From NCBI GenBank assembly GCA_003279605.1, contig QCHF01000002.1, positions 64,529 to 128,528 of the forward strand: a DNA stretch of 64,000 nt. The letters run 5' to 3'. This document shows positions 1-64,000 of this stretch, piece after piece. The DNA comes from SAR86 cluster bacterium AG-390-O18 (GTDB lineage Bacteria > Pseudomonadota > Gammaproteobacteria > Magnimaribacterales > AG-339-G14). The notes beneath the pieces are model-generated. The model was not told where the DNA came from, ran no database searches, and worked only from the letters and a program-made list of their open reading frames with translations. The first letter of the stretch is position 1. Every line of letters starts with the position of its first letter. Both the position numbers and the translations under genes were made by a program.

Positions 1-2
1 TC

Positions 3-2189
3 TGTCGTTATCAATACACTTATTTTGATAATGTTCAAGAAGAACAAAATAATTCCCAACTATGGATGGAATTCAATGGAGCTATAGACGATCATGATTG
101 GCATGTAGAGTTAGCTTACGGTCACACTGATGTGCCTAATTGGGCAACTTCTCCGTCTTACCCTCCTAACAACCCTTCAACAAATACTTTGCCTGATCAC
201 AACCCTGGTTTTGTTCAATTGTTAGCAGATAACGCTACTTTTGCTGATGCTTTGACTGATGCAAACTATGGTGGAGATGGTACAAACATAGCAAGTGCTC
301 ATAGAGTTAGAACTAGAACTTTGGCAGCTGCAGGTAACCAATTTGGAAACTCTAATTTGGCTGAAACCGAATCAAGAGAGTATGACACTTATAGGGTTGC
401 GTTTAGTTTTGATGGCCCCCTAACTGATGGCATCGATTACTCAACAAGTTTGAATTATTCATCTAGTACAGGTCTAACTACTTCTACCGATACGCAACAA
501 GGAAAATTCCTTGCTTCGCTATGGGGATATGGTGGACCTAATTGTGATGCAGAAATTACAGCAAAGACTACTGCTGCTAATGATTTAACTCCAACATTTA
601 TAACTAAATCAACTGGTGCTGCCATTGCTGCAAATGTTGTAAATGCTGCTACTAGACCAGCTGGGTGTGAATATTTGAATGTCACTTCTAACGCTGTATA
701 CCAAGGTATGCAGCCTAATCAAACCAACGGTAACAGAGTTGGAGTTAATCCGGATTATCATGCTGCTACTGCAAATAGTCCTGAACTTCTTAGATGGTTA
801 CTTGATAAAAGGTATACGGAATCTACTTCCGACCTATTAACTGTTGATTTCATTATGCAAGGTACTATGGGTATGCTTGCTGGTGGAGATGCAGCTTGGG
901 CATTTGGTTACGAAAGACGTGATTACAACATTAAAACAACGCTTCCTAATCTTCCTGGGCCTACAGCGGCTAATGCAAGAACAAACATTCATGATGGTAA
1001 TCTTTATCCTTGTGAAATCCCTTCATGGAATGAAAATGCTACAGGTGCTCAATCAAGAGCTACTTGTGCTGCAAACCCAGTTGGATTGTTTATGTTCTTG
1101 CCTCCTGTCTTCGCTGAAGATCAAAATCAAACGGTTGATTCTTTATTTGCGGAATTTGCATTACCAATCACCGATGAATTTGATATGCAATTGGCTCTAA
1201 GATATGAAGATTACGGTTCTAAAGATTCTGTAGATCCTAAACTTGTTATGCGTTGGACTCCAATTCCTGCTTTAACTTTAAGATTTACAGGACAAACAAC
1301 TTTTAGAGCTGCTCATCCTGATGAAACATCTCAGACAAGAGTTACGGCGTTACAATATGTTAACCAAGCTGGAGCCTTTAAAGCTGTTGATTTTTCTGGA
1401 AACGCGAATCTTGATCCAGAAGAAGCAACAACATACAACTTTGGTTTTGTTACTGATTTTGGTACTGACGAATGGACTGCAACTCTAGACTACTATGACT
1501 TTGAGTTTAAAAATCCAATCATTACTGAAAATCACCAACAGTTAGTTAATGCTTTTGCTGCCGGTGGAGCTGCTTCAGCTGCTGTGTCTAGTCAAATGTA
1601 TGGTGGGGTAAACACTCTTCCTTACGACGCAGCTACGAATAACTTTACCGCTGCATCTGTTGGAAGGATTGCATCTAACTTTATAAACGGTCCTGAAACA
1701 CTTACTAATGGTGTAGACCTTTATGTTCAGTATGAGACTGATTATGCAAATGGAACCATTACAGGTGGTATGGAAGTTAACTACGTTGCTAAATATGATG
1801 TAGCTGCTTATAACAAAGGCGGTGTTGAAATTGCTGCTGCTTATGAGTGTGTAGGATTCTTTAATATCAATAATGGATGTCGTTCAATGCCTGAAACAAA
1901 AGCCAAAGCATTTGTTAATTACCAAACTGATGCTCATAACTTTTATGGTGCTTTGAACTATATGGGTGCATACACTGACAGAAGAGCTAATGCTGAAGTT
2001 GCAGCTCACAATACTATCGATGCCACTTATACCTATTCTTGGGACGATGCATTTGATATTTCTCTATCAGTTTATAACTTAACTAATGAAGAACCTCCTT
2101 ATGTAAGCTGGGAAATGAACTATGACCCATATGCTCACAGTCCATTAGGAAGATACTTCAAAGCAGGTTTTACTTACAGAATGCAGTAA
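3..2189 (+). CDS. TonB-dependent outer-membrane receptor, C-terminal ~728 codons (5' end outside window)
   Basis: The frame is open from nt 3 to the listed Met at 66, so the gene is cut by the window edge. Composition is Gly/Asn/Thr/Tyr/Ala-rich, as in beta-barrels. It has a LALRYEDYG-type strand and the terminal strand GRYFKAGFTYRMQ. A strong hairpin terminator follows. Confidence 0.8.
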   Translation, partial: CRYQYTYFDNVQEEQNNSQLWMEFNGAIDDHDWHVELAYGHTDVPNWATSPSYPPNNPSTNTLPDHNPGFVQLLADNATFADALTDANYGGDGTNIASAHRVRTRTLAAAGNQFGNSNLAETESREYDTYRVAFSFDGPLTDGIDYSTSLNYSSSTGLTTSTDTQQGKFLASLWGYGGPNCDAEITAKTTAANDLTPTFITKSTGAAIAANVVNAATRPAGCEYLNVTSNAVYQGMQPNQTNGNRVGVNPDYHAATANSPELLRWLLDKRYTESTSDLLTVDFIMQGTMGMLAGGDAAWAFGYERRDYNIKTTLPNLPGPTAANARTNIHDGNLYPCEIPSWNENATGAQSRATCAANPVGLFMFLPPVFAEDQNQTVDSLFAEFALPITDEFDMQLALRYEDYGSKDSVDPKLVMRWTPIPALTLRFTGQTTFRAAHPDETSQTRVTALQYVNQAGAFKAVDFSGNANLDPEEATTYNFGFVTDFGTDEWTATLDYYDFEFKNPIITENHQQLVNAFAAGGAASAAVSSQMYGGVNTLPYDAATNNFTAASVGRIASNFINGPETLTNGVDLYVQYETDYANGTITGGMEVNYVAKYDVAAYNKGGVEIAAAYECVGFFNINNGCRSMPETKAKAFVNYQTDAHNFYGALNYMGAYTDRRANAEVAAHNTIDATYTYSWDDAFDISLSVYNLTNEEPPYVSWEMNYDPYAHSPLGRYFKAGFTYRMQ

Positions 2190-2205
2190 GTCTTAGATTT
2201 GCTTT

Positions 2206-2238
2206 AAAAAAAGGCCTCTGATTCAGAGGCCTTTTTTT
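2206..2238. terminator. Bidirectional rho-independent terminator between the convergent receptor and tesA-like genes
   Basis: Perfect 9-bp stem AGGCCTCTG (2212-2220) / CAGAGGCCT (2224-2232) with a 3-nt loop. An A-run lies on the left and a T-run on the right, so it reads as hairpin plus U-tract on both strands. Confidence 0.85.
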
Positions 2239-2866
2239 ATTCAAGAATTTTTAATAAAGCAATTTCCATTGCTGAAGCAATTATTGGCTGTGCAAGAGAA
2301 TTCGGGTGAATGCCATCTGCTTGCATTAAAGAACTATCCAAAGCTACTTTTTCCAATAGGAATTCAACCAATGGTATTTGGTATTTTTCTGAAATACTAG
2401 GATATAAATCCTCAAAAGCATCTACATACCTTTTTCCATAATTTGGAGGGATTTTTATTTGCATCAGAATTGGTTTTGATTTTTTATTTAAAACTTCCTT
2501 TACTATTATTTCTAAATTCTTTTCTATGTTTTCAAGTGGGTAGCCTCGAAGAGCATCATTTCCACCAAGTTCAATTAAAACAAAATCTGGGGAACTGACT
2601 TCGAGAGCTTTGCTTATTCTTGAAACTCCGCCAGAAGTCGTATCTCCAGACACACTTGAATTTATTAAATAATATTTTTTTTCAGAACTAGCATTTAAAT
2701 AATTTTCTAACAAAGAAACCCAATTTTCAGACTCTTTTATTCCGTATCCAGCTGAAATACTATCTCCTAAAATCAATAACTTCTTCGTATCGGCAGTGAT
2801 AGAATATGAAAAAGTAAAAATTAAAAATAAAACTATTTTTAATCCATTTTTTTCTAAAGAATTCAT
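2237..2866 (-). CDS. tesA: SGNH/GDSL hydrolase, TesA-like thioesterase I / lysophospholipase L1, with signal peptide
   Basis: Carries the GDSISAGYG, GGNDALRG and DGIHPN blocks of the SGNH family. The N-terminus is hydrophobic. It is divergent from ybbA-ybbP-like ABC genes, as in E. coli. Confidence 0.8.
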   Translation of the reverse strand: MNSLEKNGLKIVLFLIFTFSYSITADTKKLLILGDSISAGYGIKESENWVSLLENYLNASSEKKYYLINSSVSGDTTSGGVSRISKALEVSSPDFVLIELGGNDALRGYPLENIEKNLEIIVKEVLNKKSKPILMQIKIPPNYGKRYVDAFEDLYPSISEKYQIPLVEFLLEKVALDSSLMQADGIHPNSLAQPIIASAMEIALLKILE

Positions 2867-2869
2867 TTG

Positions 2870-3529
2870 ATGATTATAGAAGCAAGAAATTTGTCAAAAA
2901 AGGTTATTTTTAATGATCAAGAAATAGTCATTCTAGACGATATTAACCTCAAAGTAAGTGCTGCTTCCTCATTGGCTGTAATTGGACCTTCTGGTTCAGG
3001 AAAATCGACTTTACTTGGAATTTTAGCCGGCCTTGATTCTCCAAGCTCTGGTGAAATATATATCAATCAAAAACCTCTTCATGATTTATCTGAAGAAGCA
3101 CGTTCAAAAATAAGAAAAGACTCCGTAGCATTTGTTTTTCAAAATTTTGAACTCTTAGCAGGACTTAATGCTTTGGAAAATGTAATGCTGCCCTTGGAGC
3201 TTAAAGATAAAAAAAATGCAAGGGACATTGCTGAAACTTATCTTAAAAAAGTAGGTATGCAAAATCGTTTAATGCATTACCCTCAACAACTTTCTGGAGG
3301 AGAGCAACAAAGAGTAGCCATAGCTCGTGCTTTTGCCTGTGAGGCTGATGTATTATTTTGCGATGAGCCAACTGGAAATTTAGATTCCAGTAACAGCGAA
3401 CTGATTGCTAATCTTATCTTTGATACCTTTCTAGAATCCTCAAGTGCTTTGATTATTGTTACTCACGATATTTCCTTAGCGAATAGGTGTGATCAACAAA
3501 TAGAGATAATTGATGGCAAAGTCCTATGA
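2870..3529 (+). CDS. ybbA: ABC transporter ATP-binding protein (YbbA/LolD/MacB-type)
   Basis: Has Walker A GPSGSGKST, signature LSGGEQQRVAIARA and Walker B LFCDEPTGNLD. I prefer the ATG at 2870; the track start at 2867 is TTG. The stop overlaps the next start (ATGA). Confidence 0.85.
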   Translation: MIIEARNLSKKVIFNDQEIVILDDINLKVSAASSLAVIGPSGSGKSTLLGILAGLDSPSSGEIYINQKPLHDLSEEARSKIRKDSVAFVFQNFELLAGLNALENVMLPLELKDKKNARDIAETYLKKVGMQNRLMHYPQQLSGGEQQRVAIARAFACEADVLFCDEPTGNLDSSNSELIANLIFDTFLESSSALIIVTHDISLANRCDQQIEIIDGKVL

Positions 3530-5964
3530 CTGTTTTTTTATTAGCAACAAAGATTTTCTTTAGAGAATTTAAGTCGGGACAGCTTCTCTTGATGTTTTTA
3601 TCTTTGTCATTGGCAGTAGGTATTGTTTCCTCAATTACCTTTTTTACTGATCGTTTAGACGGCTCGTTAATGATGGAATCAAAACAGTTTTTAGGAGGTG
3701 ATTTCAAATACGAATCGAGCACGCCTTTAGATGAATCTGCCTTTCCAACTGGGGATTATTCTTATGCTGTTATATATGAATTTGGTTCAGTTTTGGGTTC
3801 AACCAAAAAATTTCAACTTGCTTCAGTGAAATCTGTCTCTCCCCCCTACCCCTTGATTGGTGAAATTGAAATTCTTAAAAAAAATAATGAAACAATCATA
3901 GAAACCAATCCACCAAAGCTTGGAAAAGTTTGGCTTGATAGGCGTTTAGCAAGCTTATTGGAAGTAAATATTGGGGAAAAGATTAATATTGGAGAAAAAG
4001 ATTTTTTCATAAATGGAATCATTTTATCCGAATCGGATAGAGGTGCCGGATCTTTTGCCTTTGCTCCAAAAGCCATTATGAATTCATCCGATCTAAATGA
4101 AGCAAACGTAATTCAACCAGGCTCAAGAGTAAGATATTCATATGTCTTTATTGGATCTCAACAAGATATAAAATCATTAGAGAATTTCTTTCAGCTGATA
4201 AAAAAACCAGGAGACGAAATTACTACTCCAGGTGATGAATCCAGCCCATTAGGAAGAGCTATCAATAGAGCTTCAAATTTTTTTCTGTTAGGAGCTTTGT
4301 TGGCAATCATTTTGTCTTCATTAACTATAGCTATATGCTCTTTGCAATTCACCAGAAGACATGTGGACTATGTAGCTATTTTCAAAGCTTTAGGGTTATC
4401 CCCCTCAGACATAAGAAATGCCTACTTACTCATTTTTAGTTTTATTGCATTATTTTCTTTTTTGACTGGTATTTTTTTGGGTTGGGTAGTGCAGCTTTCA
4501 TTTATGAACCTTTTAAAAGATTACTTTCCTGCAAATTTACCTTTGCCTGGGTTAGATCCCTATCTTATTTCTTTGGTAACCGCTTTCTTATGTTTGATAG
4601 GTTTTGCTTACCCAATTTTAAGAAACCTCTTTAACCTCTCACCTAATATCATTTTGAGAAAATCTGAAAAAAATGTGAAATCTTTCAATTCTTGGATTTA
4701 TATTGTTGGAGGTTTATCGGCTTTTTATACGCTTTTAGTCTTTTTTATTAAGGATCTTTATTTGACCAATATTATATTCTTTTCAATTCTTATCTTTAGT
4801 GGAATTATTTTTGCCCTGATATACGGCATCTTTTATTTCATAAAACCTTTAGGACTTAATCCTCTTAAGCCAATGAAAATGCTTGCTTTTGAGCTTAGCC
4901 GAAGAAAACTTTTTAATTCTTTGCAAATCGTAGCTATGACAGTTGCCATTGCTCTAAGCTTGGTAGCCTACTCTGCTTCGACAAACTTGGTTGGTTCATG
5001 GAAAAGTTCTTTACCAGAAAAGGCTCCTAACAATCTTTTGTTTAATATATATGATGGAGAGATAGAAAATCTTGTTGAATTTTTAAAGTTAAACGAAATA
5101 GCTGTTGAGCCATTATTTCCAGTTACTAGCGCAAGATTTCAAAGAATTAATTCAGAAAAAGAAATTGATCGTACTTTCAATTTTACTTGGATGTCTGAGC
5201 TACCGGAAGGAAATAAAGTTGTTGCTGGAAAATGGTTTGAAAATAAAAAAAATGGTATTTCAATTTCATCAGAAATTTCAGAAAGATATGAGTTGCAAGT
5301 TAATGATCAAATTATTATTGATATTGCGGGGAAAAAATTTAAGAGTTATATTCAAAGCATTAGAGAAGTGAACTGGGAAAATTTCAGCCCAAATTTTTTC
5401 GCTATTGGCTTTCCAGAAGATTTTAAAGAAATTTCTTCAACATATATTACTTCCTTTCACATCCCTAAAGAAAAGAAAACTCTATCATCAGAATTAATGA
5501 AAACCTTTCCTACGGTTTCATACATCTCATTGGATGCCATAATTTCAGAGGTTCAATCAATCATCTCAAAAGTTTCTGAGGCTTTAAAATTGATCTTGGG
5601 TTTAACTCTAGTTGCAGGATTATTTTTAATGCTGGCAACTATTCAAGAAAGTTTTAAACAGAGGGAAAAACAAAATGCGATTCTTAAGACTTTAGGCTTA
5701 AATAGACAAGTCATGCAAAAGAATACTTTTATGGAATACCTTTCAATTGGATTATTTTCTGGTTTGCTGGGTAGTGTGCTTGCTGTGATAACAACATTTT
5801 TTATTGAAGAGGTTGTATTTGAAATAAACTCTCAAATATATTGGGAAGTAGTGTTTATTGGAGCTTTTAGTTCAATTTTGGTGATAGGCCTTATTGCAGG
5901 CTTGTTTACATTCTACCTTTCTTCTAAGACTCCAAAAGATGTTCTAAGGGGGGCAGATGGCTAA
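3526..5964 (+). CDS. ybbP: ABC transporter permease, FtsX/MacB-type with duplicated 4-TM modules (YbbP-like)
   Basis: 812 aa with two FtsX-like hydrophobic modules separated by large soluble domains. It is translationally coupled to the ATPase. The tesA/ybbA/ybbP arrangement is conserved. Confidence 0.75.
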   Translation: MTVFLLATKIFFREFKSGQLLLMFLSLSLAVGIVSSITFFTDRLDGSLMMESKQFLGGDFKYESSTPLDESAFPTGDYSYAVIYEFGSVLGSTKKFQLASVKSVSPPYPLIGEIEILKKNNETIIETNPPKLGKVWLDRRLASLLEVNIGEKINIGEKDFFINGIILSESDRGAGSFAFAPKAIMNSSDLNEANVIQPGSRVRYSYVFIGSQQDIKSLENFFQLIKKPGDEITTPGDESSPLGRAINRASNFFLLGALLAIILSSLTIAICSLQFTRRHVDYVAIFKALGLSPSDIRNAYLLIFSFIALFSFLTGIFLGWVVQLSFMNLLKDYFPANLPLPGLDPYLISLVTAFLCLIGFAYPILRNLFNLSPNIILRKSEKNVKSFNSWIYIVGGLSAFYTLLVFFIKDLYLTNIIFFSILIFSGIIFALIYGIFYFIKPLGLNPLKPMKMLAFELSRRKLFNSLQIVAMTVAIALSLVAYSASTNLVGSWKSSLPEKAPNNLLFNIYDGEIENLVEFLKLNEIAVEPLFPVTSARFQRINSEKEIDRTFNFTWMSELPEGNKVVAGKWFENKKNGISISSEISERYELQVNDQIIIDIAGKKFKSYIQSIREVNWENFSPNFFAIGFPEDFKEISSTYITSFHIPKEKKTLSSELMKTFPTVSYISLDAIISEVQSIISKVSEALKLILGLTLVAGLFLMLATIQESFKQREKQNAILKTLGLNRQVMQKNTFMEYLSIGLFSGLLGSVLAVITTFFIEEVVFEINSQIYWEVVFIGAFSSILVIGLIAGLFTFYLSSKTPKDVLRGADG
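3967..4002 (+). repeat. In-frame 18-nt tandem duplication inside ybbP (NIGEKI/NIGEKD)
   Basis: aatattggggaaaagatt is directly followed by aatattggagaaaaagat. The repeat is codon-aligned, and the differences are mostly at third positions. Confidence 0.7.
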
Positions 5965-6658
5965 ATCTAGAAATATTATTGCTATTGGTGGAGGTGGTTT
6001 TGGAGCAAATCCAGGACAAGGAATTATTGAAAAATATATTTTAAAGCAAACCAAAAAAAAGAATCCTAAGATTTGCTTTATTCCAACTGCGACAGGAGAT
6101 AACGAAGCTTACAAAGTAAATTTTTATTCTACCTTCATAAACCTAGACTGCCATCCTTCTCATTTAGACTTTTTTAAAAGGACTCCAAACTTAAACAATT
6201 TGATCCTCAATCAAGATGCAATCTTTGTTGGTGGAGGGAATACGAAAAGTATGCTGGCTGTTTGGAAAGAATGGGGATTGGATAAGATTCTTAAAAAAGC
6301 ATACAACAATGGAGTAGTAATGAGTGGAGTAAGTGCAGGAGCTATCTGTTGGTTTCAAAATGGAATAACAGATTCGTGGGCTTCGAGCTTAAAAGTTATG
6401 CCGTGTTTAAACTTGATTAAAGGGACTTGTTGCCCGCACTATGATGAAGAGCCAGAGCGTACACCAACTGTTAAAAAGCTTCTTCTGAATGAAAAGTTAA
6501 AAAGTGTTTACGCAGTAGACGGAGGTGCAGCCCTTCATATTAAAGATGAAAAGACTTTTAAATCGGTTGTGTTCAAAAAAAATAAAGCGAGTTATCAAGT
6601 TTCGCGAGATGGGAAAGAAATATTAAAAAAAAGTTTCAAAAAAATTAATCTTATTTAG
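5957..6658 (+). CDS. Peptidase S51 family protein (dipeptidase E-like, type 1 glutamine amidotransferase-like fold)
   Basis: Has GGGNT and the nucleophile-elbow-like SGVSAGAICW, with a CPHYDEE region typical of S51. The start overlaps the ybbP stop by 8 nt. Confidence 0.65.
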   Translation: MAKSRNIIAIGGGGFGANPGQGIIEKYILKQTKKKNPKICFIPTATGDNEAYKVNFYSTFINLDCHPSHLDFFKRTPNLNNLILNQDAIFVGGGNTKSMLAVWKEWGLDKILKKAYNNGVVMSGVSAGAICWFQNGITDSWASSLKVMPCLNLIKGTCCPHYDEEPERTPTVKKLLLNEKLKSVYAVDGGAALHIKDEKTFKSVVFKKNKASYQVSRDGKEILKKSFKKINLI

Positions 6659-6674
6659 TAAGATTAGTCAAATT

Positions 6675-6977
6675 ATGAAAAAAAGTAATAGTAAAAAAGG
6701 ATATTGGGTTGCTAAAGCAAATGTGAATTCTCCAGAAAAACAACAAAGTTATGGAAAATTAGCAGAAGCTGTTCTAGAAAAATTTAATGGTAAATTCCTC
6801 ATCAGAGGAGGTCGCCAAGAAACCAAGGAGGGAGAACAATATATGAGAAATGTTGTGGTTGAATTCCCCTCTTATGAAATTGCCGTTGAAGCCTATGAAA
6901 GCAAAGAATATCAAGATGCATTGAAAGTTTTAGACGGTGGCGCCGATAGACTTTATGCTGTTGTTGAAGGACATTAA
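6675..6977 (+). CDS. DUF1330 domain protein
   Basis: About 100 aa. It shows the pattern YWVAKANV...FNGKFLIRGG...VVVEFPSYEIAVEAYESKEYQDA, characteristic of DUF1330. Confidence 0.65.
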   Translation: MKKSNSKKGYWVAKANVNSPEKQQSYGKLAEAVLEKFNGKFLIRGGRQETKEGEQYMRNVVVEFPSYEIAVEAYESKEYQDALKVLDGGADRLYAVVEGH

Positions 6978-6991
6978 TTCCTTTTATTAGA

Positions 6992-7150
6992 ATGTTTTAT
7001 TTCCTCCTTCTTGCATGGCTAATGGCATCCTATATGGCCTTGTTTTCCTCAAGAATGAAAGATAGTCCTTTGAAACCTTACGGTTGGTCAATATGGTTTG
7101 TTGTTACAGTGATTGTTATAGGAAGTTTAATTAGTGAATGGGTAAGATAG
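6992..7150 (+). CDS. Possible small membrane protein (52 aa, two hydrophobic helices)
   Basis: This ATG..TAG ORF is not in the supplied track because it is under 60 aa: MFYFLLLAWLMASYMALFSSRMKDSPLKPYGWSIWFVVTVIVIGSLISEWVR. It fills the largest otherwise non-coding gap. There is no clear Shine-Dalgarno sequence. Confidence 0.35.
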   Translation: MFYFLLLAWLMASYMALFSSRMKDSPLKPYGWSIWFVVTVIVIGSLISEWVR

Positions 7151-7154
7151 AAAT

Positions 7155-7568
7155 ATGCAAAATGATAAAAAATTAAAACAATTTTCTAAAGAATTCTTTG
7201 GTAGGTCCATGGAGTTTCTTAGTATTGAATATATTGAATTGACTGATGATGAATATATTTTTTCTTGCTACTTTAAAGAAGAATGTTCCAACCCTATGGG
7301 ATTTGTTCAAGGGGGGATGATTACAGCTGCTTTAGATGATGCGACTTCTGCAGCAATGATTTCAGGTTATGACGAAAAAAAAGCTCCCATGACTACGGAT
7401 TTGCATGTCTTGTTTCATAGGCCCCTGCCATTAGGATCAGCAAAAATGAAGGTTAAAATAATTAAATTAGGCAGAAGTAGCGCTACTTCAGAGGGCAGAA
7501 TATATAATCTAGAGGAAAAATTAGTTGCAACCCTACTTCATACGGCCCAACCAGTTGATAGGCCTTAG
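7155..7568 (+). CDS. PaaI-family hotdog-fold thioesterase
   Basis: The motif GFVQGGMITAALDDATS and a length of 137 aa are typical of PaaI/4HBT-II thioesterases. Confidence 0.7.
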   Translation: MQNDKKLKQFSKEFFGRSMEFLSIEYIELTDDEYIFSCYFKEECSNPMGFVQGGMITAALDDATSAAMISGYDEKKAPMTTDLHVLFHRPLPLGSAKMKVKIIKLGRSSATSEGRIYNLEEKLVATLLHTAQPVDRP

Positions 7569-8378
7569 TTAATTTTTGCTTCTTAATTTAAAAATTGCTA
7601 GCAAATTAATGCTCATACAGCACTGCAATGATTTATCTTCAAATAAATTCACATCTACTTCAATAAATTCATGGCCTTTTCTCTCATAAAAATCTTTAAC
7701 TGACATTTCAGTAATTAAAGTAGTATCCATTTGAACAGGTCTGTAATTTTGAGATTTTGTTTGCAAGTGAACCCACGGATTCATAAATGCATTGCCTGCC
7801 AAAATCCAATTTGAACAGCCAAGTAAAAAACATAAATTTGCATAGCCAACTTCATTTGGCTGTAAAAGTTTAGGTAATTTCTTTTCGTTAGAAAGATATA
7901 TTAGTGGTTTATCGCCTCCCCAATAGAATTTGAAAGCTTTACAACCTTCTTTTTTTAACTTTTCCCAGACCGTAAACGAAGCAACTGGAGCTTTATAATT
8001 CTCTTGAACTATAGGATCACCTCTATAGATAGGTTCTGGCATTGAATCTTTTAAAAGCTTAGATTCTGCATTAGCTATAATTTTTCCTTCTTGATTTTTT
8101 AAAAAAGTATTTATTTGACCTTCCTTAAAATCTTCTGAATAAACCTCAAAAGTTTCTCCATCATAAAGCGGAGAGGTTATTTTGCAGTTGGCATATCCCC
8201 TCTCAAGCCATGATTTTCCCAGTAATTCAATTACCGGATGGAGTAAATATGCTGAAACTGTTACTCCAGGGACTAGTCCACCTTTAAAGCCATACTCTTT
8301 TGCCAGTTCATCGCTATGAATTTGATTTTCAGAATCCGGAGCTGTATTTAAAGCAGTTGCTTGCCAATTCATAATCAA
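7569..8378 (-). CDS. Double hotdog-fold protein (two MaoC-dehydratase-like halves), function unknown
   Basis: The N-terminal half has ENQIHSDELAKEYGFKGGLVPG, a degenerate hydratase-2 motif. The C-terminal half has NAFMNPWVHLQT. It is the last gene of a 3-gene minus-strand operon with 2-nt gaps. Confidence 0.5.
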   Translation of the reverse strand: MIMNWQATALNTAPDSENQIHSDELAKEYGFKGGLVPGVTVSAYLLHPVIELLGKSWLERGYANCKITSPLYDGETFEVYSEDFKEGQINTFLKNQEGKIIANAESKLLKDSMPEPIYRGDPIVQENYKAPVASFTVWEKLKKEGCKAFKFYWGGDKPLIYLSNEKKLPKLLQPNEVGYANLCFLLGCSNWILAGNAFMNPWVHLQTKSQNYRPVQMDTTLITEMSVKDFYERKGHEFIEVDVNLFEDKSLQCCMSINLLAIFKLRSKN

Positions 8379-8380
8379 AT

Positions 8381-9217
8381 CTACTTGAGTATTTTCCTCT
8401 GTTTAAAATATAGTACAAATCCTAAAGCGATAGGCCAGCTTCCTAAGACAAATTCACCAATAAAAATCTGATTAAAGCCTGTACCGTGCGCATAAATTGC
8501 AACGAGATTGAATATCCCTGCTCCGATGTAAATCATTCCAGCTGAGAAAAACCAAACTGGATTTAAAGTAACCACCCCAAGAATAGAAAATAAAAACGTG
8601 GCTACAAAAAAAGAAGTAAAGTCTCTCAAAAGAGCATTTTGTGCATCTGAGGTTAATTCATTTAAAACAAACCCAAAATCTGCTGCAGCAATTATTGGGG
8701 TGAATACCCAATTAAGTACTAAGCCCAAAAGGAAGTAGGCATAAAATATCCCTAGAAATCTTATGATGAAAGTGTAGTTCTTTTCCTCTGAAATTAATTT
8801 GAAGTAAAAATAACCGCCTAGAAATCCTGCTACCCAATGTAAAATTTTTCCTAACAAAGTTCTGTTACCGCCTAGCAATTGAGTTTGGAATAATAATTCC
8901 ACCATCAAGATAAGGGCCGTTCCAATTGCTACAGAGCCAGCTACAGCATAAAGGTATTTACCTCCTAAGACACTGTATTTTGAAATCAATCCAGCTAAGG
9001 TGAAAGCAACTGTAAAACCAATGATTATTACTCCAAACAGGGCAATCCCTAACCTTTGAAAATCAAATAAAATAACCTCTAAAGATGAAATTAATCCTAC
9101 TGGCATATCAACAGAGGCAAGCCAAATTAAATTAGACACTGATGAAATTGGTGTCATCAACATTACCGTAAAGAGAGCTGCAGACAGAACTGCGAATGGA
9201 TATTTTGCTATTCTCAT
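8381..9217 (-). CDS. Polytopic inner-membrane protein (about 8 TM), no family recognised
   Basis: The ORF is uniformly hydrophobic with Gly/Phe/Leu/Ile-rich segments. It lies 2 nt from both flanking genes. Confidence 0.6.
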   Translation of the reverse strand: MRIAKYPFAVLSAALFTVMLMTPISSVSNLIWLASVDMPVGLISSLEVILFDFQRLGIALFGVIIIGFTVAFTLAGLISKYSVLGGKYLYAVAGSVAIGTALILMVELLFQTQLLGGNRTLLGKILHWVAGFLGGYFYFKLISEEKNYTFIIRFLGIFYAYFLLGLVLNWVFTPIIAAADFGFVLNELTSDAQNALLRDFTSFFVATFLFSILGVVTLNPVWFFSAGMIYIGAGIFNLVAIYAHGTGFNQIFIGEFVLGSWPIALGFVLYFKQRKILK

Positions 9218-9219
9218 AA

Positions 9220-10302
9220 TTATTCCGGTAAAACTTTTATTAACTTTCCTCTTGGCCCATCGGTCAAGAGATAAATAAATCCATTTGGTGAAGCTTGAAT
9301 ATTTCTAAGTCTAGAATTCAACTTTGTAAAAAGACTTTCTTGATTGTCTTTTCCAGTTTGAGAAAAAGTAACTTTTTTAACATCTTTGGAAACCAAAGCT
9401 GTTACTAAAAAACTATTTTTCAATTCTGGATATTTATTGCCTTCATAAAAAATCATATCAGAGGGAGCAATTGATGGTGTCCAGTGTAATATAGGTTGTT
9501 CCATACCAGCTTTCTCAGTAAAAGGACTTATGACTGCTCCGGAATAATCTATGCCATAAGTAATTGCAGGCCAGCCATAGTTAAGAGACGGTTTAATCAG
9601 ATTCATTTCATCTCCGCCCCTTGGTCCATGTTCATGCTCATATATTTCACCAGTTTTTGTAACAATCAATCCTTGTTGGTTTCTGTGCCCATATGAGTAA
9701 ATGTCCGGCAGAGCATTCGCCAAGTTAACAAATGGATTATCAGATGGAATTGTTCCATCTTTATTTATTCTGACTATTTTTCCAAAATGATTATCTAAAG
9801 TTTGTGCTTTTTCTCGATGATCAAATCCATCTCCACTAGCTAGTAAGATTGTTCCATCATTTAAAAAAGCAATTTTGGCGCCTAGGTGAACGGGAATTCT
9901 TCTTGGCGCTTTTGCTTCAAAAATTACCTTTGTCTTTTCAAGAGAATCTTTATTCAATACGGCGGACATTAAATACAGCGTTGATTTTCCATCTGAATTA
10001 CGTGCTGAATAACTAAGGTATATTAATTTGTTTGAAGCAAAGTCTGGATCAAGTACAACTTCCGAGAGACCGCCTTGACTGCTGTATTGAACCTTTGGCA
10101 CATTTTTAATCTGTGTGATAGAACCATCTATCAAATTTGCAATTTTCAGCTTGCCTGGCATTTCGGTATAAATGATCTCGTCTTCGCTTAAAAACTCTAA
10201 GCTCCAAGCATCATCTAAGCCACTCAGAACTGTTTCAAACTTATAATCTGAAAAAAGACTTGTTGAAAAATATAAAACAAATAAAAAGTATTTGGCTCTC
10301 AT
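9220..10302 (-). CDS. PQQ-dependent soluble sugar dehydrogenase-like beta-propeller (YliI/sGDH family), secreted
   Basis: Has a signal peptide, and the motifs SYGHRNQQGL and HEHGPRGGDEMN are typical of the glucose/sorbosone dehydrogenase family. Confidence 0.7.
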   Translation of the reverse strand: MRAKYFLFVLYFSTSLFSDYKFETVLSGLDDAWSLEFLSEDEIIYTEMPGKLKIANLIDGSITQIKNVPKVQYSSQGGLSEVVLDPDFASNKLIYLSYSARNSDGKSTLYLMSAVLNKDSLEKTKVIFEAKAPRRIPVHLGAKIAFLNDGTILLASGDGFDHREKAQTLDNHFGKIVRINKDGTIPSDNPFVNLANALPDIYSYGHRNQQGLIVTKTGEIYEHEHGPRGGDEMNLIKPSLNYGWPAITYGIDYSGAVISPFTEKAGMEQPILHWTPSIAPSDMIFYEGNKYPELKNSFLVTALVSKDVKKVTFSQTGKDNQESLFTKLNSRLRNIQASPNGFIYLLTDGPRGKLIKVLPE

Positions 10303-10395
10303 AACTCCCCTTGATTGAAAGATTAATTATAAAAGATAAAACCTAGAGGAATAAAATAAATATCAGTTTGAAAATCATTGGTTTATCATAAATTT

Positions 10396-11616
10396 ATGAA
10401 TTTTGAACATACTCCAAAGGTTAAAGAATTAATCAATGAGGTCTCCAACTTCATGGATGAAAATATATATCCTGCTGAAGAGATATATGCGAATGAAATG
10501 AAAGCCTTTCGAGATACTGGTAATCCCTGGCAAGTTCCTAAAGTAATAGAAGAATTAAAGCTTAAAGCAAAAAAACAAGGTTTATGGAATTTTTTCTTAC
10601 CTGAAAGTGAAAGTGGTTTTGGCTTAACTAATTTGGAATATGCTCCTCTAGCAGAGATTATGGGCAAAGTGAGCTTTGCCTCAGAAATTTTTAATTGTTC
10701 TGCGCCAGATACTGGGAATATGGAGGTATTAGATAAGTTTGGTTCTGACTTTCAAAAAGAAAAATGGTTACAACCTCTTTTAAAAGGCGAAATCAGGTCG
10801 GCCTTTGCAATGACGGAACCAAAAGTAGCTTCTTCTGATGCTACCAATATAGAAAGTAAGATAGAAGAGGATGGGGATGAATATGTAATAAATGGAGAAA
10901 AATGGTGGACTTCCGGATTTGGTAGGCCTGATTGCAAAGTGATGATTTTTATGGGAGTTACGAACCCAGACAATCCTAAGCACCAAAGACAGTCTCAAAT
11001 ACTTATTCCTACAGACGCTAAAGGTATTAAAAACCTTAGAATGTTAAGTGTTTATGGAGCAGATCACGCGCCAAATGGGCATGCTCATCTTAAATTTTCT
11101 GATGTTAGAGTTCCCAAGGAAAACTTAATTTTAGGAGAAGGTAGGGGTTTTGAAATAGCCCAAGGTAGACTTGGGCCTGGTAGGATTCATCACTGCATGA
11201 GAATCATAGGAATTGCAGAAAGAGCATTAGATTTGCTGTGTAAACGCTCTCTTAATAGGAAAGCTTTTGGCAAACCTCTGGCTGAACTGGGTGGAAACTA
11301 TGATGTAATCGCTGACTGTAGAATTGAGATAGAAATGTGTAGATTGATGACTCTTAAGGCAGCTCATATGATGGATACAGCTGGGAACAAAATAGCAAAA
11401 AGTGAAATTGCTCAGATTAAAGTTGCTATTCCTTTAATGGCAACCAGAGTTATTGATAAAGCTATTCAGATTCATGGAGGTGCAGGTGTTTCTCAAGATA
11501 CGCCTTTAGCTAGCTTATATGCTTCTGTGAGATTTTTAAGAATTGGAGATGGTCCAGACGAAGTGCATAGACGAACAGTTGCTAGGTATGAATTGGGTAA
11601 ACACGAAAACTTATAA
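10396..11616 (+). CDS. Acyl-CoA dehydrogenase, FadE2 / ACAD10-ACAD11 C-terminal-domain type
   Basis: The N-terminus [12 protein letters not shown]...[29 protein letters not shown] and the C-terminal [10 protein letters not shown] are hallmarks of this ACAD subgroup. I prefer the ATG at 10396 over the TTG at 10378. Confidence 0.8.
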
Positions 11617-11633
11617 AGGCTATAATTCGCTTA

Positions 11634-12161
11634 ATGTTAGATTTTAAAGAACAAAACTGCGATCTTACTCTTGCTGAAGGGCTGGAGATTTATTTAAGTT
11701 ATTTGAAAGAAAATAATAAAAAAATTGGTACAGATGGATTTGATGATGATTATAAAATCTGGCAATGTCATGACTGTACCCATGTCATTTTTGGTAATGG
11801 TATAACTTTTGAAGAAGAATCCATTAATGATTTGCATGGTCTTATTTTGTGTTCTTATAAGTGGAAAGATTATCTTGCCTACTTTGACGACCCTTTTTTG
11901 AAAAATCATATGAAGTATTTATGGAAAGAAGTTGGTCTTAAAAAGACAATTATTTCGATGTTTAATATATATAAATCTATTTTTGGAATTTTAAAAATGA
12001 GATTTAAAATGAAGAAAAAATGGCCTTTAAAAGTTCCTGACTCTTACTTGGACAGAAAAATTTGTGATCTCAGAGAAGAGTATGGGATAAAAATACTTTC
12101 AGAAAGCCAAAGACCTAGGAAGTTTATTGAATGGTCTGGAGCTATCAAAAATCCTAAATAA
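11634..12161 (+). CDS. Hypothetical protein with Coq4-like HDxxH-x11-E motif (paralog A)
   Basis: HDCTHVIFGNGITFEEE at nt 11769-11819. It aligns along its full length with the next ORF. Confidence 0.6.
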   Translation: MLDFKEQNCDLTLAEGLEIYLSYLKENNKKIGTDGFDDDYKIWQCHDCTHVIFGNGITFEEESINDLHGLILCSYKWKDYLAYFDDPFLKNHMKYLWKEVGLKKTIISMFNIYKSIFGILKMRFKMKKKWPLKVPDSYLDRKICDLREEYGIKILSESQRPRKFIEWSGAIKNPK

Positions 12162-12176
12162 AACTTACTCGATACT

Positions 12177-12707
12177 ATGTTGAGTTATCAAAATGAATAC
12201 TGCGATATAGCCCTAAGAGAAGGCATCGATGAATATCGTGATTATTTAAAGAAAAATAACCGCCATGTTTTGGGTGAAAATTGCTCTGAAGATGAAAAAC
12301 TTACTATTTTAGGTCACGATGCAACCCATGTGATTTTTGGTTTGGACACTTCTTTGGAGGAAGAAGCCATGCTGGACTGCTGGGTAATTTTTGGTGGAGA
12401 CGTCTTTAAGGTTATTAAAGAATATTATAAAGGTTCTTTGGATTTAAAAAAAACAAATGAAAAGGTTTATGATCTTGTCAAGGAAGTTGGATATTTAAAA
12501 TACACTTATCTGTACTTAAGAGTGATATTCCAAAAATGGCCAAAGATTTTTTTCAGAACCAAAAAGATGAAAAAATGGTCTTATTTTTTTCCTTCAGATT
12601 TTCTTGAAAAGAAAATCTCAACTCTCAGAGAAGACTTCAATATAAAAATTCTTTCACCTGAAGAAAGAAAAATGAAGAAAATTTCTTGGCAAAGGGCTAT
12701 TTCCTAA
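12177..12707 (+). CDS. Hypothetical protein with Coq4-like HDxxH-x11-E motif (paralog B)
   Basis: HDATHVIFGLDTSLEEE at nt 12315-12365. It is a tandem paralog of the previous ORF. Confidence 0.6.
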   Translation: MLSYQNEYCDIALREGIDEYRDYLKKNNRHVLGENCSEDEKLTILGHDATHVIFGLDTSLEEEAMLDCWVIFGGDVFKVIKEYYKGSLDLKKTNEKVYDLVKEVGYLKYTYLYLRVIFQKWPKIFFRTKKMKKWSYFFPSDFLEKKISTLREDFNIKILSPEERKMKKISWQRAIS

Positions 12708-12784
12708 TAAATTCACTTTCTTAATAATATTTTCGCTTGACAAGTATGCTACTTTGAAAGGTGAAGATTAAATTGAGGTGAAAA

Positions 12785-13996
12785 ATGCAAAATGCTTTGT
12801 CTAGAAAGCTTCCTGTAACCGTGCTTTCAGGTTTTTTAGGTGCAGGAAAAACTACGGTTTTAAGTCATATCTTAAATAATAGAGAAAATAAAAAGGTTGC
12901 TGTCATTGTAAATGACATGAGTGAAATTAATATTGACGCCGAAATTATTAAAAATGAAATTTCTCTTAACAGAAGTGAAGAAAAACTCGTTGAAATGAGT
13001 AATGGCTGTATTTGTTGTACTCTCAGAGAAGATTTACTCAAAGAAGTAACCAATCTAGCTAATCAGGGACGTTTTGATTATTTAGTTATCGAATCTACTG
13101 GTATTTCCGAACCTTTGCCGGTTGCAGAAACATTCACATTTGCTGATGAAAATGGGATTTCTTTATCTAATGTTGCTGATTTAGATACCATGGTAACAGT
13201 TGTAGATGCAGTAAATTTCCTAAAAGATTATGAAGAAGCAAAATATCTTAAAGATAAGGGAGAGTCTTTAGGAGAAGACGACGAAAGGAGCGTAGCGGAC
13301 TTATTAGTTGATCAGGTCGAATTTGCAGACTTAATTCTGATAAGTAAAACAGATCTTATTAATCACCAAACCTTAAAAAAACTTGTCGCCATTATTAAAA
13401 CTTTAAACACGAAAGCTAAAATTGTTCCTATTATCAATGGTGAAGTTGAATTAGATAAGGTGTTAAACACCGGTTTGTTTGATTTTGAAGAGGCTCAAAA
13501 AGCTCCTGGTTGGCTTAAGGAAATGCGAGGGGAGCACATTCCTGAAACCGAGGAGTATGGCATTTCTAGTTTTAGCTACGAAGCAAGAAAACCTTTCCAT
13601 CCAGAAAAATTTCTAAACTTTTTACATTCAACTCAAAAGTTTGGAAAACTTATTAGGTCTAAGGGTTTTTTCTGGCTTGCTACCCGACCTGAATTTGCCG
13701 GACAATGGAGTCAAGCGGGAGGAATTGCGCATTATGGGTTTGCAGGTATGTTTTGGAAAGCTGTACCTGAAAAAGATTGGCCTCAAGATGAAGAATATCT
13801 TTCTTCAATAAAGGAACAATGGGTTGAACCATTCGGGGACATGCGACAAGAGTTAGTTTTTATTGGACAACATCTTGATAAAGAAAAAATGATTAAATCT
13901 CTTGATGAATGTCTTCTAACAGAAGATGAAGTTCTCAAAGGAAGAGAATATTGGGAATCTCTTAATGATCCATTTCCTGCATGGAATGAAAGTTAA
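12785..13996 (+). CDS. COG0523-family G3E GTPase (CobW/YjiA/ZigA-type metallochaperone)
   Basis: Has P-loop GFLGAGKTT, the metal-binding [10 protein letters not shown] (CxCC) motif, ESTGISEP and SKTDL, plus the C-terminal CobW_C-like domain. Confidence 0.85.
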
Positions 13997-14618
13997 AAAA
14001 GGATTAGTGAAAGCAATTTTTAGTAAAAGCTTCTGTGACTTTGAGAATCTTGTCTCAGAGGAAGTTGAAGTTGTGGGAGTCTTACCTGTTAAATCTGAAG
14101 AGATAATTTCATTTGCAAAAAAGGTAGCCGAGAACAAACAAAACCTTGAATTGGAATTTTTTTATTCTTTGAATCAGAATAAGAAATTAGAAAGTTTTTT
14201 TTCAAAATCTTTAGATATCGATGATGTCTCTTTGATTGCAAACCATATGATAGAGGTTAGTAAAATTTTAAGAAAACTTACAGATTGTAAAAAAGTAAAC
14301 ATAAAATTAACTTCCTTAAGATCTCCGATGTGTCCTATCTTTCACGTTGACAATATTCCATGTAGGTTTTTGGTAACTCTCTATGGATTAGGTACAGAGT
14401 GGATTGCCCATGATGAAGTTGATTGGAAAATTTTTGAAAAAAAGGATTCAAAAGAAGCTCCACTGAAGGATACGAGAAGAATTAAAAATTTTAAAACAGG
14501 TGAATGGTGTTTACTCAAAGGGGGTTCATGGCAAGAAAATTTTAATGGGGTAGTCCACCGATCGCCTCACAAAATTGATAACAGGCTACTACTCTCAATT
14601 GATCCTGTGTTTTTTTGA
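13986..14618 (+). CDS. DUF1826-like protein
   Basis: The core [29 protein letters not shown] matches my memory of the DUF1826 signature. The ATG at 13986 overlaps the GTPase stop, whereas the track start at 13926 would overlap by 71 nt. Confidence 0.45.
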
Positions 14619-14624
14619 TTTTTT

Positions 14625-14701
<77 letters not shown>

Positions 14702-14728
14702 TTATGTTTTTAATCATTCTGAATGAAT

Positions 14729-16513
14729 TTATTCGTCTAGGAAAGTTTTAAGATGCCCAGATCTTGAAGGATGTCTTAGTTTTCTTAAAGCTTTAGCCTC
14801 AATCTGCCTGATTCTCTCTCTGGTTACATCAAATTGTTTGCCAACCTCTTCCAAAGTGTGATCGGTATTCATACCAATCCCAAATCTCATTCTCAACACT
14901 TTAGCCTCCCTAGCCGTTAAGCTAGACAAGACGCCGTCAGTAGCATCGTGAAGATTATTTTCTGTAGCCGCATCAATTGGAGAGTCTTGCAAGGGGTCTT
15001 CAATAAAATCTCCTAAGGTAGTGTCGTCTTCATCTCCTATTGGAGTTTCAGTAGAAATAGGTTCTTTAGCGATTTTTAAAACTTTTCTGATTTTTTCTTC
15101 TGGCATGTCCATCTTTTCAGAAAGTTCTTCTGGTGTTGGTTCCTTACCGTGTTCTTGAAGCATTTGACGAGATATTCTGTTCAGTTTGTTGATAGTCTCA
15201 ATCATATGCACAGGAATTCGAATGGTTCTTGCTTGATCAGCAATCGATCTAGTAATTGCCTGCCTAATCCACCAGGTAGCATAGGTTGAAAACTTGTATC
15301 CCCTTCTGTATTCAAATTTATCAACTGCTTTCATCAAGCCAATATTTCCTTCTTGAATGAGATCTAGAAATTGTAGCCCTCTATTTGTATATTTTTTTGC
15401 TATTGAAATAACAAGCCTTAAGTTTGCTTCAATCATGTCTTTCTTAGCTCTTCTAATTTTCGTTTCACCCTTTGCCATTTTTGAAGTAATGTCTTTTAGC
15501 TCTTGGACATTCATACCAACATTGTCGGTAAGAGATAATATTCTTTTTTGGATTTTATTTATGTCAGGTTTTACATCCTTAAGGAGCTTTGCGTAGTTTT
15601 TCTTAGAGCGAATAGTGCTATCAAGAAACTTAAAGTTCGTTTGGTTATCTCTAAAGATTTCCAAAAAGTCTTTTCTTGGCATGTTGCAATCTTGTGTGCA
15701 AATGTCATAAATTTGTCTTTCAGAGTCTCTAATTGCCTTTGCTAAAGCTCTTGCTGTTAAAGATATTGTTTCAAATCTCTTTGGTGATAACTTAAGAAAC
15801 TTGAATACTTCTCCTAATTTATCGAGATCCTTTTGAGCTTTATCATTTTCTCTTCCAGATGAAGCAATAGTTTTCTGAGATTTATTATATTGTCTTTTTA
15901 TAGAAGAAAATCTTTTAGCGAGTTCTTCCAAATTAATTCCAACATCTTCTTCATCATCATCATCTGCTTCAGCTGCAACTTCTTCAGTTGAAGGCGGAAG
16001 ATCTTCTTCTATATCCATAAAACCTACAACTAAATCTGTAATTCTTTTGTCTTCTTTTTTGATTAATTCATATTCCAGTAAAACATCCTCAATGATTCCT
16101 GGATAAAAGGCACAGGCATGAAGCAAATCTCTTGCCCCTTCTTCGATACGTTTTGCAATGGCAATCTCGCCTTCTCTGGTTAATAAGTCAACAGAGCCCA
16201 TTTCTCTCATGTAGAGCCTTACAGGATCGGTAGTTCTGCCAACTTCCGACTCAATGGTGCCCATTTCGTTTTCAGTTGGGGTTTCAGGCGTATCTTGATT
16301 TGCAGGAGAAAAATTAGACCCTTCATCTGGAGCCTCTTCTAAAACTTGAAGACCTAAATCATTTATTATCTGGATAACCTCATCTAGCTGATCAGGATCA
16401 GAAACTTCATCGGGTAAGTAATCGTTTATGTCGGCAAAGGTGATGTATCCCTGTTCTCTGCCTTTTTCGATGAGCTCTCGCAGCCCACTATTCTCTAAAT
16501 CGTCGTCAATCAT
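14729..16513 (-). CDS. rpoD: RNA polymerase sigma-70 factor RpoD
   Basis: Has an acidic region 1, the regions 2-4 motifs [50 protein letters not shown], and [27 protein letters not shown]. Confidence 0.98.
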
Positions 16514-16571
16514 ATTTTGGGAAGTTGATTATATATAAGTTTGAAAGTCTTAACTATTAAATTTTAATCAT

Positions 16572-18320
16572 TTAGAGCTTTTTAAATAAGGATAGTTCGT
16601 CCTCAGTAAGTTGCTCAAATTTAGAAGTAAGAAGTTTTTTAAGCTCTATTTTTTCTTTGGAATCCAACTCATTTTTTTCATACTTTATCTTCAATTTTTG
16701 CAAAAGATTATCTCCTTGATTTCTTTCAATGTAATCAACAGCCTGTTTTATGAACTTCAAACCCTCATCAGGACTAATTAGGTTTTGATCGTTTGATAGA
16801 TCAATAAGAATGTTTTTTTGATCAGGAAACTCTTGAATGATCATAGGAAAAGATACATCAGATTTGGCTCTTAAAAAGGAAATTAAGGGACTAATTAAGA
16901 ATTCATTATTATCTATAAAATAATCCAGGTTTTCAGATTTAGCTAAATCAGGATTGTGAATAATGCATTTGAGTAAGCTCTTAGTTACCTTACTCAGATC
17001 CATTTGCATGTCTTCTGGTTGAGAGTGTTTTTTAGCTTCTGGCTTTGTTGGTGAAATCTCATTGAGATCGACATCCATTTTTTTTGAAAACTCATTGATC
17101 AAAATATTTTTAAAGTTACCTTCTTGCATGGGCTTCACTAAAGAAACAAACTCTTTGGATGCTGCAGCTTTTCCTTCTAAAGAACTGTCATGCTTTTCTA
17201 AAATGCTTTCAAATAAATAGTCCGAAAGATTTTTTGCATCTTTTATTAGCTTAGGTAATTCGTCTTTTCCTTTTTCTAACAACAGACTTGCTGGATCATG
17301 ATCATCTGGCAGGAATAAGAACTTAACTCTTTTGCCATCTTTCACAATAGGAATAGCTATTTCTAGTGCTAATTTTGAGGCATTTCTGCCTGCCTCATCT
17401 CCATCAAAACAAAAAATAACTTCATCTGTCTTTTGAAAAAGCGTTTCTAAATGAAATTTATTAGTCGCTATTCCTAATGTTGCAACGGCAATGGGTAAAT
17501 CAAAGCTAAAGCAAGCCAAGACATCCATATAACCTTCCACTACTAAGATCTGACTTGGTCTTGAGTTTCTTTCTAAAACATTTGGAAGTCCATATAGTTC
17601 TCTGCTTTTTTTGAATACTCCGGATTCTGGAGTGTTGAGGTATTTGGGTTGATCTTCATCTTCTAAAACTCTTCCTCCAAATCCAACAATTTTATTTCTT
17701 CTAGAAGCAATAGGAAAAATCAATCTGTTTCTGAAAACATCATACTTTCTTTCATTTTTTGCGATTTTAAAAAGTTTAGAAGATTCTTTGGCTTCAATCT
17801 TTTTGGATTCGAAATGTTTTACAAGATTATCCCAACCTTCCAAACTTAAACCCAATTCAAATTCCCTTGAGATTTCTTCTGAAATTCCTCTTTCCTTCAA
17901 ATAATATCTTATGTGTTCTCCTTCCTTTGGCTTAAGAAGATTATTCTTATAAAAGTTTTTAGCCTCATCATTAAAACGAAATAATTCATCAAATTTTTCC
18001 CTATCGTAGTTTGATTTAGTCCTTGGAATTTCCAAACCAAGGTTTTTTGCTAAAATTTCCACAGCGCCAACAAAATCTTTTGACTGATAATTCATCAAAA
18101 AACCAATAGCATTTCCTGAAGCTCTGCATTTAAAACAATAATAAAATTGCTTTTGATCACTCACGCTAAATGATGGGTTACTACCATCATCACAAAAAGG
18201 ACACTGCGCCCAATGATCTTTGCCTTTTCTTTTTAAAGGAACATAAGAATCAACTAGAGAGACAATATCTGAATCCTCCAGGACTTTTTGAATAAAATCT
18301 TCAGGAATGAAATCAGACAT
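16572..18320 (-). CDS. dnaG: DNA primase DnaG
   Basis: Has the zinc ribbon CPFCDDGSNPSFSVS..YYCFKC and the TOPRIM motifs EGYMDV and DGDEAG. The start overlaps the ruvX stop by 8 nt. Confidence 0.95.
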   Translation of the reverse strand: MSDFIPEDFIQKVLEDSDIVSLVDSYVPLKRKGKDHWAQCPFCDDGSNPSFSVSDQKQFYYCFKCRASGNAIGFLMNYQSKDFVGAVEILAKNLGLEIPRTKSNYDREKFDELFRFNDEAKNFYKNNLLKPKEGEHIRYYLKERGISEEISREFELGLSLEGWDNLVKHFESKKIEAKESSKLFKIAKNERKYDVFRNRLIFPIASRRNKIVGFGGRVLEDEDQPKYLNTPESGVFKKSRELYGLPNVLERNSRPSQILVVEGYMDVLACFSFDLPIAVATLGIATNKFHLETLFQKTDEVIFCFDGDEAGRNASKLALEIAIPIVKDGKRVKFLFLPDDHDPASLLLEKGKDELPKLIKDAKNLSDYLFESILEKHDSSLEGKAAASKEFVSLVKPMQEGNFKNILINEFSKKMDVDLNEISPTKPEAKKHSQPEDMQMDLSKVTKSLLKCIIHNPDLAKSENLDYFIDNNEFLISPLISFLRAKSDVSFPMIIQEFPDQKNILIDLSNDQNLISPDEGLKFIKQAVDYIERNQGDNLLQKLKIKYEKNELDSKEKIELKKLLTSKFEQLTEDELSLFKKL

Positions 18321-18735
18321 TTTTACTTTTTTCTCTTAACCAAGATTCCAAAATTACCTGAGCAGCTAAGGCATCAATTCCTGGATTAGGTTGTATCTTA
18401 TTTTTTTTAATTATTTCGTTTTGCTCCTTTGCCTCAAAAGAAGACAGTCTCTCATCATGAAGTTTACATTCTATGTTTAAAGATTTTTCAATTTTTTTCT
18501 TAAAACCTCTAACCTCTTTAGACATTTTACTTTCTGTATCGTCCATATTTATTGGGAGACCTAATATAATAAATTTTACCTCCCACTGGTTTACTAAATC
18601 TTGTATTTCTTGAAAGAGTTTTTTTTGATTTTTATAAATAATTGTTCCTTGGGTTGAGGAAGTAAGTGTAATGTCATTACCGATGGCATAACCGATATAT
18701 TTTTGTCCATAATCTAAGCCTAAGATATTTGCCAT
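18313..18735 (-). CDS. ruvX: Putative pre-16S rRNA nuclease / Holliday junction resolvase-like protein RuvX (YqgF)
   Basis: ILGLDYGQKYIGYAIG at the N-terminus and a size of 140 aa. It follows gshB as in E. coli. Confidence 0.85.
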   Translation of the reverse strand: MANILGLDYGQKYIGYAIGNDITLTSSTQGTIIYKNQKKLFQEIQDLVNQWEVKFIILGLPINMDDTESKMSKEVRGFKKKIEKSLNIECKLHDERLSSFEAKEQNEIIKKNKIQPNPGIDALAAQVILESWLREKSKNV

Positions 18736-19670
18736 TAAAAAACTTTTTCTATCTGCTCAATTAAGTCCTTGGCGAGGTTTATGCCTTGTTGATCATACAA
18801 TTCTCTAAAACAAGTAGGACTCGTAATGTTTATTTCGGTCAGAAAAGATCCCAATATGTCTATGCCTGCAACCAAAATGCCGTTTTCGATTAATTTGGGT
18901 TTTATTGCATTTACAATCTCAAGATCTCTATCGTTCAATTCTCTAACTTCTGCCTTTCCTCCAGCAGCAAGATTTCCACGAAAATCATCTCCTTGAGGAA
19001 TCCTGGTCACAGCAAAACCACAATCTTCACCTGAAATTAGAATGACTCTTTTATCTCCTTCAAATACTTCAGGAATGAATTTTTGTATCATCATTTTTTC
19101 TTTTTTTTCATCAATTAAGTCAAGAGTTTCGAGAAGATCTAAGTCTTCACGATGAAGTCTTTTAATGCCTTCCCCACCCATCAAACCTAAAGGTTTAATT
19201 ACTACTTCGGAATTTTTATCAATAAAATCTTTAATAATCTCTTTTGAAGAAGAAACTATGGTGTCGGTAATCAAAGATGGATAATCAAGAATTGCCAATT
19301 TTTCATTGTTATCTCTAAGAGCTTTTGGATCATTAAATACTTTGACTCCCAATTTTGTAGCAGCTTCCAAAATATAAGTATTATTTATGAAGTCCATATC
19401 GAAAGGAGGATCTTGTCTCATCAATATTGCATCAAAGAAATCTAAAGACGAGATGGTATTTTTCCCTTTTTCATACCAGCTAGATTCTTCATATTTAACT
19501 GAAATAGGAGAAAATTCTGCACAAGGTTTATTAGAATTAAAAAAAAGACAATTTGGCTCAATGTAAAAAATTTCATGCCCTTTTTCTTGAGCCTCAACCA
19601 TCATAGCTAAAGTTGAATCTTTTTTATAAGAAATCTGAGAGATGGGATTCATTACAAAAGCTAGTTTCAT
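18735..19670 (-). CDS. gshB: Glutathione synthetase GshB
   Basis: Has the N-terminal prokaryotic GSH synthetase domain (KDSTLAMM, MRQDPPFD), an ATP-grasp domain (VIKPLGLMGGEGI, GDKRV) and NITSPT. Confidence 0.9.
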   Translation of the reverse strand: MKLAFVMNPISQISYKKDSTLAMMVEAQEKGHEIFYIEPNCLFFNSNKPCAEFSPISVKYEESSWYEKGKNTISSLDFFDAILMRQDPPFDMDFINNTYILEAATKLGVKVFNDPKALRDNNEKLAILDYPSLITDTIVSSSKEIIKDFIDKNSEVVIKPLGLMGGEGIKRLHREDLDLLETLDLIDEKKEKMMIQKFIPEVFEGDKRVILISGEDCGFAVTRIPQGDDFRGNLAAGGKAEVRELNDRDLEIVNAIKPKLIENGILVAGIDILGSFLTEINITSPTCFRELYDQQGINLAKDLIEQIEKVF

Positions 19671-19671
19671 T

Positions 19672-20373
19672 CTATTTATTTAAAATTTTTAACATTGACA
19701 ATAATACAGTAGGTACTGTTTCTGTTTTGATGACTAACTCTCCAAGAGAGATACCTTCTAAACCATTGGATTTCATTTTATCAATTTCCTTCGGAGAAAA
19801 GCCTCCTTCTGGGCCTATCGAAAAGTAAATTTCATCAAATTTCGACAAGGAATCAATATTTTTATTCTCTCCTGGATTTAGATAAAACTTATTCTCCGAA
19901 GGTATTTCAATTTGCCATTCATCTAAGGTCTTATGTCCAATTTGTGGCATCCAATTGTTTCGAGATTGTTCACAGGCTCCCGTTACAACTTTTTTCCATC
20001 TTTCTATTTTTTTTTCTGAGGGTTTTTTCAAAAACTTCGATCTTTCAGATGATAAGCAATCAACTCGATAAACTCCCAATTGAGTCACTTCATTTAAAAT
20101 TTTTTCAAAATTTTTTATTTCAGAAATGCCTAATGAGATTTTTGGGAAAGTTTTTTCTTGAATCTTTGTCTCACCTATTGAAAAAATTTCACAGGTTTTT
20201 TTATTAATTAGGGAAATAGATGCTTCAAGGAATTGCCCTTTCGAATTAAATACTTCTATCTTGTCTCCTTCTCTTTTTTTTATAACTAAAAGGTGGTGAA
20301 AACTGTCTTTATCTAGTTTGTAAGTTTTGTTTTTTGTAAGTTCCTGATCGAGAAAAATTCGTGGTATTCTCAT
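19672..20373 (-). CDS. rsmE: 16S rRNA (uracil1498-N3)-methyltransferase RsmE
   Basis: MRIPRIFLD at the N-terminus and IGPEGGFSPKEI at the C-terminus. It lies immediately upstream of gshB, as in enterics. Confidence 0.85.
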   Translation of the reverse strand: MRIPRIFLDQELTKNKTYKLDKDSFHHLLVIKKREGDKIEVFNSKGQFLEASISLINKKTCEIFSIGETKIQEKTFPKISLGISEIKNFEKILNEVTQLGVYRVDCLSSERSKFLKKPSEKKIERWKKVVTGACEQSRNNWMPQIGHKTLDEWQIEIPSENKFYLNPGENKNIDSLSKFDEIYFSIGPEGGFSPKEIDKMKSNGLEGISLGELVIKTETVPTVLLSMLKILNK

Positions 20374-20414
20374 ACTTTTATCTTACTGCATATATTTAGC
20401 TTGTTTTTATTTAA

Positions 20415-20969
20415 ATGAAAATTTTTCTGATTAGACATGGTGAAGCTGCCCAATCTTGGGACCAATCAGCAGATCCAGGATTAAGTGAACTTGGGAAAGA
20501 ACAAGCACTGGAGTGTTTTAATACTCTCTATGGAAAAGAAGATCTCAATCAATTTAATTTAGTCTCCAGCCCACTTAAAAGAGCTCAAGAAACTAGTTTG
20601 CATTTCAAAAAAAACTTAGACAAGCAACTGTCCTTGAATGAGGCTTTCAGAGAAATTCCATCTCCAGGAGTATCTTTATTAGAGCGTAAAAATTGGTTGC
20701 AAGAAGTTTTCAAAAAAAATATTAACGAATTGGAAAAGCCACAACAAATTTGGCAATCAAAAATTCTTTCTAATTTAAAAAGTTTTACCGAACCAACAAT
20801 CATTTTCTCTCACTTCATGGTTATAAATATTGTTGTAAGTACTTTAAAAAACGATCCCAGAGTGGTTTCTTTTTATCCTGATAACTGCTCGATTACTGAA
20901 ATAGAGAATAATGAAGGCAAACTAAATTTAGTATCTATAGGAAATGAATTACAAACCCACGTGAATTAA
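20415..20969 (+). CDS. Histidine phosphatase superfamily protein (branch 1, SixA/PGM-like)
   Basis: Has the catalytic motif IRHGEA at residues 6-11 and a later SSPLKRAQET. The stop overlaps the fis start (TAATG). Confidence 0.65.
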   Translation: MKIFLIRHGEAAQSWDQSADPGLSELGKEQALECFNTLYGKEDLNQFNLVSSPLKRAQETSLHFKKNLDKQLSLNEAFREIPSPGVSLLERKNWLQEVFKKNINELEKPQQIWQSKILSNLKSFTEPTIIFSHFMVINIVVSTLKNDPRVVSFYPDNCSITEIENNEGKLNLVSIGNELQTHVN

Positions 20970-21232
20970 TGAGAAGTAAAGATCAAAATAAAGAGGATAG
21001 AAAGTCGCTAAAATATCAAGTTGGATTAGCTCTAAGAAGATACTTCAAAGAATTAGATGGAAATAAAGCAACTAATGTTTTTGAAATGGTCATAAAAGAA
21101 GTGGAAAAACCAATGCTTGAAGAAGTGATGAAATTTTGTAATGGCAATAAATCCCAAGCCAGCAAAATATTAGGTATAAATAGAGTCACCCTTAGAACAA
21201 AACTAAAACAATACAATATAAAAAATGGCTAA
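20969..21232 (+). CDS. fis: Fis-family DNA-binding protein
   Basis: 87 aa with the C-terminal HTH NKSQASKILGINRVTLRTKLKQYNI. It is followed by purH-purD, as in Pseudomonas. Confidence 0.85.
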   Translation: MRSKDQNKEDRKSLKYQVGLALRRYFKELDGNKATNVFEMVIKEVEKPMLEEVMKFCNGNKSQASKILGINRVTLRTKLKQYNIKNG

Positions 21233-22787
21233 AAATCGTAAAATCAAAATCAAACGAGCTCTCGTCAGTGTTTCTGACAAAACTGGCATTGTAGATTTTG
21301 CAAAAAAACTCCATAACTTGAATATAGAAATCATATCGACAGGGGGGACAGAAAAATTATTGAGAAAAAATAAAATTCCAGTAGTTCCTGCTGAAAAATT
21401 TTCAGGTTCTCCTGAAATGATGGGTGGCAGAGTTAAAACTTTGGTTCCACAAATTCATGGAGGGATTCTTTCTCGCCGAAAAGAAGATAGAGACGAAACA
21501 AAAAAACACGGTATCAAAGAAATTGATCTGGTTGTGGTGAATCTCTACCCTTTCGAAGAAACAATAAAAAAACCTAACATTGAATTGGATGAAGCAATAG
21601 AAAATATTGATATTGGAGGTCCAACAATGTTGAGATCAGCCGCTAAAAACTTTTTCCATGTCGCTGTAGTTTCGTCTCCAAATCTTTATGATTCATTTAT
21701 TGCTGACTTAAAGAGTGAAAGTGGCAAGTGTTCATATGAAACTCGAAGAAAATTGTCTTTGAAAGCTTTTGAACATGTAGCAAATTATGACATTGCAATT
21801 GCAAACTTTTTATCAACTTATGATGATGAGGCTCCAGAAAACTTTTTCAGCAGTCATAAGCTTAAACAAGTATTACGGTATGGAGAAAACCCTCATCAAG
21901 AAGCAAATTTTTATATAAATTCTGGGTCTGAAGGAGCAGGCATCACTTCAGCAGAGCAAATTCAAGGAAAAGAACTTTCTTATAATAATATTGCAGATAC
22001 CGATGCAGCCATTGAATGCGTTTCAAATTTTGAAAAACCCTCTTGTGTCATTGTCAAACATGCAAATCCTTGTGGCGTTGCTTCTGGGAAGACATTGTTA
22101 GAAGCCTATGAGAAAGCTTTTTCTTGTGATGAAACCTCTGCATTTGGTGGCATTATTGCTCTTAATAAAACGCTTGATAAATTTACGGCAAAAAAAATTA
22201 TCGATAATCAATTTGTTGAAGTCATAGCTGCACCAGCCATTAATCCTGCTGCAAAAAAAATAATAGCTACAAAAAAAAATGTACGTCTTTTGTTAGTTAA
22301 AGATTTATTTCAAAAACCAACCGGTTTTAAAACCTTAACTATGAACCAAGGTATTCTGGTTCAAAATGTTGATGATGGTGTGGTATCAAAAAAAGACCTC
22401 AAAGTAGTAACCAAGAAAAAACCAACTTCCAAACAAGTCAATGATGCTTTATTTGCTTGGCGTGTGGGAAAATATGTCAAATCCAATGCAATTGTTTATG
22501 CGAAAAATAATATGACTCTTGGTATAGGAGCGGGTCAAATGAGCAGAATCGATAGTGCTGAAATTGCCGTTAGTAAAGCCAAAAAAGCAGGTTTTAATCT
22601 TAAAGGAGCTACTATGGCTTCGGATGCGTTTTTTCCATTTAGAGATAGCATTGATGAAGCTGCAAAGAATGGAATCCAATGTGTTATTCAACCTGGTGGA
22701 TCGATAAGAGATAAAGAAGTTATTGCAGCAGCTAATGAAGCAAATATGATCATGTTTTTCACCAGCATGCGTCACTTCAGACATTGA
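21225..22787 (+). CDS. purH: Bifunctional AICAR transformylase / IMP cyclohydrolase PurH
   Basis: RALVSVSDKTGIV, STGGT, GGRVKTLVP.IHGGIL and VVVNLYPF, with C-terminal FFTSMRHFRH. Confidence 0.97.
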   Translation: MAKNRKIKIKRALVSVSDKTGIVDFAKKLHNLNIEIISTGGTEKLLRKNKIPVVPAEKFSGSPEMMGGRVKTLVPQIHGGILSRRKEDRDETKKHGIKEIDLVVVNLYPFEETIKKPNIELDEAIENIDIGGPTMLRSAAKNFFHVAVVSSPNLYDSFIADLKSESGKCSYETRRKLSLKAFEHVANYDIAIANFLSTYDDEAPENFFSSHKLKQVLRYGENPHQEANFYINSGSEGAGITSAEQIQGKELSYNNIADTDAAIECVSNFEKPSCVIVKHANPCGVASGKTLLEAYEKAFSCDETSAFGGIIALNKTLDKFTAKKIIDNQFVEVIAAPAINPAAKKIIATKKNVRLLLVKDLFQKPTGFKTLTMNQGILVQNVDDGVVSKKDLKVVTKKKPTSKQVNDALFAWRVGKYVKSNAIVYAKNNMTLGIGAGQMSRIDSAEIAVSKAKKAGFNLKGATMASDAFFPFRDSIDEAAKNGIQCVIQPGGSIRDKEVIAAANEANMIMFFTSMRHFRH

Positions 22788-22788
22788 T

Positions 22789-24054
22789 ATGAGAGTTTTG
22801 GTAATAGGTTCTGGCGGAAGAGAACACGCGCTTGTTTGGAAACTTGCTCAAAGCAGTTTGTGTGAAAAAGTTTTTGTTGCTCCTGGAAATGCCGGTACTG
22901 CTGATGAGCCAAAAACAGAAAACGTTGACTTAAGTGCCGAAGATTTAGATGGGCTATTGGATTTTGCAAAAAACAAAGAAATTGATCTAACTATTGTCGG
23001 TCCTGAGGCTCCTTTAGTCTTAGGTCTGATTGATTTATTTGAAAAAAATAATTTGCTTTGTTTGGGTCCCAATAAACTTGCTGCGCAAATGGAAGGCTCA
23101 AAGATTTTCATGAAAGATGTTTTGAAGAAAGGAAACATTCCTACTGCAACTTATGAAGTATTTTCAGATCCTGAGCCTGCAAGAGAATATTTAAAAACAT
23201 GCGATATCCCAATTGTCCTTAAAGCAGATGGCCTTGCAGGCGGGAAAGGTGTAATCGTTGCTTTTTCTAGAGAAGAAGCCTTAGAAGCTTTGAACTCTTT
23301 AATGGTAGATCAAAAACTTGGTTCTGCAGGAGATAATCTTGTTATTGAAGAATTCCTTAAAGGCGAAGAAGCCAGTTTCATTGTTTTGTGTGATGGTGAA
23401 AGTGTAATTCCTTTGGCAAGTTCTCAAGATCACAAACAAAGAGATGATGGTGACAAAGGACCTAATACAGGTGGGATGGGAGCATATTCCCCTACTCCCT
23501 TAATTACTGAAGAGCTAAATGAAGAAATTATGAATGAAATAATTCTCCCGACCTTGGCTGAATTAAAACGAAGAAACATAGAATATAAAGGTTTTTTATA
23601 TGCTGGTTTGATGATCGATGATCAAAAAATTAAAGTCTTGGAATACAACTGTAGGTTTGGGGATCCAGAAACTCAGCCGATATTAATGAGAATGAAAAGC
23701 GATTTTCTTGATTTATGTTTAAAGGCTGCTAAACAAGAACTAAAAGGAGAACAAATTGAGTGGGATGAAAGATTTGCTTTAGGAGTTGTAATGGCTTCGA
23801 AAGGCTATCCTGAAAAATATGAAACTGGTTTTCCAATCTTGGGAATAAAAGAAGAGAATGAAACATCAAAGGTATTTCATTGTGGAACAAAGAAAGAAGA
23901 AGAAGAAATTCTTTCAAATGGCGGTCGAGTTCTTTGTGTTACTGGACTAGGAAATGATTTAGATACTGCTTTTGAAAAAGCTTATGAGACAACTTCAAAA
24001 ATTAGTTGGAGTGGAGCTTTTTACAGAAAAGATATTGGAAAAAGGAATCAGTAA
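22789..24054 (+). CDS. purD: Phosphoribosylamine-glycine ligase PurD
   Basis: MRVLVIGSGGREHAL, KADGLAGGKGV, EEFL.GEE.S, NTGGMGAYSP and EYNCRFGDPE. Confidence 0.97.
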   Translation: MRVLVIGSGGREHALVWKLAQSSLCEKVFVAPGNAGTADEPKTENVDLSAEDLDGLLDFAKNKEIDLTIVGPEAPLVLGLIDLFEKNNLLCLGPNKLAAQMEGSKIFMKDVLKKGNIPTATYEVFSDPEPAREYLKTCDIPIVLKADGLAGGKGVIVAFSREEALEALNSLMVDQKLGSAGDNLVIEEFLKGEEASFIVLCDGESVIPLASSQDHKQRDDGDKGPNTGGMGAYSPTPLITEELNEEIMNEIILPTLAELKRRNIEYKGFLYAGLMIDDQKIKVLEYNCRFGDPETQPILMRMKSDFLDLCLKAAKQELKGEQIEWDERFALGVVMASKGYPEKYETGFPILGIKEENETSKVFHCGTKKEEEEILSNGGRVLCVTGLGNDLDTAFEKAYETTSKISWSGAFYRKDIGKRNQ

Positions 24055-24057
24055 ATT

Positions 24058-24840
24058 TTAGAGAAGTATTTCTCGAAGTGCTTCACCTGGACTTGGCTCT
24101 CGCATAAAACTTTCACCAATAAGAAAACTATGAATACCTTCCTCTTTAGAAGATAAAATATCTTCTCTTGAACTAATGCCGCTTTCAGATACCACAATCA
24201 CATCTTTGGATATTTGCTTTGCTAATTCTATTGCTAAATTTTTATCGACCTCAAATGTTGTGAGATCTCTATTATTAATACCTACTAACCTTGGATCGAT
24301 GGATAAGGCTGTATTCAATTCATCTTCCGAGTGAACTTCAATCAAAACATCCAAATTTAACTCTTCTGCCAATTTAGAAAAGTCCTTCAATTGTGCTAAA
24401 TCAAGAGCAGCAACTATCAAAAGTATACAGTCTCCTCCTGAAGCTTTTGTTTCGTATATTTGATAAGGATCAATCATGAAATCTTTTCTTAAAATTGGTA
24501 ATGTGCAAGTGTTCCGTACCATGTCCAAGTACTCCAATTTTCCTTGAAAAAATGGTTCGTCTGTGAGGATACTTAAAGAAGTGGCACCATTAGCTTCATA
24601 ACCTTCTGCAATCTTTTTCGGCTCAAAATCCTGCCTTATAAGGCCTTTGCTGGGTGATGCCTTTTTAATTTCAGCAATAATAGCTGTTTCTTCCTTAGAA
24701 ACCCTAGTTGAAATTGCTTCAATAAAGCCTCTTTTCTCATATTTTTCAAAATCTTCCTCTAACGAAGAAATCGGCCTATAAGAACTAGACTTTTTGACTG
24801 TTTCTTTAGTAGTTTCTATTATTTTATTAAGCTGATTCAT
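24058..24840 (-). CDS. trpC: Indole-3-glycerol phosphate synthase TrpC
   Basis: IAEIKKASPSKG, LSILTDEPFFQG, LRKDF, GINNRDL and SESGI. Confidence 0.95.
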   Translation of the reverse strand: MNQLNKIIETTKETVKKSSSYRPISSLEEDFEKYEKRGFIEAISTRVSKEETAIIAEIKKASPSKGLIRQDFEPKKIAEGYEANGATSLSILTDEPFFQGKLEYLDMVRNTCTLPILRKDFMIDPYQIYETKASGGDCILLIVAALDLAQLKDFSKLAEELNLDVLIEVHSEDELNTALSIDPRLVGINNRDLTTFEVDKNLAIELAKQISKDVIVVSESGISSREDILSSKEEGIHSFLIGESFMREPSPGEALREILL

Positions 24841-25858
24841 TAAAATTATTAGAAAAAGTAGCTAATTCCTTAAGCTTATCAAAGCCTGATCCTGACTTTA
24901 TTACGTCAATTGCTATCTCAAATGCTTTTTCAAAGCTAGTTACTAAGTCAGAAACATAAATTACAGCAGCGGAGTTTAAACTTGTTATATCTTCGCCTGA
25001 TTTAAAGCCTTTATTTTGGAGAGTTGTTTCTATAAGTTCTAGACTTTTTGAAGGAGAGTCTATTTGAAGATCATTTAAATCATCATGATGAATATCAAAA
25101 TCTTTTGGATCAATTTCATACTCTTTAATTTTGTTATTTTCCAATTCCGCCACAAATGTTTTGTCTACTGAACTAATTTCATCAAGACCATCTTTTGAAT
25201 GAAAGACCATCGCTTTAATTGTTCCAAGATTTTTTAGAGTTTCTGCAACAGGCAAAACCCATTTAGGATCATAAACCCCAATACATTGTCTTTTTGCACC
25301 TGCAGGATTTGTAAGTGGTCCAAGCAAATTAAAAATAGTTTTATCAGCAATTCGTTTTCTTACTGGCATGACATATTTCATTCCTGGATGAAAATTTTGA
25401 GCGAACATAAATCCAATTCCAATTTCCTCAATACATTTAGCAACTTGATTTGGACTAAGACTCAAATTCACATCAGCTGCTTCTAAAACGTCAGCACTGC
25501 CACTTTTGCCGGTTGCTGTCCTGTTACCGTGTTTTGCAATTTTTATGTTTGCTGCTGCTGATACCAAACCTGCAGTAGTAGATACGTTCATCATACTTTT
25601 TCCAAGTCCTCCTGTTCCGCAACAGTCAACAAGATTATCTTTCTCTTTCAAATCAACTTTTAAAGACGCAGCTCTCATTGCAAGGACAGCTCCAGTCAGT
25701 TCATCTGATGTTTCTCCTTTTCCCGAAAGGCTAAGAAGAAAGTTTTCAATTTCTTGATCTGAAATCTTTCCAATAAAAATTTCTTGCATGACGTATGCAG
25801 TTTCTTCCTGAGAAAGATTTTTTGAAGAAACTTTAGATATGATTTCGGTTGAATTCAT
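24827..25858 (-). CDS. trpD: Anthranilate phosphoribosyltransferase TrpD
   Basis: [33 protein letters not shown]. Confidence 0.95.
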
Positions 25859-26421
25859 ATTGTATTTAAAAAATTAGAAAGAAGTTTTTTCCCATCTTCG
25901 GTCATGATTGATTCTGGATGAAACTGAACTCCACTCACATTCAATTTACAATGTTGAATTCCCATAATAGAACCATCAACAGTTCTCGCGTTAACAATAA
26001 AATCTTCAGAAAGGGTTTTTTCCTCAATGACTAAAGAGTGATATCTGGTTGCAGTGAAATTATCAGGCATGCCTTCAAATAAAAAATTACCATCATGCTG
26101 AATTTCAGAGGTTTTGCCATGCATAAGTTCTTTAGCTTTTATGATATTTGCACCAAAGACTGCACCAATGGCTTGATGTCCCAAACATACACCTAATATA
26201 GGCTTATTTTCCTTAAAAGAATCAATAACTTGCATCGATATCCCAGACTCTTTTGGGGTGCATGGTCCTGGAGAAATTACAATATATTTAGGATCCAATT
26301 TCTCTATTTCTTCTATCGTTATTTGGTCGTTTCTGAAAGTTTTAACGTCTTGTCCTAACTCTCCAAAGTATTGAACAAGGTTATAAGTAAAAGAGTCGTA
26401 ATTGTCGATCATCAATAACAT
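25855..26421 (-). CDS. trpG: Anthranilate synthase component II (glutamine amidotransferase) TrpG
   Basis: [14 protein letters not shown], the catalytic [10 protein letters not shown], and FHPES. Confidence 0.95.
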
Positions 26422-27873
26422 TCAAGAACCTATATTATTAATTGCTTTAACTATTGCCATTGATTTATTGTTTACTTCTTCCCATTCATGCTCTGCAACA
26501 GAATCGGCAACTATGCCTCCACCAGCTCCAACGTATATTTTTTTATCTTTGATGACAGCACTTCTGATGACAATAGCAGTATCCATATTACCTGACCAAG
26601 ATATGTACCCTACTGCTCCGCCATATATTCTTCTTCTTGAAACTTCTAGTTCATCAATAATTTCCATAGCCCTGACTTTGGGGGCACCTGTTAGAGTTCC
26701 TGCTGGGAAAGTTGCTCTTAGTGCGTCTATCGGAGAGATATTGTCTCTAACCTTTCCAACTACATTGGAGACCAAATGCATTACATGAGAGTATCTTTCG
26801 ATAATCATTTTTTCATTAGTATTTACTGATCCAATTTCAGCAACTCTTCCGATATCGTTGCGACCTAAATCTATAAGCATTAAATGTTCTGCTAATTCTT
26901 TTGGATCATTTTTGAGTTCGTCCTCAAGTTGTTGGTCTTCTTTTTTATTTTTTCCTCTAGGTTTGGTTCCAGCAATTGGTCTGACGGTAATATCCCCATG
27001 CTCAAGTCTTACTAAAATTTCTGGAGATGATCCAACTAATTGGTAATCTCCAAAATCCAAGAAAAACATGTAAGGAGAAGGATTTAATTTTCTAAGGGAT
27101 TTATAAAGTTCAAAGGGAGGAAGATCAAAATCTGCTGATCTTTCCTGAGCAAAGACGACCTGCATTACGTCTCCCTCAATTATATAATCCTTTATTTTTT
27201 CAATACACTTTGTGTATTGTTCAAAATTCATATTTGATTTGAAAGTTATTTCATTTTTGGATGTAACTTCTTCAGTTTTACTATCATCTTGAGATTCTAG
27301 TCTTTCTATCAACTCATCAATCTCACTAAATGTTTCTGAGTATGAATTTTCAATATTTGGATTTGAATAAAAAACAACTTCCAAAGTTTTTTCTAGGTTA
27401 TCAAAAATCATCACTTTGTCAGATATAAGTAAATTTATATCTTCTATTTCATGAGCTTGATTTTTTGAAGTATTTTGAAGTTTAGTTTCTATTAACCTAA
27501 TAGATTCGTAGCCAAAAAAACCAACTAATCCTCCTGAAAAAATTGGCAAATCTCCTGTATCGGGATAAAAATTTTCTTCTAAATAATTTTCAATAAATTT
27601 TAAGGGATCAGATGAGGAAATTTTTTCTTCAATACCCTTTAAATTTAGAAAAATTTCAGAATTCTTAACTTTAATTGAAGATTCAGAGGGTAATCCAATA
27701 ATTGAATATCTACCCCATTTCATGTCAACTTCTGCGGATTCTAGAAAATAAGAGCCTTTTGACTTAAATTTATCAAAAATATCAATAGGTATAAGCTTTT
27801 CAGCCTTTACTTTCTTTGATAAAGGTACACGATTATATGTACCTTTTTGATTATAAAATTCCTTTTCTTTCAT
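26422..27873 (-). CDS. trpE: Anthranilate synthase component I TrpE
   Basis: LESAE, SPYMFFLDFGD, GSSPE, PAGTLTGAPKVRAMEII.ELE and RRIYGGAVGY. Confidence 0.95.
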   Translation of the reverse strand: MKEKEFYNQKGTYNRVPLSKKVKAEKLIPIDIFDKFKSKGSYFLESAEVDMKWGRYSIIGLPSESSIKVKNSEIFLNLKGIEEKISSSDPLKFIENYLEENFYPDTGDLPIFSGGLVGFFGYESIRLIETKLQNTSKNQAHEIEDINLLISDKVMIFDNLEKTLEVVFYSNPNIENSYSETFSEIDELIERLESQDDSKTEEVTSKNEITFKSNMNFEQYTKCIEKIKDYIIEGDVMQVVFAQERSADFDLPPFELYKSLRKLNPSPYMFFLDFGDYQLVGSSPEILVRLEHGDITVRPIAGTKPRGKNKKEDQQLEDELKNDPKELAEHLMLIDLGRNDIGRVAEIGSVNTNEKMIIERYSHVMHLVSNVVGKVRDNISPIDALRATFPAGTLTGAPKVRAMEIIDELEVSRRRIYGGAVGYISWSGNMDTAIVIRSAVIKDKKIYVGAGGGIVADSVAEHEWEEVNNKSMAIVKAINNIGS

Positions 27874-28281
27874 TTAATTTAGGACTAGTTTTGAATTATT
27901 CTTAATATTATGTGAAGAAAACCAACCTTTAGATAGTTCTATAGCATATTTAGCAGGTTCAGATGAGCATACTGAATCAAGCGACCTTGGAGATAATTCC
28001 TTTACTTCAATCAAAGTCATATCTTCTCTAAAGAAACCAAGGTCTAAAGGAATATAAGTATTTTTCATCCACATGCATCTTTTACCTTCATTTTTCCAAA
28101 TGAATAACATTCCATCTGAATTTGATAAATCTTTTCTATACATGAGACCTTTTGATTTTTCTCTTTGAGAAATAGCCAATTCTACGCATATATTTACTTT
28201 CTCAATAGAAATTGAGCTGCATTCTTTATCAGAACTAGCTAAACCTGGAGACAATAAAAGAAGAAAAAGTAATTTAATCAA
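27874..28281 (-). CDS. DUF192 domain protein (secreted)
   Basis: Has a signal peptide and the motifs [13 protein letters not shown]...GMLF...[14 protein letters not shown], characteristic of DUF192. Confidence 0.65.
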
Positions 28282-28942
28282 TTAAAGATTTTAAATTTGA
28301 AATTGTGTCTTTGTAATTTTTTGTATTAAAAATAGCAGATCCAGCAACAAAAGTATCTGCGCCTGCCTTGGAAACCTCCGAAATATTTTCTTTTGAGATA
28401 CCTCCATCTACTTCTAACCTAATTTCTTTATCCAGAGAATCTATCTTCTTTCTTAGCTTTTTAATTTTAGGAATTGTTGAATCTATGAACTTTTGTCCTC
28501 CAAAACCGGGGTTAACGCTCATAAGTAAAACCAAATCTAATTCAGGCAGAATTGAATTTATTGTGCTTAAAGGTGTAGCAGGATTAAGGACCATGCCAGC
28601 TTTTAATTCGTAATTCTTTATCGTTTGGACGCATTTATGTATGTGTTCAGTCGCTTCTGGATGAAAACTTATTACAGACGCTCCTGCTTCAGCAAAATCG
28701 TCAATCAGCCTTTCCACTGGCTTAACCATCAAATGCACATCAATTGGAGCTTTAATTCCATAATCAATTAAAGACTTACATACCATAGGTCCAATAGTAA
28801 GATTGGGAACGTAGTGATTATCCATAACGTCAAAGTGAACCCAGTCAGCCCCAGCTGATAACACAGCGTCAACTTCTTTGCCAAGCTGCGAAAAATCTGC
28901 AGATAAAATTGATGGAGCGATTACATTCTTTTGTTTGGCCAT
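28274..28942 (-). CDS. rpe: Ribulose-phosphate 3-epimerase Rpe
   Basis: [35 protein letters not shown] and VDGG. Confidence 0.95.
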
Positions 28943-28955
28943 AGACAGAAGTTTA

Positions 28956-29615
28956 CTATTCGACTACTAACCCGTCTAACAAGTTCAACTCTTTTTTTGA
29001 GTTTAAATTTACTAAATCTCCTGAATAAATCTCTCCTGTAACTTCATTTTGTTTTACATACTTTTTAAGTAAATCAGTCCATAAATCATAATAATCCTCT
29101 TTGAAATCTTTGAAAATTTTTGGATTTATTACAGCAATGCCTGCATAAGTTAAATTGTTTTTTGTTTTTAAATTTTTTACGATGCCAGTTTCAAGGTATG
29201 CATCTTTTGATTTTTTTTCTTCAACAAAAATTAAATGAGCCGCTTTTCTTAATTTAAAGTCTATAAACTTTTCAAGAGGATAATCGCTCCATAGATCCCC
29301 ACTTAATAATAAAAAAGGTTCTCTATGAATAAGTCTTTTAGCTTTTATCAGAGCACCACCAGTGCCTTGAATTTCTTCCTCATGAGAATATTTTATTTTT
29401 AAGCCATATTTTTCTCCTTTACCAATCGATCTAATAATTTTATCTGATAAGTAGTGTGTATTTATGACTACATCATTGAAGCCTGCCTTTTTAATTTTTT
29501 TTAAATTCCAATAAATCAGAGGTTTATTATTAATTTTGATTAATGGCTTGGGTAATTTTTCTGTGAGAGGTCTAAGCCTCTTTCCATAACCAGCTGCCAG
29601 AATAAATACTTTCAT
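28956..29615 (-). CDS. murU: N-acetylmuramate alpha-1-phosphate uridylyltransferase MurU-like nucleotidyltransferase
   Basis: [21 protein letters not shown] at the N-terminus and about 220 aa. It is overlapped by and follows an AmgK-like kinase beside lptD, as in Pseudomonas. Confidence 0.75.
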
Positions 29616-30631
29616 GATGCTTTTAACCGTTGCTCCAAAATCGGTATTAAATTCTTAAAAAAATTACTATATCTTTTTGTATCGCCATATTCTAAAGAAG
29701 AAGTTATTAAGTATTTAAGAATGGTTTTAAAATCTTTTAATCTCTCTGACCTCTTTAATTCTAAAAATACCTGAGATAATTTTCCTAATATTCTTATCTG
29801 TCTTTGAAGACTTGCAAAATCAATCATTCTTTTAACATCTATAGATTTAAGTGAAGCGCTCTTTGCTATTTGAGAGTTTTCAACATAAAAATCAAGCCAA
29901 TTAATTATTTCGTCATCAGTCCACTTAATATATAGATCTTTAAATATAGAAGCTAAATCTATGCCCAAAGGGCCTATCAAAGCATCTTGAAAATCAATTA
30001 CACCAATTTTTTCTTCCGACAAAGACATTAGATTTCTTGATTCAAAATCATAATGGTTTATTACCTGAGGATAATCTCTAAGTTCAGAAATTATTATCGA
30101 ATAAAATTCATCAATTTCTTCTTTTAAACTTTCAAGTTCAGGTACTTCTAAAAATTCTTCTAAAAAGAATTTTTTAAATAAATTTAAATTATTTTCTGTA
30201 ACTTTTTCAAAGTCAGAAAATATGTCTTTATCTAATTTTATAACTTCAATTTTATGGATTTGTTTTATTGCTAATTTGATTAGTTTATTTGAATTTTTTT
30301 TATTCAAATAAAATTGCAAAACGTCATCGCCAAAATCTTCAACAATTAAATGCCCAAGGGAGTTATTTTTAAAATAAATATCTGGCACATTTACTTCTGC
30401 CTGTTTAAATATTTTTGCCTTAGTGTAAAAGGATTCAATACTTTCATCTATTCCCTCAGGAACAACCATTAATATAGAGCTGTTATCTTTAAAAGGAATT
30501 CGAAAAAATGTCCTTTGACTAGACTCTATTCGAAGCTTTTGACCTTGAGATAGAATGTCTTCATTTGATACACCAGTGCTTTCTGATACCCACTTGAGGG
30601 ATTCAGTAGAAATATCGCTTAGCTGAATCAA
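29612..30631 (-). CDS. amgK: Anomeric MurNAc/GlcNAc kinase AmgK-like (aminoglycoside phosphotransferase fold)
   Basis: APH-type catalytic region NHYDFESRNLM and IDFQDA. It has a TTG start. It is paired with murU and divergent-adjacent to lptD. Confidence 0.7.
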   Translation of the reverse strand: MIQLSDISTESLKWVSESTGVSNEDILSQGQKLRIESSQRTFFRIPFKDNSSILMVVPEGIDESIESFYTKAKIFKQAEVNVPDIYFKNNSLGHLIVEDFGDDVLQFYLNKKNSNKLIKLAIKQIHKIEVIKLDKDIFSDFEKVTENNLNLFKKFFLEEFLEVPELESLKEEIDEFYSIIISELRDYPQVINHYDFESRNLMSLSEEKIGVIDFQDALIGPLGIDLASIFKDLYIKWTDDEIINWLDFYVENSQIAKSASLKSIDVKRMIDFASLQRQIRILGKLSQVFLELKRSERLKDFKTILKYLITSSLEYGDTKRYSNFFKNLIPILEQRLKAS

Positions 30632-30636
30632 AATTT

Positions 30637-31497
30637 TTAGGAGTCTATAGCCTCTTGAGGAGGAGGAATGTCATCTGGTACAAAAAAGTCTGGCGCTAAC
30701 TGAGCAAAAGGTACTTCAGCATATTTTGAAAAATCTTTTACTCCATTATCAGCCAACAAATTATCATCGATACAAAAGTTACCTGTAAAATCTTTAGAAT
30801 TTTTTGTAAGAATTACATAAGCAGCATCGGCCATAATTTCAGGAGTTCTAGACACTTTTACAGTTTCATCTCCACCAAGAATATTTTTTACTGCAGCTGT
30901 TGCAATAGCTGTTCTGGGCCATAAAGCATTTACTGCAACGCCTTGTTCTTTAAATTCCTCAGCCATTCCCAATACACAAAGGCTCATCCCGAATTTAGCT
31001 ATCGAATAAGCCACGCTGTTTGCAAACCATTTAGGATTCATATCTAAAGGAGGAGATAAATTCAAAATATGGGGATTTTCAACTTTAAGTAAATAAGGAA
31101 GGCATTTCTTTGATGTTAAAAAAGTTCCCCTTGCATTTATTTGATTCATCAAATCATATCTTTTCATATCGGTTTGCATGGTATTGGTTAATTGTATAGC
31201 GCTGGCATTATTTACACATATATCAATGCCGCCAAAATGGTCAGCTCCCTTATTAACTGCTTCTTCCAATTGATCTTCAAATCTCACATCACATAAAACA
31301 GGAAAAGCTTTTCCTCCTGCTTCTTCAACTTCTTCAGCAGCTGTATAAATTGTTCCAGGAAGCTTTGGGTGTGGTTCAGCTGTTTTAGCAGCTAAAATTA
31401 CATTAGCTCCATCTTGAGCTGCTCTTTTTGCAATTGCCAGTCCAATTCCTCTTGAAGCTCCTGAAATGAATAAGGTTTTGTTTGTTAATTTGCTCAT
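30637..31497 (-). CDS. Short-chain dehydrogenase/reductase (HSDL2-like)
   Basis: ISGASRGIGLAIA Rossmann motif, NNAS, and the catalytic YSIAK. Confidence 0.75.
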   Translation of the reverse strand: MSKLTNKTLFISGASRGIGLAIAKRAAQDGANVILAAKTAEPHPKLPGTIYTAAEEVEEAGGKAFPVLCDVRFEDQLEEAVNKGADHFGGIDICVNNASAIQLTNTMQTDMKRYDLMNQINARGTFLTSKKCLPYLLKVENPHILNLSPPLDMNPKWFANSVAYSIAKFGMSLCVLGMAEEFKEQGVAVNALWPRTAIATAAVKNILGGDETVKVSRTPEIMADAAYVILTKNSKDFTGNFCIDDNLLADNGVKDFSKYAEVPFAQLAPDFFVPDDIPPPQEAIDS

Positions 31498-31587
31498 AAA
31501 AGTTCCTATTTAAAAGAATTATTTTAAACACAATTAAAATTCTGTATATCTCTAATATTAAATTTTTTTAAAGGTAAAATAGCATTC

Positions 31588-33636
31588 TTGAATAAAATAT
31601 TTAATTTTCTTTTTTTCACTGCTTTTTATTTTGGTAGCTTATTTGCTTCTAATATTGAATTTGAAGCAGATAAAACGTCCTTTGATACTAAAAATGAATT
31701 TTTATTGTTAGAAGGCAATGTATTTCTAAAAATTGAAAATCTTCAATTCAAAGCAGACCAAGTAAGTTTGGACAATAAAAATAAAGTTTTTTCTAGCGAA
31801 AAGATTAGCTTTTCTACCTTGGATGATTTTATTTATGGGCAAACCAAGTTTGTGAGTATTTCTAAAGATGAAACGTTAATGAAAGATGTAGAATTTTCAA
31901 GCTGCCCATGTGAGAACAAAATATGGTGGGTTGAGTCTAAAGAATTAAAATTCCAAAACAGCAATAATATCCTTTCAGCTAAGAAGAGTAAGCTTATAGT
32001 TCAAGGTAGAACTCTTGCTTATTTGAATAGTGCAAATTTCCCCATAAGCGCAAAAAGGAAGAGCGGTATTCTTCTGCCAGAAATCTCTATAAATGAAAGA
32101 TCAGGTCTTGATGTAAAAATTCCAGTTTATCTTAATCTCAGAGAAAATCTTGATTTGACCTTAGAGCCTAGATTGATGACTCAAAGAGGTTATGGAATTA
32201 CTAACCAACTTAGATATTTAGGAAAAAATTATGATGGATATTTTAATTCTTCCTTTCTAAAGGACGATGAATCGACTTTTAAAACTTTAGAAACTGATGA
32301 CCTAAGATGGTCATATAATCTATCTCATCAGCAAAAAATTGGGTCTTCTTTATTTTTTAACTTAAATACTTCATCTTCAGGAGATCCATTCTATTTATCG
32401 GACTTAGGAAGTTTTATGAGTGGATTATCTAGAACTTATGTTTTGCCTCAGAAAGGTGATATTACTTACTTTAAAGATAACTTATTTATTAGAGCAGATA
32501 TTAATTCATTTAAAATAACTAATCCCTTGGGGACTAATCAGTTTCAAAGAGTTCCTGGGCTTGAAGTTAGATATTTTTTAAATAAAAGTGATACTAGTTT
32601 TAATTTAAATGCAGATTTAGGATATTTCAGAAAAGGAGGTTCATTTAGGAATAACGAAAGAGAAAACCTAAAAAAACTATCATTAAGACCAAGTATTTCT
32701 CATGCCTTTTCCAAAAAAAATTACTTTCTAAGAACCGATATCTCTCTAAATTATTTCTTGCTTGAGAAAAATGGAAAAAAGGAAAGTGAGTTTTTACCTT
32801 CTTTAAAAATCAAACAGTCTCTCAAATTTTATAAATTAAAAGATAATTCAAAATTGCTTTTAAAGCCTTTTTTTGATTTTTACATTTCAGATCAAAAAAA
32901 AATTATCAATAATCTTACTGTTGATTCTGGGCTAAGGATGTCCTCACTAAATGAAAGTCCTGTATTTGGAGATTTATTTTTAAGCAATCAAAGAGATGTA
33001 AATTTAGGATCGAGCTTTAGGCTGAAAAATTATGATGGCTCGGTTTTAAACTTTAGCGCAGAAAAATTATATTCCTTTGGAGAGAAAAAACTTTTTTTTG
33101 AGAATTTCAGATTAGATTTTCCTGATCCCTTTTCAATAAAAATGAATTATAAAACTAGTTCTAAGATTAATTATTCTTCAGAATTTTCAATTGATAAAAA
33201 CAATAATTTTTCTTCTTATAGAAATTCCATAAAAATAAATTCTCTTAATTTTAAGCTAACATTTGACCATTATCTTGTAAGAAATATTAATGTTTTTAAT
33301 CTGAATAAAAATATCAATGAAATCAAAAAAATAAACTCTTTTGATATTTCAAGTACTTTCAATTTTAATGAAAACTGGAGTGGAGGATTTAAATTCATAA
33401 ATGATATAGAACAAAAGAAGAACATAAATTCTGTCTTAACATTAGATTATGAAAATGATGGATTAAGTATTGGGATTGCATATATGAAATCTATAGAGCT
33501 TGATTGGGTAAGTATTTTGGAAAATAGAGTATTTAAAGATTATCATAAAGACAGATTTAGATTGTTTTTCGAACTCAAAGGCCTTGGATCATTAGGAAGG
33601 CCGAAAGAAGACTACATAAAAAGAAGGAATTTATGA
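31588..33636 (+). CDS. lptD: LPS-assembly outer-membrane protein LptD
   Basis: Has a signal peptide, an OstA-like N-terminal domain (FEADK...LLLEGNV) and a long Asn/Ser/Phe/Tyr-rich beta-barrel. It lies upstream of surA-pdxA-rsmA. TTG start. Confidence 0.85.
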   Translation: MNKIFNFLFFTAFYFGSLFASNIEFEADKTSFDTKNEFLLLEGNVFLKIENLQFKADQVSLDNKNKVFSSEKISFSTLDDFIYGQTKFVSISKDETLMKDVEFSSCPCENKIWWVESKELKFQNSNNILSAKKSKLIVQGRTLAYLNSANFPISAKRKSGILLPEISINERSGLDVKIPVYLNLRENLDLTLEPRLMTQRGYGITNQLRYLGKNYDGYFNSSFLKDDESTFKTLETDDLRWSYNLSHQQKIGSSLFFNLNTSSSGDPFYLSDLGSFMSGLSRTYVLPQKGDITYFKDNLFIRADINSFKITNPLGTNQFQRVPGLEVRYFLNKSDTSFNLNADLGYFRKGGSFRNNERENLKKLSLRPSISHAFSKKNYFLRTDISLNYFLLEKNGKKESEFLPSLKIKQSLKFYKLKDNSKLLLKPFFDFYISDQKKIINNLTVDSGLRMSSLNESPVFGDLFLSNQRDVNLGSSFRLKNYDGSVLNFSAEKLYSFGEKKLFFENFRLDFPDPFSIKMNYKTSSKINYSSEFSIDKNNNFSSYRNSIKINSLNFKLTFDHYLVRNINVFNLNKNINEIKKINSFDISSTFNFNENWSGGFKFINDIEQKKNINSVLTLDYENDGLSIGIAYMKSIELDWVSILENRVFKDYHKDRFRLFFELKGLGSLGRPKEDYIKRRNL

Positions 33637-34901
33637 AAATTTTATGCCTATTACTTTTTAGTCAAATAATTTTGGCTAATGTTAATTTTGTAGACAGAAT
33701 TGGTGTAATTGTCGAAGAAGGGATAATTATGGAATCTGAAGTTAATAATGCTTTAGAACAAGCAATAAAAAATTTAAAAAAAAATGGTAATCAAATTCCT
33801 CCAAGAGAGTTTCTGTTCAATAATGTTCTTGAAAAATTGATCATGGATGAAATTCTTATGCAGAAAGCTAAAAAATTTGGAATAAGGATTAGCGATCAAG
33901 AACTTAATGAATCGTTAATTAGGATTGCAAGACAAGAAGATTTAAATCTTAAAGAGTTTAAAGAAAAAGTTGAAAAAGAAGGAGATACCTTCAAGTCATT
34001 TAGAGAAATTATAAAAAAAGAAATGATGATTCGAAGAGTTCAGTCTGGATTAGTTAGGCCTAAAATAGTAATTTCAGAACAAGAAATTGAAAATTATATC
34101 AACTCCTCTGAAGGAGAAGAGCTCATTTCTACCGAATATAAAATAGAACAAATTCTTTTAAAATTTCCTACTAATTTGAACGAACAAATTAAAGATAGAT
34201 TTATAAATCAAGCTGAAGACATAAAAAAAGAAATAAATGATGGATTAGATTTCCAAGATGCAATAAAGAAATATTCAGATTTGAAAGAAGAAGAAAATTT
34301 TGGAGGAATATATTGGAAAAAAATCTCAGAAGTCCCCTCTATTTTTGAAAAAAAATTAAAAAGCATGAAACTTAATGATTTTTTTGGGCCCATAGAAAGT
34401 GGAGCAGGAATTCATATTATAAAACTTTCAGGCATTAGAGGAGATTCTATTAAAGTTGAGGAACAATCTTTAGTTCAACATATTCTCATAGAAACTTCTG
34501 AAATAAGAAGTGAAAAGCAAGCCGAAGATTTAATAAATAATCTATATGACAGAGCCCAAGAAGAAGATTTAGGAATATTAGCAAGAATTTATTCAGACGA
34601 TCCTGGATCAAAACTTAATGCTGGAAAATTGAATTGGGCTCCAGAGGGTGTTTATGATGAAAATTTTGAAACTACCATCAAGAAAGTTAAGTTAGGTGAA
34701 ATAAGCAGGCCCTTTAAAAGTTCTTTTGGATGGCACATTCTTAAAGTTTTAGAAAAAAGAGAAAAAAATATATCAGACGAGATGATAAAAGATAAAGCCT
34801 TTGGCATTCTCTTTAACAGAAAGTTTAACGAACAACTCCAAAACACACTGGAAGAAATAAGATCTGAATCTTTTGTAGATATAAAAATTTCTTCTTCATG
34901 A
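33633..34901 (+). CDS. surA: Periplasmic chaperone / peptidyl-prolyl isomerase SurA
   Basis: Has a signal peptide, the SurA N-domain and parvulin motifs (GWHILKV). It sits in the conserved lptD-surA-pdxA context. Confidence 0.9.
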   Translation: MKILCLLLFSQIILANVNFVDRIGVIVEEGIIMESEVNNALEQAIKNLKKNGNQIPPREFLFNNVLEKLIMDEILMQKAKKFGIRISDQELNESLIRIARQEDLNLKEFKEKVEKEGDTFKSFREIIKKEMMIRRVQSGLVRPKIVISEQEIENYINSSEGEELISTEYKIEQILLKFPTNLNEQIKDRFINQAEDIKKEINDGLDFQDAIKKYSDLKEEENFGGIYWKKISEVPSIFEKKLKSMKLNDFFGPIESGAGIHIIKLSGIRGDSIKVEEQSLVQHILIETSEIRSEKQAEDLINNLYDRAQEEDLGILARIYSDDPGSKLNAGKLNWAPEGVYDENFETTIKKVKLGEISRPFKSSFGWHILKVLEKREKNISDEMIKDKAFGILFNRKFNEQLQNTLEEIRSESFVDIKISSS

Positions 34902-35842
34902 ACAAATTCTTTATTTCTCCTGGCGACCCTGCTGGAATTGGACCTGAAATAACTCTTAAAGCATTATCAAATAATGAAGATTTACAAAATAAGTTTGTTT
35001 TAGCTGGTGATAAAGCTTTCTACCAAAGTTTGATTAATAAACATAATTTAAAAGTAAATTTAATTGATGAAGGTTCTAGAGATGAGGGTATTAATTTCAA
35101 ACATTTTCCACTTCAAAATACAGTTTCTATCGGTGAGCCAAACGTAGCTAATGCAAACTACATTATTGATATCCTTTCTCACGGTGCTTTAGGCTGTCTC
35201 AAAAAGGAATTTAAAGGTCTTATTACTGGACCAATTAATAAAGAATTGATTAATGAATCTGGATTTGAATTTTCTGGTCATACTGAATTTCTATCAGATA
35301 TTGCTAATGCAAAAAAAGTAGTGATGCTTTTAGTGAATAAAAAACTTAAGATTGCGCTTCTTACAACCCATATTCCGCTATCTGAAGTTCCATCTAAAAT
35401 ATCAAAAAAGAACTTAGAAGAGACCGTGTCTATTATTTCTGAAGAAATTAAAAATATTTGGAAAATTGAAAATCCTTCTATATGTCTTTTAGGCCTAAAT
35501 CCTCACGCTGGTGAGGGTGGCTATATAGGTCATGAGGATGAGGAAATTTTAAAACCTTTTGTGAGTGCCTCTGAGGAGAATGTTTATGGTCCAATATCTG
35601 CTGACACAGCATTTATTGAAAAAAATATAAAAAAATATGATGTTTTTCTTGCTATGTATCATGATCAAGGTTTGCCTGTAATCAAATCAATGGGTTTTGG
35701 AAATACACTAAACGTTACTTTGGGATTGCCTTTCATTAGAATTTCAGTAGATCATGGAACGGCATATGAAATAGCAGGAAAGAATAAAGCTGATTTTTCC
35801 AGCATGGAAGAAGCTTTAAAAACATCGGCTTCGCTGCTTTAA
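34898..35842 (+). CDS. pdxA: 4-hydroxythreonine-4-phosphate dehydrogenase PdxA
   Basis: PGDPAGIGPEI, GHTEFL, LNPHAGEGG, MYHDQGL and SVDHGTA. Confidence 0.95.
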   Translation: MNKFFISPGDPAGIGPEITLKALSNNEDLQNKFVLAGDKAFYQSLINKHNLKVNLIDEGSRDEGINFKHFPLQNTVSIGEPNVANANYIIDILSHGALGCLKKEFKGLITGPINKELINESGFEFSGHTEFLSDIANAKKVVMLLVNKKLKIALLTTHIPLSEVPSKISKKNLEETVSIISEEIKNIWKIENPSICLLGLNPHAGEGGYIGHEDEEILKPFVSASEENVYGPISADTAFIEKNIKKYDVFLAMYHDQGLPVIKSMGFGNTLNVTLGLPFIRISVDHGTAYEIAGKNKADFSSMEEALKTSASLL

Positions 35843-35843
35843 A

Positions 35844-36614
35844 ATGCAAGCGAAAAAAAGATTTGGGCAAAACTTCTTAACAGACAGAAAACTATTAGAG
35901 GATTTAGTAAGTCTTATAAAAGTATCTGATCAGGATAAATTTTTGGAAATTGGTCCAGGTAAAGGTGATTTAACAGAAAGCTTAATAAACTTATGTGACT
36001 CTTACTTTGGAGTTGAAGTAGACAAAGATTTATTGGTTTTTTTAAGAAATAAGTTCCCAGAAAATAAAAAAGCCTTTATTGATGGAGATATCTTAAAGCT
36101 GCATCCCTCAAAAATTTATTCTTCAAATAAGTTTAGAGTTGTCGGAAATATTCCATACAACATATCAAGCCCTATCTTAGAATGGTGCGAAAAGCATTAT
36201 GCAAAAATATACGATATACATTTTATGCTTCAAAAAGAGTTTGCTCTAAGGTGTGCTGGAAGTGAAAGGACTTCATCTTATGGCAGGCTCAGTGTTATTT
36301 GTAACTATTTGTATGAAGTTACAATTTTAAAAGAAGTTTCAAAAGATTTTTTTAACCCCGCACCTAAAGTAGATAGTTTATTTGTAAGGTTTTCTCCAAA
36401 GAAAAAAGAAGTTGATCATAAAGAGTTAAGAAACTTAAAACAAGTTACGAGAGCCTTATTTAATAAGAAGAGAAAAAAAATTTCTAATTCTCTTGAAGAT
36501 GTCATTCAAAAAGAAAATATCAAAAAACTAGATCTGAATTTTAATCTTCGTCCTGACGAACTTTCTTTAGATGAATATCTTCAAATATCTTCATTGGTAA
36601 AGAACAATGGCTAA
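35844..36614 (+). CDS. rsmA: 16S rRNA (adenine1518/1519-N6)-dimethyltransferase RsmA/KsgA
   Basis: KRFGQNFL, EIGPGKGDLT, GNIPYNISSPIL and FNPAPKVDS. Confidence 0.95.
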   Translation: MQAKKRFGQNFLTDRKLLEDLVSLIKVSDQDKFLEIGPGKGDLTESLINLCDSYFGVEVDKDLLVFLRNKFPENKKAFIDGDILKLHPSKIYSSNKFRVVGNIPYNISSPILEWCEKHYAKIYDIHFMLQKEFALRCAGSERTSSYGRLSVICNYLYEVTILKEVSKDFFNPAPKVDSLFVRFSPKKKEVDHKELRNLKQVTRALFNKKRKKISNSLEDVIQKENIKKLDLNFNLRPDELSLDEYLQISSLVKNNG

Positions 36615-37425
36615 TTATGTAGTTGGAGATATTCAAGGATGTTTCGAAGAGTTTAAAAATGGTTTAGAGCTTATAAAGTTTAACAGTTCAAAAGACTTTC
36701 TATGGATTACAGGTGATTTAGTTAATAGAGGTCCAGATTCTTTAAAAGTCCTAGAACATGTAATGAAAATTAAAAATTCAGTTCATATAGTCCTAGGTAA
36801 TCACGACTTACATTATTTAAATTGTTTTTTTAACAAAAAAAAACTTAATGACGATGATACTTTTCAATCTCTCATAATTCATAAAAAAAATACAAAAATG
36901 GCTAAGTTTCTTTTAAAACAACCTTTTGTATTCTCAAAAAAAATTCTTACTAAAAAAAAGGTCATTAAAGTTGCCATGGTTCACGCAGGTATCCCAAGGA
37001 ACATGACGCTTAAAAAAGCTGAAACTTTATCTAAGCTTTGTGGATTGGAATTAATAAAAAATCCTACAAACAGTTTAAAAAAAATTTTTGAAGATAAAAA
37101 AAATTTTCTTAGTGTTGATGCTTTTAGTGGTTTAGTAAATTTTTTTACAAGAGTTAGAGTGATAAATAAGAATGGATTACCTAATTTCGCTTTTAAGGGG
37201 AGAAAAAAGAACATTCCTTCAAATTTAGTTCCTTGGTTTAAAAAAGAAAATAAAATAATGGAAGACCTCGATTATTTGGTATTTGGCCATTGGGCCGCTC
37301 TTCAAGGCAAAACAGATATATCTAATATTATCGCCTTAGATACTGGATGTTGTTGGGGAAAAGAATTAACATTTTTAAGATTAGAAGATCAAAAAAAATT
37401 TGTGATAAAAAGTAAGCAAGGATGA
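36607..37425 (+). CDS. apaH: Symmetrical bis(5'-nucleosyl)-tetraphosphatase ApaH
   Basis: Has the metallophosphoesterase motifs VGDIQGC, GDLVNRGPDS and GNHD, plus VHAG and GHW. It follows rsmA, and apaG is absent. Confidence 0.85.
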   Translation: MANYVVGDIQGCFEEFKNGLELIKFNSSKDFLWITGDLVNRGPDSLKVLEHVMKIKNSVHIVLGNHDLHYLNCFFNKKKLNDDDTFQSLIIHKKNTKMAKFLLKQPFVFSKKILTKKKVIKVAMVHAGIPRNMTLKKAETLSKLCGLELIKNPTNSLKKIFEDKKNFLSVDAFSGLVNFFTRVRVINKNGLPNFAFKGRKKNIPSNLVPWFKKENKIMEDLDYLVFGHWAALQGKTDISNIIALDTGCCWGKELTFLRLEDQKKFVIKSKQG

Positions 37426-38501
37426 AAATTTTCTTAGTAGGCGGAGCAATAAGGGATGAGATATTAGGCATTCCTTTCAGTGAAAAAGATTGGGTTGTTG
37501 TAAATTCCTCTCACAAAGAAATGATAAAGCAAGGCTTTAAACAAGTGGGGAAAAACTTTCCAGTTTACTTACATCCCAAAACAAAAGAGGAATATGCTTT
37601 AGCCAGAAAAGAAAGAAAAACAGGAAAAGGTCATAAGAATTTTTCTTTTAATACAAAATCTGACATTTCTCTTAAAGAAGATTTAAAGAGAAGAGATATT
37701 ACAATTAATGCTATTGCTAAAGATAAATCTGGAAAATTATATGATCCTTTTGGAGGAATTAAAGATCTAAGGGATAGAAAAATAAGAATAGTTTCAAAAG
37801 CTTTCTCTGAGGATCCTTTGAGGCTTTTTAGAGTTGCAAGATTTAAGTCAAAACTTTCTGATTTAAATTTTTCAATTTCTCGACATACTTTGGAAGTTTT
37901 AAAGAAAATATCTTCAAGTAATGAAATCGATTTTCTTTCAGGAGAAAGAATTTGGGATGAAACGCAAAAGGCTCTTGGTTATAAAAATTCAAGTAAATAT
38001 TTTTCCACTTTAAAAAAAGTAGAGGCACTCAAATACTTTGATGGGCTTGAAAAGACCTACTCTAAAAATTTGAAGTTTCTTAAAAAAATGGATAAAGAAA
38101 GAAATATGGTTCTTGAAAAATGGGCGATAATTAATCTAAATTCTAGTCAGGCAGAAGTACTCGAAAAAAAGATTAGAGTACCAAATAAAATTTCAAGTTT
38201 TAGAAAAACTCTTAATGAAATTTTTCAATTAATTAAAAATAAAAATATTAACGAAAAAAAACTTTTATCTAGCATAAATGGTATGAACTTTTTTAGAAAC
38301 GAAACGAATTTGTTAAATTCGTTAAATTTACTTCAAAGATTAAAAATAATTTCATCTGAAAAAAATAAAAATTGGAAATCTCTCTTAAATAATCTAAAAA
38401 AAATCAAAGTCAAAACTTCTGGCTTAAGTGCTAAAGAAATTAAAGAAAAAATTTTTCATGAGAGATTAAAAGTAATAAAGGATAATAAAAATGACTTATA
38501 A
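37422..38501 (+). CDS. cca: CCA tRNA nucleotidyltransferase (class II head domain; no HD motif in the tail)
   Basis: LVGGAIRDEILG, DWVV and RRDITINA..D are conserved. The C-terminal half is Lys/Asn-rich and contains no HD dipeptide at all. Confidence 0.8.
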   Translation: MKIFLVGGAIRDEILGIPFSEKDWVVVNSSHKEMIKQGFKQVGKNFPVYLHPKTKEEYALARKERKTGKGHKNFSFNTKSDISLKEDLKRRDITINAIAKDKSGKLYDPFGGIKDLRDRKIRIVSKAFSEDPLRLFRVARFKSKLSDLNFSISRHTLEVLKKISSSNEIDFLSGERIWDETQKALGYKNSSKYFSTLKKVEALKYFDGLEKTYSKNLKFLKKMDKERNMVLEKWAIINLNSSQAEVLEKKIRVPNKISSFRKTLNEIFQLIKNKNINEKKLLSSINGMNFFRNETNLLNSLNLLQRLKIISSEKNKNWKSLLNNLKKIKVKTSGLSAKEIKEKIFHERLKVIKDNKNDL

Positions 38502-39213
38502 AACTGCCTTAATAACCGGAGGAGCAATTAGAATTGGCAAAGATATTTGCAAAAAGCTTCATGGAAACGGTTACAACATTATTTGTCATTACAATAAATC
38601 AGAAAATGAAGCAAAAGATCTTAAATCTGAATTAAACAAATTAAGAGAAAATAGTTGTGAAATTTTTTGCTTAGATCTTAATGATTTTGAGCAAGTAGAA
38701 GAGCTCGTAAACAAGATTAGCAATAATTTTAATTCTCTGGACGTTTTGGTAAATAACGCTTCTTCTTTTTTTAAAACAGATATAGAAAATCATGATGATT
38801 CTGATTGGGATGACCTAATTAACTCAAATTTACGAGGTCCGTTTTTGTTATCAAGGCACTGCAAAAAAATGCTGTCAAAATCTAATGGGTTAATAATTAA
38901 TATATCTGATGCGATGGTCAACAGAGGAATGAAAAATTATGTTATTTACTCTATAGCAAAAGCAGGACTTGAAAATTTAACCAAAACTCTTGCACGTGAG
39001 TTTGCTCCTGAAGTGAGAGTAAATGCCGTTGCTCCCGGCGCAATATTGTTGCCATCAGACGGCTCATCTGAAGAACAAGAACTGCTAAATGAAATTCCTT
39101 TGAATAGAATAGGAACAGAAAGAGATATTTCTGAGGCAGTAGTTGGATTGACTAAATTTTCCTACGTTACCGGTCAGATATTAAAAATTGATGGCGGCAG
39201 ATCTTTAAATTGA
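38491..39213 (+). CDS. SDR of the pteridine reductase / FolM type
   Basis: Has TGGAIRIG, which is TGxxxRxG rather than the classical TGxxxGxG, plus NNAS and the catalytic YSIAK. Confidence 0.6.
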   Translation: MTYKTALITGGAIRIGKDICKKLHGNGYNIICHYNKSENEAKDLKSELNKLRENSCEIFCLDLNDFEQVEELVNKISNNFNSLDVLVNNASSFFKTDIENHDDSDWDDLINSNLRGPFLLSRHCKKMLSKSNGLIINISDAMVNRGMKNYVIYSIAKAGLENLTKTLAREFAPEVRVNAVAPGAILLPSDGSSEEQELLNEIPLNRIGTERDISEAVVGLTKFSYVTGQILKIDGGRSLN

Positions 39214-39240
39214 TGTATATTTACTTTTTTTGAGAAAAGC

Positions 39241-40290
39241 ATGAATAGTAAATTCAAAGGGGAATATTCAGGTACAAAAAATGTATCAGAAAGACATGAG
39301 ATTGATCAAAACAAGCTTCAAGAATATCTCAATGACAAATTAGAAAACTTTGGAGACATAAATTCAATTGAAGAATTCGTTGGAGGGCAATCCAATCCTA
39401 CTTACCTTTTAAAAACTCAAAGAGAATCTTATGTCTTAAGAAGAAAACCTCCAGGGAAGCTTTTGAAATCTGCTCACGCAGTCGATAGAGAATACAAAGT
39501 AATTGCTGCCTTGAATAAAACTGATGTTCCGGTTCCAAAAGCCTACATACATTGTGAAGATGAGTCGGTCATTGGCACGGAATTCTTCCTGATGAGTTTT
39601 GTAGATGGAGAAGTAATGTGGGAGCCTCATATTCCACAAGCATCCTATGAAGAAAGACAAAAGATTTATCGTTCTATGAACGAAACAATTGCAATGTTAC
39701 ACAGTGTTGATCATGAAAGTATTGGGCTAGAAACTTTCGGAAAACCTGGAAATTATGTAGGTAGACAAGTTGCACGATGGTCTAAACAATATGTGGCATC
39801 GGAAACTAGAGAAATAAAATCTATGAACAATCTTATGGAATGGTTGCCAAAAAACCTCCCTGCTGAAAAAGCTACAAAACTTGTTCATGGTGACTTTAGT
39901 TTAAGCAACGTCATGATTGACTTAAAAACTTTTAAAATTTGCGCGATATTAGACTGGGAGCTTTCCACGCTTGGTGATCCTGCTGCAGATTTTAGTTATC
40001 ACTGTATTCAATATAAGTTAAATCCAGTTTTATCGGATGAAAAACAATGCAAAGATTTAGGTATTCCTACTGAAATGGAATATTTAGAAATGTATGAAGA
40101 GAAAACTGGTTATGAAATTAAACCGGAGTGGAATTTGTACATGGGTTTTAACTTATTTAAGTTAGCAGCAATCAGTCAAGGAATTATGGGCAGAGTCAGA
40201 GACGGAACTGCAGCAGGTAAAAATGCTGACTCTTTTGGTGAAAATGCCGTTATGATGGCTGATGAAGCTTGGAAATTAATTAACGAGTGA
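39241..40290 (+). CDS. Phosphotransferase-family kinase (APH fold; ACAD10/11 N-terminal-domain / LvaA-like)
   Basis: Has the catalytic loop HGDFSLSNVMID and the metal-binding ILDWELSTLGDP. FVGGQSNPTYLL is typical of the ACAD10/11-associated kinase group. Confidence 0.7.
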   Translation: MNSKFKGEYSGTKNVSERHEIDQNKLQEYLNDKLENFGDINSIEEFVGGQSNPTYLLKTQRESYVLRRKPPGKLLKSAHAVDREYKVIAALNKTDVPVPKAYIHCEDESVIGTEFFLMSFVDGEVMWEPHIPQASYEERQKIYRSMNETIAMLHSVDHESIGLETFGKPGNYVGRQVARWSKQYVASETREIKSMNNLMEWLPKNLPAEKATKLVHGDFSLSNVMIDLKTFKICAILDWELSTLGDPAADFSYHCIQYKLNPVLSDEKQCKDLGIPTEMEYLEMYEEKTGYEIKPEWNLYMGFNLFKLAAISQGIMGRVRDGTAAGKNADSFGENAVMMADEAWKLINE

Positions 40291-40297
40291 GGTAAAA

Positions 40298-40780
40298 ATG
40301 TCAAAAATAAAAATGCCAGTCGAAAAAAGTCACATCATGATGTTTGCAAGGTCAATTGGAGATGCAAATCCTAAATATTACGAAGAAAAAGATGAAAATG
40401 TTATTGCACCTCCTACTTTCATTCAATCTAGTGCTCAATTTGATCCTGAATATTTTTTAAGACCAAAAATTGGTGGTGACAATTGGTTTGGGTCTGGAAA
40501 AGAAGCTACAGGAATGAAATCATCGGGTTCTGGCTCTGGGGGTGGTGGAGCAGCAATGGGTCTTCATGCCGAACAGCATTACGAGTACCACCAACCTTTG
40601 AACGTTGGAGATGTTATTACCGCTGAAGTTAAACCAGGAAAATCTTGGGAAAAAGAAAGCAAAAGAGCTGGTAAATTAAAGTTTAGTGAAAGTGTAACCG
40701 AATACAGAAATCAAGATGGTGAGCTCATCATCACTGCAACTTCTGTTGGCGTGGTTACAGAAAAACCTGTAGAAAATTAG
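40298..40780 (+). CDS. MaoC-N-like hotdog subunit (non-catalytic partner of a heteromeric hydratase)
   Basis: FARSIGDANPKYY replaces the catalytic D..NP.H. It has a Gly/Ser-rich loop and is adjacent to a canonical MaoC subunit. Confidence 0.6.
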   Translation: MSKIKMPVEKSHIMMFARSIGDANPKYYEEKDENVIAPPTFIQSSAQFDPEYFLRPKIGGDNWFGSGKEATGMKSSGSGSGGGGAAMGLHAEQHYEYHQPLNVGDVITAEVKPGKSWEKESKRAGKLKFSESVTEYRNQDGELIITATSVGVVTEKPVEN

Positions 40781-40789
40781 GAGAAGGAT

Positions 40790-41206
40790 ATGTTGAAGAA
40801 AAATGAAATTAAAATTGGAGATACTTATTCTGAGAAAATTGTAGAAGATTTGAAGAGAACTCAAATTGTACAGTATGCTGGAGCATCTGGTGATTACAAC
40901 CCTCTCCATTCTGATGATAAATTCACTAAAGAAATTGCCGGTTATCCAGGTGTCTTTGCCCATGGAATGTTATCAATGGGAATGACGGGTAAGATGCTTA
41001 CAAACTTTGTTGGTGACGGCACGCTTAAAAAATATGGTGTTCGTTTTACCAATCAAGTTTGGCCTGGAGATTCTTTAGAAAGCACTGCAACAATCATAGA
41101 TATCAAAGAAGAGGATGGCGAAACCCTTGCTGAGATTGCTATCGAAACAAAGAATCAAGACGGTGCTACTGTTATTACTGGCTCTGCTACTGCAAAAGTA
41201 GGTTAA
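40790..41206 (+). CDS. MaoC-like (R)-specific enoyl-CoA hydratase subunit
   Basis: Carries the hydratase-2 motif YAGASGDYNPLHSDDKFTKEIAGYPGVFAHGM. Confidence 0.75.
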   Translation: MLKKNEIKIGDTYSEKIVEDLKRTQIVQYAGASGDYNPLHSDDKFTKEIAGYPGVFAHGMLSMGMTGKMLTNFVGDGTLKKYGVRFTNQVWPGDSLESTATIIDIKEEDGETLAEIAIETKNQDGATVITGSATAKVG

Positions 41207-41218
41207 TAAATAAGTTTT

Positions 41219-42817
41219 ATGAATAATCCTTCTATTCCAGAAGTCGGTGGCCGTAGTGCAAAATTTGCTCTTATTTTGCTTGTTATAGTTTATGTTTTTA
41301 ATTTTATAGACAGACAGATCTTAACTATCCTCGCTGAGGATTTAAAAGCAGACTTAAATATCTCTGACAGTGACATTGGATTCTTGTATGGAACAGCTTT
41401 TGCAGTCTTTTACTCAGTTGTTGGGATCCCAATGGGTAAACTGGCTGATACTTGGAATAGAAAAAATTTAATAAGTTTAGGTTTGGCTTTTTGGAGCTTG
41501 ATGACGTTTTTATCAGGAACAGCTAAGTCCTTTTTATCATTATCAATTTACAGGTTTGGTGTTGGTATTGGAGAATCCAGCGCCTCTCCGGCATCTTACT
41601 CACTTTTATCAGACTATTTCTCTCCAAAAGTAAGAGCAACAGTATTATCGATATACGCAAGCGGCCTCTACATAGGTTCTGGGATAGGAATATTTATTGG
41701 AGGACTGATAGTAGATAATTGGAATGAAGCTTTTCCAATAATATCTGAGGCTCCCTTTGGATTAAAAGGATGGCAAGTGGCTTTTATGGCAGTTGGACTT
41801 CCAGGAATTTTACTGGCTCTAATAACATGGCAGATAAAGGAGCCACCTAGAGGTTTAAGTGAGGGCTTAACAGAAACAAAAAAAGAAAACCCCCTCAAGG
41901 CAGCTTTTGGAGAGCTAGTAGGATTAACTCCTGTTGGGCTACTTCAAGCTGAAAATGCACAAAAAGAGTTAATAAGAAATTTTGCTTTGCTAATTTTTGT
42001 TTTATCTGGTGCTTATTGGTTAATTCAAACAACTGGAGATTATTTGCAGTGGATTGCCTTTGGGATAGGTTTTTATATTGTTTGTAATTGGATTCAAGGA
42101 CTAAGAATTAGAGACAAGGTTGCTTTTGAGTTAATGTTCAAAAGTAAGGCGCTATTACTTGGTCTGTTAGCTTTTCCTTTCATTACTTTTGTTACCTATG
42201 CATTGGGTGCGTTTGGTCCTGCTTTTTACATAAGAAATTTTGGCATGACAGCCTCTGAGGTTGGTGTTATCTATGGTTTGATTACTGCATTTGGATCGAT
42301 GGTAGGAGTAATTGGGGGTGGTTTTGTAGGAGATAAACTTAGAGAAAAATACGTAAATGGGAAGCTTTATTTGATTATGGCATCTGCCTTAGGTACGGCC
42401 ATTACAGGTTTAGGATTTTTGTATTCTCCTGAGGTCAATGTCTCTTTTACGTGGAAGTTTTTCTACCATGTTTCTTCAACTGCTTGGTTGGGCTGTGCTG
42501 CATCTACAGTTACCGAACTTGTTTTGCCAAGGTTAAGAGCTGTGGCAAGTGCATTTTTTATTTTAATGCTAAGCATGGGTGGATTAGCTCTTGGGCCATA
42601 TTTAACAGGCATGTTGAGTGATATTTATACAATACAATTTATTTCTGAAGGAATGAATAAATCAATCGCCGAAGCAATTGGGTTAAAACAAGCTCTTGCT
42701 CAGTCCTTGATAGTTTTATTAGTACCTATGGTTTTATTAGGTGTTGCTTGTAGATTTTTGAAAAAAGATGAAGATAATCTTTTTGCAAAAGCTAGAAATT
42801 TAGGCGAAGCTATTTAG
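41219..42817 (+). CDS. MFS transporter (Spinster-like subgroup)
   Basis: 532 aa with at least 12 hydrophobic segments. The N-terminal FIDRQILTILAEDLK and MGKLAD..NRK loop motifs are typical of this MFS group. Confidence 0.7.
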   Translation: MNNPSIPEVGGRSAKFALILLVIVYVFNFIDRQILTILAEDLKADLNISDSDIGFLYGTAFAVFYSVVGIPMGKLADTWNRKNLISLGLAFWSLMTFLSGTAKSFLSLSIYRFGVGIGESSASPASYSLLSDYFSPKVRATVLSIYASGLYIGSGIGIFIGGLIVDNWNEAFPIISEAPFGLKGWQVAFMAVGLPGILLALITWQIKEPPRGLSEGLTETKKENPLKAAFGELVGLTPVGLLQAENAQKELIRNFALLIFVLSGAYWLIQTTGDYLQWIAFGIGFYIVCNWIQGLRIRDKVAFELMFKSKALLLGLLAFPFITFVTYALGAFGPAFYIRNFGMTASEVGVIYGLITAFGSMVGVIGGGFVGDKLREKYVNGKLYLIMASALGTAITGLGFLYSPEVNVSFTWKFFYHVSSTAWLGCAASTVTELVLPRLRAVASAFFILMLSMGGLALGPYLTGMLSDIYTIQFISEGMNKSIAEAIGLKQALAQSLIVLLVPMVLLGVACRFLKKDEDNLFAKARNLGEAI

Positions 42818-43261
42818 CTTTTTTTTCCAAATTACTGAAATTTTTTCTTGATACTTAGGGTGGACCAAGTCAGGGGCAATTTCTGCTAAAGGCTCTAGGA
42901 CAAATCTGTATAGATCGATATCTTTATGAGGTATATCTTTGCCTAAAACCTGTCCGACATAATTTCCATAAAGTAATAAATCAATATCTATTTCCCTGTC
43001 AGAAAACTTTTCAGCTCGGTCATGTCTTCCTATTTTTTTTTCAATGTCTTTCAATGAAGCAATCACCCTATCTGGAGAATCTTCAGTTACAAGACAAACC
43101 ACTTGATTGAGAAAATCTTCACCTGCAAAGCCTTCTGATTTTGTTTTATAAATTTTCGATTCTTTTTTGGGCTGATACTTTTCTCTCAAAAGCTCTTTTG
43201 CATTTTTTAAATTTTCCTCTGGCTTGATATTACTTCCAAGACTTAAATATATTTTTGGCAT
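42800..43261 (-). CDS. folK: 2-amino-4-hydroxy-6-hydroxymethyldihydropteridine diphosphokinase FolK
   Basis: YLSLGSNI at the N-terminus, R.IDIDLLLYG and HP. It overlaps folB by 1 nt. Confidence 0.85.
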   Translation of the reverse strand: MPKIYLSLGSNIKPEENLKNAKELLREKYQPKKESKIYKTKSEGFAGEDFLNQVVCLVTEDSPDRVIASLKDIEKKIGRHDRAEKFSDREIDIDLLLYGNYVGQVLGKDIPHKDIDLYRFVLEPLAEIAPDLVHPKYQEKISVIWKKKLNSFA

Positions 43262-43614
43262 TATCTTGAACGAAAGATTGTAAGCCCTACTTCTTTTGAT
43301 CCACGAAGCGCACCAGGCTTGGAAACAGAAAGAGAAAGATTTAAAACTTTTTCATCTTGCATAATAATTTTTGAAACGTTTTCAGCAAGAGATTCAATTA
43401 GCTGAAAAGATGATTTTTCTACAGATTTAATTATTTTCTTTGAAGTGCTTTTATAGTCAAAAGTATCTTCTATATTGTCTGACTTGAACGCTTTATTGAT
43501 ATCAACTTCTACTTCATAAGATATGTTTATGAGTTGCTTAACTTCTCTCTCCCAATCATAAATTCCAATTATGGCTTCAATTTCTAAATCGCTTACAAAA
43601 ATCCTATTGGACAT
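43261..43614 (-). CDS. folB: Dihydroneopterin aldolase FolB
   Basis: 117 aa with IFV.DLE..AIIGIYDWER and DYKS...I, ending KPGAL. It lies between tsaD and folK. Confidence 0.85.
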   Translation of the reverse strand: MSNRIFVSDLEIEAIIGIYDWEREVKQLINISYEVEVDINKAFKSDNIEDTFDYKSTSKKIIKSVEKSSFQLIESLAENVSKIIMQDEKVLNLSLSVSKPGALRGSKEVGLTIFRSR

Positions 43615-44620
43615 TTTCTAAACTCCATCTTGGTGCAACATCAATACCAAAATCTTTGGTTTGCTCTGTAATTTTTTGGAAGCCTGCAAAGGCGATCATC
43701 AGGCCATTATCGGTACAATGTTTTTGATCTGGATAATAAAGATTTATTGCTCCTTTATGTTTTTCTAGTTCTTCTCTAAGGTGTTTATTAGCAGCAACTC
43801 CACCTGATAAAACAAGTGATTGACTCCGTTCAATTTTGCATGCTTTGAGGGATTTTTTAACTAGACAATCTATTGCAGCATTTTGAAACTCAAAAGCAAT
43901 GTCATTTACTGTATCCTCTGATAAGTCTTCTTTCTTAGATAAATCCTTCACTTTATAAAGCACAGAAGTTTTTAAGCCGCTGAAACTAAAGTTTAAGTCC
44001 TTAGAGTCAATCATGGGTCGGGGAAAAGAAAAATCATTTTTTCCTTCAGATAGCAAAGCTCTTTTTTCAATTTCTGGACCTCCTGGATAACCTAAATTCA
44101 ATAATTTTGCTGTTTTATCAAAAGCCTCTCCCACTGCATCATCTTTTGTTTGTCCAATAACTTTATATGCATTGGGTGATGAAACTTTTACTATCAAAGT
44201 ATGTCCTCCCGAGACTAACAAACTAATAAAGGGATAAGATAAATCGTCCGCATCATATTTTGCCATTATTAAATGTGCTTCCATATGATGTATTGGTATC
44301 ACAGGAATATCTAAGGCATAAGATAAAGAGTTTGCAAAGCCTGCTCCGACCATTAAAGGTCCTCTTAAACCAGGGCCGTTAGTAAAGGCAATTGCCCCAA
44401 TCTCATTCATCGTGACACTTGATTCTTTCATTTTATTTTTCAATAAGGGTAAGAGGCGATTAATGTGATCTCTAGCTGCTAACTCAGGAACTACTCCTCC
44501 GTATAAATCATGTTCTTCTGCCTGACTGTATAAAGCTTCAAATATAATTTGATTGGCTTTACCGTCGTATAAAGCAATTCCAGTCTCATCACATGAAGTT
44601 TCTATTCCCAATATTTTCAT
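43604..44620 (-). CDS. tsaD: tRNA N6-adenosine threonylcarbamoyltransferase TsaD
   Basis: ILGIETSCDETG, the metal site HHMEAHL, SGGHT and SGGVAAN. It is divergent from rpsU, as in most gammaproteobacteria. Confidence 0.95.
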   Translation of the reverse strand: MKILGIETSCDETGIALYDGKANQIIFEALYSQAEEHDLYGGVVPELAARDHINRLLPLLKNKMKESSVTMNEIGAIAFTNGPGLRGPLMVGAGFANSLSYALDIPVIPIHHMEAHLIMAKYDADDLSYPFISLLVSGGHTLIVKVSSPNAYKVIGQTKDDAVGEAFDKTAKLLNLGYPGGPEIEKRALLSEGKNDFSFPRPMIDSKDLNFSFSGLKTSVLYKVKDLSKKEDLSEDTVNDIAFEFQNAAIDCLVKKSLKACKIERSQSLVLSGGVAANKHLREELEKHKGAINLYYPDQKHCTDNGLMIAFAGFQKITEQTKDFGIDVAPRWSLENVQ

Positions 44621-44637
44621 TTAAATTAAAAGTTATT

Positions 44638-44666
44638 TTGCAAAATATCTTAACTCTCTATAGAAT
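44638..44666 (+). promoter_or_regulatory. Candidate sigma-70 promoter of rpsU
   Basis: TTGCAA (44638-44643), a 17-nt spacer, then TAGAAT (44661-44666), 18 nt upstream of the rpsU ATG. Confidence 0.45.
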
Positions 44667-44684
44667 TGCCAGCCTAATATATAT

Positions 44685-44903
44685 ATGCCTATTATAAAAC
44701 TAAAAGATAGCGAATCTTTCGATTCTGGTCTCAGAAGATTTAAAAGATCTTGTGATAAGGCTGGAATCATCTCTGAAATAAGAAAAAGAGAATTTTACGA
44801 AAAGCCCACCTCTGTAAGAAAAAGAAAAGCTGCTGCTGCAGTAAAAAGACAAGCTAAAAGAAGAAAGTTCGGCAAAATGCCGCCTTTAAGAGCAAGAGTC
44901 TAA
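44685..44903 (+). CDS. rpsU: 30S ribosomal protein S21
   Basis: MPIIKLKD...[32 protein letters not shown]. Confidence 0.97.
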
Positions 44904-45353
44904 ATGTCTAAAGATCTTAAAAGCTTGATTAAAACTCAAGTCATAACTTCTATGAAAGATGGTGACAAGTTTAGAACTACTGCCTTAAGAATGATTCTTG
45001 CAGAAATTCAAAAAATCGAAATTGAAGAAAAGTCTGACCTGGATGAACTTCAAATTACCACTATTCTTGAGAAAATGATTAAACAAAGAAATGATGCTAT
45101 CGCTCAATTTGAACAAGCTAAAAGGCAAGAATTAGCTGATAAGGAAAAACAAGAAATAGAGATTATTAAAGAATTTTTACCTGAACAAATGTCAGAAGAA
45201 GAAGTTTCTGAACTAGTTTCTAAAATTATCTCTGAAGTTGATGCCCAAGATATGAAAGATATGGGTAAAGTAATGGGCTCATTGAAGCCTTTGATTTCCG
45301 GTAAAGCAGATGCTGGTGTTGTAAGCCAATTAGTAAAAAAAGCTTTAAGTTAA
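44904..45353 (+). CDS. GatB/YqeY domain protein
   Basis: 149 aa with MKDGDKFRTTALRMILAEIQ, AIAQFEQAKRQELADKE..EI and GKADAG.V. It follows rpsU directly. Confidence 0.85.
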   Translation: MSKDLKSLIKTQVITSMKDGDKFRTTALRMILAEIQKIEIEEKSDLDELQITTILEKMIKQRNDAIAQFEQAKRQELADKEKQEIEIIKEFLPEQMSEEEVSELVSKIISEVDAQDMKDMGKVMGSLKPLISGKADAGVVSQLVKKALS

Positions 45354-45938
45354 TTTTTTAACAGTCTCAACGATAGAAATTGTTTGTTGATCTGCTTCAA
45401 CGTTCACAAAGTCACCTTTTTTAAGAAAGCATAAATTTGTTTTAGATAGAGTTTCTGGAATTACAGAAATTGTAAAAAAATTATTTGTTACATTAACAAC
45501 AGTAAGACTAATTCCATTTATCGAGACATACCCTTTTTTAAAAATGTATCCTTTTAGATTGGAGGGAATTTTAATTTTCAGAATTCTTTCTTTTTTGTTC
45601 TCGAAACTTATTATTTCTGCAACATTATGAACATGTCCAGATACAAAATGCCCTCCTACTTCGTCACCTATTTTTAGTGATCTCTCTAAGTTGAAAGGTA
45701 TGGAAGAAAATCTCTCTGAGATATTGGTTAATTTAATTGATTCATGAACAACATCAAACTCTATCAAATCTTTTTTGAAACCAACTACCGTTAAGCAAAC
45801 CCCATTAACCGCAACGCTATCACCCTTCTTTATCTTTTTTGTGAAAAAAACAGGAACTGTTACAGATAACTTTAAGCCATAATCCTTCTCTTCAAATTTT
45901 ACCTTTTTTGATAAAGTCTGAACTATTCCGCTAAACAT
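45345..45938 (-). CDS. ribE: Riboflavin synthase (alpha chain)
   Basis: MFSGIVQ, the duplicated barrel motifs GDSVAVNGVCLTV and GYVSINGISLTV, and HFVSGHV. Confidence 0.92.
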   Translation of the reverse strand: MFSGIVQTLSKKVKFEEKDYGLKLSVTVPVFFTKKIKKGDSVAVNGVCLTVVGFKKDLIEFDVVHESIKLTNISERFSSIPFNLERSLKIGDEVGGHFVSGHVHNVAEIISFENKKERILKIKIPSNLKGYIFKKGYVSINGISLTVVNVTNNFFTISVIPETLSKTNLCFLKKGDFVNVEADQQTISIVETVKKLT

Positions 45939-45941
45939 TTT

Positions 45942-46496
45942 TTATTTTTTAAGATCCGAAATTTTTGCTAGAGAATGTATCACAATGCCTTGTTCAGCAA
46001 AAAACTCCTGAAAGGTTTTATTTGAATCGTAAGATTCTTCTCTGTCTAAAGCTACTAATGCTCCTACAAAGCTCCCTTTATTGCTTTCGATAATTTCTAT
46101 TGAGTTCTTTATTGCGGTTCCAGCGGTTAAAACATCGTCAATCAAAAAAGCCTTCTTCCCTTCGAGATTTCCCATAATGGTTCCTCCTTCGCCATGACCT
46201 TTTTCTTCTTTTCTATCAAAAGCTAAAGGGATATTTTTTTTTGTTGCTTCAAAATATTTTGTTGCAACAACAGATGCTAATGGAATGCCTTTATAAGCAG
46301 GCCCAAAAAACAAATCAAAATCTATTTTTAAGTCTAATATTTTAGATACATAGCAATCGGCTAAAAAAGAAAGTGATTCAGAATCAAAAAAGGCAGCAAT
46401 ATTAAAAAAATAATCACTATCCAAGCCAGATTTCAGTTTAAAACTTCCAAACTTTAGCGCTTCTAATTCAATGGCTTTATTTAAAAAATCTTGCAT
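45942..46496 (-). CDS. pyrE: Orotate phosphoribosyltransferase PyrE
   Basis: ALKFGSFKLKSG and the PRPP loop LIDDVLTAGTA. I prefer the ATG at 46496 (MQDFLNKAIE), because the TTG at 46526 would overlap the gmk start codon. Confidence 0.9.
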   Translation of the reverse strand: MQDFLNKAIELEALKFGSFKLKSGLDSDYFFNIAAFFDSESLSFLADCYVSKILDLKIDFDLFFGPAYKGIPLASVVATKYFEATKKNIPLAFDRKEEKGHGEGGTIMGNLEGKKAFLIDDVLTAGTAIKNSIEIIESNKGSFVGALVALDREESYDSNKTFQEFFAEQGIVIHSLAKISDLKK

Positions 46497-46525
46497 ATTG
46501 GTTTCAACGTTTCCATACTTTAACA

Positions 46526-47149
46526 ATGCCTGAAAATCTCCACAAACTTTTTGTCATTTCCAGTCCTTCGGGAGGCGGTAAAACATCTTTGATAAATAAG
46601 CTTTTTGAAGATTCAAGGTCTTCAAACTTTGAAAAAAGTATTTCAGATACTTCAAGACAAAAACGTGAAGGAGATATAGAAGGTAAGGATTATTATTTTT
46701 TATCTGAAAAAGATTTCAAAGAAAAAATTCAAAAAGATGAGTATGTTGAATACGCAACTGTTTTTCAGAATTTCTATGGCACTTCAAAGGAGGAAGTCAA
46801 AACAAAATTCAAAAACTCAAACCTAGTTTTAGAGTTAGATTGGCAAGGCGCCTATTCTCTAAAAAAAATTTATGATGATGCCAAACTTATTTTTTTAGTT
46901 CCTCCATCTTTAAAGGATTTAAAAAAAAGACTTATCAAAAGAAATCTAGATTCTCCTGAAACTATAGAAAAGAGACTTTCGGAAGCAAAAAAAGAAATCA
47001 GCAAGTCTGAAAGGTATGATTTTTTAGTCTTAAATGATGATTTTGATAAAGCCTTTGAAGACCTTTCACAAATTCTTTTTGAAAGTATTTTGCTCTCAGA
47101 TTTTAATTCAAGAGTGCCTAAAGACCTGATAAAAAGATTAGTAGAATAA
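46526..47149 (+). CDS. gmk: Guanylate kinase
   Basis: ISSPSGGGKTSL P-loop, TSRQKREGDIEGKDYYF, and LVPPS...L..RL..R. Confidence 0.93.
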   Translation: MPENLHKLFVISSPSGGGKTSLINKLFEDSRSSNFEKSISDTSRQKREGDIEGKDYYFLSEKDFKEKIQKDEYVEYATVFQNFYGTSKEEVKTKFKNSNLVLELDWQGAYSLKKIYDDAKLIFLVPPSLKDLKKRLIKRNLDSPETIEKRLSEAKKEISKSERYDFLVLNDDFDKAFEDLSQILFESILLSDFNSRVPKDLIKRLVE

Positions 47150-47193
47150 TCAATAAAAATTAAGTAGAATCCACTTCCTCAAGAGGATAATGC

Positions 47194-47463
47194 ATGGCTA
47201 GAATTACTGTCGAAGATTGTTTAAAAAAAATCCCAAATAGATACGAAATGGTTAAACTTGCTGCAAAGCGAGTTAAACAACTCGCTATAGATGGAAGAGA
47301 GCCCACCATTGATCCGGAAGACGATAAGCCTACAGTAATTGCTCTTCGAGAAATTGCTGCTGGGACTGTAACTCTCGAAAACATAGATAGCTTTAATTTT
47401 GATGCTTTTGAAGAGGAACTCTCTGACCAATTAACTTCAGACGATGAAGAAGGCATAGAATAA
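47194..47463 (+). CDS. rpoZ: RNA polymerase omega subunit
   Basis: [30 protein letters not shown]. It lies in the gmk-rpoZ-spoT order. Confidence 0.97.
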
Positions 47464-47490
47464 CTTTTTTTTGATAAACTCTCTTTGCTG

Positions 47491-49668
47491 ATGGCAACAG
47501 AGACTAAAAACCTTAATAAACTTACCAAAAACCTTGGAAAGTACCTTGACCAAGATCAACTTGAACAAGTAAAAAAAGCTTATTTTTTTGCTGCAAATGC
47601 CCATTCTGGTCAGTTTCGAGTGAGTGGAGATCCTTATGTATCTCATCCTCTTGCTGTAGCAGAAATACTCGGAACATTAAAGATGGATCAAGACTGTCTA
47701 TCTGCTGCAATGCTTCATGATGTTATTGAAGATTCGGGTATTCCAAAGACCTTTTTAAAGAAAGAATTTAATAAAGAAGTTGCTAATTTAGTTGATGGTG
47801 TAAGCAAGCTGGATAAAGTTGAATTAACTTCAAAAAAAGATTTGCAAGCTGAAAGCTTTCAAAAAATGGTTCTTGCAATGTCAGAAGATATAAGAGTTAT
47901 TGTTGTAAAGCTTGCGGATAGATTACATAACATGAGAACAATAAAATTCCTTAGCAAAGAAAAAAAATTAAGGATTGCTAATGAAACCATTGAAATTTAT
48001 GCCCCAATTGCTCACAGATTAGGAATGCATCAAATTTATAGGGAGCTTGAAGACTTGGCCTTTGAAATTTTATATCCACTAAGGTTTAGGGTTATTGAGG
48101 AAGCTGTGAAGAGAAATACCAGAGGAAGAAAAAAGATTCTAAAGAAAGTTGAAACTTCCATAAGTCAAAAATTGCAAGAGCAAGATTTGGATTGCTCTAT
48201 TTCCAGTAGAAGAAAGCATTTCTACGGTATTTATAAAAAAATGAAAAGACAATCCAAAACTTTAAAAGAAGTTTTAGATGTTTATGCTTTAAAAATAACT
48301 ACATCAAATGCTATAGATTGTTATAAAGCTTTAGGAGTAATACATAATGCCTTTAATCCTATTGAAGGAAGATTTAAAGACTATATAGCGATACCAAAAT
48401 CTAATTCTTATCAATCACTTCATACAGGAATCATAACTTTTGAAGGACTCCCAGTAGAAATTCAAATCAGAACTAATGAAATGGATGAATTAGCTGAATT
48501 TGGGATAGCGGCACATTGGGTTTATAAATCTGGAGAAAAGGAAAACCCAGTTCAAGCCAGAGCTAGAAGATGGGTTAACGGCTTGATGGAAATAAATGCT
48601 CGATCAGAAGATGCTTCAGATTTTGTTGAAGTTATCAAAACAGGATTAGTATCCAACGAAGTTTATGTTTTTACTCCTCAAGGAGATATCATTGATTTAC
48701 CTAAGGATTCTACACCTGTCGATTTTGCCTTCGCTTTACATTCAGATATTGGACTTCATTGCAGTGGTTGTAGAATCAATAAAAACCTTGCTCCTTTAAG
48801 CGTTCCTTTAGAAAGTGGTCAGACTGTAGAAATTATTACTGATAAAGTTCCGCAAACAAATCCAAGCTGGCTGGATTTCATAAGAACATCTAGAGCAAGA
48901 TCAGCCATTCGCCATAACTTAAAGAATCTTAAAGAGTCAGAGTCAAGAAAATTTGGAAAACGTCTTTTAGAACAATCTTTATTTCCTCATCAAACAAAAC
49001 TTAGAGACGTTCCTAAAAATAAAATGAAAAAGCTTCTTACCTCCTTAAATTATAAAAGCGTAAGAGAGCTACTCGAAAGTATTGGCTCAGGAAAAAGATC
49101 TAGCCTGGTTGTTGCACATCAAATCATGCAATTTCTTGATGAGAAAGAAAATGAAGAAATTCAATTCTCTAACTTACAAATTACAGGAGCGGAAGGTTTA
49201 GTAGTAACTTATTCAAGTTGCTGTCGCCCTATTCCTGGAGATCATGTAATTGCACACTTTTCAACAAGCAGAGGAATTGTTATTCATCAAGAAAGATGTA
49301 AAAACATCTTACCAATTCGTCATGACCCTGCTTTGTGTTCGCCTGTACAGTGGGAAGATACCCTTTCTGGAGACTTTTCAGTGGAGATAAAAATTGTTGC
49401 AGAGGATAAAGCTGGAATACTTGCAGAAGTTTCAGCGGTAATTGCAGAATACTCTACTAACATTGAAAGTATAAAAAGTGATCCTCCAACTGGAAATAAA
49501 GTAGATCTCTATATTCTGCTTGCAGTAACGGATAGAAATCATTTGGCAAAAATTCTAAGAAGATTGCGTCGAAAAGACTTTGTCATATCAGCTACAAGAA
49601 TACATAGTTGGGAGCAAAGAAATGCTACCCTTCCAATCATTGAAGAGGAAACAAGTGAAGATAATTGA
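47491..49668 (+). CDS. spoT: Bifunctional (p)ppGpp synthetase/hydrolase (SpoT/Rel type)
   Basis: Has the HD hydrolase domain (YVSHPLAVA, LHDVIED, KLADRLHNMRT), the synthetase domain (RFKDYIAIPKSNSYQSLHT) and TGS and ACT regions. I prefer the ATG at 47491 over the TTG at 47485. Confidence 0.93.
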   Translation: MATETKNLNKLTKNLGKYLDQDQLEQVKKAYFFAANAHSGQFRVSGDPYVSHPLAVAEILGTLKMDQDCLSAAMLHDVIEDSGIPKTFLKKEFNKEVANLVDGVSKLDKVELTSKKDLQAESFQKMVLAMSEDIRVIVVKLADRLHNMRTIKFLSKEKKLRIANETIEIYAPIAHRLGMHQIYRELEDLAFEILYPLRFRVIEEAVKRNTRGRKKILKKVETSISQKLQEQDLDCSISSRRKHFYGIYKKMKRQSKTLKEVLDVYALKITTSNAIDCYKALGVIHNAFNPIEGRFKDYIAIPKSNSYQSLHTGIITFEGLPVEIQIRTNEMDELAEFGIAAHWVYKSGEKENPVQARARRWVNGLMEINARSEDASDFVEVIKTGLVSNEVYVFTPQGDIIDLPKDSTPVDFAFALHSDIGLHCSGCRINKNLAPLSVPLESGQTVEIITDKVPQTNPSWLDFIRTSRARSAIRHNLKNLKESESRKFGKRLLEQSLFPHQTKLRDVPKNKMKKLLTSLNYKSVRELLESIGSGKRSSLVVAHQIMQFLDEKENEEIQFSNLQITGAEGLVVTYSSCCRPIPGDHVIAHFSTSRGIVIHQERCKNILPIRHDPALCSPVQWEDTLSGDFSVEIKIVAEDKAGILAEVSAVIAEYSTNIESIKSDPPTGNKVDLYILLAVTDRNHLAKILRRLRRKDFVISATRIHSWEQRNATLPIIEEETSEDN

Positions 49669-50029
49669 AACAGATAATGCTCCAAAAGCTATTGGGACCT
49701 ATTCTCAGGCTATAAAGATTAATGGTTTTTTATTTATTTCTGGTCAGATACCCCTAAACCCCTCAACGATGGAATTGGTTGAAGGAATTGAAAATCAAAT
49801 CAATCAAGTTTTTGAAAATATCAATCAAATTTTAAAAGCCGATGGAATGGATTTTTCAAATATAGTGAAGCTTTCTGTATTACTTGAAGACTTAAGTCAC
49901 TTTGAAAAAGTAAACGAAATAATGGCCAACATATTTTCAAAACCTTTCCCTGCAAGAGCTGCTTATGAAGTATCCAAATTGCCAAAAGGAAGTTCAGTAG
50001 AAATCGAAACCATTGCTTTTAAAGAGTGA
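49655..50029 (+). CDS. ridA: RidA/YjgF-family reactive intermediate deaminase
   Basis: With the GTG at 49655 the N-terminus (M)KIIETDNAPKAIGTYSQA lines up with E. coli RidA MSKTIATENAPAAIGPYVQ. PARAAYEVSKLP and VEIE are present. The longer track start lies inside spoT. Confidence 0.85.
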   Translation: MKIIETDNAPKAIGTYSQAIKINGFLFISGQIPLNPSTMELVEGIENQINQVFENINQILKADGMDFSNIVKLSVLLEDLSHFEKVNEIMANIFSKPFPARAAYEVSKLPKGSSVEIETIAFKE

Positions 50030-52119
50030 AAGGCAAATCGCTTCAAAAAAACATCTCAGAAATAAAAGGAGTTGGGCCCAAGATAAAAGAAGAGCTTAAA
50101 AGAATTGGGATTAACTATATCCAAGACGCTCTCTTTTTATTACCTAAAAAATATGAAAATAGAACAAAGTTAACTTCCATAAAAGATTTAACTCCAGGAG
50201 AAGCATTCCAATTTGAGGGTGAAATTCTAGAGAGTAAAACTATATTTCCAGGAAGAAGATCTTTTATGGCAAGAATCTCTGATGGCACGGGATTTTTACA
50301 AATAAGGTTATTTTATTTTTCATTTTCTCAAGCCAAAGCCTTTAAAGTTGGATTGCATGTTAGAGGTTATGGGGTTGTTAGGACTAATGGTTCTTTACTT
50401 CAGGTATTTCATCCAAGTTATAAGATCTTTGCATCATCTAAACGTCCTGCTTTAGATAATACCCTTACGCCAATTTATTCTCTTGGCTCTACAAAACTCT
50501 CTCAATTTAGAACAAGAAATATAATTAAAGAATGTTTAAAAGAAATTGACGAACTTAATCTTAATGAAAAGGAGATTGATTCAATATTTTCACATCAAAA
50601 AATAAGCTCTTTATCTGTTAAAGATGCCTTACTGAAAATTCATAGCCCATCTATAGAAGATGACATTACTAAAATCAATAGTTACAAGCACGAGGCTCAA
50701 GAACGACTAATAGTCGAAGAATTGGCGACAAATTTAATTGGAATCAAAATTGCCTCCGAAAAAATAAATAAGCTCAAAGCAAAGCAGATGCCAATTTCCA
50801 TTGAAGAAGTAAAGTCATTTAAAGAGAATTTACCTTTTAAATTAACTAATGCTCAAGAAAGAACAATCAAAGAAATTTCAGATGATATATCCCTTACCAA
50901 ACCAATGAGGAGATTGGTCCAAGGTGATGTGGGATCAGGAAAAACAGTAGTAGCAGCTGTGAGCATGTACATCTCTGCAAAAAATAAAACACAATCTGTT
51001 TTACTTTGTCCTACAGAGGTTTTAGCAGAACAACATTTCAAAAACTTTTCAGCATGGTTTAAAAATTCAAATATAAAAATTGAATTATTAACTGGGAAAA
51101 TGCCTATTTCGAAGAGAAGAGATATCTATCAAGATTTAGAAGATGGCGTAATTGATATTTTGATTGGCACGCATGCGGTCTTTCAAGATAAAGTGAAAAT
51201 TAAAAATCTAGGTCTTGTTGTAGTTGATGAGCAACAAAGGTTTGGTGTTAAGCAAAGATTTGATTTGGTTAAGAAAAGTTCCGATAAAATAATACCCCAT
51301 CAATTATTCATGACAGCTACGCCCATACCAAGAACTTTAGCGATGACCATTTTTGCCGATCTGGAAACTTCGAAAATTGATGAACTGCCGCCAGGCAGAA
51401 AACCAGTAGAAACTTTGATTTACAGCGATAAGAAAAAAGACGAAATAGTTAAAAGATTAGAAACCGTATGTAAGTCAGGTAATCAAGTTTTTTGGCTCTG
51501 TACTATGATTGAAGAATCAGAAAATCTAGATGTTCAAGCAGCAGATGAAGCAAAAGAATGGATCAAAGAGAATACTAATGATTTAAATATTGGTCTTGTG
51601 CATAGCAAACTTTCAAAAGATCAAAGAGATAAGGCTATAGAGAATTTTAGAAGTGGAAAAACTGATGTGTTGGTCTGTACGACTGTTATTGAAGTAGGTA
51701 TGGATGTTCCTAATGCAAGTTTGATGGTTATTGAAAATGCTGAAAGACTAGGTTTGAGTCAATTACACCAGTTAAGGGGAAGAGTAGGAAGGAAAGCAGA
51801 TTTAGATGCTTATTGCGTTCTAATTTATCACGGAGAGATTGGTGAAATTGCTAAGGCAAGACTCGAAGCGATGAAATCGACCAATGATGGATTTGAAATC
51901 TCAGAAATTGATATGAAGTTAAGAGGTACCGGAGAAATTTTAGGTACCAAACAATCTGGAGGAATAGAACTTAAAATCTCAGATTTATCTAGAGACGCTC
52001 ACTTAATTAAAAAAGCGGAAAAACTAGTAGAAGCCTTAAATCAAAAAGACGAGGAAATATCTAAAATTCTTCTTGATAGGTGGCTAGGCGATAAGCAAAA
52101 TTTGATTATCGCCCAGTAA
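50026..52119 (+). CDS. recG: ATP-dependent DNA helicase RecG
   Basis: MKGKSL..I..IKGVG N-terminus, wedge domain, [26 protein letters not shown] and [11 protein letters not shown]. The GTG start overlaps the ridA stop. Confidence 0.95.
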
Positions 52120-52125
52120 TAAAAT

Positions 52126-54108
52126 TTATAGCAATGGGGAAATAACTAAACTTACTATTGCCATTACATTAATCAGAATATTCATTGAAGGTCCTGAAGT
52201 ATCTTTGAATGGATCGCCTACAGTATCTCCAACAACAGCTGCAGAATGAGTATCCGTACCCTTCCCTCCAAGGTTTCCTTTTTCAATATATTTTTTAGCG
52301 TTATCCCAAGCTCCACCAGCATTTGCCATCATTAAAGCCATCGCAACACATCCGATTAGTCCACCGCCAAGCATTCCACCCAAAGATTCTGCACCTAAAC
52401 CAAAACCTACTACAGCAGGAGCGCCTACTGCGATAACTCCTGGAATGAGCATTCTTTTCAAAGCTGCTGAAGTCGCAATATCTACACACTTTGCTGTATC
52501 TGGTTCTGCATTTCCCTCAAGCAATCCAGGAATTTCCCTGAACTGTCTTCTGATTTCATTAATCATCTCAAAAGCAGCTTCTCCAACTGCGGTCATTGTG
52601 ATTGAGGAAATTAAGAATGGAATTGAGATACCAATGAACATACCAACTAAAACGCGGGGATCTGAAAGAAGAAGTTCAAACTCTCCCTTATTATGAGCAA
52701 CTGTTTCTACGAACGCTGCAATAATTGCCAAAGCTGCTAGAGCAGCTGCGCCAATTGCAAAACCCTTCCCTATAGCTGCAGTTGAATTTCCAACCTCGTC
52801 TAAGCCATCGGTAATTTCTCTAGTTTCTGGGCCCATACCAGCCATTTCGGCTATACCACCGGCATTATCTGCGACAGGTCCATAGGCATCTATCGCCATG
52901 GTAATACCAACTGTAGCAAGCATTCCTACGGCAGCTATTCCTACTCCGTATAGACCAGTCAAACTTGTAGATATCCAAATTATTGTTGCAAGCACAAGGA
53001 TTGGAAGAACCACAGATTGCATCCCTACAGCTAAGCCAGTAATCATTACAGTTGCAGGACCAGTCTCTCCAGATTTTGCAATCTTTCTAATTGGACTGCT
53101 TCCAGTGTAATACTCAGTAATCAATCCTATGAGGACTCCTCCAACTGCTCCTGTGAGAACGGCAAGCCAAATGTTAACAAATCCTTCTCCAATAAATAAT
53201 TCGATTAAGAAATATGCAGCTACTATAAATAAAATTGCCGATCCTATGGTACCGGTTCTTAAAGCAGCATCAGGAGACATTGAAGAGGATGTTTTAACAA
53301 TTATTATTCCGAGAACTGAGGCTATTAGTCCAATAGAAGCAAGCGCAAGAGGTAAAAGCATCATTCCAGAATCATCTAGTGTAGATGCAATAGCAATTGA
53401 AGCAATCATCGCTCCGCAATAAGATTCAAAAATATCAGAACCCATTCCTGCAACATCGCCGACATTATCTCCAACGTTGTCAGCAATTACACCAGGATTT
53501 CTTGGATCGTCTTCAGGAATTCCAGCCTCGACCTTACCTACTAAGTCAGCACCAACATCCGCACTTTTGGTATAAATTCCACCGCCTACTCTTGAGAATA
53601 ATGCTACACAAGATGCTCCCATTCCAAATCCTTCTATAGCTCTAGCAGTTGCTGGATCTCCTCCGAAATAGAAATACAACCCTCCTAAACCTACAAGCCC
53701 TAAAGAAGCTACACATAAACCCATAATCGATCCACCATAAAAGGCAATTGAAAGAGCTACTTTTGAGCCTTTCTCAGCTGCTGCGGTGGCTGTTCTTGAA
53801 TTAGCTTTAGTGGCAGAAAACATACCAAGCCAACCCGCCAAAGAGGAAGAAAGAGCTCCTGCTGTAACTGCGAGCGCGGTATTAAACCCAAGGGCAAAAT
53901 AAGATAAAGCAATTAAAACTAAAACAAAGAAAAATAAGTATGTATATTCTCGGCGCATAAAAACCATTGCACCTAAATGTATTTGGTCAGCAATTTTTTT
54001 TACTTTTTCAGAACCTTCGTCATAACTGACAACAATAAAATAAATAACTAATGCAATTAACAAGCCGAAAAGGCCGAAAATTGGCGGCATAGAAATATAA
54101 GTTTCCAT
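52126..54108 (-). CDS. hppA: Membrane-integral ion-translocating pyrophosphatase (K+-dependent type; Na+-pump-like gate)
   Basis: [55 protein letters not shown] and [14 protein letters not shown], with about 16 TM segments. Confidence 0.92.
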
Positions 54109-54161
54109 AAGTGACTCTCCCGAGAATAAAAACGCTAATTTACCAGATTAGTACCTATTTT

Positions 54162-55397
54162 TTAACTAATAAAATCTTTTCTTGAGAGCTGGTTTTCTGA
54201 ATTTGCAACTATGCAAGAGATAGTCGCATCTCCTGATACGTTTACCGCTGTTCTTAACATATCTAATAATCTATCAACACCAATAATTAAAGCGATCCCT
54301 TCAACCGGCAGCCCTACTTGCTGAAGAACCATGGCCAACATAATAAGTCCTACCCCAGGAACTCCGGCAGTTCCGATTGAGGCTAAAGTTGCTGTGATAA
54401 TGACCATTAAATATTCCATCATACTTAAATCAACTTGATAAACCTGAGCAATAAATACCGTTGCTACACCTTGCATAATTGCAGTGCCATCCATGTTTAT
54501 GGTTGTTCCTAAAGGAATACAAAAAGAACTTACAGATTTATCAACACCTAGCTTTTCTTCTACAGTTTTCAAAGTTACGGGCATAGTTGCGCTGCTTGAA
54601 GATGTACTGAAAGCAAAAATGATAGCTTCTCTCATTTTTGTGAAGAAAATTAAAGGATTAATTTTTGCTAACGAAGTTAGCAACAAACTATATGTAAATA
54701 CAGCGTGAAATACTAAGACTCCAACAACAATTAGAAAATAATTAATCAAGGTGAAGATAATTGATATTCCTAAAGACGAGAAAGTTGAAAATATCAAACA
54801 AAATACTCCGACTGGAGAAAGCCAAATTACAAAATTAACAATGTTTAAGATGATCTCATTTAAATCTATGAAAAACGATTTTACTTTTGAAGTCTCGTTT
54901 GAAATTTTGTTTACACCATACCCAAATAACATAGCAAATATGATGATCTGAATCATATTACCCGCTGCCATGGCTTCAATTGGATTGCTGGGAAATAAAT
55001 TTATAAATGTATCTTTTAGAGATGGAATAGCATCTTGCTCAAAAGACGAATTACTTACCATGCTGACCCCATTTGCCATTTCAAAGAAAGAACTCACGAA
55101 TAAAGCGCTAATAATTGCCAACGTAGTAGTGAATAAATAAAGTGCTATTGCTTTAGAGCTAATAGACAGAAGTTGTCTATCAGAAGTTAGGTTAGAAACT
55201 CCCACAACCAAAGACACAAATACTAAAGGAACGACTAGTAATTTAAGAAGAGAAAGAAAGATACTTCCTAGAGCATCAATAAATTCTGAAAAGAAATTTA
55301 AAAAACTTGGTAAATTTTCCTCAAAGACAGAGTTAGAGATACTTCCTAAAATTATTCCGAGAAGCATCCCAAGAAGGATTTTTGCAGTTAAAGACAT
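54162..55397 (-). CDS. Dicarboxylate/amino acid:cation symporter (DAACS/GltP family)
   Basis: SSSATMPVT and NMDGTA reentrant-loop motifs, and the C-terminal VNVSGD. Confidence 0.85.
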   Translation of the reverse strand: MSLTAKILLGMLLGIILGSISNSVFEENLPSFLNFFSEFIDALGSIFLSLLKLLVVPLVFVSLVVGVSNLTSDRQLLSISSKAIALYLFTTTLAIISALFVSSFFEMANGVSMVSNSSFEQDAIPSLKDTFINLFPSNPIEAMAAGNMIQIIIFAMLFGYGVNKISNETSKVKSFFIDLNEIILNIVNFVIWLSPVGVFCLIFSTFSSLGISIIFTLINYFLIVVGVLVFHAVFTYSLLLTSLAKINPLIFFTKMREAIIFAFSTSSSSATMPVTLKTVEEKLGVDKSVSSFCIPLGTTINMDGTAIMQGVATVFIAQVYQVDLSMMEYLMVIITATLASIGTAGVPGVGLIMLAMVLQQVGLPVEGIALIIGVDRLLDMLRTAVNVSGDATISCIVANSENQLSRKDFIS

Positions 55398-55403
55398 TTG
55401 AGA

Positions 55404-55595
55404 TTAGTAGCTTTTTCCGCCCTCCAAGGGAACCATCTCAAAATCTTCTTTTCCAACTCCGCAGTCAGGACAAACCCAGTCAAATGGAACGTCTTCCCAT
55501 CTTGTTCCAGGTTCAATGCCGTCTTCAGGCCAACCTTCTGCTTCATCGTAAATCAATCCGCAAACAATGCATTCCCACTTAATGTATTCTTCCAT
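55404..55595 (-). CDS. Rubredoxin
   Basis: Two CxxCG knuckles, CIVCG and CPDCG, with [11 protein letters not shown] between them. 63 aa. Confidence 0.9.
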
Positions 55596-55638
55596 ATCTA
55601 AATAAGTTTAATATCTTTATGAGAGTTGGATTATATTC

Positions 55639-56490
55639 ATGTTGGGCATTTTAAAAAACTATTTTTTCCTTCTAAGACTAGATAAACCCATTGGCGTATA
55701 TCTTCTTTTATGGCCCTCTTTATCCGCAGTTTGGCTTGCCTCCGAAGGAAACCCAGAACTTTTAATAATAGTAATTTTTTGTCTTGGCAGCTTTTTTATG
55801 AGATCCGCAGGAGTAATCATTAACGATTACTTTGATCAAGACATCGATAGAAAAGTATTAAGAACATTTAATAGGCCTATAGCTAATAATTCTGTCTCAA
55901 ATAAAGAGGCTATTTCTTTGTTTGCAGTTTTGATGATTTTCTCTTCATTTTTGCTTCTTTTTTTAAATCTTAAAAGTTTTTATATAGCTTTATTCTGCAT
56001 TCTGTTAATTTCTACCTATCCTCTGATGAAACGGTTTTTCCCTATTCCTCAACTTTATTTGGGAATTTCTTATTCCATGGGAATATTTATGGCCTATGCA
56101 TTCTATAAAGGAGCATTTCCTTTAAATTGTTGGTTGTTATTTTTCGGAAACATTTTTTGGGTGCTTGCCTATGACACGGTATATGCATTGTCAGACAGAC
56201 AAGATGATTTGTTTATCAATGTAAAAAGCTCTGCAGTTTTTTTTCAAGGTAAAGAAAAGTTAATTTTATGGGTTAGTTATTTTTTACTTATAACTTTTCT
56301 TCTTTTAATAGGAATTATTGATTCCTTTTCTTTATTATATTTTTTTTCAGTATCAGTAAATACTATATTGATCTTTTTTTTAATGATCTCTACTAATTTT
56401 GATAAGCCCTCAGATTGTTCAAAGTTTTTTAGAAAAAACCATTGGCTAGGTTTAGGAATATTTTTAAGCTTTGTTACTGCTTTTATATAA
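55639..56490 (+). CDS. ubiA: 4-hydroxybenzoate polyprenyltransferase UbiA
   Basis: LRLDKPIG, the first Asp-rich motif NDYFDQDIDRKV and the second DTVYALSDRQDD. Confidence 0.9.
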   Translation: MLGILKNYFFLLRLDKPIGVYLLLWPSLSAVWLASEGNPELLIIVIFCLGSFFMRSAGVIINDYFDQDIDRKVLRTFNRPIANNSVSNKEAISLFAVLMIFSSFLLLFLNLKSFYIALFCILLISTYPLMKRFFPIPQLYLGISYSMGIFMAYAFYKGAFPLNCWLLFFGNIFWVLAYDTVYALSDRQDDLFINVKSSAVFFQGKEKLILWVSYFLLITFLLLIGIIDSFSLLYFFSVSVNTILIFFLMISTNFDKPSDCSKFFRKNHWLGLGIFLSFVTAFI

Positions 56491-57639
56491 ATGAAAGAAA
56501 TTAAATTTAATAATTCAATAAGCTCAATCAATAAAGAAAACTGGAACAAACTAATTCCGGCTAATGACTACCCTTTTTTGAAATATGAATTTCTTGAGTT
56601 ACTTGAAAAAACTAATTGTGTAGGACAAAACACTGGCTGGCATCCTGCACATATTTCTATAGAAGAGAATTCAGAGATTTTGGGGGCAATGCCTCTCTAC
56701 ATTAAAACTGATTCTTCTGGAGAGTTTGTATTTGATTACTCCTGGGCAAACGCTTTTTATCAACATGGTTTAGATTATTACCCTAAATTGGTCTCCTCTA
56801 TACCTTTTACCCCTGCTACAGGTCCAAGAATTCTTCATCAAAACAAAGAGTCTGCCGATAAGATTTTTTCTCTAATTCTTTCTGGGGTAAAAAAACTTAG
56901 CGAAGAAAATAATTTATCTTCCTGGCATGTCTTATTTCCAGAAGAAAAGGATATAGGAGTCTTTTCTGAGAAATCTCTAAGTGTAAGGAAAAATGCTCAG
57001 TTCATTTGGTTCAATGAAAATTTTAATACATTTGATGACTTTGTTGATACTTTCAGGTCGAGACATCGAAAAAACGTAAAAAAAGAAAGAGAAAAAGTTT
57101 TAAATCAAGGTATAAATATACAAACTTACTCTGGAACTGATTTGAATCAGAATTTGATGATGCAGTTTTATGAATTCTACTTATCTACAAATTTAAAACG
57201 CAGTGGCAATTTTGGATATCTAACAAAAGAATTTTTTGAGAGATGTCTAGAAACGATAAATGAAAATATCGTTCTCGTGCTTGCAAAAGACACAAGCAAT
57301 GATGCCTTGGTTGGAGGATCTATGTTTTTTAAAGATAGGGAAAATTTATACGGACGTTATTGGGGCTGCTCAGTTGAGTATGATTGTCTGCATTTTGAAT
57401 GCTGTTATTACCAAGGAATAGAGTTTGCAATTAAAAATAAACTCAAGAAGTTTGACCCTGGGGTTCAAGGAGAACATAAAATTAAAAGAGGTTTTAGGCC
57501 TACAATAACTTATTCTGCACATTGGATTTCTGAACCAAACTTTAAAGATGCAATAGAAAATTTTGTTAATAATGAGGAACAACATATAAACGCTTATGTC
57601 AAAGCTACAAGCAAATATCTCCCTTTTAAAAATATTTAA
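56491..57639 (+). CDS. GNAT-related acyltransferase of the DUF482/FemAB-like family
   Basis: About 380 aa. I recall the pattern FL.YEFL..LE......GW.P.H and GRYWG...........CYYQGIEFAI...L..FDPG.QGEHK..RGF.P as the PF04339-type family. This is memory-based. Confidence 0.55.
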   Translation: MKEIKFNNSISSINKENWNKLIPANDYPFLKYEFLELLEKTNCVGQNTGWHPAHISIEENSEILGAMPLYIKTDSSGEFVFDYSWANAFYQHGLDYYPKLVSSIPFTPATGPRILHQNKESADKIFSLILSGVKKLSEENNLSSWHVLFPEEKDIGVFSEKSLSVRKNAQFIWFNENFNTFDDFVDTFRSRHRKNVKKEREKVLNQGINIQTYSGTDLNQNLMMQFYEFYLSTNLKRSGNFGYLTKEFFERCLETINENIVLVLAKDTSNDALVGGSMFFKDRENLYGRYWGCSVEYDCLHFECCYYQGIEFAIKNKLKKFDPGVQGEHKIKRGFRPTITYSAHWISEPNFKDAIENFVNNEEQHINAYVKATSKYLPFKNI

Positions 57640-58234
57640 AGATCATAAATCAAAAAAAAAGATTTTCTATCTAGCTAAAAAAGATAAAGATTTGATTGAT
57701 TTATTTATAAATTTTTCTAATTTTGAAGAGTACAAAAAGGATAAAGGCTTTAAAGGAATTCTGCAATTGATTATTGAGCAACAGCTCTCCGTAGCATCAG
57801 CAAATGCAATATATAAAAAGCTTAAGGCAAAAATGATAAATATTTCTCCAGAATCTTTTTTAAAAATAAAAGAATCAGATTTAAAAAAGTGCGGTTTAAG
57901 TAAACAAAAAATTAATTACTTAACTGGTTTAGCAAAAAAATGTGAAAACAAGGAAATTAATTTTAGGAAAATTCATAAAATGGATGATAAAAACCTAGTG
58001 AAGGAAATTACCAAAATTAAAGGTATTGGTCCGTGGACAGCTCAATGTTATATGCTTGCTTCATTAAAAAGAGATGATGTCTGGCCTGTAGCAGATTTAG
58101 GTTTAATGGAAGCAGTGAAACGAATAAAAAGACTTAAAAAGAGGCCTTCAGAAGAAGATATGGAAAAAATATCTCAGATTTGGAGGCCTTATAGAAGTAC
58201 TGTAGCTAATGTGCTATGGGCATCTTATGACTGA
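57596..58234 (+). CDS. DNA-3-methyladenine glycosylase II-like HhH-GPD protein (short AlkA type)
   Basis: IIEQQLSVASANAI, the helix-hairpin-helix GIGPWTAQCYML and the catalytic-Asp region VWPVADLGL. The start overlaps the upstream gene by 44 nt. Confidence 0.75.
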   Translation: MSKLQANISLLKIFKDHKSKKKIFYLAKKDKDLIDLFINFSNFEEYKKDKGFKGILQLIIEQQLSVASANAIYKKLKAKMINISPESFLKIKESDLKKCGLSKQKINYLTGLAKKCENKEINFRKIHKMDDKNLVKEITKIKGIGPWTAQCYMLASLKRDDVWPVADLGLMEAVKRIKRLKKRPSEEDMEKISQIWRPYRSTVANVLWASYD

Positions 58235-58270
58235 TTTTTAAAATGAATAAAATCTATATAGACTAAATAT

Positions 58271-58711
58271 ATGTTCAAAACCTATCGAAATTTAAAAAGC
58301 TTACACAGCCTTTATGAGCAGAATTTCATTTTAATAAATAAACTCTCGGGAGAACTTAATAAGCATAATAAGTTTTCTTTTCAAGTTGGAAATCTTGAAA
58401 TCAGAAGTCAGGTAAGTATTTCAAAAAAGAAGTTATCAAAATTTACTGAAGAATTAGAATTCCTGATTAATGATGTTACTGACATCAAAGATATTGTAAT
58501 CAAATGCAGAACTTATAATGAAGCTAAAATGATGGAGGTAATTGAATTCCAAAATTTTCATAAAGATTTATTGTCTAGTTTTAAATTAAAAAAAATAAAT
58601 TTTAAAAAAGACGAACGCCTTCAATGGAATCTTTTTATGAATCAATTTTTGAATTATTCTATTCTTCATGGAAGAGCAATTGAAAATTATTTACCTTCAT
58701 GGGTTCAATAG
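58271..58711 (+). CDS. DUF1249 (YqiB-like) protein
   Basis: About 146 aa and directly upstream of a YqiA-like esterase, as in the enteric yqiB-cpdA-yqiA cluster. The N-terminal LY..NF..L pattern is present. The call rests mostly on context. Confidence 0.45.
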   Translation: MFKTYRNLKSLHSLYEQNFILINKLSGELNKHNKFSFQVGNLEIRSQVSISKKKLSKFTEELEFLINDVTDIKDIVIKCRTYNEAKMMEVIEFQNFHKDLLSSFKLKKINFKKDERLQWNLFMNQFLNYSILHGRAIENYLPSWVQ

Positions 58712-59243
58712 TTCATCAGAGTCAAAAAAATCAAAAATTTTGGATTCCTATTTAGAAGGAGAAAAACTAATCAATTTAGAATCTCCTAACTTAAATACTT
58801 CTCCTAAAAAAGCAATCTCTCAAATAGAAAAAATAATTAAAGAAAGTTCAAATAGGGTTTGCGTAATAGGAAGTTCTCTCGGAGGTCTTTATGCTACCTT
58901 TTTGGCAGATAAGTATGACCTTAAATCAGTGACAGTAAATCCAGTAGTTAGAAATCATATCTCTGGAATGAAAGACCTAGTAGGCACTCATAAAAACTTT
59001 CATACCGATAAAGAATATAAATTCACAATAAATGACTTCTTGGATTTACAAAAATTAGGGCTAAAAGAACTAAAGAAACCTTTAAATCACTTCTGTCTTA
59101 TAAAAATGTCAGATGAAGTTTTGGATCACAATGCAACATTCGCATATTTTTCTAAATCTTATGTTCTAAGTGAAAAAGGAGGAAATCATAGTTATGATGA
59201 CTTTTTTGAAAAAATCCCTTTGATTCTAGACTATATGTACTAA
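58668..59243 (+). CDS. yqiA: YqiA-like alpha/beta hydrolase (UPF0227 esterase)
   Basis: IIYLHGFNSS at the N-terminus, the nucleophile elbow GSSLGG and a late GGNH. The start could instead be the TTG at 58680. Confidence 0.75.
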   Translation: MEEQLKIIYLHGFNSSSESKKSKILDSYLEGEKLINLESPNLNTSPKKAISQIEKIIKESSNRVCVIGSSLGGLYATFLADKYDLKSVTVNPVVRNHISGMKDLVGTHKNFHTDKEYKFTINDFLDLQKLGLKELKKPLNHFCLIKMSDEVLDHNATFAYFSKSYVLSEKGGNHSYDDFFEKIPLILDYMY

Positions 59244-59296
59244 AATAGTGCAAATTAAGCACTAAATAAAGACTAAAAATGCACTATTTTATAGCA
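59241..59296. promoter_or_regulatory. Candidate operator cluster upstream of the glutamine synthetase gene (TGCACTA-type half-sites)
   Basis: A perfect 12-bp inverted repeat TAAAATAGTGCA (59241-59252) / TGCACTATTTTA (59280-59291), with an internal AGCACTA (59258-59264). The 17-mer TGCACTATTTTATAGCA (59280-59296) matches 11 of the 14 specified positions of the NtrC consensus TGCACCAnnnTGGTGCA. Confidence 0.3.
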
Positions 59297-59345
59297 ATTA
59301 CTTTGTTAATATTTTCTCCTAATTTTTATTTACACGGAGAATATA

Positions 59346-60329
59346 ATGACAGACTTTAAAACGTACGAATATATTTGGCTCGACGGATACACTCCTGAAG
59401 CAAATATGCGAAGTAAGGTAAAAGCTACAGATGAAGATACAGCTCCAGACTGGTCTTTTGATGGTTCATCAACACAGCAAGCAGAAGGAGGAAGTTCAGA
59501 TTGTCTTCTGTTACCTGTTCAAACTTATTTAAACCCTAATGGACATGACTTAGTTATGACTCAGGTACAGGCAGCAGATCATACTACTCACCCTTCTAAT
59601 TTTAGAGCCGCGGCTGCGGAAGTAGTTACAGATGAATGGTGGTTTGGATTTGAGCAAGAATTTTTCTTTACTGATCCAAAAACAGGCGAACCACTTGGTT
59701 GGGAAGACGGCACTCCAGATAGAGAACAAGGCGAATATTACTGTGGTGTTGGTGCTAGCAATGTTGTAGGTAGAGAAATTTCTGACGCTCACTTACATGC
59801 TTGTCTTGACCTTGGAATTACCCTAACAGGAACAAATGCTGAGGTTGCTTTAGGGCAATGGGAATATCAATGTTTTGGAAAAGGAATTAAAGCTGCAGAC
59901 GACTTATGGGTAAGCAGATACTTGCTTTTCAAAATAGCTGAAGAATTTGGTGTTGGAGTGAATATTCACCCAAAACCAAAAAAAGGGGATTGGAATGGTT
60001 CAGGTATGCACACTAACTTTTCAAACGAAGAAATGAGATCGAAAGGTTCAAAAGAGCTGTTTGAAGGAATGTGCGAAAAACTTGGAAAGGTTCATGACGA
60101 AGGAATTGCCTCTTACGGTTCTGATAATGACATGAGACTAACAGGGCTACATGAAACTCAAAAAATTACTGAATTTTCATATGGAGTCAGTGACAGAGGA
60201 GCCAGCATAAGGATTCCAGTTTATACAGTTGAACATGATTGGAACGGATATTTAGAAGATAGAAGACCAGCTTCTAACGCAGATCCTTATAAAATTTTGG
60301 CGCACATTGTAGGTACGCTAACTAAATAA
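59346..60329 (+). CDS. glnII: Glutamine synthetase type II (eukaryote-like GSII)
   Basis: YIWLDG, WSFDGSSTQQAEGGSSDCLLLPV, GTNAEVALGQWEYQ, HPKPKKGDWNGSGMHTNFS, RLTGLHETQ and RGASIRIP are GSII signatures, not GSI ones. Confidence 0.9.
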   Translation: MTDFKTYEYIWLDGYTPEANMRSKVKATDEDTAPDWSFDGSSTQQAEGGSSDCLLLPVQTYLNPNGHDLVMTQVQAADHTTHPSNFRAAAAEVVTDEWWFGFEQEFFFTDPKTGEPLGWEDGTPDREQGEYYCGVGASNVVGREISDAHLHACLDLGITLTGTNAEVALGQWEYQCFGKGIKAADDLWVSRYLLFKIAEEFGVGVNIHPKPKKGDWNGSGMHTNFSNEEMRSKGSKELFEGMCEKLGKVHDEGIASYGSDNDMRLTGLHETQKITEFSYGVSDRGASIRIPVYTVEHDWNGYLEDRRPASNADPYKILAHIVGTLTK

Positions 60330-60448
60330 ATCTCAAGGTGTAAATTGTTTAAGGCCATAGGATTGACCTATTCTAAAGAAGTTTTTTGGTTCGTCCTGGG
60401 TCTTAACTTTCAACCTCTTCAATTTAAAAATAAAAGTAGTTTTCAAAG

Positions 60449-61543
60449 ATGATATTTTTTGAAAATATTCTAGATGAATTATCTGCAAAAATTCTTATTA
60501 CGGATGAAAATTTAGACGTCTTGTTTTTAAATAAATCTGCTGAAGACTATTTATGTACTTCTCTAGATGAATCTAAGGGAAAAAATGTTGATCAAGTTTT
60601 CAAAGAAAAAACCAATAATGAGCTAGAACTCCAAGAAATTCTTGAGAAAAAAAAATCTTTAAAACGTCATATAACAACAATTTTTTTAAAAGATAATCTT
60701 CAAAAAAAAACGTCTTTTAAAGCTTCCTTTTTTGCTAACGAAGATTTTAAAGGCATTATTTTTGAATTCTTCGATAAATTAAAACCTGAATCAATTGCAG
60801 ACAAAATGAAGAAAAGAACAGCTGCATCAATTACTCAGGCTTTTTCAAGAGGACTAGCTCATGAAATTAAAAATCCTTTAAGCGGTATTCGAGGAGCTGC
60901 ACAATTACTTTCCCAAAAAATAGAAGATCCAAAGAAAAAAGAATTTGCAAATATAATTCTTAAAGAGTCAGATAGACTCGTTAATATTGTAAATAAAGTT
61001 TCTGGTAACAGCTTCAAGCTAGAACAGAATTTTCAAAATATTCATACTATCCTTGAAAAGGTTCCTGCTTTCGTAAAAAATATTGAAAATCAAAAAGTTC
61101 AAATTGTTAAGGATTATGATCCTAGCTTGCCATTAATTGAAATAGATAATTCTCTTATTTCACAGGTATTTTTTAACCTCGCAACTAATTCAATTGAAGC
61201 TTTCAAACGGAAAAATATCTCAGGAAAAATCATAATAAGAAGTAGAGTTGCTTATGAGGTGTTCATAAACAACAAAAAATATAATACTGCTTGCCAGGTT
61301 GATTTTATTGATAATGGTCCAGGAATTCCTGATGACATTATTGACTCAGTCTTCTTCCCATTGGTTTCATCAAAAGAAATTGCGTCTGGCCTAGGTTTGT
61401 CTATTGTCAAAGGAATTGTCAATCAACATGGTGGATCAATAGATTGTTATAGTGACGAAACAGGAACAACTTTCACAGTTCTTTTACCCATTACAGAAAT
61501 TAACTTTGAAAAAACAAAAACAAAAGAAGGAATAAATGGCTAA
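60449..61543 (+). CDS. ntrB: Nitrogen regulation sensor histidine kinase NtrB (GlnL)
   Basis: Has an N-terminal PAS-like region, the H-box GLAHEIKNPLSGIRGAAQLL, and N/G boxes NLATNSIEA, DNGPGIP and GLGLSIV. Confidence 0.9.
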   Translation: MIFFENILDELSAKILITDENLDVLFLNKSAEDYLCTSLDESKGKNVDQVFKEKTNNELELQEILEKKKSLKRHITTIFLKDNLQKKTSFKASFFANEDFKGIIFEFFDKLKPESIADKMKKRTAASITQAFSRGLAHEIKNPLSGIRGAAQLLSQKIEDPKKKEFANIILKESDRLVNIVNKVSGNSFKLEQNFQNIHTILEKVPAFVKNIENQKVQIVKDYDPSLPLIEIDNSLISQVFFNLATNSIEAFKRKNISGKIIIRSRVAYEVFINNKKYNTACQVDFIDNGPGIPDDIIDSVFFPLVSSKEIASGLGLSIVKGIVNQHGGSIDCYSDETGTTFTVLLPITEINFEKTKTKEGING

Positions 61544-62933
61544 AAATAAAAAAATTTGGATTGCTGACGATGATGAATCAATCAGATTTGTTTTAGAGTC
61601 AGGTTTATCAGAAGCAGGTTTTAATGTTTCTACTTTTGAAGATGGAAATGAAGTAGTAAATAAGCTTGATATTGAATCGCCTCACCTTTTGCTAACTGAC
61701 CTTAAAATGCCTGGCAGAGATGGTATGGATTTATTAGAAACTTTTCGTAATGAACATCAAAAAGTTCCAATAATTATTATGACAGCACATTCTGATTTAG
61801 ATACCACAGTTGATGCTTTTGAAGCGGGAGCTTGGGACTACATTGCCAAGCCTTTTGATTTAAATACCGCAATAGAAAAAATCAACAAAGCAATTGCTGA
61901 AAAGAAAAATGTACAAAAGAAACTTTCAGAAAACGAAGAAATCAATCTCAGAGCAGGCAAGATTCTTGGAAAATCTCCAGCAATGCAAGATTTGTTTAAT
62001 TCAATAGGCAAACTATCTCACTCTAACAGTACAGTTTTGTTAGTTGGAGAGTCAGGTACAGGGAAAGAATTGGTATCTCAAGCAATCTTCGAACACTCGG
62101 ACAGATCCAAAAAAAAATTAATCTCTTTGAATGTTGCTGATATACCTGTCGAGCTATTAGAGTCTGAATTATTTGGCCATGAAAAAGGGGCTTTTAAAGG
62201 TGCTGGTGATCAAAGAATAGGTAGATTTGAGCAAGCTGATAAGGGAACTCTTTTTCTTGATGAAGTTGGAGATATGCCTCTAGAAACTCAAACCAGATTA
62301 ATAAGAGTTTTATCGAGTGGCGAATTTTATAGAATTGGAGGAAATAGTCCTGTTAAAGTGGATGTGAGAATTATTGCTGCAACGAACCAAAACCTTGAAG
62401 AAAAAGTTAGGAATGGGTCCTATCGAGAAGATCTCTATCACAGACTAAACGTCATAAAAATAAATTTACCTCCCTTAAGAGATAGGAAGGAAGACATCCT
62501 TTTATTAACTAGTTATTTTTTGAAGAAGTTTTCCGAAGAAGCAAGAATTAAAGTTAAAGTTCTTAGTCAGGAAGTCGAAGAATTATTTGAAAATTTAATC
62601 TGGCCTGGAAATGTTTTGCAATTGCAAAATGTTTGTCAGTCCTTAACTTTACTATCGTCAGGCCAAGAGATTTCTATGAGCGATATTCCAAAAGACCTTT
62701 CATTACAACGAAAAGGTCCAGAAATGAGTTGGAGCGATATGCTCGAATCGTGGGCATCAAAAAAATTACTCAAAGGAGACGATCATATTCTGAATAGTGC
62801 TACCCCGATATTTGAAGGAACAATGATCAAAGCTGCACTAAAAGTAACAAAAGGGAAAAAAAGTGAAGCAGCTAAGCTACTGGGCTGGGGAAGAAATACT
62901 TTAGCTCGAAAGATTACTGAGCTCGACCTTTAA
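61536..62933 (+). CDS. ntrC: Nitrogen regulation response regulator NtrC (GlnG), AAA+ enhancer-binding protein with variant GAFKGA loop
   Basis: Has a receiver domain (DDDESIR, the LLLTDLKMPG phospho-Asp region), AAA+ motifs GESGTGKE and ESELFGHEKGAFKGA, and the C-terminal Fis-type HTH AAKLLGWGRNTLARKI. Confidence 0.92.
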   Translation: MAKNKKIWIADDDESIRFVLESGLSEAGFNVSTFEDGNEVVNKLDIESPHLLLTDLKMPGRDGMDLLETFRNEHQKVPIIIMTAHSDLDTTVDAFEAGAWDYIAKPFDLNTAIEKINKAIAEKKNVQKKLSENEEINLRAGKILGKSPAMQDLFNSIGKLSHSNSTVLLVGESGTGKELVSQAIFEHSDRSKKKLISLNVADIPVELLESELFGHEKGAFKGAGDQRIGRFEQADKGTLFLDEVGDMPLETQTRLIRVLSSGEFYRIGGNSPVKVDVRIIAATNQNLEEKVRNGSYREDLYHRLNVIKINLPPLRDRKEDILLLTSYFLKKFSEEARIKVKVLSQEVEELFENLIWPGNVLQLQNVCQSLTLLSSGQEISMSDIPKDLSLQRKGPEMSWSDMLESWASKKLLKGDDHILNSATPIFEGTMIKAALKVTKGKKSEAAKLLGWGRNTLARKITELDL

Positions 62934-63337
62934 TTAATTAAAGGCAATTTTTCCGATACCCAATTATTTATTCCGCCTTTTAAGACGAAAACACTAATTT
63001 CTTCTTTTTTTAAATCTGAAGCCATACGAGATGAATTTGTACCGTTTTGACAAACCAATATTACTGGTTTGCCATCAGCTTTTGCTATTTCCTTCTTACA
63101 AATATCTAGGTCAGGACCAACATGCCTAGCTTGACTAATTTTTCCCTCATCAAATTCTTTTTGAGGTCTTATATCAATAACAAGAGCATTTTTTTTATTA
63201 ATTAATACAATACCCTTGTGAGGCTCTAAATTTATTGCCTTTGAAATCCTATCCAATAAGAAAAGCGCAAATAATGAAAAGATCAAAGGAATAACAATAA
63301 ACCAATTATCGATTAAAAATTCAATAAAATAAGGCAT
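62930..63337 (-). CDS. Membrane-anchored single-domain rhodanese (YibN/GlpE-like)
   Basis: From the ATG at 63337 there is an N-terminal TM helix, a rhodanese fold and the active-site loop CQNGTNS. The longer track ORF, running to 63535, would run through the gpmA start. Confidence 0.7.
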   Translation of the reverse strand: MPYFIEFLIDNWFIVIPLIFSLFALFLLDRISKAINLEPHKGIVLINKKNALVIDIRPQKEFDEGKISQARHVGPDLDICKKEIAKADGKPVILVCQNGTNSSRMASDLKKEEISVFVLKGGINNWVSEKLPLIN

Positions 63338-63374
63338 AAGCGCGATATGATAAACGTAAAACTGATTTGAGACT

Positions 63375-63992
63375 ATGAATTCAGAAGAAAATTTTTCTAA
63401 CTTAGTTCTTGTAAGACATGGACAGAGCGAATGGAATGCAAAAAATCTCTTTACGGGCTGGAAAAATCCGAGTCTCACTGAAAAAGGTTTAGAAGAGGCG
63501 AAAACTACAGGAAAAAAAATAAAAGAACAAAACATTATTTTTGATATTCACTTTACCTCAGATCTTAAAAGGGCCCAGTTAACAGGAGAAATTATTCTTT
63601 CTGAAATTGATCAAGTATCTATTGAGTCAATTAAAAATATTGCTCTAAATGAGAGAGACTATGGCGAGTTGTCTGGACTAAATAAAGATGAATCAAGAGA
63701 AAAATGGGGAGAGGAACAAATTCATATTTGGAGAAGATCTTTCGATCAGCCACCTCCTGGAGGTGAAAGTTTAAAAGATACAGCTGATAGAGTAATTCCA
63801 TATTTTGAGAAAATCATAGAGCCTATGCTTAATAAAAAGAAGAATGTATTGATATGCGCTCATGGAAACTCTCTTCGAGCACTTGTAATGCATATAGAAA
63901 AAATATCACCTGAAGAGATAGTTAAAATAGAAATAGCTACAGGTGAACCTATTTTTTATAAATTTCAAAATAAAGAATTTTATAGAACTTAA
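63375..63992 (+). CDS. gpmA: 2,3-bisphosphoglycerate-dependent phosphoglycerate mutase (short form)
   Basis: [38 protein letters not shown] and [10 protein letters not shown]. Confidence 0.9.
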
Positions 63993-64000
63993 AGCCTTAC

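Follow-up and report, generated by a model that had tools for sequence, protein, structure and literature searches.

A ZigA-DUF1826 zinc-starvation pair beside an ACAD11-type dehydrogenase and mini-Coq4 genes in a strain-variable slot of a SAR86 genome

The five-gene block and its surroundings

The window (the whole 64,000-nt stretch of SAR86 DNA analysed) contains a block of five genes, all on the same strand, that ends beside a tRNA gene. The features of the block, together with a phosphotransferase gene located outside it, are as follows:

10396–11616, + strand: LvaC/ACAD11-type acyl-CoA dehydrogenase (ACAD), from three Pfam ACAD domains, PDB matches and active-site residues
11634–12161, + strand: mini-Coq4-like protein, paralogue 1 (small1), with motif H46–E62 at nt 11769–11819
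12177–12707, + strand: mini-Coq4-like protein, paralogue 2 (small2), with motif H47–E63 at nt 12315–12365
12708–12784, + strand: intergenic region of the ZigA cassette, containing the TTGACAAGTATGCTA element at 12737–12751
12785–13996, + strand: ZigA-type COG0523 zinc metallochaperone GTPase (NCBIfam NF038288, Pfam cobW and CobW_C)
13986–14618, + strand: DUF1826 protein, predicted to adopt a compact fold of the Fe(II)/2-oxoglutarate oxygenase type (PF08856, AF2 model)
14625–14701, − strand: tRNA-Met (CAT), the right-hand boundary of the variable slot (ARAGORN)
39241–40290, + strand, outside the block: APH phosphotransferase of the LvaA/ACAD11-kinase type (Pfam APH, PDB 3dxp, ACAD11 kinase domain)

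All five ORFs described in an earlier note on this DNA are present with the spacings given there, i.e. 17 nt between ACAD and small1, 15 nt between small1 and small2, and 77 nt between small2 and the GTPase, and the family names it proposed (ACAD10/11-type, COG0523, DUF1826) were borne out by PDB, NCBIfam and Pfam matches. The last two ORFs overlap as reported (ATGAAAGTTAA; DUF1826 ATG at 13986, ZigA stop at 13994–13996), but the start call does not agree with the homologues of DUF1826, which begin MK[AS][VI]F and so align to an in-frame GTG at 14007 that has AAGGA upstream. Judged from this alignment, the true start may be GTG 14007, 10 nt past the ZigA stop. Whichever start holds, ZigA and DUF1826 are tightly coupled.

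The ZigA-DUF1826 pair

The assignment of the GTPase to COG0523 can be sharpened to ZigA, as it scores 701.5 bits against NCBIfam model NF038288 (cut-off 600) over its full length (9–398), and carries the domains PF02492 (cobW, 2.9e-56) and PF07683 (CobW_C, 5e-25). Its translation has a Walker A motif, GAGKTT, at residues 19–24 and NGCICC at residues 73–78 (CICC at nt 13007–13018), an intact copy of the COG0523 metal motif N(G/S)C-phi-CC defined in the Chem Rev review. By homology to ZigA, characterised as a Zn(II) chaperone (Chem Rev review), the protein would bind Zn(II) at CICC and, when zinc is scarce, hand it to clients using GTP.

DUF1826 had been named as a recurrent neighbour of COG0523 genes, and ZigA does adjoin it in all nine DUF1826 loci examined (the window, L010 and L090–L096) as well as in Pseudomonas aeruginosa. 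In the Zur regulon of that species PA5535 (ZigA) and PA5534 (DUF1826) are adjacent, and both are co-induced under Zn depletion; DUF1826 is also present in the COG0523 clusters under Zur control described by Haas et al. (2009), and is still described as being of unknown function in the zinc literature. The adjacency of the two genes is thus already known. As in these clusters, the two SAR86 genes are adjacent and co-oriented, and the GTPase has NGCICC and scores above the cut-off of the ZigA equivalog model. Unlike PA5535-PA5534, the SAR86 genes are in the order ZigA then DUF1826, lie alone beside tRNA-Met rather than in a large operon that also includes dksA2 and another COG0523 gene, have no recognisable Zur box, and are accessory, often being lost among close relatives. 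A comparison of nt 12708–12784 with Zur boxes had been proposed, but no Zur-box-like palindrome was found near this region, and matches in the window were below chance. Zinc regulation in SAR86 is therefore presumed by analogy with other bacteria. What the cassette does possess is an upstream element, TTGACAAGTATGCTA, unique within the window, kept upstream of ZigA in L010, L090, L091 and L092, and present in the diverged L094 as TTGACAACTATGCTA. Its sequence is promoter-like or operator-like. A conserved TTGACAAnTATGCTA accompanies the cassette.

The DUF1826 ORF matches PF08856 (E=1.4e-30; 107 bits against a gathering score of 22) across profile positions 4–202 of 202. PF08856 is also matched by 28 of 28 aligned homologues. 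Its AF2 model (pLDDT 88.8, pTM 0.86), a predicted rather than a solved structure, forms a double-stranded beta-helix, and a Foldseek search of the PDB gave 272 matches at E<=1e-3, the best 50 of which were all 2OG oxygenases or relatives (probability 1.00, TM 0.43–0.59). Residues H120, D122, H191, R200 and S204 do not vary among 28 sequences with identities down to 39%. They provide an HxD...H triad (H120/D122, nt 14343–14351; H191, nt 14556–14558) and a basic residue for the C5 carboxylate of 2OG, the ligands being assigned from the residue pattern and their place on the strands rather than from a superposition. DUF1826 is thus predicted, from the modelled fold and these invariant residues, to be a compact Fe(II)/2-oxoglutarate oxygenase. 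It would share with known members (hyoscyamine 6-hydroxylase, ACC oxidase, ethylene-forming enzyme, FIH) the beta-helix core and the triad, its invariant Arg following nine residues past the distal His, but differs in having only about 200 aa and in its sequence, as no Pfam 2OG oxygenase family matched it even at E<=10 and its profile matched no solved oxygenase.

Such an oxygenase is predicted to be co-expressed with ZigA, and could be a zinc-independent enzyme of a zinc-sparing response, or a modifier in the ZigA pathway. It is proposed tentatively, at somewhat under even odds, that DUF1826 is active as an Fe(II)/2-oxoglutarate oxygenase and that its reaction belongs to the ZigA zinc-starvation pathway; the reaction might, for example, oxidise a zinc-buffering metabolite, or hydroxylate a ZigA client or a ribosomal protein. 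Enzymes of the 2OG oxygenase class normally take up Fe(II) without help, which counts against another role for DUF1826, that of a dedicated ZigA client with the GTPase loading or proof-reading the metal in its oxygenase-like HxD...H site. This role is unlikely, even though the adjacency is strict (9 of 9 loci, with a stop/start overlap or a gap of <=20 nt), the two genes are co-induced in Pseudomonas, and the COG0523 relatives include an iron-enzyme activator, Nha3 (nitrile hydratase; Chem Rev review). ZigA is itself characterised as a Zn(II) chaperone, and is 82–84% identical across all contexts compared while DUF1826 is only 40–46% identical between loci, which is unexpected for a tightly co-evolving pair; nor were fusions seen among the homologues listed, all of which are 161–220 aa.

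The acyl-CoA dehydrogenase and the mini-Coq4 proteins

The ACAD matches PDB entries 4hr3 (E=1.4e-140) and ACAD11 (8v3u, E=1.1e-132) far better than MCAD (3e-43). In the alignment to 8v3u, a 14-residue segment and DGPDEVH match mouse ACAD11 exactly at R626/H634–R637/D753, the active-site residues named in PMC12440821, so that both the ACAD11-specific R...HCMR and the catalytic Asp are kept. With its closest similarity to ACAD11 and this specific active site, the protein belongs to the ACAD10/ACAD11/LvaC subfamily, as had been proposed. A cognate, LvaA-type kinase is encoded at 39241–40290, and matches Pfam APH (4e-51), PDB 3dxp (4e-101) and the ACAD11 kinase domain (residues 6–335, E=1.8e-71). 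It lies 27 kb from the ACAD, neither adjacent nor fused to it, and is flanked by genes for an SDR, two MaoC hydratase subunits and an MFS transporter, but is probably its pathway partner. The presence of such a kinase in the genome points to 4-hydroxy-acid catabolism, not metal handling, as the role of the ACAD. From the literature on ACAD10/11, the enzyme would remove phosphate from 4-phosphoacyl-CoA, an elimination by which 4-hydroxy acids would enter beta-oxidation. This genome shares with the levulinate operon of Pseudomonas putida (LvaA/LvaC) and with mammalian ACAD10/ACAD11 both the kinase and the ACAD10/11-specific Arg, HCMR and catalytic Asp, while differing in that kinase and ACAD are unfused and far apart, and that mini-Coq4 genes follow the ACAD.

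The products of these genes, small1 and small2, are paralogues (36% identity, E=2e-25) without a Pfam or NCBIfam match of their own, and small2 is present or absent independently of small1 in related loci. They represent a previously undescribed family of about 170 aa, unannotated, with 497 representatives at 50% identity, which occurs widely in SAR86 and in related marine Gammaproteobacteria. The gene is usually directly downstream of engB, with a 1-nt stop/start overlap in L004. Residues H46, D47, H50, E62 and R147 are invariant in the family, and the first four make up the COQ4 metal motif HDxxH(x)11E (H46-D47-x-x-H50-(x)11-E62), invariant across 57 diverse members. In recombinant human COQ4 this motif, as defined in PMC10680789, binds Zn (PMC10680789). 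Both ORFs do carry the putative metal-ligand motif ascribed to them, but the label 'Coq4-like' holds only in part, since the relationship to Coq4 is remote and below threshold. Neither protein of the window matched Pfam Coq4 (PF05019, gathering score 22.9 bits) even at E<=10. The mini-Coq4 proteins may be metal-dependent enzymes or binders of hydrophobic ligands.

It is quite improbable that the mini-Coq4 proteins are functional counterparts of eukaryotic COQ4, performing the O2-dependent C1 decarboxylation/hydroxylation of SAR86 ubiquinone synthesis, with an incidental neighbourhood of ACAD or engB. The exact motif spacing would suit such a role, and a single conserved mini-Coq4 gene occurs across many SAR86 lineages. 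Specific PF05019 matches were found in 34 of the 57 members at E<=1 (best 5.6e-5), but all are below the gathering score and span only the roughly 30-residue motif region (profile ~124–153). Paralogue 1 gave a confident AF2 model (pLDDT 91.3), all-helical like the Coq4-family proteins, and the sole PDB relatives by fold and profile are two bacterial Coq4-family structures, Alr8543 (6E12) and Npun02000094 (3MSQ), but the resemblance is weak (TM 0.43, Foldseek E=0.37) and the proteins are some 50 residues shorter than the ~220-aa Coq4 domain. No ubiquinone genes were seen in the neighbourhood of any copy, the genes lying instead after engB or ACAD.

Two units in a variable slot

Eighty species-level SAR86-type genome loci carrying the small gene were compared, with 8 kb inspected around each. 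The small gene follows engB in 45 of them, with neither ACAD nor ZigA, and the ACAD-small-rpoD layout is found in 11, ten of which are without ZigA/DUF1826. Only 1/80 has ZigA/DUF1826 within 8 kb, so the expectation that the five genes are co-conserved in related genomes failed (1/80 small-gene loci, 1/11 ACAD-small-rpoD loci). In L001–3 and L012 the order is ACAD-small1-small2-tRNA-Met-rpoD with nothing inserted, L011 and L018–20 retain just ACAD-small1, and in L013/15 and L016 unrelated membrane or 681-aa ORFs occupy the same slot. The tRNA-Met gene directly follows small2 in L001 and L012, and DUF1826 in L091, L092 and L094. Where the slot is without ZigA, the gene might be located in another part of the genome.

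Conversely, ZigA-DUF1826 was found in at least four contexts besides that of the window, and is without ACAD or small genes in L091, L093 and L095/96. In L091 the left homology breakpoint with the window falls exactly at the small2 stop. This breakpoint, the nine-locus adjacency, the further contexts and the travelling TTGACAAnTATGCTA indicate that ZigA-DUF1826 is one unit, while the counts for the small gene (45/80 linked to engB, 11/80 to ACAD and rpoD, 1/80 to ZigA/DUF1826) argue that the two units are independent. Their juxtaposition is old, as L094 has the same gene order as the window with identities of 84% (ACAD), 84% (ZigA) and 93% (rpoD), and GC content is native-like. The ACAD-small-ZigA-DUF1826 adjacency is kept in three lineages (window/L010, L090/L092, L094) that span most of the clade divergence. 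The cassette is accessory in SAR86, old in the clade and repeatedly lost.

The explanation favoured for the block as a whole, with a probability of about 70%, is that two independent units are juxtaposed in a strain-variable slot before tRNA-Met/rpoD within a single SAR86 subclade. Unit 1 (10396–12707) would be the ACAD, probably co-transcribed with one or two mini-Coq4 copies, and unit 2 (12708–14618) a self-contained ZigA and DUF1826 cassette preceded by a conserved element of its own. Since no terminator was predicted between small2 and ZigA, the genes share one strand and the adjacency persists in three lineages, there may be read-through transcription from small2 into ZigA and some functional link. 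The mini-Coq4 proteins are also plausible in principle as ZigA clients, because their motif binds zinc in human COQ4. However, the earlier proposal of a single five-gene metal-delivery module, with ZigA supplying metal to both Coq4-like proteins (and perhaps to DUF1826) where oceanic zinc is scarce, is very improbable in spite of these points, the short gaps and the invariant motif, as each sub-block occurs without the other (10/11 ACAD-small-rpoD genomes without ZigA; the small gene after engB in 45/80 and with no ZigA within 8 kb in 79/80; ZigA-DUF1826 without small genes in L091, L093, L095/96 and Pseudomonas), the slot elsewhere holds unrelated cargo, and the ZigA cassette has an upstream element of its own.

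In two-unit form the block itself is ordinary, a known zinc-starvation pair beside a lipid-catabolism operon in a variable slot. The mini-Coq4 family deserves a family definition. SAR86 are among the most abundant marine heterotrophs, and presence of ZigA-DUF1826 in them could mark strain-level adaptation to zinc-poor water. The 2OG/Fe(II) oxygenase prediction makes DUF1826, a long-standing unknown of the Zur regulon, assayable, and may help to identify the role of ZigA. If DUF1826 is indeed an oxygenase of the ZigA pathway, it would offer an assayable handle on what ZigA-type chaperones serve.

Layout of the block and its dehydrogenase

The five ORFs of the block (nt 10396–14618) lie where an earlier note had placed them, with verified gaps of 17, 15 and 77 nt, and the family names given there proved right at the level of annotation, each assignment having been checked singly. 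The window has a G+C content of about 33%, and its nearest relative, locus L010 of the SAR86 single-cell genome AG-404-D10, carries the same genes at 94–99% protein identity.

Features of the block and of a distant lipid-type cluster
10396–11616, ACAD10/11-type dehydrogenase (ACAD)
11634–12161, small1, mini-Coq4-like protein
12177–12707, small2, mini-Coq4-like protein
12785–13996, ZigA GTPase
13986–14618, DUF1826 ORF
14625–14701, minus strand, tRNA-Met, 3' of the block and followed by rpoD and dnaG
38491–42817, lipid-type cluster: SDR, LvaA/ACAD11-type APH kinase, two MaoC hydratase subunits, MFS transporter
39241–40290, the APH kinase of this cluster, LvaA/ACAD11-type, matching the ACAD11 kinase domain (E=1.8e-71)

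The dehydrogenase is of the ACAD10/11 type: its matches to solved ACAD11 structures reach E~1e-132, and those to the next ACAD class 3e-43. Aligned with mouse ACAD11, it keeps the HCMR motif, the catalytic Asp and the Arg specific to the subfamily, residues described in PMC12440821. The kinase at nt 39241–40290, 27 kb away, is its probable partner; taken together, they resemble an LvaA/LvaC system for the catabolism of 4-hydroxy acids that has been split, and have nothing to do with metal delivery. On the other side of the dehydrogenase, two minus-strand ORFs of 269 and 278 aa without Pfam matches (nt 7569–9217), the latter a multi-pass membrane protein, are syntenic clade-wide with a PQQ-type glucose/sorbosone dehydrogenase gene (GSDH, nt 9220–10302; L010–L019, L092, L094).

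Distribution of the block among SAR86 loci

Homologous loci (L numbers) were gathered with 8-kb flanks: 80 species-level genome loci, each containing a homologue of the small genes (as the genes of the mini-Coq4 family are termed here), together with metagenome loci around DUF1826 relatives and contigs with selected homologues. All window proteins were placed in them by tblastn.

Context of the small gene in 80 genome loci
45 of 80: directly 3' of the ribosome-assembly GTPase gene engB and beside polA, without ACAD and without ZigA
11 of 80: window layout, i.e. GSDH, ACAD, small gene(s), tRNA-Met, rpoD
24 of 80: contexts that are truncated or of other kinds, in which no partner recurs

A recurring partner was sought in eight loci (L021, L022, L044, L045, L056, L062, L081 and L089), where the neighbours are heterogeneous and include some acyl-CoA genes but no ZigA.

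ZigA and DUF1826 are neighbours in every examined locus that has either. The pair occurs without ACAD or small genes in L093, L095/96 and L091, is absent from the 45 engB loci, and is found in one of the 11 window-layout loci only (L010). The proposal that the five genes form a single metal-delivery module, with the GTPase serving the Coq4-like proteins, thus failed the test of co-conservation and is not supported, since each sub-block occurs without the other. The association of ZigA with DUF1826 stands, but it is not a new link, being already known from PA5535–PA5534 of Pseudomonas aeruginosa.

Next to tRNA-Met/rpoD lies a small, hypervariable islet: the slot that separates the ACAD-linked small genes from tRNA-Met, with cargo that differs among SAR86 species. 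In L012, as in L001–3, small2 abuts the tRNA, while L011 and L018–20 have small1 only, without small2. Unrelated cargo is seen in L013 (nt 8525–10072) and L015 (nt 8525–9728), where three membrane or small ORFs separate small1 from small2, and in L016, which has a 681-aa ORF 3' of small2 (nt 9193–11238). The order in L090/L092 is ACAD, small2, ZigA, DUF1826.

Recent acquisition of the ZigA cassette (the pair with its upstream spacer) by horizontal insertion is rejected, given the native-like G+C content, the equal divergence of ZigA and ACAD in the diverged locus L094 (each 84% identical to the window) and the gene order there, which is the same (ACAD, small1, ZigA, DUF1826, tRNA-Met, rpoD). 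These observations favour an old arrangement with repeated loss. In the simplest history, the cassette would have been placed in front of tRNA-Met/rpoD long ago and then frequently lost, a pattern typical of an accessory trait.

In L093, which belongs to another SAR86 lineage, the pair lies about 6 kb from rpoD beside a DUF411 gene (nt 7687–8157), which is 3' of it; farther on come a DAO/DUF1365/cyclopropane-fatty-acid-synthase-like cluster and then tRNA-Met/rpoD. Similarity of L091 to the window starts 88 nt 5' of the ZigA start codon, where small2 of the window ends, and the upstream gene is unrelated. In this short metagenome contig the next feature 3' of the cassette is a 72-nt variant of tRNA-Met (nt 2192–2263), and after it comes a gene other than rpoD, which makes this a fifth context unless the assembly is chimeric here.

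The ZigA–DUF1826 pair

The GTPase carries NGCICC and a P-loop, and passes the cut-off of the curated NCBIfam ZigA equivalog (701.5 vs 600 bits). ZigA is 82–84% identical across all contexts as against 40–46% for DUF1826 (nt 12785–14618 vs L093–L096), so that evolutionary rates within the pair are very unequal.

The 77-nt spacer upstream of ZigA holds an element, TTGACAAGTATGCTA (nt 12737–12751), that is kept even in the diverged L094, about 50 nt 5' of the cobW start at nt 5772 of that locus. As TTGACAA(G/C)TATGCTA it is shared by lineages in which DUF1826 is just 46% identical, and in L090–L092 it lies within an ACAAGT-N6-ACTTGT inverted repeat. It may be the -35 element of a promoter, or else an operator bound by some regulator. 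A regulon search of the window with TTGACAAGTATGCTA recovered its own site only, plus 3-mismatch matches at chance level, and a promoter/terminator scan of the block gave counts equal to the shuffled expectation and was thus uninformative.

The pair is the same as that of the Pseudomonas aeruginosa Zur regulon, PA5535–PA5534, in which both genes rise on zinc depletion; Zur also controls DUF1826 in Francisella, and the Zur-regulated COG0523 clusters described by Haas et al. 2009 include it as well. The comparison with Zur boxes that had been suggested for nt 12708–12784 found none: the pattern TGTTATNNTATAACA, at up to 3 mismatches, had 20 matches in the window (46 expected by chance), none of them in the spacer. 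The conserved element is not a canonical Zur box. As no Zur box was found, zinc regulation in SAR86 is something that we infer.

The last ORF of the block matches DUF1826 (PF08856, E=1.4e-30). Translation probably starts not with the overlapping ATG at nt 13986 but with a GTG in the same frame at nt 14007, which has an AAGGA before it and aligns with the first residue of the homologues. A model built from 28 homologues (alignment A3, model m8f9e60baf584; pLDDT 88.8) has 272 PDB matches at E<=1e-3 (probability 1.00, TM at most 0.59), and the top of the ranking consists of Fe(II)/2-oxoglutarate oxygenases throughout. Invariant in the alignment are H120-x-D122, H191, and R200 nine residues beyond H191. 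Such a triad plus arginine is the pattern of the Fe(II)/2-oxoglutarate oxygenase superfamily. DUF1826 is accordingly predicted from its model to be a compact member of this superfamily; the call is a structural prediction, as sequence-level links to 2OG oxygenases were found neither with the DUF1826 profile among PDB sequences nor in Pfam at E<=10. PA5534 is still termed unannotated in the literature, and none of the publications found to mention DUF1826 or PA5534 assigns a fold or function.

The mini-Coq4 family

Small1 and small2 are paralogues (36% identity) of about 170 aa, for which Pfam and NCBIfam gave nothing meaningful at E<=10. A word-based search recovered 217 relatives, all unannotated and marine, and from SAR86 wherever named; an exhaustive profile search raised the family to 497 representatives at 50% identity. 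Among 57 diverse members only H46, D47, H50, E62 and R147 are invariant, and the first four make up the metal motif of COQ4, HDxxH(x)11E, with its exact spacing (PMC10680789).

From the family alignment AlphaFold gave a confident model (pLDDT 91.3) that is all-helical. Its best three matches among 350,542 PDB chains are bacterial Coq4-family crystal structures (6E12, 3MSQ), with weak scores (E 0.37–2.5, TM about 0.43). Of two family profiles, the narrow A1 had no match among PDB sequences at E<=10, and only the broader A2 reached 6E12 and 3MSQ (E=0.0015 and 0.014), in alignments over the motif. Sub-threshold Pfam Coq4 matches were found in 34 of the 57 members, every other family being matched by at most two, and span just ~30 profile positions around the motif. 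Given the weak structure scores and the sub-threshold, motif-limited profile matches, "Coq4-like" is a reasonable label for a remote, shortened relative, not a statement of family membership. The most that we commit to, by analogy with Coq4, is that the family would act on a hydrophobic ligand in a metal-dependent manner. A single distant member, P0319 (375 aa), carries an N-terminal TerB (tellurite-resistance) domain as a fusion.

Most SAR86 genomes have a single mini-Coq4 copy, located directly 3' of engB with polA on its other side (L004, nt 7423–8528; L036; and 43 further loci). In L004 the engB stop and the mini-Coq4 start overlap by 1 nt (TAGTG). The engB–mini-Coq4 association is a conserved pairing without obvious rationale.

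As a whole, the block adds one more example to gene kinds that are already known; the results that merit further attention are the prediction of DUF1826 as an oxygenase and the undescribed mini-Coq4 family.
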